Notes under the pieces: generated by a model
Told to the model about the DNA's origin: nothing
What the model saw: the letters and a program-made list of their open reading frames with translations, nothing else
Database searches by the model: none
Origin: a virus
Taxonomy: Duplodnaviria > Caudoviricetes
Length of the DNA stretch: 24,699 nt
Direction: 5' to 3' (one strand)
Virus record (IMG/VR): IMGVR_UViG_3300050147_000044
Location: 1 to 24,699 of that record
Shown: positions 1-24,699 of the stretch, piece by piece
How positions within the stretch are numbered: position 1 is the first letter of the stretch
How the letters are laid out: each line of letters starts with the position of its first letter
Translations under genes and position numbers: made by a program

Positions 1-27
1 GTCGCGCGCTGAACTCAGGGGTTAGGC
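1..27 (+). repeat. 3' half of an integron attC-like site (cut by the window edge)
   Basis: CTGAAC (L'-like), 6-bp spacer TCAGGG, then GTTAGGC (R' core GTTRRRY, 21-27); same geometry as the right arm of the 568-634 site. Confidence 0.7.
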
Positions 28-270
28 CCTCTCTGTCGCGGCCTTGGTGAAGTTCACCAGGGCCTCGATATACATGTCCGGGATGTCCTTCGGGTTGCAG
101 CCACCGTTCAGCCATTCGCCCACAGCGATGGCGCTCAGCTTGAGCTGGTGGGCGTCTTCCTTGGCCTTGGCTGCAGCGGCTCGCTCCTTCTTCAGGCGTT
201 CGCACGGCTACGCCCGGCCATCCCTCAACCACGGGTCATCGCCGCAGTCGTTCAGGCAGTCGCACTTCAC
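22..270 (-). pseudogene. Small Cys-containing hypothetical ORF (83 codons including the stop) interrupted by an in-frame TAG
   Basis: Manual translation MKCDCLNDCGDDPWLRDGRA*PCERLKKERAAAAKAKEDAHQLKLSAIAVGEWLNGGCNPKDIPDMYIEALVNFTKAATERA*. GTG start 1 nt after the upstream stop, with GGAG upstream. TAG at 208-210. Terminal TAA lies inside the attC core. Confidence 0.6.
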
Positions 271-271
271 C

Positions 272-469
272 TCAGGCTCCCACGGCCGTGGTCAGCAGTT
301 CGTGGAAGTAGGCCGCACGATCGGCAGACAGTTGGCTCACCTCGGCGGCGGCCACTTCGTCGGCGGTCATGAACTTTTGCGGGTCGGCGCGGTAGCCGTT
401 CTCCCATGCCTCGAAGGCCTTGGCCATCTGCTCGATGCTGACGTTGATGGTCTGCGTGGTATTGCTCAT
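272..469 (-). CDS. Hypothetical protein, 65 aa (MSNTTQTINV...), cassette-borne
   Basis: ATG at 469 follows GGAAAGG in the conserved leader repeat; part of ORF 272..607. Confidence 0.8.
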   Translation of the reverse strand: MSNTTQTINVSIEQMAKAFEAWENGYRADPQKFMTADEVAAAEVSQLSADRAAYFHELLTTAVGA

Positions 470-505
470 CTCGTACCTTTCCGCCAGGCTTCGCCCGGCT
501 CGTTG
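462..505. repeat. Leader repeat copy 1 (hairpin + RBS + ATGAGCAA on the minus strand)
   Basis: 41/44 identical to 964-1007; the three differences fall in the hairpin loop. Confidence 0.92.
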
Positions 506-567
506 CAAAATGCTCGGCCTGGCGGCCCAGCTTGGTGTTGTGCCCATGGTGGGCGGTGTGGTTGCTG

Positions 568-634
568 GCCTAACTCTCCGTTCAACTCGGACGTGCATGC
601 TTCGCACGCCCGCCGGTTAACTTTTGGGTTAGGC
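568..634 (+). repeat. Complete integron attC-like recombination site (67 bp)
   Basis: R'' GCCTAAC (568-574), 5-bp spacer, L'' GTTCAAC with an extra C, central stem CGTGC/GCACG, L' GTTAAC, 6-bp spacer, R' GTTAGGC (628-634). Confidence 0.85.
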
Positions 635-641
635 CCCCAAT

Positions 642-971
642 TCAGACCATGTCCACGTGCTGCATGTCGTGCTCGCTGAACTTGTTTGACACCTTGATGT
701 TTTCGTCAGTGCTCAGGGCTTGAGCGATCACGCTCATGGTGTCCAGCAGGTCGCGCTTGTCCCAGTGCCCTCGCTCATCCACCGCCTTGTTCTTCCAGCA
801 CAAGGTGAATCGGTCCTGGGGCACGGCGCGGTCCTTCGGGTGGTTGTAGCCAACACACACAAAGCTGGCTGGCGCTTTGGTCTTTGCGTCGGGCTCGTCT
901 GCGCATAGGTTGGCCACTGGTGTGCAATCTGTGCGGCAGCGCCAGCAGGTGTTCTCGGTTTGGTTGCTCAT
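642..971 (-). CDS. Hypothetical Cys-rich protein, 109 aa (MSNQTENTCWRC...)
   Basis: ATG at 971 in leader repeat copy 2; CxxC near the N-terminus; stop 7 nt from the attC core. Confidence 0.8.
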   Translation of the reverse strand: MSNQTENTCWRCRTDCTPVANLCADEPDAKTKAPASFVCVGYNHPKDRAVPQDRFTLCWKNKAVDERGHWDKRDLLDTMSVIAQALSTDENIKVSNKFSEHDMQHVDMV

Positions 972-1007
972 CTCGTACCTTTCCGCCAGGCGCTGCCCGG
1001 CTCGTTG
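964..1007. repeat. Leader repeat copy 2
   Basis: Direct repeat of 462-505. Confidence 0.92.
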
Positions 1008-1050
1008 AAAACGCCCATGCCTGCGGCATCGGCTTGTGGTTGAGGTAGCC

Positions 1051-1374
1051 TCAAAACGGAAGGTCCTTGTCGCTGGTGGCAAACCGTTCTTTGATGCGAG
1101 ACCGCATCATCGAAAGCAGCCACTCTCGGCGCTTGGCCTGGCTGTACTTGATCGCCTTGCTGGCCCATCGAATGCGGCTGGCCCAAAGCGCAGACAGCCA
1201 GCGCCCTTGCACTTGTTCGCGGGCACCGAGGTATACCCACTTGTCTTGTTTGATCGCCCAATGCGGACCGAGGATCACGGCTGGCTCACATGGATCAGGC
1301 CGGGCCTTTCTCAGCGGGTGTTGCTTTCTCCAGCGCAGGGCTCTTGGGGTGGGTGCAGCCTTTGCAATGGCCAT
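1051..1374 (-). CDS. Hypothetical basic, Trp-rich phage protein, 107 aa
   Basis: ATG 7 nt after the stop of the upstream gene; ends DLPF*. Confidence 0.7.
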   Translation of the reverse strand: MAIAKAAPTPRALRWRKQHPLRKARPDPCEPAVILGPHWAIKQDKWVYLGAREQVQGRWLSALWASRIRWASKAIKYSQAKRREWLLSMMRSRIKERFATSDKDLPF

Positions 1375-1381
1375 GCCTGCC

Positions 1382-1654
1382 TCACTCTTGCTCGCCAAGG
1401 CCCATTTCTCGGGCCTCGTTGATGGCATCACCCAGCGCGCAGGCCAGGCTGGTGTGTTGGCGCTCAATTTCGAGCTTGGTATTGCGGCGGTGACCGATGA
1501 GCGTGACTTTATAGCCCGTGGGCTTGGTGTCCTTGAAGTCGCTCATCGTCCACACGCGGATGAGGCCAAGCGTTTCGGCTTCGGTCCAGAGCTCGTCAAG
1601 CGTCAGCTGCCGCAGCGAGATGATAGGACTCAGGGGTTTGCTCAATGGGCTCAT
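1382..1654 (-). CDS. Hypothetical phage protein, 90 aa
   Basis: ORF in operon orientation, GAAGG upstream, globular-looking composition. Confidence 0.75.
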   Translation of the reverse strand: MSPLSKPLSPIISLRQLTLDELWTEAETLGLIRVWTMSDFKDTKPTGYKVTLIGHRRNTKLEIERQHTSLACALGDAINEAREMGLGEQE

Positions 1655-1814
1655 TGGTTGCCTTCATGAAAAGTTGAAGAGTGCCGCCTGGTCACATATG
1701 GCAGTGGATCGCTTGAACAAGGCCTCGATTAAGAGGAGTACTACACTGCGGCGCCGACCCGCAGCCCAGGCGGCTCTCATGACTGCGTCCGGCTGGGCGC
1801 ACTGATGAGGGCGC

Positions 1815-2069
1815 TTAGGCCTCGCTGGCTTGGCCGCGAGGTTTGTGCAGCCATGCGCTGCGCTGCTCAATGACCTCGGTTTGTGCAGGCTTGTGCACAC
1901 GGCATTCATGAGGCCGGTCGAAAGAGAAGAACTTGAAAAGCGGGCCTTGCTTGCACTGGCCGAAGCCGTGCTTGGCCATCTCGCGGGCTGAGCGCTGCGA
2001 CTTCTCGTTGGTGATGAGCGGGTGGCCGCGCAGCGTGAAGTGGTCGCAGGTAATGCATTGCTGGCTCAT
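1815..2069 (-). CDS. Hypothetical Cys/His protein, 84 aa (MSQQCITCDHF...), possibly Zn-binding
   Basis: ATGA overlap with the upstream gene; CxxCxHF...C...C pattern. Confidence 0.75.
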   Translation of the reverse strand: MSQQCITCDHFTLRGHPLITNEKSQRSAREMAKHGFGQCKQGPLFKFFSFDRPHECRVHKPAQTEVIEQRSAWLHKPRGQASEA

Positions 2070-2677
2070 GGTTTGAGCCTCTTGAAGCTGACAGCCCACA
2101 CCCAAGGGTTAAGAGCCCATGCGCCGGGGCCGTTGATCTGGTCCCACAGCTCGGCATACCACTGGCGTGGGTCAGGGCCTGCGGCCATGTTGGGGAATGG
2201 GCAGCCCTCGGCCATGGCGTCACCACGGCTGATGTCTTGCAAGCGCTCAACACGCACCTGGGTGATCTCCAGCGTGATGCGGCTGGCCCAGCGGGGCATG
2301 TGGATGCTGGGGCGCCATTTTTCTACCCAGGGCTCTCCGCCATCAGCTTGGTAGTGGATGATGGGCTTCGGGCTCTTGGTGTCATCACGCATCCACGCAT
2401 CCCATGCCCCCCAGCAATCAGGCTGGGGGGGGGCGTGGTTCTCTCTCACCCAAATCTGGTCGCCTGGCTCGCCGTAACGGCAAGGTACGGCAAAGTCGAG
2501 CAGCGAGTCGTCATCCATAGCCCAGTGATGTTTGCGAGGGTCAGGGTAGTGATAGGTGCAAAACTGAGTCGTGCCGGTCGGTGGCTGTACCTTCAGCACG
2601 CGCCTGGTCTGCGTCTTCGTGCCATCCAGGAGGGCGCGCACCATCGGTGCGCTGTAGAGCATCGGTCTTGTGATCAT
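2066..2677 (-). CDS. Conserved phage protein with ASCH/PUA-like domain, 203 aa
   Basis: Motifs MVRALLDGTKTQTRR, GDQIWVRE, WRPSIHMPRWASRITLEIT.VRVERLQDIS..DA.AEG and NPWVW; ATGA overlap with the methyltransferase stop. Confidence 0.85.
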   Translation of the reverse strand: MITRPMLYSAPMVRALLDGTKTQTRRVLKVQPPTGTTQFCTYHYPDPRKHHWAMDDDSLLDFAVPCRYGEPGDQIWVRENHAPPQPDCWGAWDAWMRDDTKSPKPIIHYQADGGEPWVEKWRPSIHMPRWASRITLEITQVRVERLQDISRGDAMAEGCPFPNMAAGPDPRQWYAELWDQINGPGAWALNPWVWAVSFKRLKP

Positions 2678-4242
2678 GCTGCTTGCTCCAGCGCTTGCCG
2701 CTCGGCGTAGTTGGCAGCCACAATCGCGCGGGCCAGCGGCGGGCATACGCTGTTGCCGCACATGCGAACCTGGGCATCCTTGGGCAGTGGCCTGCCGTCT
2801 GCGCCGCGGTCGATGATGTAGCTGTCAGGGAACCCTTGAGCCCGATAAAGTTCACGTGGCTGCAGCATGCGCATGCCGATGTCCGCGATCTCATAGTGCT
2901 GGCCAGCCACGGTCACCAGGCCAAAGCGAGGCTTGGTAGTGACCGTATGCATGGGGTCATCCAGTGGGGTGTCCTGATGGCTGCCGTAATAGGCGGTCAG
3001 GAAGGCGCTGACCGCCGCTGCATTGCCTCCGCTGGCCACGACGGTCTGCAAGGGCTTGCTGATCTGGCGGTTGCCGTGAGACCAGCGCTTGACACCTGAT
3101 GGCGACACATCACTGTGTGCCGAGTCCACCAGCAGTGGCGCCACCAGGCTGTGGTGGTCAACGCTGGTGACCGTGCCGATGGGGGCGCGCAGCTCGCTGC
3201 CGATCACGCCTGTGTAATGCTTCGCCAAAAAGGCTGTGACCAGGGCGTGCTTTGATGCCCCCGCCACCACGGTGCCCAGCGGCTTGTGCAGGCCCGGTGC
3301 GCGCGGCGCCTGACCCTCGCGCTCGCCATAGCCAGTCTGCACCAGCGTCGGGCTGCACAGCAGGTGTTCAGCCTTGCTGGTGATGGTCGACACCGGTTCA
3401 CGCATGCTGCGCACCTTGCCGCTGTCACCGTGCCCTGTGTGTCCTATGCGCACCACAAAAGGCTCGGCTGAGTTGACCACGTAGCGCATGACGCCATGCG
3501 CAATGCGGCGCAGCGTGGCTTCAGCCAGTGGCCGCTCGCGCTCAAAGATCGACGGGCACGGCAAGCTCCAGTCAATGCACTCGGCCGCGGTGCGCCAAGG
3601 CTTGAGGCTGGAGCCTCGGGCGGGCCTTTCGGCGTGGGTCGGCTCTGGCCACACGATGGGCATGCGATCGCATCGGGCCACTAGGAATAGCCGCTTGCGG
3701 ATGGTCGGGGCGCCGTAATCACAGGCGCGCATTTCGCGCCACTCGACTGTGTAGCCAAGGTTGCGCAGCCGCTGCACCCACTTGTGGAAGGTCTGGCCTT
3801 TGCGCATCGGGCAGGGTCTGCCAGACTTCAGCAGCGGCCCCCAGGTCTTGAACTCTTCGACGTTTTCCAAGCAGATCACACGCGGCCGCACCAGGCGAGC
3901 CCAGCGGATCACAACACCCGCAAGGCTGCGAATCTTCTTACTGACGGGTTTGCCCCCCTTGGCTTTGCTGAAGTGCTTGCAATCGGGCGATGCCCACAGC
4001 AGCCCCACAGGTCTGCCATCGGCCACCACGAGTGGATCGACCTCGAACACGTCGCTCACAAAGTGCAGGGTCTGCGGGTGGTTCGCTTGGTGCAATGCCA
4101 CCGCATCAGCCGCATGGTTGATGGCGATATCGACATGCCGGCCAATGGCCTGTTCTATGCCTGTGCTGGCGCCACCACCACCCGCGAACAGGTCAACAAC
4201 GAGCTCACTTGCCATCGGCAAGATGTATTGATTCGAGATCAT
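2674..4242 (-). CDS. Phage DNA (cytosine-5) methyltransferase, 522 aa
   Basis: Motif I DLFAGGGG, IV SPDCKHFS, VI ENV, VIII RKRLF, IX RMLQPRE, X GNSV. Confidence 0.96.
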   Translation of the reverse strand: MISNQYILPMASELVVDLFAGGGGASTGIEQAIGRHVDIAINHAADAVALHQANHPQTLHFVSDVFEVDPLVVADGRPVGLLWASPDCKHFSKAKGGKPVSKKIRSLAGVVIRWARLVRPRVICLENVEEFKTWGPLLKSGRPCPMRKGQTFHKWVQRLRNLGYTVEWREMRACDYGAPTIRKRLFLVARCDRMPIVWPEPTHAERPARGSSLKPWRTAAECIDWSLPCPSIFERERPLAEATLRRIAHGVMRYVVNSAEPFVVRIGHTGHGDSGKVRSMREPVSTITSKAEHLLCSPTLVQTGYGEREGQAPRAPGLHKPLGTVVAGASKHALVTAFLAKHYTGVIGSELRAPIGTVTSVDHHSLVAPLLVDSAHSDVSPSGVKRWSHGNRQISKPLQTVVASGGNAAAVSAFLTAYYGSHQDTPLDDPMHTVTTKPRFGLVTVAGQHYEIADIGMRMLQPRELYRAQGFPDSYIIDRGADGRPLPKDAQVRMCGNSVCPPLARAIVAANYAERQALEQAA

Positions 4243-4261
4243 GCGTGCCTCAATAAAAGGT

Positions 4262-4357
4262 CAGCGTGCCCGGCGCAACCCGGGCTATTTGTGCAGCTGC
4301 TACTAACGACAATGAAGGACAAGTTGCCGCACATCACCCGGGCCACCCGGGACGCTG
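4262..4357. other. Long imperfect inverted repeat / candidate structured RNA upstream of the methyltransferase
   Basis: Nested pairings on the minus strand: CAGCGT/ACGCTG, CCCGG/CCGGG, CCCGGG/CCCGGG, GTGCGGC/GCTGCAC, around a ~28-nt loop. Confidence 0.55.
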
Positions 4358-4366
4358 GTAAACGGG

Positions 4367-4618
4367 TCAGGCTGCGCCTGGTGGGAGCTTGCTGGTCACG
4401 CGCAGGTGCCCTTTGCCCTGCAGCAAGCTGCGGTAGCTGTTGATGGCAACGGCCTCAGCCTCGCGGGCCACGTTCTGCCCTACAGCAATGACCTGGCCGT
4501 CATCGGTGACGATGGCCAGCCGCGCGGGCTTGCCGTCTACCGTCACAGTGAGGCCTTCGTGGCAGACCGCTGAGATGACGACGCCGCTGATGGCGCCAGT
4601 GGGTTGGGTGCCGATCAT
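4367..4618 (-). CDS. Hypothetical phage protein, 83 aa (MIGTQPTG...)
   Basis: ATGA overlap at 4615-4618; GGAG upstream. Confidence 0.8.
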   Translation of the reverse strand: MIGTQPTGAISGVVISAVCHEGLTVTVDGKPARLAIVTDDGQVIAVGQNVAREAEAVAINSYRSLLQGKGHLRVTSKLPPGAA

Positions 4619-4932
4619 GGCTGCTCCATGCGGATGACGATGTGGCCAGCAACGCTGGTGCCGAGCTGGTCGAGCCGTGGGTTGCGCCACAGGCCATCAG
4701 AGAAGATCAGGTCGAGGTGCTGCAGCACGGTGTCTGCCGCTGCGGCCTTGTAGCCGCGGGGCACAGGCGCGGCATCGCAGTGCAGCACGATGTTTAAAAA
4801 GCCCGCTGGCTCACGGCTGAGCCATTGGCCCTCAGAGGGCAGGTCGCGCACCAGGTCAACGATCTGGCCGACCATGCGGGCATACCAAAGCAAGGGGTCA
4901 CTGCAGCCAGTAATGGCAAGGCGTTCGCTCAT
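4615..4932 (-). CDS. Hypothetical phage protein, 105 aa
   Basis: Coupled by ATGA overlaps at both ends. Confidence 0.8.
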   Translation of the reverse strand: MSERLAITGCSDPLLWYARMVGQIVDLVRDLPSEGQWLSREPAGFLNIVLHCDAAPVPRGYKAAAADTVLQHLDLIFSDGLWRNPRLDQLGTSVAGHIVIRMEQP

Positions 4933-5423
4933 GATGGGTCTCCGTCTGCGCGTTCGCGCCTACCGTCGGGCCAGATGCGCCAGCCCAGTTGCACACGGGG
5001 CAGGTCGCGGCAGTCCAGCGCGCCATCGCGGTAGACCATGGGCAGGCGGTCTGCAGGGCTCGCCAGCCGCACGATGCTGCGCGTGCGCAAGCTGGGGTCT
5101 TGCTCGATGGGCTTGAGCTGGCGCTCTGAGGCAACAAGGGGCGCAGGGGGGGGCGTGTGCGGTATGGCTGTGCAGCGCTGGTGGTCTTTGAGCCAGTAGC
5201 TGCGGCCAGACTCGGTCATACACCAGTCAAGCGTCGAGGGGCTCTGCGTGGCCAGGTCGGCGCGCTTGAGGCCCACCAGTGCGGCGCGCAGCTCGCCAGG
5301 CGTGAAGCGCATGGATGCCCGCAGGCTGCGCTGCACGATGCATGGGAACAGCAGGGGCCCGTCGCTGAACAGCAGCGCAGCGCAGGCGTAGCGGGCTGTG
5401 TCGGGCAGGTAGACGTAGCTCAT
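4929..5423 (-). CDS. Hypothetical phage protein, 164 aa; N-terminus possibly winged-helix-like
   Basis: ATGA overlaps at both ends; ELRAALVGLKRADLA...WCMTESG resembles a wHTH end (inference). Confidence 0.72.
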   Translation of the reverse strand: MSYVYLPDTARYACAALLFSDGPLLFPCIVQRSLRASMRFTPGELRAALVGLKRADLATQSPSTLDWCMTESGRSYWLKDHQRCTAIPHTPPPAPLVASERQLKPIEQDPSLRTRSIVRLASPADRLPMVYRDGALDCRDLPRVQLGWRIWPDGRRERADGDPS

Positions 5424-7513
5424 GCTATTACCTCTTCCGACGTTTGCCCTGGCAGCACTTCAACGTCTTGCTTGAGCACTGTGCTGCGGTTGGGTTTGCC
5501 GGTGCGCCAGCTCTCAACTTCGACCACGAGCGAGCCATCCCCGTTGACTTCAACAACGGTGGCAATGCGTTTGGCCTTCTTCACCTTAACCCTCTGGCCC
5601 ACCCAGTGGGCCAGCTGGCTGACATCCTTACTCTGCGCCCCTTGGGGCGCCTGGCTTTCGTCTTCCTGGGGCGACTTGTCGCCCCCTTGGCTGGCGGCGC
5701 CTATAACTTCGCCTGCCGGCGACGGAGTCTGGTGGGGTAGATCCGACTCCGATAGGTCGACGCTGGCCATGTCTTTGTTGCCGTCATACAGCTCGCGCCA
5801 CGCTACAGACTGCGCCTCGCACAGGCCTGGCAGCACCTGCTGGCTCACGTCATAGCTGTCATCGTCTGGCAGGTCCTGGATATCACCCAGCGAGATCAGC
5901 TCTGCGCACATCATGTGCAGCTGGTCGGTGTTCATCTCCATCGTGGCGTCAAACAGGTTGTCGCGCAGGCTCATGAGGCTGTTGATCTCCCAGCCCCACA
6001 GTTCGGCCATCAACGTCACCAGTTCGGCATCGTCCAGGTAGGTGGTGCCCAAGTCGATCGCCACCATGCGCAGGGCGTGCGTGTCGTCATCGATATAGCC
6101 CTGGTCCATGTAGTCCGCATGCAGCGCTTTGACCGCCTTGATGCGCCAGGCGCGGGCGTGCTGCACGCGCAGCTGGTGCACGGCGTCGTCATGCTGCTCA
6201 TCGCCGTCACCGTCGTTGGTTGGGCCATGCATGAACTGCTTGTTGCCAGTGGGGAAGGGCCAAGCTACATCAGCCTCCGTTTCAGGGCTGCGCGCAGCTG
6301 GCGTGCTGGGCTCTATGTAGCTGGTGTCGGGCTTCGTGGCCACGCTGGTGCCAAGGTCTGCCTTGGGCTTTTTGGCCTTGGGCTTGTCCTTGTCAGGGTC
6401 ATGCACCAGCAGGTCGTTGTCCCGCAGGGCTTTAATCGCCTTGGTGATCTCGACCACCTCGCGCAGCGTCTGCTCTTTGGGGTGCTCAAACAGTGCCGAT
6501 GGCTTGAGCAGCTTACCCAGCAGGCGCTGCAGGCTCTTGTCTGTGCCGGTCAGGGCTTGCATGCCCCGATCCATGTAAACGTAGTCGCCATTGAGCTCAT
6601 CGCTGGCCGTGCCGAATCTGAGCATCACGCGTGCGCCATCGCCCTCAAACACCACCAAGCCAGCTTCGCGCGCCTTGCTTTTGATGCGCTCGTTGAAGGC
6701 CAGCAGCTTGGAGGTGAAGCAATCGCCATCGGTGCAAACGTTGTCTGGCTCATCGTCAAACAAGCTGGGCTCGTTGCCGCTCATGCGTGAGCATGTCAGG
6801 CATGAGCCTGCACCCTCCAGCAGCGTGGCGTCGGTGATGGGGAACGTGGCCTTGTCAATGCGCAGGTGGAACTCTCGGCGCAGCAGCTCGCCCGCCGCTT
6901 TCACATTGATCTCGTCACCCTCTGCCGTGGCCTTGCGCAACTTGGCCAGGGCCTTGGGCTGCAGCTTGGCTGGCAGGCGCGCCAGTTTCTGCGCAATCGT
7001 GGCGTTGAACTCTTCGGCGTAGAAGGCTTCACGCAGGTCAGGCACCAGTGCCAGCAGCTTGAGCCTGTTGTAGACGTGGGTGCGGCTCTTGCCGATCTTG
7101 GCTGCCAGGTCATCGGCCGACTGGTCGGTCGCATCGGCGTGGCCGTAGGCACGCAGCAAGGCCTCGAAGCCTTCGGCCTCTTCAAGCGGGTGCAGGTCTT
7201 CACGCTGCGCGTTCTCGATCACCGCGATCTCAAGGGCCTCGGTGTCAGTCATCTCGCGCACGATCGACGGGACCTGGGGCAGCTCGGCCATGCAGCTGGC
7301 GCGCCAGCGGCGCTCACCCGCCACGATCTCAAAGTGCTCCACCTCGCCCACCATGGTGGGCCGTGTCAGGATCGGCTGCAGCACGCCATGCCGCTTGATG
7401 TTGTCGGCCAGCTCTTTCATGGCCTGCTCTTTGAATCGGCGGCGTGGGTTGAGGTGCGAGCGCAGCACAAGCTGGATGTCCAGCAGCTTGGGTAAGTCAA
7501 AAAGCGGGGTCAC
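5420..7513 (-). CDS. ParB/RepB/Spo0J family protein with long C-terminal extension, 697 aa
   Basis: NPRRRF, GVLQPI, IVAGERRWRA (box II), IENAQREDL.PLEEA and HTH LAAKIGKSRTHVYNRLKL. Confidence 0.93.
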   Translation of the reverse strand: MTPLFDLPKLLDIQLVLRSHLNPRRRFKEQAMKELADNIKRHGVLQPILTRPTMVGEVEHFEIVAGERRWRASCMAELPQVPSIVREMTDTEALEIAVIENAQREDLHPLEEAEGFEALLRAYGHADATDQSADDLAAKIGKSRTHVYNRLKLLALVPDLREAFYAEEFNATIAQKLARLPAKLQPKALAKLRKATAEGDEINVKAAGELLRREFHLRIDKATFPITDATLLEGAGSCLTCSRMSGNEPSLFDDEPDNVCTDGDCFTSKLLAFNERIKSKAREAGLVVFEGDGARVMLRFGTASDELNGDYVYMDRGMQALTGTDKSLQRLLGKLLKPSALFEHPKEQTLREVVEITKAIKALRDNDLLVHDPDKDKPKAKKPKADLGTSVATKPDTSYIEPSTPAARSPETEADVAWPFPTGNKQFMHGPTNDGDGDEQHDDAVHQLRVQHARAWRIKAVKALHADYMDQGYIDDDTHALRMVAIDLGTTYLDDAELVTLMAELWGWEINSLMSLRDNLFDATMEMNTDQLHMMCAELISLGDIQDLPDDDSYDVSQQVLPGLCEAQSVAWRELYDGNKDMASVDLSESDLPHQTPSPAGEVIGAASQGGDKSPQEDESQAPQGAQSKDVSQLAHWVGQRVKVKKAKRIATVVEVNGDGSLVVEVESWRTGKPNRSTVLKQDVEVLPGQTSEEVIA

Positions 7514-7824
7514 AGCTTGAACTCCTGTCGGTTGCGCGCCTGGTCTTCAACGAGCCGTTTCAGGCCCTCCAGATCGCCGGGGGTTGAGGCCATGGCGTTG
7601 CCCTCGGGGTCGTAGGCCATGTAGATGAAGCGCAGGCCCGCACCGATTTGAGCGGGCTGCAGCTGAACGAGTCGGATGTCATAGCCCGTGGCGCCAAGCT
7701 CCAGGCGGTTGCCTGGCATGGCAGCCCACTGGCTGTCGGGTCGAGCGCTTCTGCGTGCCCGTGAGCGTGCGCGCGCCACCAGTTGCTTGACGCGCACGAT
7801 CACGATCCAGGGGTATCGCCGCAT
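7510..7824 (-). CDS. Hypothetical phage protein, 104 aa
   Basis: GAAAGG upstream; GTGA overlap with the ParB start. Confidence 0.75.
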   Translation of the reverse strand: MRRYPWIVIVRVKQLVARARSRARRSARPDSQWAAMPGNRLELGATGYDIRLVQLQPAQIGAGLRFIYMAYDPEGNAMASTPGDLEGLKRLVEDQARNRQEFKL

Positions 7825-7835
7825 GGGGGCCTTTC

Positions 7836-8135
7836 TCAGTCGTCGTCGCGCTCGCCAGCGGCGAGGCGCTTGTGATCCATGGCAGGGGCCAGGGTGGGGG
7901 TGGGTGCCTGGTATGCGCGTGCCGGTGCGGGCGTGCGGCGGGCCTGCGTGCGCTGCCCGAGCGCAGCGGCTACGCTGGCGCGCCGTGCATGCCGGTAGGC
8001 TTCGAGCATCACAAAGCGGTGGCAGATCGGGTCTGCCATGGCTGCCTCATAGCCCTCGGGCCAGGTGCTGCGCTTGCGGCGCTCGTAAGCGGCGCGGCTT
8101 TGCTCTTCGCTGATCACGACTTTCCAGCAACCCAT
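7836..8135 (-). CDS. Hypothetical phage protein, 99 aa (MGCWKVV...DHKRLAAGERDDD)
   Basis: AAGGAG RBS before the ATG at 8135. Confidence 0.78.
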   Translation of the reverse strand: MGCWKVVISEEQSRAAYERRKRSTWPEGYEAAMADPICHRFVMLEAYRHARRASVAAALGQRTQARRTPAPARAYQAPTPTLAPAMDHKRLAAGERDDD

Positions 8136-8146
8136 GGCAATCTCCT

Positions 8147-8368
8147 TCAGGCAGTGGTGACGCCAGGCATCAACAAGTGCTTGGCCTCGGGGCCGCAAGC
8201 GCCGCCGAGATCGCGTAAGCTGCGCACGTCTCGGCTGGGTTCGCGGGCGAAATCGGGGCAGCTGCACAGCTGCCCATGTGTCGTGCAGCCGTGTGCACAC
8301 AGCTCGCAAGCGCGCAGACGCAATGGCACCAAGTGAATGCGCATCAAGCGCTCAATGGCGGGGCTCAT
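8147..8368 (-). CDS. Hypothetical Cys-rich protein, 73 aa
   Basis: GGAG RBS; CELCAHGC...CSC...CGPEA. Confidence 0.7.
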   Translation of the reverse strand: MSPAIERLMRIHLVPLRLRACELCAHGCTTHGQLCSCPDFAREPSRDVRSLRDLGGACGPEAKHLLMPGVTTA

Positions 8369-8549
8369 GGCGTGCGTTCTCCAAGGCGTAAAGCTCGGCG
8401 CGCAAGGCTGCAAGCTCGGCGCGCAACACAGCCAGCTGCACGGGCCCTTCAGCCAGGCATTCGCGCAGCATTTCTTCGTCCAGCTGGGCCCAGCGAATGC
8501 GTAGCCGCAGCAGCAGTGCGCGGCAACGGTGAGTGAGTTTGCTCAGCAT
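8352..8549 (-). CDS. Hypothetical helical protein, 65 aa
   Basis: GGGAG RBS; overlaps both neighbours in the operon. Confidence 0.65.
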   Translation of the reverse strand: MLSKLTHRCRALLLRLRIRWAQLDEEMLRECLAEGPVQLAVLRAELAALRAELYALENARHEPRH

Positions 8550-8809
8550 GGCCGCATCACTCCCATGTCGCCCTGCTGAGTCAGGCCCAGCTGCAGCCCG
8601 CCTCGTTCAGCCAGTTCGGTGTTCAAGGCCATGAACATGTCGGCCCGGTGCTCTTCACACGCCAGGTCTGACTCCAGCCGCTCAATACGCTGCATGGCGT
8701 CGTCAAGCTGCAGGCGCAAGGCCAGCGTGTGCTCGCGCAAGTGCTCAAGCTCCCACGTGTCCAGCTTGCGCTGCAGTGCGTTGAGTTCGCGCAGGCTCAT
8801 GGTGCTCAT
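8543..8809 (-). CDS. Hypothetical coiled-coil protein, 88 aa
   Basis: GGAGG RBS; heptad-like Leu spacing. Confidence 0.78.
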   Translation of the reverse strand: MSTMSLRELNALQRKLDTWELEHLREHTLALRLQLDDAMQRIERLESDLACEEHRADMFMALNTELAERGGLQLGLTQQGDMGVMRPC

Positions 8810-8958
8810 GACGGCCTCCGCTCAATGATCAGCACGACCAGGCGCGCATTGGGGTAGAGCAGGTCTACCTGGTGCTCCGCATCGCTGCGGCTGCTGAAGC
8901 GGGCGGGCAGGGCAATGCGCTCGCCTGCGCTGGTGATGACGGTGGCGCGGCACTGCAT
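8806..8958 (-). CDS. Small hypothetical protein, 50 aa (MQCRATVITSAGERIALP...), absent from the ORF track
   Basis: Manual translation; GGAGGTGA RBS; ATGA overlap at 8806-8809; fills the operon gap. Confidence 0.72.
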   Translation of the reverse strand: MQCRATVITSAGERIALPARFSSRSDAEHQVDLLYPNARLVVLIIERRPS

Positions 8959-8961
8959 GGC

Positions 8962-9336
8962 TCACCTCCAGTGCTGCACGGCCAGCCAGATGCTGCCCAC
9001 CAGGGCGCTGACTGCGATGCCGACCGTGCCGCCAAACAGCAAGCTGGCACCCCAGCCGGGTGCGATGTAGACGTCTTCGTCGGGTGCTGCGCCGCTGCCG
9101 TGGGGGGGCTCATCTACGGGCATGGTGTCGGCAAAGCCGTCATCAGCCGTGAACTCGATTGCCTTGATCGTGGACGACTCATGCAGTGCGCGCTCGGCGC
9201 GGCGCACTGCCAGCAGTGGCTCCACGCGTATGGCCTGCGGCACGAAGCCGCGGCCCTGGGTGAGTTGGGTGTCGATCAGGTAGCGGCCTGGCTCGCTTTG
9301 CCAGGCCACCTCGGCTTTGTGGATGATGTCTTGCAT
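8962..9336 (-). CDS. Hypothetical protein with C-terminal transmembrane helix, 124 aa
   Basis: GAGGTG RBS; hydrophobic LLFGGTVGIAVSALVGSIWLAV. Confidence 0.72.
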   Translation of the reverse strand: MQDIIHKAEVAWQSEPGRYLIDTQLTQGRGFVPQAIRVEPLLAVRRAERALHESSTIKAIEFTADDGFADTMPVDEPPHGSGAAPDEDVYIAPGWGASLLFGGTVGIAVSALVGSIWLAVQHWR

Positions 9337-9337
9337 C

Positions 9338-9526
9338 TCACACCTCGCCGATTCGTTCGACCAGGGCCTGCAAGCCATCTTCGGGGATTGCGGCGCGCCG
9401 GTCTGCGCCCATGACGGCGATCAGACTGTTGTGCAGATCCACCTCTGCGACAATCGCCCGCAGTTGCAGGGCAATGATTCCACGTGCAATGCCGTGGGTA
9501 ATGTTGACTTGATCTTCGTTGCTCAT
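9338..9526 (-). CDS. Hypothetical protein, 62 aa, first gene of the leftward early operon
   Basis: GAAGG RBS; directly downstream of the PL-like promoter. Confidence 0.7.
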   Translation of the reverse strand: MSNEDQVNITHGIARGIIALQLRAIVAEVDLHNSLIAVMGADRRAAIPEDGLQALVERIGEV

Positions 9527-9550
9527 GTGTGCCGCCTTCTGTTGCGTTTG

Positions 9551-9607
9551 GTAGTAGCGCGATGAATAGTAGCACTACGCAAAGATAGGCGGCAATAGTG
9601 GCGCAGC
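9551..9607 (-). promoter_or_regulatory. PL-like promoter with three 13-bp operator-like sites (OL)
   Basis: Minus strand TTGCCG-N18-TACTAT with TG extension. Sites GTAGTAGCGCGAT (9551), ATAGTAGCACTAC (9566), ATAGTGGCGCAGC (9595). Confidence 0.72.
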
Positions 9608-9616
9608 AAAAAGGGT

Positions 9617-9642
9617 AAAAAAAATCCCCGCATAGCGGGGAT
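9617..9642 (-). terminator. Rho-independent terminator after the moron gene
   Basis: ATCCCCGC-TAT-GCGGGGAT followed by a T run on the minus strand. Confidence 0.88.
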
Positions 9643-9659
9643 GGGGTGTTGCGTGAACG

Positions 9660-10094
9660 TCAGTTTGACAAGCGAGCCACCTGGTCAGATATCCACCGCT
9701 TCGCTTCGACGCGATCGGTGAACGCAGCCCTGAGCACGCCGGCCCTCAGCTGTAGGTGCGTGTAGCGGCTGGCGTCTGCCAGCAGCCGCTCGGGCACAAC
9801 GATGGCCGTTGGTATGTCCGCTGGCAGGCCCGACCGCACAACATCTGTGTAGATCGTGAGCAGATCCATCGCGGTCATGCTCGGGTCGCTCCGATCGTAA
9901 AACGCAATGGCGGCGAGCACGCTCGGTCGGTCTTGCGGTGGGATACCGTAAAACTTTTGGAGCCCGGCTATCACGCTCGCACTTGATGTTCTCCCACTGA
10001 ACTCGAAGTACGCGACCGACGCTTTGATGCTCAGCCGCACGTGTGTGCCTGGACTGCTCTCCTCAATGACTACCATTACTACCTCCTGAGCCAC
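9660..10094 (-). CDS. Moron-like hypothetical protein, possibly STAS/SEC14 (SpoIIAA-like) fold, up to 144 aa
   Basis: Flanked by terminators. PTAIVVP...AFTDRVEAKRWI resembles the STAS/SEC14 C-terminus. Start may be the ATG near 10076, which has CAGGAGGT upstream. Confidence 0.65.
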   Translation of the reverse strand: MAQEVVMVVIEESSPGTHVRLSIKASVAYFEFSGRTSSASVIAGLQKFYGIPPQDRPSVLAAIAFYDRSDPSMTAMDLLTIYTDVVRSGLPADIPTAIVVPERLLADASRYTHLQLRAGVLRAAFTDRVEAKRWISDQVARLSN

Positions 10095-10260
10095 TAGTGT
10101 TGTAGTGAGTGGGAGTGCTCGTCAATGGCTGCTGCGTGGCCGGTCGATAGCCCGCGATAGGCGCCAAGCGTGACGCGCGTCACACTTCGTGCTTCATACC
10201 TGCCTTGATCCGGTAGGAGTTGGCTTTTCGAAAGTGCAATTTGACGCAAATTTGAACCGC

Positions 10261-10284
10261 AAAAACCCCATGAATGCGGGGGTT
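10261..10284 (-). terminator. Probable terminator downstream of the repressor gene
   Basis: AACCCC-loop-GGGGTT followed by TTT on the minus strand, 17 nt after the repressor stop. Confidence 0.55.
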
Positions 10285-10301
10285 ACTGTGTCAAACGTTT
10301 G

Positions 10302-10883
10302 TCACTTTTCAGCTGCTTTGGCCGCTGCAATGGTTGAAATGCAGCGCACGAACACACGCAGCCTGGCGGGGTTTTTTGCTGACAGGGTGTCGAATTCAAG
10401 GGCCAGCTCCAGCGCCTCTTTGGACAGCTTGGTACGGTCAACGGCACTCAGCAACGCCTCACGGCGAGCGCGTGCATCTTCAATGTCGGCGTCGGGGGCC
10501 GTGTCCACATCAATGCCTGCAGCAGCGAGCGAGTAGGCGATGGGGCCAGGCGATTCTGCCCGCGGCTGGGCCCGGTGTTCGCCATCGGCTGTTGGGGAGG
10601 TGTGCACACCTGCGCGCTTGGCCTGGGCTGCCCAGTAGGGCGAAAAGTCGGCAATGTCACAACCCAGTGCTCGGGCAAACGAAATGGCGGTTTCCAGGCT
10701 GAGCTTATTGATGCCGTTCAAGTAGTGGCTGAGGTTGCCTGCGCTCTTGAACCCATGCGCTGCCGCGAAGGTCTTCCGGTCGAAACCCTCAGTTGCCTCG
10801 CGTCCGCTGTAAATGCTCTTCAGGCGCTTGGAGTCGCCTTCCTTGTCATACCTCATCTCATCGATGGTATCGACTGGCGCCAT
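10302..10883 (-). CDS. cI: cI-like phage repressor (XRE HTH), about 193 aa, no S24 peptidase domain apparent
   Basis: NLSHYLNGINKLSLETAISFARALGCDIADFSP resembles the lambda cI N-domain; divergent from cro; start is 10883 or about 10856. Confidence 0.85.
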   Translation of the reverse strand: MAPVDTIDEMRYDKEGDSKRLKSIYSGREATEGFDRKTFAAAHGFKSAGNLSHYLNGINKLSLETAISFARALGCDIADFSPYWAAQAKRAGVHTSPTADGEHRAQPRAESPGPIAYSLAAAGIDVDTAPDADIEDARARREALLSAVDRTKLSKEALELALEFDTLSAKNPARLRVFVRCISTIAAAKAAEK

Positions 10884-10967
10884 AGCAACACTACTGTTTT
10901 GTATCGCGCTACCCCCTTCAGAACGTGTAGTATCGCTATTGTCTTTAGGTGGTAGTGACGCTACACT
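10882..10967. promoter_or_regulatory. OR-like operator cluster and PR-like promoter
   Basis: Sites ATAGCAACACTAC (10882), ATCGCGCTACCCC (10903, degenerate), GTAGTATCGCTAT (10927), GTAGTGACGCTAC (10952). Plus strand TTGTCT (10939)-N17-TACACT (10962). Confidence 0.78.
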
Positions 10968-10974
10968 ATTTTTC

Positions 10975-11298
10975 ATGACTGATCCTCTGTCGACATTCAA
11001 ACGCGCTCGTGACCTGCTTGGTGGCACCGGTAAAACGGCATCTGCTCTAGGCGTAACCGGCGACGCAGTGCGCAAGGCCGCAAGCGGAAGCATGGCGATC
11101 CCGACCGAATGGGCGGTCTTCTTCGACTTTACCACTAGCGGCACTATTGCTGCGGAAGAGCTGGTTCCCCGGGTGCGATGGGCTCGTATGCCCGATGCGA
11201 CCTGGCCGGCTCCGGCAGGTCGTCCGGTGGTCTTGCACGACGAGCTTGTATGCAGGTCGCGTGAGGCCTTGGGCGTTTTGCTTGCTGCGGTGGCGTGA
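10975..11298 (+). CDS. cro: Cro/YdaS-like HTH regulator, 107 aa
   Basis: ARDLLGGTGKTASALGVTGDAVRK...TSGTIAAEELVPRVRW; divergent from cI. Confidence 0.82.
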   Translation: MTDPLSTFKRARDLLGGTGKTASALGVTGDAVRKAASGSMAIPTEWAVFFDFTTSGTIAAEELVPRVRWARMPDATWPAPAGRPVVLHDELVCRSREALGVLLAAVA

Positions 11299-11342
11299 GC
11301 GCCGCATGTTTCTGGGAGGAAACACCTCATGAAATCCAGGCA

Positions 11343-11570
11343 TTACGACCGCGCCCCCTTGAAGGCCTTGCCCAGCATGCCTACGCCCTTGGCCAAGTCG
11401 TCAAGCATCACGACAGCCTCAGGCGTCAGGGCATCGTTCTTGGCAGATGCGGCAAGCAGCTCGGACAGCTCACCGAAGTCAACCCGGGCTGCTGTGGCCA
11501 GCGCAACGGTGAGCGAGCGCAGTGTCTGCTGGACAGCATTGATGGTGTGTGGATCGGTAGTCGGGCTCAT
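11343..11570 (-). CDS. Small hypothetical helical protein, 75 aa, inverted between cro and cII
   Basis: AAGGA RBS before the ATG at 11570; fits the cro-cII gap without overlap. Confidence 0.62.
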   Translation of the reverse strand: MSPTTDPHTINAVQQTLRSLTVALATAARVDFGELSELLAASAKNDALTPEAVVMLDDLAKGVGMLGKAFKGARS

Positions 11571-11657
11571 TTTGAATCCTTGGCTCTTGCTTCGTTCGAT
11601 AGCGTCTCTATTACTGTGCCACGGCTGCTTTCGTCTTGGGCGGGTTTGGGTGACGCA

Positions 11658-11963
11658 ATGACTGCAGTGTTGCCCGCAAGCGTTGAAAGAGCACGCAAGA
11701 CGTATCTCACCGTCTTGCAGCGCCTGCAAGAGCCTGGAACTGCCACTGCTGTGGCTGTGGCCATGGGCTCGTCAGAGTCCACGATCAGCAGGCTGAAGAA
11801 CGAGCACATGGAGACCCTGTGCGCCGTCATTGCTCACTTGGGTCTCAAGGTCGTGCCGGTCGAAATGCAGTGTTTCAAGCCTGAGATGGTGCAGGCGCTG
11901 CTGACTGTCTCTAAGGCTCACCTGGACACCATACAAAAGGTCGACCAGCTCAGCTGGGAGTGA
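11658..11963 (+). CDS. cII: CII-family transcriptional regulator, 101 aa
   Basis: VAVAMGSSESTISRLK...LGLKVVP motif as in lambdoid CII; lies downstream of cro. Confidence 0.8.
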   Translation: MTAVLPASVERARKTYLTVLQRLQEPGTATAVAVAMGSSESTISRLKNEHMETLCAVIAHLGLKVVPVEMQCFKPEMVQALLTVSKAHLDTIQKVDQLSWE

Positions 11964-11984
11964 CCGACATGCATATGGAGACAC

Positions 11985-14531
11985 ATGGCTAACAGCCTCG
12001 AAGATGTTGCCGAGCAGATGCGTGGCGTCGGCCTGTCGCCACCCAAGGACCTGAGCAAGGCCTTGGGTGGCTATGTGCGCTGGAAGCCTGATGCTGAGCG
12101 GCGCGCGAAGAAGAACGCATGGGTACGCCTGTTCGAGTGGTCAAGCCCCACCACCAGCCGCACTTACATCACAGGTGCATATGGGTGGGCCTCATCACAA
12201 TGGCTGGTCGAGTCGGCCACGAAGGACTGGTCACCCGAGGAGCGCAGCGCCGAGCTGGCCGCGCGCAAAGAGGCTGAGAAGGCTGCGCGCGAACTGCGCG
12301 AGCAAGACGCCGCCACCGCTGCCGCAAAGGCAGCGCGCATGTGGAGCAAGGGCAGGGCAGCTGAGCAAGGCCCGCTGCACCCTTACCTGGAGCGCAAAAA
12401 GGTAGGCGCCTTTGACCTGCGCGTGGGCTATGGCAACAAGTTGCTGGTGCCCATGCGCGACACCGAAGGCAAGCTGCACGGCCTGCAATACATCAGCGAC
12501 GAAGGCGACAAGATCTTCGGCACAGGCACCGCCAAAGAGGGCAAGTTTCACCTGGTCGGCAACGTGGTCGAGGGTGTGCCCATCGGCTTTGCAGAGGGCT
12601 ACGCCACGGCCGCATCAGCCCACATGGCAACCGGCTGGCCCGTGGTGGCCTGCTTTGATGCGGGCAACCTTGACCCCGTGGTCACGGCCTGGCGCAAGCT
12701 CTACCCAGACCACCAGTTCGTCATGCTCGGTGATGATGACCGGCATCTCATGCCGCGACTCATTGATCGCCTGCTCGACCTGGGCATCCATGCCACGGCC
12801 AGCGAGCTGGCCAAGCTGGGCGAGCATGAGTGGATCGTGCCGCCCGACACGAAAGTGGTACTCAAGGCCGGGTGGTCGAAAGACGGCGGCGGTGTGCCAT
12901 TGATCGCCGGCCACATCGTGGTCGATGGCATGCCCCGCATGCTCAAGCTCGAAAACGCGGGGCGAAGTCGAGCGACTGCGGCGGCCCGCAAAGTCAAGGG
13001 GGTAGCGGCATTCCCCGCCTTCCCTGACGCAGCATCCAAAGGCAGCGACTGGAACGACCTGCAGGCCGAGATCGGGCTGGAGGCCGTGCGCAAGCAGATC
13101 CTGGCCGCGATCGAGGTGCCCCCCGGCGAAAAAACGCGCGCGACGGATACCCCGCAGGGCGGCGGCAAAAAAGCGGAGGGCGTGCAGGATTGGACCTTCC
13201 TGGAGCGCTTCACGCTCATCTACGGAACGACCACGGTGTGGGATGCGCAAGAGCGCGCCATCATCCGGCTGGAGTCCATGAAAGCCGCGTTCGGCAAGAC
13301 GGTGGACTGGTGGCTCGGCCACGGCGAGCGGCGCATGGTGTCGCAGGCCAATGTGATCTTTGACCCCACGGGCCGCATCGCCAAGCCCGACACACACGTC
13401 AATCTCTTCGACGCGCTGCCCATTGACACCGAGAGGCCCGGCGAGTGTGACCTGATCATCAAGCACCTCTTCAACCTGTGCGGCGAAGACGACCGGCTGT
13501 TCAACTGGGTCACCAGTTGGCTGGCCTACCCGCTCAAGCACCTGGGCACAAAGATGCGCACATCGCTCATCGTGCATGGCAGGCAAGAGGGCACAGGCAA
13601 GAGCCTGATGATGGACATCATGCGGCGCATCTATGGCCGCTACAGCCGGTCCATCACGCAAACGCAGCTGCAATCGGAGTTCAACGGCTGGCAGTCAGGC
13701 ATGCTGTTCTGCGTGGCCGAAGAGGTGGTCTCAGCGTCTGAGCGCAAGAACCTCAAGAACCTCATTCAGAACATGATCACGAATGAGGTCATCCAGATCA
13801 ACGAGAAGAACATGCCGGTGCGCGAAGAAGCCAGCTATGCCAACTTCGTGTTCCTCTCAAACGAGCAGCTGCCCATGCTGCTCAACGAAACAGACCGGCG
13901 CTACACCGTCATCCAGGTCGAGCAAAAGCACGACCTGGGCTACTTCAAAGCCATCGGCGAGCAGATGGACAACGGGGGTGTCGAGGCTTTCTACCGCTGG
14001 CTGATCGCTCACGATCTGGGGGAGTTCACCCTCTACACCTTGCCCTTCGAGACCAAGGCCCGATTGCACCTGATCACGCTGGGCATGAGTCCAGACCAGC
14101 GCTTCATGCTGTTCTGGTCCAAAGGGCTGGCAGGCCTGCCGTTCGTGTCGGCGCCGGCCAGGGATCTCTACACCGGCTTTCGATGTTGGTGCCGCATCAA
14201 TGGTGAGCGCTTCATCGCGTCCAGCACGCAGTTTGGCCGCACGGCCAGCGAGTTCCTGGACCGCATGGGGGCGCCACCGAAGAAGCCCATGCGCTTCGAT
14301 GCATACAGCGCCACCCAGGTGGACAAGGGCGACTGGGATCTCACCAGCAGCCAGCAAGGCGTCGTGTATTTCGTGCCGGCTGCGCTTCAGCGGCTGGCGC
14401 CTGGTGCAGATGTCGCCGATGGCGAGGCGGCGCTGGAAGACGTGCGGGATGCCGACGTCTACAACCGGCGCATCAAGCAGTTCCAGACCAAGCTCCACGA
14501 CCTGGTCGATCACGCGCGGAGGGCTTTCTGA
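11985..14531 (+). CDS. Primase-helicase fusion (TOPRIM primase + SF3/DUF5906-like helicase), 848 aa
   Basis: TOPRIM motifs EGYATA, FDAGNL, GDDD, DWND; Walker A GRQEGTGKS, Walker B VAEE, FLSN, DRRY; GGAG RBS. Confidence 0.92.
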   Translation: MANSLEDVAEQMRGVGLSPPKDLSKALGGYVRWKPDAERRAKKNAWVRLFEWSSPTTSRTYITGAYGWASSQWLVESATKDWSPEERSAELAARKEAEKAARELREQDAATAAAKAARMWSKGRAAEQGPLHPYLERKKVGAFDLRVGYGNKLLVPMRDTEGKLHGLQYISDEGDKIFGTGTAKEGKFHLVGNVVEGVPIGFAEGYATAASAHMATGWPVVACFDAGNLDPVVTAWRKLYPDHQFVMLGDDDRHLMPRLIDRLLDLGIHATASELAKLGEHEWIVPPDTKVVLKAGWSKDGGGVPLIAGHIVVDGMPRMLKLENAGRSRATAAARKVKGVAAFPAFPDAASKGSDWNDLQAEIGLEAVRKQILAAIEVPPGEKTRATDTPQGGGKKAEGVQDWTFLERFTLIYGTTTVWDAQERAIIRLESMKAAFGKTVDWWLGHGERRMVSQANVIFDPTGRIAKPDTHVNLFDALPIDTERPGECDLIIKHLFNLCGEDDRLFNWVTSWLAYPLKHLGTKMRTSLIVHGRQEGTGKSLMMDIMRRIYGRYSRSITQTQLQSEFNGWQSGMLFCVAEEVVSASERKNLKNLIQNMITNEVIQINEKNMPVREEASYANFVFLSNEQLPMLLNETDRRYTVIQVEQKHDLGYFKAIGEQMDNGGVEAFYRWLIAHDLGEFTLYTLPFETKARLHLITLGMSPDQRFMLFWSKGLAGLPFVSAPARDLYTGFRCWCRINGERFIASSTQFGRTASEFLDRMGAPPKKPMRFDAYSATQVDKGDWDLTSSQQGVVYFVPAALQRLAPGADVADGEAALEDVRDADVYNRRIKQFQTKLHDLVDHARRAF

Positions 14532-14538
14532 TGCTGCC

Positions 14539-14844
14539 GTGTGAACAGTGGGAAATTCAAAACGCCCCTACCCATCCCGCTGCAGGCCGCGTATTCATTG
14601 GCATTGCGCGGTTTGTGAAGGGTGTGAAGGGTTATTTGTGTCCCACATGCGGGCGCGTGTGTGTGCGCGTGAGTCTCATGCAGGCGCATGCACCCACAAA
14701 CACACACACACGGTGTCAATGTGTGGCTCTCGCGTGTGGGTTCTTTTTAACTATTCACACCCTTCCCAAAAAGAGGAAAGCCTTATTTCATGGGCCTTAC
14801 AGCGGGATGGGTCGAACGTTGCCGGGTTTCACACCCTTCCCAAA
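14539..14844. other. Candidate replication origin with opposed iteron-like repeats
   Basis: TTTGTGAAGGGTGTGAA (14612-14628), inverted copies TTCACACCCTTCCCAAA (14754-14770, 14828-14844), degenerate copy at 14539, central GT/CA alternating tracts. Confidence 0.62.
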
Positions 14845-14862
14845 ACTGAGCGGAGGCACGAC

Positions 14863-15669
14863 ATGCTGAGGATCAATGCCAAAGCCATCATGGATGACGC
14901 CTTGCGCGCCCTGGATGGGGCGCAAAAGCAAGTGGCCTTTGCCATGGCCAAGGCCATGACGGACACGATCAAGGACGTGCGAGATGCGGAAGTGGCCGAG
15001 ATGCGCAAGGTGTTCCTGGCCCCCACGCCCTACACCTTGCGCAGCCTGTACATCCGGCCTGCGACCAAGGCCAGGCTTGAAGCGGTGGCGTGGCTCAAGG
15101 ACAGCGCACGGCCCACGCACTACCTGCTGCCACAGATCGAGGGCGGTAGCCGGGGCCTCAAGCGCTTCGAGCAGCGCATGGTGATGCATGGCCTCATGCG
15201 CGCTGATCAGCGCGCGGTGCCTGCAGCAGGCGCCAAGATGGACGCCTACGGCAACATGAGCCGGGGCCAGATCGTGCAGATCCTCAGCCAGCTTCGGACT
15301 GCGGTGGTGCAGGGCGACTACAGCAACGCCAGCAACAGCAAACGCAGCCGGGCCAAGCGTCAGGCCATGACGTACTTCGTGAGCCATGGCAAGGGCAGCA
15401 TGCGCTACGGTTATCAGGGCAGGCGTGGCAGGGGGCTCATGTACGAGCAGCACCTGCCTGCTGGTGTGTGGGCCCGCTATCAGTTCGCGTGGGGCTCATC
15501 AGTCAAGCCTGTCCTGCTGTTCGTGGGCCACACGCGCTATGCCAAGCGCCTGGACTTCTACGGCATTGCAGAGCGTGTGATCACAGCGCGACTGCCAGTG
15601 CACTTGAGTGCATCAGTCAGCCTGGCACTGAGCACGGCAGGGCTCAGCCATCGGGGGGCGGTGCTGTGA
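14863..15669 (+). CDS. Basic phage protein upstream of terminase, possibly gpZ-like tail completion protein, 268 aa
   Basis: GGAGG RBS before the ATG at 14863; KQVAFAMAKAMTDT...PTPYTL; the family assignment is inference. Confidence 0.7.
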   Translation: MLRINAKAIMDDALRALDGAQKQVAFAMAKAMTDTIKDVRDAEVAEMRKVFLAPTPYTLRSLYIRPATKARLEAVAWLKDSARPTHYLLPQIEGGSRGLKRFEQRMVMHGLMRADQRAVPAAGAKMDAYGNMSRGQIVQILSQLRTAVVQGDYSNASNSKRSRAKRQAMTYFVSHGKGSMRYGYQGRRGRGLMYEQHLPAGVWARYQFAWGSSVKPVLLFVGHTRYAKRLDFYGIAERVITARLPVHLSASVSLALSTAGLSHRGAVL

Positions 15670-15716
15670 TGGCCCGCCAGCGGATCAGGGCATGGGGCAC
15701 CGCCTTGGTGCGGCCA

Positions 15717-15760
15717 AGGTACTCCTGGGCCCTCGCGCCCGAGGGTAATTCCTTAGGGGG
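15717..15760 (+). other. Candidate cos/packaging region
   Basis: Non-coding gap just before terS; AGGTACTCC (cosQ-like, compare lambda GGGTCCT), then dyad CCCTCG-N4-CGAGGG and TAATTCC. Confidence 0.45.
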
Positions 15761-15769
15761 TTATGTCGC

Positions 15770-16261
15770 GTGAGCACGATAGATCTGACCTCGGTTTTGA
15801 GCCAGGAAGCCTTTGGTGAACTGGTCGGCATCAGCCAGCCGGCGGTGAGCGACCTCATGAAGCGAGGCGTGCTTGTCGAGGCGCAGACGTGCGGGGTCTG
15901 GCTGCTGGCCTACACAGCTCACCTGCGCGAGCAGGCGGCAGGCCGTGGCGCCGATGGCGAGCTGGCGAACGAGCGCGCGCGGCTGGCGCGCGAGCAAGCG
16001 GATGCGCAGGCCATGAAGAACGCGCTGTCGCGCAAGAACGTGGCGCCAGTGACTGTGCTCGAAGAGGTCCTGGCGCATGTGGGGCGGCAGATCGCCACAG
16101 TGCTTGAGGGCATCCAGCCCAAACTGCGGCGGCGCCACCCCGAGCTGACGCCCGAGCAACTGCAGGCGATCGCGTCCGAGCTGGCCCGAGCCCGCCAGCT
16201 CGCGGCTACTGTGAACCTGAGTGCACTGGACGCCGAGCGCGCTCAGCTCGAAGAGGATTGA
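15770..16261 (+). CDS. Terminase small subunit (lambda Nu1-like), 163 aa
   Basis: N-terminal HTH SQEAFGELVGISQPAVS; coiled ERARLAREQADAQAMKN; directly upstream of terL. Confidence 0.9.
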   Translation: MSTIDLTSVLSQEAFGELVGISQPAVSDLMKRGVLVEAQTCGVWLLAYTAHLREQAAGRGADGELANERARLAREQADAQAMKNALSRKNVAPVTVLEEVLAHVGRQIATVLEGIQPKLRRRHPELTPEQLQAIASELARARQLAATVNLSALDAERAQLEED

Positions 16262-16262
16262 C

Positions 16263-18362
16263 ATGGACCACGGCGAACTGCTCAAGGTCATTGACGCCGC
16301 TGGGCCTGAGCTGCGGCAGGCGCTCGATGCCGTGATCCGCCGCGGCCTTGAGCCGCTGCAAGTGCGCGACCCGATGCGCGCCAGCGAGTGGGCCAGCGAG
16401 CACTTCTACTTGTCGGCTGAAAGCAGCTACGAAGAGCAGCGCTGGCAGGCCTACCCATTCCAGCCCGCAATCCTGGATGCGATGGGATCGGATGACATTG
16501 AAGAGGTCGATGTCATGAAGTCGGCCCGGGTGGGATACACAAAGATGGCCTTGGCCGTGATGGGCTACATGGCCGAGCACAAGCGCCGCAATCAGGTGCT
16601 GTATCAGCCTACAGACGATGACCGCGATGAGTTCGTCACGACCGAGCTGGAACCGATGCTGCGCGACGTGCCGGTGATGCGCCGCGTGTTTCCAAAGTTC
16701 AACCGCAAGAGCAAGGACAACACGCTCAAGGTCAAGCGGTTCATGGGTTGCCTGCTGCACACGCGTGGCGGCAAGGCGGCGAAGAACTACCGGCGCTTGA
16801 CGGTCGACACAGTCATCCTTGATGAGCTGGACGGCTTCGATGCTGACGTCGAGAAAGAGGGCTCACCGGACAAGCTCGCATGGAAGCGCACCGAGGGTGC
16901 CGTCTTCCGCAAGATGATTGCGGGCACCACGCCCAAGCTGCGCGGCTTCAGCCTGATCGAGGCGCGGGCCGATCGCGCCGAGCTGCGCATGAGGTATCAG
17001 GTGCCCTGCACCCACTGTGGTGAGCGCTTCGCTTTGACCTGGGGCGGCAAGGATGTGGCTACCGGCATGAAGTGGGTCAACGATGACCCGGACAGCGTGG
17101 CCCAGGTCTGCCCTCACGATGGGTGTGGCGGCTTGATGACGCAGGCCGACTACCTGCGCGCCTGGCAGCATGGCCGATGGGTGGCACAAGACGGCACATG
17201 GATAACAGCCGACTTTCGCTTCATCAGGATCGACGGCAATGAGCGCCCCGCACCGCGCCACATCGCATTCCACGTGTGGACGGCCTACAGCCCTCAAACG
17301 ACTTGGTCAGCCATCGTGCGCGAGTTCATGGCTGCAGCCGACAAAGCCAAGCGCGGTGACAAGTCCGACCTCAAGACCTTTGTGAATACAACGCTTGGCG
17401 AGACCTGGGAAGAAGAGGTCGAGAAGACCGAGGCATCAGCACTGGCGCAGCGCGCGAAGAAGTCGGCCACACCCTACAGCGTGGGCACTGTGCCGCGTGG
17501 TGGCTTAGTGCTGGCCACGGGTGTCGACGTGCAGTCAGACCGCTGGGAGCTGGTGACTTGGGCCTTTGGCCGTGGTGAGGAAATGTGGGCTATCGATTAC
17601 ACCGTGGTCTACGGCAACCCAGGCGATCAGCGCGAGTGGGAAGCCAAGCTGGCGCCGATGCTGGAGCGGCAGTTTCAGCACCGCAATGGCCCGTGGATGG
17701 CAGTCAAGGCGGCAGCCATTGACACGGGTGGACACTTCACACACCAGGCCTATGTCTTCACGCGCAACCACAGCAACAAGAGCTGTTACGCGATCAAAGG
17801 CGAAAGCCGACCGGGCCAGCCGATCAAGGGCCGCAAGTCATTCGTGGATGTGAACGAGCGGGGGCGCGTGATCAAGCGTGGTGCCTCGCTTTGGCTGGTC
17901 GGTACCGACACGGCCAAGGACTTGCTGCATGGACGCTTTGCCGTGGCCCAGCCGGGGCCCGGCTACGTGCACTTCCCGCTGGACATGCCTGCAGATTTTT
18001 ATACCCAGATCACGAGCGAAAGCCGCGTGCTGGCGCGTACTGCCCGGGGCGATGACTACCGCTGGATCAAGCCCTCAGGCGCACGCAACGAAGTGCTTGA
18101 CTGCACGGTGTACGCACTGTTCTGCGCGCAAGCGCTTGACTTGCACAAGTACTCAGACCTGATGTGGCAGCGGCTGGAGTCCGCGCTGGAGCCGGATCTG
18201 TTCGACGCCGCCGCACCACCCCCTGCACCCACTTTGCCGATGGGCAACACCATAGTGCCCGTCACCTCGGCGCAGCATGCGCCCGTACCAGTGCAGTCGA
18301 GTGCACGGATGGTGCCTGTGTCATCAACCCCCATGGCCCCACCAGAATGGAACCGACTGTGA
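16263..18362 (+). CDS. Terminase large subunit (lambda gpA family), 699 aa
   Basis: KSARVGYTK Walker A, ILDELDGF Walker B, GTTPK, nuclease motifs GVDVQ, IDTGG, RNEVLDC. Confidence 0.97.
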   Translation: MDHGELLKVIDAAGPELRQALDAVIRRGLEPLQVRDPMRASEWASEHFYLSAESSYEEQRWQAYPFQPAILDAMGSDDIEEVDVMKSARVGYTKMALAVMGYMAEHKRRNQVLYQPTDDDRDEFVTTELEPMLRDVPVMRRVFPKFNRKSKDNTLKVKRFMGCLLHTRGGKAAKNYRRLTVDTVILDELDGFDADVEKEGSPDKLAWKRTEGAVFRKMIAGTTPKLRGFSLIEARADRAELRMRYQVPCTHCGERFALTWGGKDVATGMKWVNDDPDSVAQVCPHDGCGGLMTQADYLRAWQHGRWVAQDGTWITADFRFIRIDGNERPAPRHIAFHVWTAYSPQTTWSAIVREFMAAADKAKRGDKSDLKTFVNTTLGETWEEEVEKTEASALAQRAKKSATPYSVGTVPRGGLVLATGVDVQSDRWELVTWAFGRGEEMWAIDYTVVYGNPGDQREWEAKLAPMLERQFQHRNGPWMAVKAAAIDTGGHFTHQAYVFTRNHSNKSCYAIKGESRPGQPIKGRKSFVDVNERGRVIKRGASLWLVGTDTAKDLLHGRFAVAQPGPGYVHFPLDMPADFYTQITSESRVLARTARGDDYRWIKPSGARNEVLDCTVYALFCAQALDLHKYSDLMWQRLESALEPDLFDAAAPPPAPTLPMGNTIVPVTSAQHAPVPVQSSARMVPVSSTPMAPPEWNRL

Positions 18363-18700
18363 GCGACCGCCCTGAGTACCTCGAAGACGATGCAGCTGTG
18401 CAGCTGGAGGCTGACATCGAAGGGATCATCGTAGAGTGGATCGGCATGAAGCCCCAGCTGGCGGGCCTGCACGCCAAGCTGATCGTTCAGGGCATGCGTG
18501 ATCGGCTCGGAGGCAAGCGGGTGTACATCCCGGCGCCGCGCTTGCGCAGGCACATGCAAGAGGCACAGCAGTCGCGGGATCAGCAGATCGCGGCCATGTT
18601 CAACGGTCGAAACATCAAGGAAGTGATGCGGGTGTTCGATGTCTCACGCCGCACCGTGTACAACGCGCTGGCCCGCACACGCCCCAAGTTGTGCACGTGA
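18359..18700 (+). CDS. Mor/C-family transcription activator, 113 aa
   Basis: LGGKRVYIP...RDQQIAAMFNGRNIKEVMRVFDVSRRTVYN; GTGA overlap with the terL stop. Confidence 0.85.
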   Translation: MSDRPEYLEDDAAVQLEADIEGIIVEWIGMKPQLAGLHAKLIVQGMRDRLGGKRVYIPAPRLRRHMQEAQQSRDQQIAAMFNGRNIKEVMRVFDVSRRTVYNALARTRPKLCT

Positions 18701-18719
18701 CCGCATAGACGTTGCACAA
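18689..18719. promoter_or_regulatory. Dyad upstream of the capsid gene; candidate late-promoter activator site
   Basis: TTGTGCA-N17-TGCACAA; AACACT lies 7 nt before the ATG at 18742. Confidence 0.45.
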
Positions 18720-18741
18720 GGCGCTCGGAACACTGAGCGCC

Positions 18742-20817
18742 ATGAGCACAAACCCAACTTGGTATTCGATCCGTCGCCGGACCGCCTCGGCCCGAGCAGC
18801 TGCAGCAGCTGCAGGTGACGGCGCAGCCTCGACTGCGGCAGAGGTTTTGATCTTCGGCGACATCGGCGACAGCTGGTGGGGCGAGTTTGTCACGGCCAAG
18901 CAGTTCATTGACGAGATCTCGGCGCTGAGCGTTGACACCATGACGGTGCGCATCAACAGCGCTGGTGGCTCAGTGCCTGATGGCCTGGCCATCTACAACG
19001 CGCTCAAGCGCCACCCGGCTCACATCACCACAGTCAACGAAGGCATGGCCATGTCCATTGCCTCATTGATCTTGATGGCAGGCGACACGGTCGAGATGGC
19101 CGAGAACTCGCTGTTGATGATCCACGCGCCTTGGACCTATGCCGGCGGCAACTCGGTGGACCTACGCGCCACTGCTGACATGCTGGACAAGTGGGCCCAG
19201 GCCATGTCTGCCAGCTATGCGGCCAAGTCGGGCCGACCAGCTGCCGAGATGCTGGGCTGGCTGACCGATGGCCAGGACCACTATTTCACCGCTGCCGAGG
19301 CGCAGACAGAGAAGCTGGTGGATGTCGTCGTTTCTGCTATGCCCGTCGCGGCTATGGCAGGCGCCGACGTTGACCGTTACCGCGTATTGGCTGCAGCGCG
19401 TGCTGCAGGCCATGCGGCACCCCTGGCGGCTCCCGCCGCTCAATCCTCCTTGGAGATCAAACCCATGCCTCAGGCAACGAACCCGGCGGGCACCACTACG
19501 TCCGCACTGACTGACCCTGCAGCGATTCGCGCGCAGGCCCTGCAAGAAGACGCGGCCCGCCGCTCGGGCATCACTGCTGCCTTCAAGCCCTTCATGGACC
19601 GCGAAGGCGTGCAGGCACTGTTGGTGACCTGCACGGATGACACCGCCTGCGATGTGCAAGCAGCGAACAACAAGCTGCTGGCTGCGCTGGCACAAGGCGC
19701 TACGCCGCTGGCTGGCGGCTATGTGACGACGGTGGAAGACGAGGCCGACAAGCAGATCAAGGCGACCACGCAGGCGCTGGCTGCACGCGCTGGCCTGGAG
19801 AAGCTGGACACCGCCAACCCTGTGCGTGGTGAGTCGCTGTACGACATGGCCCGTGCCTCGCTGGCCCGTGCTGGCGTTCGCACGACCGGCATGGACAAGA
19901 TGGCTGTGGTGGCTGGTGCCTTTACCCACTCAACCAGCGATTTCACGAATCTGCTCGCCAACATTGCGAACAAGTCGATGCTCAAGGGCGTGGAAGAAGC
20001 TGACGAGACCTTCGCGCTGTGGACCGCTCGCGGTGAGCTGACCGACTTCAAGCCCGCCAAGCGTGTGGGCCTGAACAGCTTTGGCTCGCTGCCCAAGGTG
20101 GCCGAGGGTGGCGAATACGAGTTCGGCTCGATTGGCGACCGTGGCAACAGCATCGTGCTGGCCAAGTTCGGCAAGCGCTTCAACATCACCCGTGAGGCCA
20201 TCATCAATGATGACCTGAGCTCGTTCACCCGCATCCCGCGCGTGATGGGCCGCGCTGCCATCCGCACCGTGGGTGACCTGGTTTACTCGGTGCTGACCAG
20301 CAACCCTGTGCTGGACGAAGACGGCGTCGCGCTGTTCCACGCCAGCCACTCGAACTTGCTGACTGCTGCGGCCATCACGACCGCCTCGGTTGACCTGATG
20401 CGCGTGGCCATGGGCAAGCAAAAGCTGCCCGGCCAGACCAGCGGCAGCTCGAACATCCGCATGGCCTACCTGCTGACACCTCTGGCGCTGGAAGGCACAG
20501 CCAATGTGGTGCGCAACAGCGAGTTCGAGGTGGGTGGTGCAGCGGCCAACCAGCGCGCTGTGCCCAACAGCGTGCGCAACACCTTTGAGGTGGTCGCTGA
20601 TGCCCGCCTGGACAGCGCCAGCGCCACCGGTTGGTATGGCACTGCGAGCTCGGCCATCAACGACACCATCGAGGTCTCCTACCTCAACGGCAACGACCGC
20701 CCCACGCTGGAGCAGCAAGCGGGCTGGGCTGTTGATGGTGTGGAGTTCAAGGTGCGCATGGAGGCCGGTGTTGCACCGCTGGACTTCCGTGGCATGGCCA
20801 AGAACCCCGGCGCCTGA
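18742..20817 (+). CDS. ClpP-type prohead protease fused to major capsid protein, 691 aa
   Basis: RINSAGGSV, AMSIAS (Ser), MIHAP (His), YFTAAEA; C-half HSTSDF, DFK, FNITREAIINDD, DFRG typical of ClpP-capsid fusions. Confidence 0.94.
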   Translation: MSTNPTWYSIRRRTASARAAAAAAGDGAASTAAEVLIFGDIGDSWWGEFVTAKQFIDEISALSVDTMTVRINSAGGSVPDGLAIYNALKRHPAHITTVNEGMAMSIASLILMAGDTVEMAENSLLMIHAPWTYAGGNSVDLRATADMLDKWAQAMSASYAAKSGRPAAEMLGWLTDGQDHYFTAAEAQTEKLVDVVVSAMPVAAMAGADVDRYRVLAAARAAGHAAPLAAPAAQSSLEIKPMPQATNPAGTTTSALTDPAAIRAQALQEDAARRSGITAAFKPFMDREGVQALLVTCTDDTACDVQAANNKLLAALAQGATPLAGGYVTTVEDEADKQIKATTQALAARAGLEKLDTANPVRGESLYDMARASLARAGVRTTGMDKMAVVAGAFTHSTSDFTNLLANIANKSMLKGVEEADETFALWTARGELTDFKPAKRVGLNSFGSLPKVAEGGEYEFGSIGDRGNSIVLAKFGKRFNITREAIINDDLSSFTRIPRVMGRAAIRTVGDLVYSVLTSNPVLDEDGVALFHASHSNLLTAAAITTASVDLMRVAMGKQKLPGQTSGSSNIRMAYLLTPLALEGTANVVRNSEFEVGGAAANQRAVPNSVRNTFEVVADARLDSASATGWYGTASSAINDTIEVSYLNGNDRPTLEQQAGWAVDGVEFKVRMEAGVAPLDFRGMAKNPGA

Positions 20818-20828
20818 TCAACCCTGAT

Positions 20829-20852
20829 GGCGTAGCCCACGTGGGCTACGCC
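20829..20852. other. Perfect 24-bp palindrome between the capsid and DUF2190-like genes
   Basis: GGCGTAGCCCAC|GTGGGCTACGCC. Confidence 0.85.
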
Positions 20853-20880
20853 GCCGCCTCCTTTTGAAGGACCTCACATC

Positions 20881-21204
20881 ATGAAGAACTCGATTTCGAC
20901 CGGGAGCGTTGTCCCGCATACGCCGACCGCCGCTGTGACCTCTGGCCTGATGGTGCTGATCGGCACCCGTGTTGGCGTGGCTGTGGCTGACATTGCCGCC
21001 AACGCCACGGGCTCGCTGCAAGTGGTTGGCGAGTTCCTGGTTCCCAAGCTGTCGACCGACTCCGGCGCGCAAGGTGCTGCCCTGTATTGGGACAACACGA
21101 ACAAGCGCTTGACCACGACCGCCGCTGGCAACACCTATGCGGGCTGGGCCACGCGGCCATTCGCCAGCGGTGATGCATCGGTCTATATCAAGATCAACAA
21201 CTGA
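20881..21204 (+). CDS. DUF2190-like capsid cement/decoration protein, 107 aa
   Basis: MKN...VTSG..V..G...GVA..DIAA...LYWD...LTTTAAGNTYAG; directly after the capsid gene. Confidence 0.85.
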   Translation: MKNSISTGSVVPHTPTAAVTSGLMVLIGTRVGVAVADIAANATGSLQVVGEFLVPKLSTDSGAQGAALYWDNTNKRLTTTAAGNTYAGWATRPFASGDASVYIKINN

Positions 21205-21218
21205 TCTGCGGCGCCACC

Positions 21219-21515
21219 ATGGACTTCCCCTTGTCCGCTCTGTATGCCGCCCTGGCTGAGCCGTGTACCTACACGCCAGCCTCGGGTGGTGCCTCTGCAC
21301 TGATCACCGCTGTGCTGGATGCGCATCCCGGTGATGTGCTGGGGGGCGAACAGGTGTCCACGCGCTATGAGGTGCGGGTGCCCGCTGACTTCGTGGCTGG
21401 CGCTGTGGGCCGTGGTGCGCGGTTCGTGATCAGCGGTGTGATCTATGAGGCCACGCGCGCTGGTCAGCCCATCTTGGATGGCCGCGAGCTTTCTGTGCCG
21501 GTACGGGTGGTGTGA
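21219..21515 (+). CDS. Head-tail joining protein (gpFII-like), 98 aa
   Basis: Position, size and beta-rich pattern (GARFVISGVIYE). Confidence 0.7.
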   Translation: MDFPLSALYAALAEPCTYTPASGGASALITAVLDAHPGDVLGGEQVSTRYEVRVPADFVAGAVGRGARFVISGVIYEATRAGQPILDGRELSVPVRVV

Positions 21516-21925
21516 TGGCCAGCACGGTTGAGCAGCTCCTGGTTCAGGTCCATGCCTCGCTTGTTGGCACCACGGCTGCTGGCACACGCGTGACGCGTGG
21601 CCGCGCCGATGCCTTCGACCGCGCCGAGCTGCCGGCACTGAATGTGCGCCGGGCTACGACAGGTGTTGAGGCCTGGGCTGACGGCCTGGACTTGGTGACC
21701 GTGGTGTTTGACCTGGACTGTGAAGTGCGCGGTGAGGACTGGGAAACCACCTCTGACGCGCTCCACCTGGCTGCTGATACCGCAATGCAAAGCAATGCCG
21801 CCTTGAATGCCATGGTGCGCGGCTTTCGCTGCGAAAGCACCGAGGCAACCGGCGAAGCTGGCGACGACGTTGCTGGCCGCTTGACAGCCCGTTACAGGGC
21901 TCAATTTCTTCAACGGCGCGCTTGA
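21515..21925 (+). CDS. Tail terminator (gpU-like), about 136 aa
   Basis: Lies before the tail tube gene; RVTRGR...ELPALNV; start is 21512 (GTG) or 21515 (ATG). Confidence 0.7.
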   Translation: MASTVEQLLVQVHASLVGTTAAGTRVTRGRADAFDRAELPALNVRRATTGVEAWADGLDLVTVVFDLDCEVRGEDWETTSDALHLAADTAMQSNAALNAMVRGFRCESTEATGEAGDDVAGRLTARYRAQFLQRRA

Positions 21926-21953
21926 GTGCGGCCTTGTTTTTGAGAGGATCACC

Positions 21954-22712
21954 ATGTTGAACTTCGGTACGGGCAAGCTCATTGCGGTGCCCACCAATCT
22001 GGCCGATGGCAGCGTCATTGCCACGCCTACCCCCGTCCGCCTGGGCACCATGCAAGACATCAGCGTGGACATGTCGCTCGAAATGAAGACAGTCTACGGT
22101 GGCAAGCGTTACCCCCTTGGCGCTGGGCAGGGCAAGGGCAAGATTGCGATCAAGGCAAAGTATGCCGACATTGACGGCAAGATCCTGGGCTCGCTGTTCT
22201 ACGGTAAGGCCTCGGTGGCGGGCATCAAGGGTGCGGTGTTTGACAACCTTCAGACCGTGCCTGCATCAGGTGCTTACACGGTCACCGTGGCGCCACCCAA
22301 TAGCGGCACTTTTGCGGAAGACCTCGGGGTGCTCTACTCTGGCCTGGGCGTGCAACTCAAGCGCACTGACAGCGCTACGCCCAATGCGGGTGAGTACAGC
22401 GTTGCGGCGGGTGTGTACACCTTCAACGCTGCCGACAAGAGCAAGGCCATGCTGTTCAGCTATGAGTACACCGCCAGCAGTGCGGCGGGCGAGATTTTCA
22501 CCATCACGAACGAGGTCATGGGCTACACGCCCTCGTTCAAGTTGCTGCTGCAAAACCAGTACGACGGCAAGACGATGGTGCTCAAGCTGCACCGCTGCGT
22601 CAGCAACAAGCTCAACATCCCCCTCAAGAACGACGACTACGCCTTGTACGACTTTGAGGCCGAAGCCTTCGCCAACGCAGCTGACGAAGTCGGCTACATC
22701 TGCCTGTTCTGA
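21954..22712 (+). CDS. Major tail tube protein, 252 aa
   Basis: GAGAGGA RBS; position; FGTG...LGTMQDISVD...LKNDDY...FEAEAF. Confidence 0.8.
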   Translation: MLNFGTGKLIAVPTNLADGSVIATPTPVRLGTMQDISVDMSLEMKTVYGGKRYPLGAGQGKGKIAIKAKYADIDGKILGSLFYGKASVAGIKGAVFDNLQTVPASGAYTVTVAPPNSGTFAEDLGVLYSGLGVQLKRTDSATPNAGEYSVAAGVYTFNAADKSKAMLFSYEYTASSAAGEIFTITNEVMGYTPSFKLLLQNQYDGKTMVLKLHRCVSNKLNIPLKNDDYALYDFEAEAFANAADEVGYICLF

Positions 22713-22723
22713 TTGGGGACGTG

Positions 22724-23101
22724 ATGAGCGAAAAGACCATCACGCTGGGCGGCCAGCCCTTCGCCATCGCAGCTTTGCCTCTGGGCAAGCTGCGCAAGGT
22801 GATCCCTGCCATCAGTCACGTCAGCGTGGCCATGTCACGCGTGAGCGCCGACAGCATGCTGGACGAGGCTGTGTTTTCGTCTGTGGCCGTGGCGTTGTCC
22901 GTCTGCCTGGGCAAGACGCTGGACGAGGTCGAGGCCATGCCCATGAGCCTGGACGAGATCATCCAGGCCGTGACGGCCATTGCTGAGGTGTGCGGCCTAG
23001 CCGCCAAGCCCGCAGCCTCGGGGGAGGCTCAGCCGGGGACCTCGGGGACCTCCCTGGCGCTGACCTCGACCCCATCGACCGACTCATCGCTCACGTCGTG
23101 A
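22724..23101 (+). CDS. Tail assembly chaperone (gpG-like), about 125 aa
   Basis: Between the tail tube and tape measure genes; overlapped by a -1 frame ORF. Confidence 0.75.
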   Translation: MSEKTITLGGQPFAIAALPLGKLRKVIPAISHVSVAMSRVSADSMLDEAVFSSVAVALSVCLGKTLDEVEAMPMSLDEIIQAVTAIAEVCGLAAKPAASGEAQPGTSGTSLALTSTPSTDSSLTS

Positions 23102-23364
23102 CGATGACGGGCTGGACCTGGTCGCACGTGTCCTCAGAGGTCACGCTGCCCCAGGTTCAGGCCCTGTCTGCGTACTGGGTCCACCAGCCGCCTTTGGTGC
23201 TGCTTGTGGGCCGCTTGTGTCGGTATGTGGGGGTTGACGTGAGCCAGCCCAAGCGCACGGTTGCACGCACCTCGCAAGAGGCCATCACTGAAGCGATGTC
23301 GGCAGGTCTGCCCATCGCACATGGCCGCCCGGACGACCCGGACCTGGCCTTTCTGGACGAGTGA
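23020..23364 (+). CDS. Tail assembly chaperone extension (gpT-like), probably reached by -1 frameshift
   Basis: ORF 22990..23364 is in the -1 frame; GGGGGAG at 23020-23026; TGWTWSHV...TLPQVQALSAYWVHQPP. Confidence 0.68.
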   Translation, partial: GGGSAGDLGDLPGADLDPIDRLIAHVVTMTGWTWSHVSSEVTLPQVQALSAYWVHQPPLVLLVGRLCRYVGVDVSQPKRTVARTSQEAITEAMSAGLPIAHGRPDDPDLAFLDE

Positions 23365-23366
23365 CC

Positions 23367-24699
23367 ATGACCGAAGCCAAGATCATTCTGACCGGCGACG
23401 AGGGCCCTCTGCGGCGCTCGCTCGCTGCTGCGCGGGACAACCTCAACACCTTCGGCAACGAAGCGCTGGAGCCCTTCGCCAAGCTGCGCGATGCGCTGGG
23501 CAACATCGGCAACATCATGGCCGGCATCGGTGTGGTCAAGCTCACACAGCTGGCTGACGATGCGGCGCTCATTCAAGCGCGGCTCAAGGATGTGTCTGGC
23601 TCGTTCGTGGCTGCACAGAAGGCGCAAGAGCAGCTGTATGCCGCCTCGCAGCGCCTGGCCGTAAGCTACAGCGACTTGGCCGGCTCCTTCTCGAAGATGC
23701 TGCCTGCCGTCAAGCAGATGGGGGGCGGTGCAAACGAGGCGGTGCGCCTGGCTGAGATCCTGGCCGTGACAGCGCGGCTGGCTGGCGCCTCGACCGAAGA
23801 GGCCTCGGCCAGCGCGCAGCAGTTCGCTCAGGCGCTGAGCAGCGGCGTGCTGCAGGGTGACGAGCTCAAGAGCATCCTGGAGAACAACAACACCCTGGCG
23901 CGTGCCCTGGCCGATGGCCTGGGCGTGACGGTGGGTGAGCTGCGCAAGCTGGGCAGCGAAGGCAAGCTGACTTCAGACAAGGTCGCGCAGGCCTTGCTCG
24001 GTCAATACGATGCGATCGAGGCCCGCAGCTCGGGCCTGCCCGCTACCGTGGGGGGCGCATGGTTGCAGGTGACCAATGCATTCGAGCAGTTCGTTGCTGC
24101 CGCGAACGATGGCACGGGCGTGTTCTCTGGCCTGTCTGCCGTCATGTCCGGCCTGGCCCGCTTGATTGATGCCGTGCGTGTGAGCTTGAGCAGCACCAGC
24201 AGCGAAGCCGACAAGCTGGGCAAGAACAACAGCATCAAGGCGTGGGGTGAATCGGTCGGGGCGATCTTTGCTTATGTGGTCGATCTGGGCCGCGCGGTTT
24301 ACGAGTCGATCGCGCTGGTGGGCAAGCAGCTGGCCGCGCTGGCCGCTGCGGGTGTGGCGGTGGCGCATGGTGAGTTCGAGCAGGCCTCAGCCATCATGCG
24401 GGCCTACGAAGAGGACTTTACTGCCAGCTGGAACCGCATCAAGAGCCTGACGACCGGCGGCGAGGGCAGCACGCTGCAAAGCTACGCCCTCAACACGGGC
24501 CAGTCTGCGCCTGCGACCACATCGACAGCCAAGCTGCGTAGCACTGCCAGTACGAAGGATAAAAAGAAAAAGGGCGAGGGTGATGACGGCACCATGTCGC
24601 TGCTGGAGGCTAAGCTGGCCGACGAAAAGGCCGCACTGGTGAAAAGCAATCAGCTGCTCGACCAGGCGCGCGAGTATGAGCTGCGCTACTGGAGCGAAG
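23367..24699 (+). CDS. Tape measure protein (partial, runs off the window)
   Basis: ATG at 23367 (MTEAKIILTGDEG...); tape-measure motif QFAQALSSGVLQGDELKSILENN...LRKLGSEGKLT; Ala-rich; no stop seen. Confidence 0.92.
   Translation, partial: MTEAKIILTGDEGPLRRSLAAARDNLNTFGNEALEPFAKLRDALGNIGNIMAGIGVVKLTQLADDAALIQARLKDVSGSFVAAQKAQEQLYAASQRLAVSYSDLAGSFSKMLPAVKQMGGGANEAVRLAEILAVTARLAGASTEEASASAQQFAQALSSGVLQGDELKSILENNNTLARALADGLGVTVGELRKLGSEGKLTSDKVAQALLGQYDAIEARSSGLPATVGGAWLQVTNAFEQFVAAANDGTGVFSGLSAVMSGLARLIDAVRVSLSSTSSEADKLGKNNSIKAWGESVGAIFAYVVDLGRAVYESIALVGKQLAALAAAGVAVAHGEFEQASAIMRAYEEDFTASWNRIKSLTTGGEGSTLQSYALNTGQSAPATTSTAKLRSTASTKDKKKKGEGDDGTMSLLEAKLADEKAALVKSNQLLDQAREYELRYWSE

What the first reader, a model, noticed from the sequence alone, without database searches (positions are those of the whole stretch)
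1..1050. Integron-type attC sites delimit gene cassettes inside a phage early operon
Seen: 568-634 has full attC architecture (RYYYAAC, 5-bp spacer, L'' with an extra C, stem, L', 6-bp spacer, GTTRRRY), and 1-27 is the right arm of a second site. The unit between the crossover points (22-628, 607 bp) has complementary ends, GTTAGGCC and GGCCTAAC, as an excisable cassette should. Established: attC sites are single-strand hairpin substrates of IntI integrases and normally occur in integrons or integrase-less clusters. Inference: the distal end of this phage's leftward operon is a cassette array, continuing left of the window, that swaps accessory genes by attC recombination using a phage- or host-encoded IntI-like enzyme. 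No integrase is visible here.
Basis: partly seen in the sequence, partly recalled or inferred. Interest (0 to 1): 0.9.

Follow-up and report, generated by a model that had tools for sequence, protein, structure and literature searches.

The report
Phage integron cassettes with reversed genes
This temperate phage carries genuine integron-type DNA hairpin sites between its small early genes, but the genes face the opposite way from bacterial cassettes, a layout shared by many phages, some with their own integron enzyme, which likely lets phages swap accessory genes as modules.

Summary
568-634 is a real attC: it folds as the bottom-strand hairpin with the extrahelical G, and a covariance model built from bacterial sites scores it 38.6 bits on the minus strand against 8.3 on the plus. 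1-27 is the arm of a second site, seen whole in a related phage. The reversal is the rule in phages: 106 of 121 cassette units beside viral IntI genes are reversed, against 28 of 123 in bacterial genomes. Of 55 viral IntIs, 48 fall in one clade, usually behind a conserved attI-like motif and before the phage integrase. Related phages exchange the window's genes at the predicted crossover. No IntI or attI is in the window, eight related array records lack IntI, no excised circle was seen, and some exchanges lie outside the core. Phage attC clusters are published (Qi 2023); I found no paper on the reversed layout. This scan noted it before on other phage DNA. New variant of a known kind.

The parts
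1..27 (+). Right arm of attC site 1 (L' 8-14, spacer 15-20, R' 21-27; predicted crossover G21|T22), cut by the contig end
   Evidence: 27 of 28 bases match the complete site L207 7175-7241, which scores 39.3 bits
22..628 (-). Cassette unit B, 607 bp; read in the coding direction: attC 2, leader, ORF B1, ORF B2
   Evidence: window 18-456 recurs at 86% in L198 and ends at a core followed by another attC
22..270 (-). ORF B2, Cys-rich start, stop codon TAA inside the R' core of site 1; broken by an in-frame TAG at 208-210
   Evidence: open in L198; no other letter in four runs covering it; no Pfam match for the part after the stop
272..469 (-). ORF B1 (P0001, 65 aa), unknown function; equals the C-terminal half of a longer gene in L198 and L199
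   Evidence: directly followed by an attC in L199
462..545 (-). Conserved two-hairpin leader ending in the ribosome site and ATG, copy 1
   Evidence: 79-nt repeat D1; 8 of 13 predicted pairs show compensatory change in 13 copies
568..634 (+). Complete attC site 2 (top strand +, recombinogenic bottom strand = coding strand); predicted crossover G628|T629
642..971 (-). ORF C (P0002, 109 aa, unknown function); a full attC-bounded cassette in L044, here without its own upstream attC
   Evidence: window 611-1053 is 98% identical to L044; 182 homologues; no PHROG or Pfam match
964..1047 (-). Two-hairpin leader, copy 2; homology to the L044 cassette fades near 1045-1053
2066..11330 (-). Context: leftward early region (DNA methyltransferase, ParB-like protein, repressor at 10302-11330), the likely source of transcription into the array
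   Evidence: PHROG matches; promoter not located

Best explanation
The sites are true integron attC sites at the promoter-distal end of a temperate phage's early operon, they bound cassettes whose genes are reversed relative to bacterial cassettes, and these cassettes are likely excised and swapped by an integron integrase (IntI) supplied from outside this contig. Shown: attC anatomy and polarity, gene orientation, exchange of neighbours at the core in related phages, and a phage-associated IntI clade with the same reversed arrays. Inferred: IntI recombines the folded bottom strand, here the coding strand, at AA|C in R'; the mobile unit is attC + leader + gene, with the gene's stop codon in or near the next core; cassettes enter at an attI-like site beside the phage's own integrase and are read from the phage early promoter coming from the far end, so no Pc is needed. 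In this phage's family the enzyme most likely comes from the host or a co-resident phage. Homologous exchange between the shared leaders probably adds new phage genes behind existing attC sites.
For: Covariance model 38.6 vs 8.3 bits by strand. Orientation of units between model hits upstream of intI: viral loci 106 reversed, 10 canonical (9 from one locus, L096), 5 unclear of 121; bacterial loci 28 reversed, 89 canonical, 6 unclear of 123; per locus 35/1/1 tie against 8/32/2 ties. PHROG matches: 36 of 106 reversed-strand ORFs, 0 of 100 opposite-strand ORFs (L096 left out). A sample chosen without IntI: 12 of 13 viral sites reversed on the R' side. L045 IntI scores 426 bits on TIGR02249 (cut-off 265), followed by an excisionase and phage integrase, in a record 100% complete. 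A phage integrase is the largest ORF behind intI in 36 of 56 viral loci, another phage gene in 11. One clade (SH-aLRT 96) holds 48 of 55 viral IntIs and 6 genome rows, three of them beside a phage integrase. attI-like motif in 29 of 37 clade loci against 3 of 63 other genome loci. Four pairwise comparisons switch within an interval that contains AA|C: window/L208, window/L198, window/L044, L201/L207. The arrays of L044, L199 and L207 end in an attI-like stretch beside a phage integrase. IntI is over cut-off in 178 of 401 genomes of Acidovorax's family; that family as host is only inferred from named homologues.
Against: No IntI and no attI in the window, which ends inside site 1. IntI in 0 of 8 related array records, two of them 90-95% complete. 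No circle junction in contigs of 8 runs (contigs drop rare forms). Exchanges away from R': the same attC has different flanks on both sides in L044, loose ends also cluster at the R'' end, 565-567, ORF C lacks its own attC here, ORF B1 is half of a longer gene. Three distant viral homologues of ORF C have no attC. Only 2 of 42 phage loci chosen by the neighbouring gene 2066-2677 carry sites. The orientation classifier is a simple amino-acid score trained on this phage; the IntI sample was drawn with patterns from one phage IntI, and the tree is a quick one.
Confidence: 0.8

Rival explanations
1. The attC sites are real by descent but now inert; genes are shuffled by homologous (Red-like) recombination between the similar attC-plus-leader repeats.
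For: No IntI in 0 of 8 related array records; a shared 80-nt leader; breakpoints in the leader or at R''; a broken gene in unit B.
Against: Extrahelical G, spacers and cores are intact; four comparisons switch at the R' core; 62 of 72 viral IntI matches are full length with the catalytic motifs; a cassette is duplicated exactly core to core in L044.
Confidence: 0.12
2. The phage captured ordinary bacterial cassettes that were inserted backwards by top-strand recombination or at off-target sites.
For: Top-strand recombination inverts cassettes (PMC5027507, introduction); phages can carry host integron pieces (PMC9892861).
Against: That would invert gene and attC together and keep the gene's stop at R''. 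Here attC keeps the regular polarity to intI (79 of 79 heuristic sites upstream) and only the ORF is turned; the cargo matches phage families.
Confidence: 0.04
3. The hairpins are kept as RNA signals (pausing, processing, translation start) in the early transcript, and recombination is incidental.
For: The bottom strand is the mRNA-like strand; ribosome sites and start codons often lie in or just behind the sites; the leader shows covariation.
Against: An RNA role does not explain the IntI-specific extrahelical base, the attI-like motif or the linked intI genes; no Rfam match here.
Confidence: 0.04

Closest known systems
CALINs and integrons in phage genomes (Qi et al. 2023, PMC9892861)
   Same: attC sites between small phage ORFs, often without IntI; DNA methyltransferase cargo; five of six tested phage sites were recombined by IntI1.
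   Different: The text read does not describe ORFs reversed relative to attC or a phage IntI clade. Their tested TJE1 array is canonical: bottom strand on minus, ORFs on plus. Their complete integrons are host fragments or class 1.
Regular integrons (class 1; chromosomal integrons of Betaproteobacteria): intI, attI, Pc, attC
   Same: Same attC anatomy; same polarity of attC relative to intI; IntI of related phages passes TIGR02249 and aligns with VchIntIA, PDB 2A3V.
   Different: ORFs point towards attI/intI; intI starts shortly behind attI and is co-oriented with the cassettes; arrays sit next to a phage integrase.
Inverted-integrase integrons (Treponema type; PMC4889954 and PMC13323075, passages)
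   Same: intI and the cassette genes are read in the same direction.
   Different: There intI lies on the same strand as attC; here intI and attC have the regular opposed layout and only the ORFs are turned.

Membership tests
attC site | Complementary R''/R' cores with conserved AAC/GTT, 5-6 nt spacers, length 57-141 (PMC5027507) | tested here: met
   67 bp, 7 of 7 core pairs
attC site | L''/L' boxes with an extrahelical G on the bottom strand; bottom-strand hairpin | tested here: met
attC site | Covariance-model match | tested here: met
   38.6 bits with my own 45-site model; IntegronFinder's model was not available
attC site | Recombined by IntI, bottom strand preferred | not testable with these tools
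   needs a suicide-conjugation assay
Canonical gene cassette | ORF on the top strand, ending at R'' of its own attC | tested here: not met
   ORFs are on the bottom strand and end at R' of the next site
Complete integron | intI gene linked to the array | tested here: not met
   none in the window; 0 of 8 related array records; present in other phages with the same layout
Complete integron | attI at the array start | tested here: inconclusive
   window ends first; conserved motif in IntI phages and a similar stretch ending IntI-less arrays; function untested
Complete integron | Pc promoter reading the cassettes from the attI side | tested here: inconclusive
   reversed ORFs could not be read from it; promoter scan not above chance, 3 found vs 2.1 expected
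CALIN | Two or more close attC sites, no intI nearby | tested here: inconclusive
   one whole and one cut site 540 bp apart; DNA left of base 1 is missing
Inverted-integrase integron | intI on the same strand as attC | tested here: not met
   79 of 79 upstream heuristic sites in viral IntI loci have the regular polarity

The most novel reading that the evidence does not exclude
Temperate phages run their own mirror-image integron system and are a factory for integron cassettes: ordinary early genes are placed behind attC sites through shared leaders, and flipping an attC between its two complementary cores turns the upstream phage gene into a canonical cassette that a bacterial integron can express. 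One such flipped site is seen: in L044 the same cassette occurs twice with its attC exactly reverse-complemented. This would make the open question of where cassettes come from testable.
Probability: 0.2. Interest if true: 0.95.

Novelty: new variant of a known kind. Interest (0 to 1): 0.76.

Why it matters
Integrons are treated as bacterial devices whose function depends on cassettes entering in the one orientation that Pc can read. A phage-adapted branch with its own IntI clade, its own attI-like motif and reversed cassettes would be a site-specific mechanism for part of phage mosaicism, with cargo rich in likely anti-restriction genes (10 DNA methyltransferases, 2 Mom-like and 1 Lar-like among 36 PHROG matches). 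Reversed cassettes would be silent from Pc in host integrons and host cassettes antisense in the phage, so the two pools could share enzymes yet stay apart. It also offers a testable route for the birth of new cassettes, and cassette surveys that assign each attC to the upstream ORF would pair these wrongly.

Tried and rejected
Rfam: nothing in 1-1050. blastn of 1-1100 against GenBank phages: four weak matches, E 0.3. Metagenome scan with ORF B2: 373 candidate stretches, none confirmed. Extending the contig leftwards failed: G000 is the window and read laying does not print overhangs. No RNA holder listed. No circle joint in 8 of 24 listed runs laid; these runs share year and habitat and may be one campaign. 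Strict LexA box (pattern recalled): 0 of 37 phage-clade loci against 5 of 63 others, too weak to say anything about SOS control. Promoter and terminator scans were not above chance. Virus Rctr41k has an IntI-like gene but no model hit. The DNA search of 401 family genomes gave 13 weak attC or leader matches that I did not follow up. My first strict heuristic missed most sites and was replaced by the model. The idea that the leader is a decayed attC found no support (no model hit). Chance palindrome rejected.

Full report
Observation. The window is a 24.7-kb virus record of a lambdoid temperate phage: methyltransferase, ParB-like protein and repressor on the minus strand, primase, terminase, head and tail genes on the plus strand. 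Bases 568-634 have every attC element given in PMC5027507 (introduction read). The minus strand folds with the extrahelical G, more stably than all 300 shuffles. A covariance model that I built from 45 sites of integrons classed as canonical (40 from bacterial loci, 5 from L096; picked by my own heuristic) scores it 38.6 bits on the minus strand and 8.3 on the plus. Bases 1-28 match 27 of 28 bases of a complete site in phage contig L207.

The recombinogenic bottom strand is the minus strand, which is also the coding strand. ORF C (642-971) is a real gene with 182 homologues, and ORF B2 stops inside the R' core of site 1. In canonical cassettes the ORF is on the top strand and ends at R''. So the mobile unit, read as the gene is read, is attC, leader, gene.

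How general. A leader motif led to L043-L045. In L045 the array ends at an IntI (TIGR02249, 426 bits, cut-off 265), then an excisionase and a phage integrase; the protein aligns with VchIntIA over 42-350, E 2e-76. That IntI fetched 72 viral loci and the best 80 of 489 bacterial loci from a partial scan. All 79 heuristic sites upstream of viral intI have the regular polarity. Units between model hits, scored on both strands alike, are reversed in 106 of 121 viral cases (10 canonical, 9 of them in L096; 5 unclear; 14 duplicates dropped) and in 28 of 123 bacterial cases (89 canonical, 6 unclear). PHROGs agree: 36 of 106 reversed-strand ORFs match, 0 of 100 opposite-strand ORFs (the 12 L096 units left out; the opposite-strand ORFs are shorter). 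A pattern search that did not use IntI gave 13 viral sites: 12 reversed and 1 canonical on the R' side; 7 reversed, 1 canonical, 4 unclear, 1 too short on the R'' side. In a quick tree of 132 IntIs, 48 of 55 viral rows and 6 genome rows form a clade with SH-aLRT 96; three of those genome rows lie beside phage integrases. The sample is biased to relatives of one query. The largest ORF behind intI is a phage integrase in 36 of 56 viral loci, another phage gene in 11, a nucleotide enzyme in 1, unmatched in 8. A conserved attI-like motif precedes intI in 29 of 37 clade loci and 3 of 63 other genome loci; the motif was derived from these loci. The system is not universal: 2 of 42 phage loci chosen by a neighbouring gene have sites.

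Exchange of this window's units. L044 holds ORF C at 98% identity between two attC sites. L198, from a phage that shares ParB-like and primase genes, holds window 18-456 at 86% before another attC, and the window's attC-plus-leader behind another gene. Aligned at AA|C, four pairs switch within an interval containing it: window/L208 and window/L198 differ upstream and agree downstream; window/L044 and L201/L207 agree upstream (59 of 60, 60 of 60) and diverge four bases later; L201 and L207 are 99.7% identical over 7.2 kb before that. In contigs of 8 runs, loose ends cluster at 625-637 and 565-567; these may come from other phages of the same habitat. Against a pure IntI model: one L044 site equals the window's with both flanks different, ORF C has lost its own attC here, ORF B1 is the C-terminal half of a longer gene, three distant viral homologues of ORF C have no attC, and no circle joint appeared.

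The enzyme. The closest arrays (L044, L199, L207) end in an attI-like stretch beside a phage integrase, with no IntI in 0 of 8 records searched, while the L045 record was positive. IntI is over cut-off in 178 of 401 genomes of Acidovorax's family; named homologues of ORF C come from Pseudacidovorax and Variovorax, so a host enzyme is plausible but the host is not shown.

Mechanism. Shown: anatomy, polarity, reversed ORFs, core-bounded differences, phage IntI clade. Inferred: IntI excises attC-leader-gene units on the coding strand and inserts them at attI next to the phage integrase; the early promoter near the repressor reads them, and intI where present, from the far end; leader-to-leader homologous exchange recruits new genes. 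Strand exposure matters for folding (PMC5371416, passages), but I could not relate it to phage replication.

Literature. PMC9892861 (parts 1-4 of 7, the whole main text, and supplement passages) reports 17 phage CALINs and IntI1 activity on five sites; it mentions divergent sites in one phage but not reversed ORFs, and its TJE1 array is canonical. I did not see its figures or Dryad file, so some of those arrays may be reversed. Inverted-integrase integrons are another layout (passages of PMC4889954, PMC13323075, PMC9668308). Passages of 10.1101/2025.06.18.660453 and PMC13366799 added nothing. Eight searches listed no paper on reversed cassettes in phages; most subscription journals are not covered. 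This scan's own notes report the same layout on other phage DNA; I had written this reading before seeing them, and they are not evidence.

Verdict. Real attC sites, part of a phage-adapted integron variant with reversed cassettes; activity untested. Interest 0.76.

Noticed in passing
window 462-545 and 964-1047 (minus strand); L044, L045, L198, L199, L201, L203, L208, L210: Conserved two-hairpin leader behind many attC sites, 8 of 13 pairs compensatory in 13 copies, no Rfam match. The middle recalls an antitermination boxA (from memory, untested).
   Followed up: partly
L044 2601-2657 and 5219-5275 (L206 4449-4505 and 7067-7123): The same 277-bp cassette occurs twice, identical core to core, with its attC exactly reverse-complemented in one copy. 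One contig only; an assembly error is not excluded.
   Followed up: partly
window 208-210: In-frame TAG in ORF B2; the frame is open in L198; four runs show no other letter.
   Followed up: yes
window 271-277: A core-like GCCTGAG joins ORF B1 to B2 where L199 and a contig of run X11 have an attC, suggesting a lost site.
   Followed up: partly
L049 5639-5758, L088 7062-7184, L098 3698-3801: Ribosome site and start codon lie inside the attC loop, so some ORFs begin within the site.
   Followed up: no
L070 9532-10960; L118 11300-11371: attC sites downstream of intI as well as upstream.
   Followed up: no
L054, L062, L099, L108; L071, L079, L081: intI followed by head or packaging genes, or by a ParB-like gene, and not by a phage integrase.
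   Followed up: no
L201 8095-8180; L199 6260-6345: Several bare GCCTAAC cores in a row after the attI-like end of the array.
   Followed up: no
L211 4680-5678 (Virus Rctr41k): IntI-like gene annotated xerD, co-oriented with small ORFs, with no hit of my model.
   Followed up: partly
window 18164-18712: Terminase is followed by a late-activator-like gene and then the protease-capsid gene; no portal match among the 41 ORFs scanned.
   Followed up: no

Follow-up and report, generated by a model that had tools for sequence, protein, structure and literature searches.

The left edge of the phage contig analysed here (24,699 bases, a single contig and the entire genome on record; hereafter the window) is a small, partly decayed example of a mirrored phage array: its attC sites have standard anatomy, and its genes lie on the strand opposite to the usual one. 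Integrons are regarded as bacterial devices whose strand selectivity serves gene placement under Pc. In the mirrored phage integron the recombination parts are standard, and what is new is the mirroring of its cassettes to suit transcription by the phage. Sequence comparison shows the polarity, the strand of the ORFs, the order of the platform in the relatives, the cassette junctions and the grouping of the integrases. We judge it probable that the explanation holds as a whole, namely a phage-resident integron with mirrored cassettes, cutting of the bottom strand at R', and reading from a leftward early promoter. The window would be the promoter-side end of an attC array, likely part of such an integron in a temperate phage.

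An attC array with antisense genes at the contig edge

The contig edge falls within the array, which lies at the far end of a leftward gene block and comprises the following features.

1..27, +, attC 3' arm (L' 8-14, 6-nt spacer, R' GTTAGGC 21-27), belonging to an off-contig cassette
22..628, + (top-strand terms), cassette A, whole: core TTAGGC, two antisense ORFs, leader and own attC
22..270, -, ORF A2, 82 codons, stop TAA (24-22) within R', in-frame TAG at codon 21 (210-208)
272..469, -, ORF A1, 65 aa
470..567, -, conserved leader of about 100 nt from attC to ATG: two hairpins, then a GGAAAGG ribosome-binding-like motif
568..634, +, complete attC (R'' 568-574, L'' 580-587 with an extra C, L' 615-621, R' 628-634); + is the canonical top strand
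629 to about 1043, decayed cassette B, its attC lost here and present in the related locus L002
642..971, -, ORF B, 109 aa, Cys-rich, stop 7 nt from R'
972..1043, -, 5'-truncated leader copy of cassette B, the preceding attC missing

The site at 568-634 has the form by which attC is recognized, an imperfect palindrome R''-L''...L'-R' with 5- and 6-nt spacers and an extrahelical base. Its 5' half reads R'' GCCTAAC, a 5-nt spacer and an 8-nt L'' (GTTCAACT) that includes the extra C; its 3' half reads L' GGTTAAC, a 6-nt spacer and R' GTTAGGC. The same script returned an identical layout for the top strand of attC-aadA1 from plasmid NR1. The minus strand of the site folds at -15.8 kcal/mol (z -3.6), a value equalled by 0/200 shuffles, and the site scores 56.8 with a detector that had 0 hits when run on 1.08 Mb of shuffled loci. 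At the half site 1-27 the crossover is predicted between 21 and 22, and similarity between the window and locus L164 ends at its R' core. The window thus contains one whole attC and one cut attC.

Both sites read as canonical top strand on +, while the conserved ORFs are on -. The canonical layout, with the ORF on the attC top strand and its end near R'', is not what we find; these ORFs are on the bottom strand and end at R'. This opposition had been pointed out in a first-pass annotation, together with the stop of ORF A2 inside the R' core and that of ORF B 7 nt from R', and all of it is borne out. Its count of three minus-strand ORFs also stands, but they make up one whole cassette with two ORFs plus one decayed cassette, with a single complete attC, and the ORF that does stop in R' carries an in-frame TAG. 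The L164 homolog of ORF A2 has CAG where the window has TAG, and ORF A2 is likely a pseudogene; its part after the stop has no PHROGs or Pfam match.

The three minus-strand ORFs have coding scores of +18.7 to +22.4, versus -21.8 for the plus-strand ORF 44-679, to which 0/1715 candidates were homologous at E<=1e-3. ORF A1 found homologs in 20/20 candidates, and it also forms the C-terminal part of phage proteins of 138-142 aa; the longer A1-containing protein of L164 has a crAss001_48-like N-terminal domain. The window form of ORF A1 may have arisen through internal deletion behind the same leader. Longer phage proteins that end in ORF A1 lie at L164:7767-8183, L190:6033-6461 and L165:6247-7353. 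ORF B has relatives in 4 viral loci. PHROGs, NCBIfam, Pfam and ESM Atlas gave no family for ORF A1 or ORF B, and window positions 440-1060 matched none of 50,697 GenBank phages.

From the R' core onward, cassette B and a cassette of L002 are 99% identical. The window copy breaks off in the leader, and the attC that precedes the leader in L002 is absent from it. The intact attC at 568-634 is itself 98.6% identical to an L002 site that serves a different ORF. Neither intI nor attI is present in the window, which ends inside the array, and a gene near it (1382-1654) used as a query found no relatives for extending the contig. Because ORF A2 is broken and cassette B is without attC, the window copy is possibly inactive.

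Orientation of cassette genes in related arrays

When the shared leader was used as a query, three loci were retrieved, of which L001 and L003 carry a TIGR02249 integron integrase (426 bits; cut-off 265). In both, IntI is followed by an excisionase-family HTH gene and then a phage integrase, and eight attC sites lie on the other side of IntI. With an IntI of this type as query we collected 72 viral loci, along with genomic loci that are the best 80 of at least 489 confirmed; both sets were seeded with a single phage IntI, which favours its own clade. ORF strand was called with an amino-acid score trained on 11 window genes.

The viral unique inter-attC intervals (n=123) divide into 71 reversed, 20 canonical and 32 uncalled, and the genomic ones (n=127, from the best 80 of at least 489 loci) into 25 reversed, 87 canonical and 15 uncalled. 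The first-pass annotation had proposed a consistently reversed design and suggested tabulating ORF orientation against attC polarity across arrays. The tabulation agrees with it, since 71/91 called viral cassettes are antisense and 87/112 called genomic cassettes are canonical. If a score margin of at least 10 is required, 62 viral intervals are reversed and 15 canonical, against 12 and 73 genomic ones (same best 80 of at least 489 loci). Counted per locus, reversed versus canonical is 25 versus 2 for viral and 6 versus 28 for genomic loci (best 80 of at least 489), with a Fisher p of 2.5e-9, the loci being partly dependent. Eleven of the 20 canonical viral intervals sit in L054, whose IntI groups with bacterial ones, which leaves 9 elsewhere. 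Among the genomic intervals called reversed, many hold short frames with low scores; four belong to L085 and L144, two loci that adjoin phage recombinases. Polarity of attC relative to intI is canonical at 199/205 viral and 182/184 genomic sites (best 80 of at least 489 loci).

The positions of the stops mirror those of bacterial cassettes: the stop of the reversed ORF lies no more than 15 nt from attC in 49/68 cases, at a median of 2 nt, as against 5 nt in bacteria. A symmetric test of stop position gave 50 reversed, 26 canonical, 26 both and 64 neither among viral intervals (n=166), and 17, 87, 8 and 72, respectively, among genomic ones (n=184; best 80 of at least 489 loci). This test is weaker than the score-based calls but agrees with them.

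The surroundings and cargo of the reversed arrays are of phage type. Phage families are matched by 22/68 reversed cassette ORFs, five of which are DNA methyltransferases; other matches include a Mom-like protein, a PAPS reductase and a DHH phosphoesterase. Beyond the arrays, 96/103 called genes are co-directional with the cassette ORFs. A phage integrase or serine recombinase adjoins intI in 25/40 viral loci (57/102 candidate proteins scanned), and other viral neighbours of intI are terminase, portal, primase, ParB and HNH genes. Loci L057, L059, L067, L069, L020, L032, L037 and L160 have intI beside terminase, portal, primase or ParB, and not beside an attachment integrase; the divergent IntIs of L057, L059 and L069 are not members of the main phage group.

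Read along the mRNA strand, the relatives have early genes first, then the oldest cassettes, the newest cassette, attI and intI, usually followed by excisionase and attachment integrase. intI and attC keep their normal divergent geometry, and only the ORFs are mirrored, with their starts beside R'' and their stops in the R' core or close to it.

A phage group of integron integrases with a putative attI

The IntI tree comprises 136 rows, with loci having short or interrupted IntI matches and duplicates excluded; its root is not firm, and the choice of seed favours the phage group. It contains a 53-row group (SH 99) of 47 viral and 6 genomic rows, which recurs with a support of 98 in an IQ-TREE analysis of a 59-row subset. 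All 18/18 viral rows from reversed arrays fall in the group, and 0/28 bacterial rows from canonical arrays do (genomic loci being the best 80 of at least 489). Of its six genomic members, five stand beside a phage-type integrase, and the short L126 is without such a match. Genomic IntIs of the group that adjoin a phage recombinase are those of L122, L085, L080, L082 and L144; L122 is from Aromatoleum toluolicum T, a cultured strain. Five patterns for the IntI catalytic motifs are all kept in 51/53 IntIs of the group.

Just upstream of intI, many loci have in common a putative attI, GTGTTA...GTCGAATTNNN^GTTRGGC, whose GTTRGGC core is on the same strand as the R' of attC. A scan for this motif gave 20 matches: 9 beside intI, 4 with attC but without a whole intI, and 7 with neither. 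L002 and L183, both of the leader family of the window, are among the 4. The first cassette after the putative attI is reversed in 32, canonical in 2 and uncalled in 2 of 36 phage-clade arrays, as compared with 20 canonical and 6 reversed in 26 bacterial arrays (best 80 of at least 489 genomic loci). The orientation bias, and the many reversed arrays beside a phage-clade integron integrase and putative attI, support the earlier suggestion of a phage-adapted class, as opposed to stray captured cassettes. A LexA-like box was found at 1/53 phage-clade and 4/28 bacterial loci (best 80 of at least 489), a scarcity that is weakly informative because so few of the bacterial loci have the box. Among phage records only 9 have an IntI-like match; in one of them, Rctr41k, it sits in a co-directional gene block, and the detector gave no attC at that locus.

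The strand that recombines

Bottom-strand recombination cleaves at R' and top-strand recombination at R'', according to passages of PMC5027507. If R' is used, a cassette retains the attC at its top-strand 3' end, which is here the 5' end of the gene. We therefore compared near-identical cassettes with differing flanks. In 5/6 comparisons the attC on the 5' side of the ORF is kept (94-100%), while the stop-side attC of the same five differs (52-86%); the sixth shares its neighbour (100 versus 96) and is uninformative. Six more diverged pairs (68-90% body identity) gave a mixed picture in which linkage to the own attC is unclear. The match between the window and L002 begins at the R' core. Loci L037 and L039, whose IntIs are identical, have 5 whole cassettes in common, of 8 and 10, in the same order, the rest having been gained or lost. 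By genome comparison, then, these are cassettes in the accepted sense, units that move with their own attC and with a crossover at G^TT of R'.

Since the cassettes break at R' and travel with the 5'-side attC, the bottom strand, here the coding strand, likely recombines; the chemistry would be canonical. The first-pass annotation had allowed that + might be the recombinogenic strand, and the junctions instead fit crossover at R', that is, the minus strand. Sections of PMC8946536 indicate that attC folding is favoured when the bottom strand is on the lagging-strand template, and a replication origin to the right would place it there. L002 has two exact copies of one cassette, at 4343-4666 and 6961-7284, one of them proximal to attI and the other further inside the array; in the latter the interior of attC is inverted between the R boxes. 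A renewed insertion at attI together with a flip could explain this duplicate, as could an artefact of assembly.

The phage early region and the leader

PHROGs matches on the + strand (primase, terminase, head protease/capsid, tape measure) and on the - strand (repressor, ParB-like gene, DNA methyltransferase) mark the window as a tailed phage. The region to the right of the array has the following features.

1051..9526, -, leftward early gene block running into the array, with DNA methyltransferase (2674-4242), ParB-like gene (5420-7513) and small genes
9551..9595, -, predicted PL: operator palindromes of 13 bp (9551-9563 and 9566-9578) over a TTGCCG-18-TACTAT promoter found by eye
10302..10883, -, cI-like HTH repressor gene
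10882..11298, +, OR-like region: three further operator palindromes (10882-10964) and a Cro-like gene (10975-11298)

This is a lambdoid early-left arrangement at the sequence level: a cI/cro switch, operators common to OR and OL, and leftward genes that reach the array. The cI-like (10883-10302) and Cro-like genes face each other, and the 13-bp palindrome occurs in 3 copies between them and in 2 copies at 9551-9578; any chance figure for it is inflated because the pattern was drawn from the window sequence itself. The promoter of the predicted PL (9595-9566) is a visual reading below the scanner threshold, and a sigma-70 scan made no call there. A terminator-like hairpin just upstream of it (9642-9624) closes the region above. 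Repressor-controlled expression from PL would fit this anatomy, with operators at both control regions and co-directional genes; no promoter-like site was called in window 1-1100, and from the predicted PL to the array it is 8.6 kb. Read-through into the array we infer. Further operator-like palindromes with one mismatch are at 11135-11147, 11599-11611 and 22300-22312, two of them inside the cro/cII region. A gene without known family (9660-10094, -), with its own terminator-like hairpin, lies between the repressor and the predicted PL, a position typical of lysogen-expressed accessory genes.

The leader of about 100 nt is conserved before unrelated ORFs, which mostly start Met-Ser; besides the window copies (470-567 and 972-1043), it occurs in L001, L002, L164, L165, L183 and L186-L194. 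Across 15 copies its two hairpins hold in 98.9% of cells, 10/13 pairs have changed on both sides, and 0/500 shuffles reach the observed statistic; this covariation is only suggestive, the copies being related to one another and also the source of the structure. A retained G-U pair favours the minus strand of the leader as the folding strand. In Rfam the window had no match that reached the gathering level, and its positions 1-1400 had only four weak ones (E 0.19-7.8), so attC and leader are not known RNA families. A rule that the leader always abuts attC (9/10, six of these being training sequences) was rejected on metagenome matches. Upstream of the 12 distinct strict-pattern leaders there is a whole attC in 6 cases, a half site in 3 and no site in 3, a series that would fit a step-by-step loss of attC from the cassette nearest the promoter. 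Parts of 10.1101/2022.09.11.507474 raise attC deletion as a route to cassette fixation.

Alternative explanations

The most serious competitor, though an unlikely one, is a relic array, in which the sites derive from a phage integron that no longer recombines and the hairpins and leader act in RNA or as homology patches. It would account for a window without intI, with a stop in ORF A2 and with the attC of cassette B deleted, for the strict-pattern leaders that have a half site or no attC upstream, and for the 4/13 attI-bearing loci with attC or intI from which a whole intI is missing. However, the attC at 568-634 is intact and nearly identical to the L002 site for a different ORF, the junctions with relatives lie at the R' core, and IntI can act in trans on single sites, as passages of Qi et al. 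2023 (PMC9892861) describe. We regard it as very improbable that stray bacterial cassettes were captured, like the published phage CALINs, and lie antisense by chance or with promoters of their own. A promoter could hide in the leader, yet the scan of 1-1100 gave no call. Reversed cassettes do occur singly in bacterial arrays, such as a toxin-antitoxin-like one in L154. Phages also take up bacterial integron segments (sections of PMC9892861). Against this, the orientation bias is systematic, 22/68 reversed ORFs match phage families with 5 DNA methyltransferases among them, and the published TJE1 and M16-3 arrays are canonical on re-test; the cassette counts and the IntI tree largely refute capture of this kind.

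A slightly smaller chance still attaches to reversed strand choice, by which the phage IntI would recombine the structural top strand, so that the cassettes are normal relative to the strand used. Strand choice varies among sites and can flip when extrahelical bases are moved, in the experiments covered by portions of PMC5027507, and phage IntIs are a distinct group. What tells against it is that the attC at the cassettes' 5' side is kept and breaks fall at R', that the attI GTTRGGC core is on the attC R' strand, and that viral sites match bacterial ones in extra base, spacer composition and length. Finally, the + ORF 44-679, with 211 codons on the top strand, could have been the real cassette gene, which would make the orientation normal and which the first-pass annotation had named as the result that would overturn its view. 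This is scarcely credible, as the ORF has no homologs, has a negative coding score and passes straight through attC.

A probable phage-resident integron with mirrored cassettes

In the phage-resident integron that we favour, IntI would act on the folded bottom strand with the usual cut at R', and the cassette genes would be transcribed from the leftward early promoter, not from Pc. Insertion of new cassettes would take place at attI, which is the end most distant from PL. intI would be co-transcribed with the cassettes on the leftward early transcript, so that shuffling would follow derepression. The promoter-nearest cassette would lose its attC and become a fixed early gene, as cassette B here. 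The window phage would use an off-contig intI or one supplied in trans; L002, the closest cassette-sharing relative, has an attI-like site and no intI. More tentatively, and at a little less than an even chance, temperate phages of Beta- and Gammaproteobacteria may have their own integron lineage (IntI clade, attI and mirror-image cassette pool) that would act like a conveyor belt where the early operon ends. Upon derepression, cassettes would be taken in at attI, be tried as early genes and be fixed by loss of attC at the far end, and new ones would arise by ORF swaps behind a constant module of attC plus structured leader.

It is useful to contrast these arrays with canonical integrons, both class 1 and sedentary chromosomal. 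The relatives share with them a TIGR02249 IntI about 58% identical to IntI1, an identical attC anatomy, an intI divergent from the array top strand, and crossover at R' (here by comparison). They differ in that the phage ORFs are bottom-strand and co-directional with intI, the cargo is phage-type, and the position first after attI is farthest from the likely promoter; a Pc on the attI side would read the phage cassette ORFs antisense. The rule that cassettes face Pc is restated in the portions of PMC11551772 and PMC8876359 at hand. Parts of Qi et al. 2023 (PMC9892861) describe bacterial integrons captured by phages, 17 phage CALINs, and bottom-strand recombination by IntI1. Those arrays likewise have attC in phages, often with methyltransferase cassettes and with or without IntI, but the complete integrons among them are captured bacterial ones (Vibrio, class 1, Shewanella). 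Its TJE1 and M16-3 arrays were canonical when re-tested with our own detector. The main text of that paper reports neither a reversal of ORF versus attC nor a phage IntI clade, and its supplementary arrays could include reversed ones. Its CALIN criterion is at least 2 attC within 3 kb and no intI, to be read here on a contig that ends inside an array.

Inverted-integrase integrons, found in Spirochaetota and others, have intI on the strand that bears attC, as described in parts of PMC13323075 and 10.1101/2022.02.06.479319. In them, as in the phage arrays, intI is transcribed in the direction of the cassette ORFs; however, they flip intI, whereas the phage arrays flip the ORFs and keep intI on the strand opposite to attC. 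The phage arrays do not belong to that type, as attC is upstream of and opposite intI at 199/205 viral sites. With intI and attC opposite and the ORFs flipped, a standard pipeline would likely file them as regular integrons. Cassettes inserted at attG sites can owe their expression to resident promoters, and deletion of attC can fix them, according to sections of 10.1101/2022.09.11.507474. They resemble cassette B in the attC deletion and the possible resident promoter; the phage system differs in having a dedicated attI and a whole array of built-in reversed layout. Our literature search, whose coverage excluded most subscription journals, found no paper on reversed cassettes in phages.

If this explanation is true, cassette layout is set by promoter context while the chemistry is unchanged. 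With the mirrored layout, phages can likely exchange accessory genes where the early block ends. Temperate phages would gain a site-specific route for acquiring and shuffling accessory early genes, such as methyltransferases, and the phage integron would be a candidate source of temperate phage mosaicism. Swaps behind the attC-leader module would be one source of that mosaicism and a direct handle on how cassettes are made. The shared module before unrelated ORFs and the series of whole, half and missing attC open the birth and the fixation of cassettes to test. That bacterial arrays contain phage-like reversed cassettes suggests exchange between the two pools. Single short ones, with their stop in the R' core, are at L141:8522-8738 and L150:691-919, the L141 array being otherwise canonical; they hint at exchange between phage and host pools. 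Long attC sites are found at L003:3192-3309, L176:588-714 and L181:5353-5454, and in these the downstream ORF or its ribosome-binding site seems to start in the loop.
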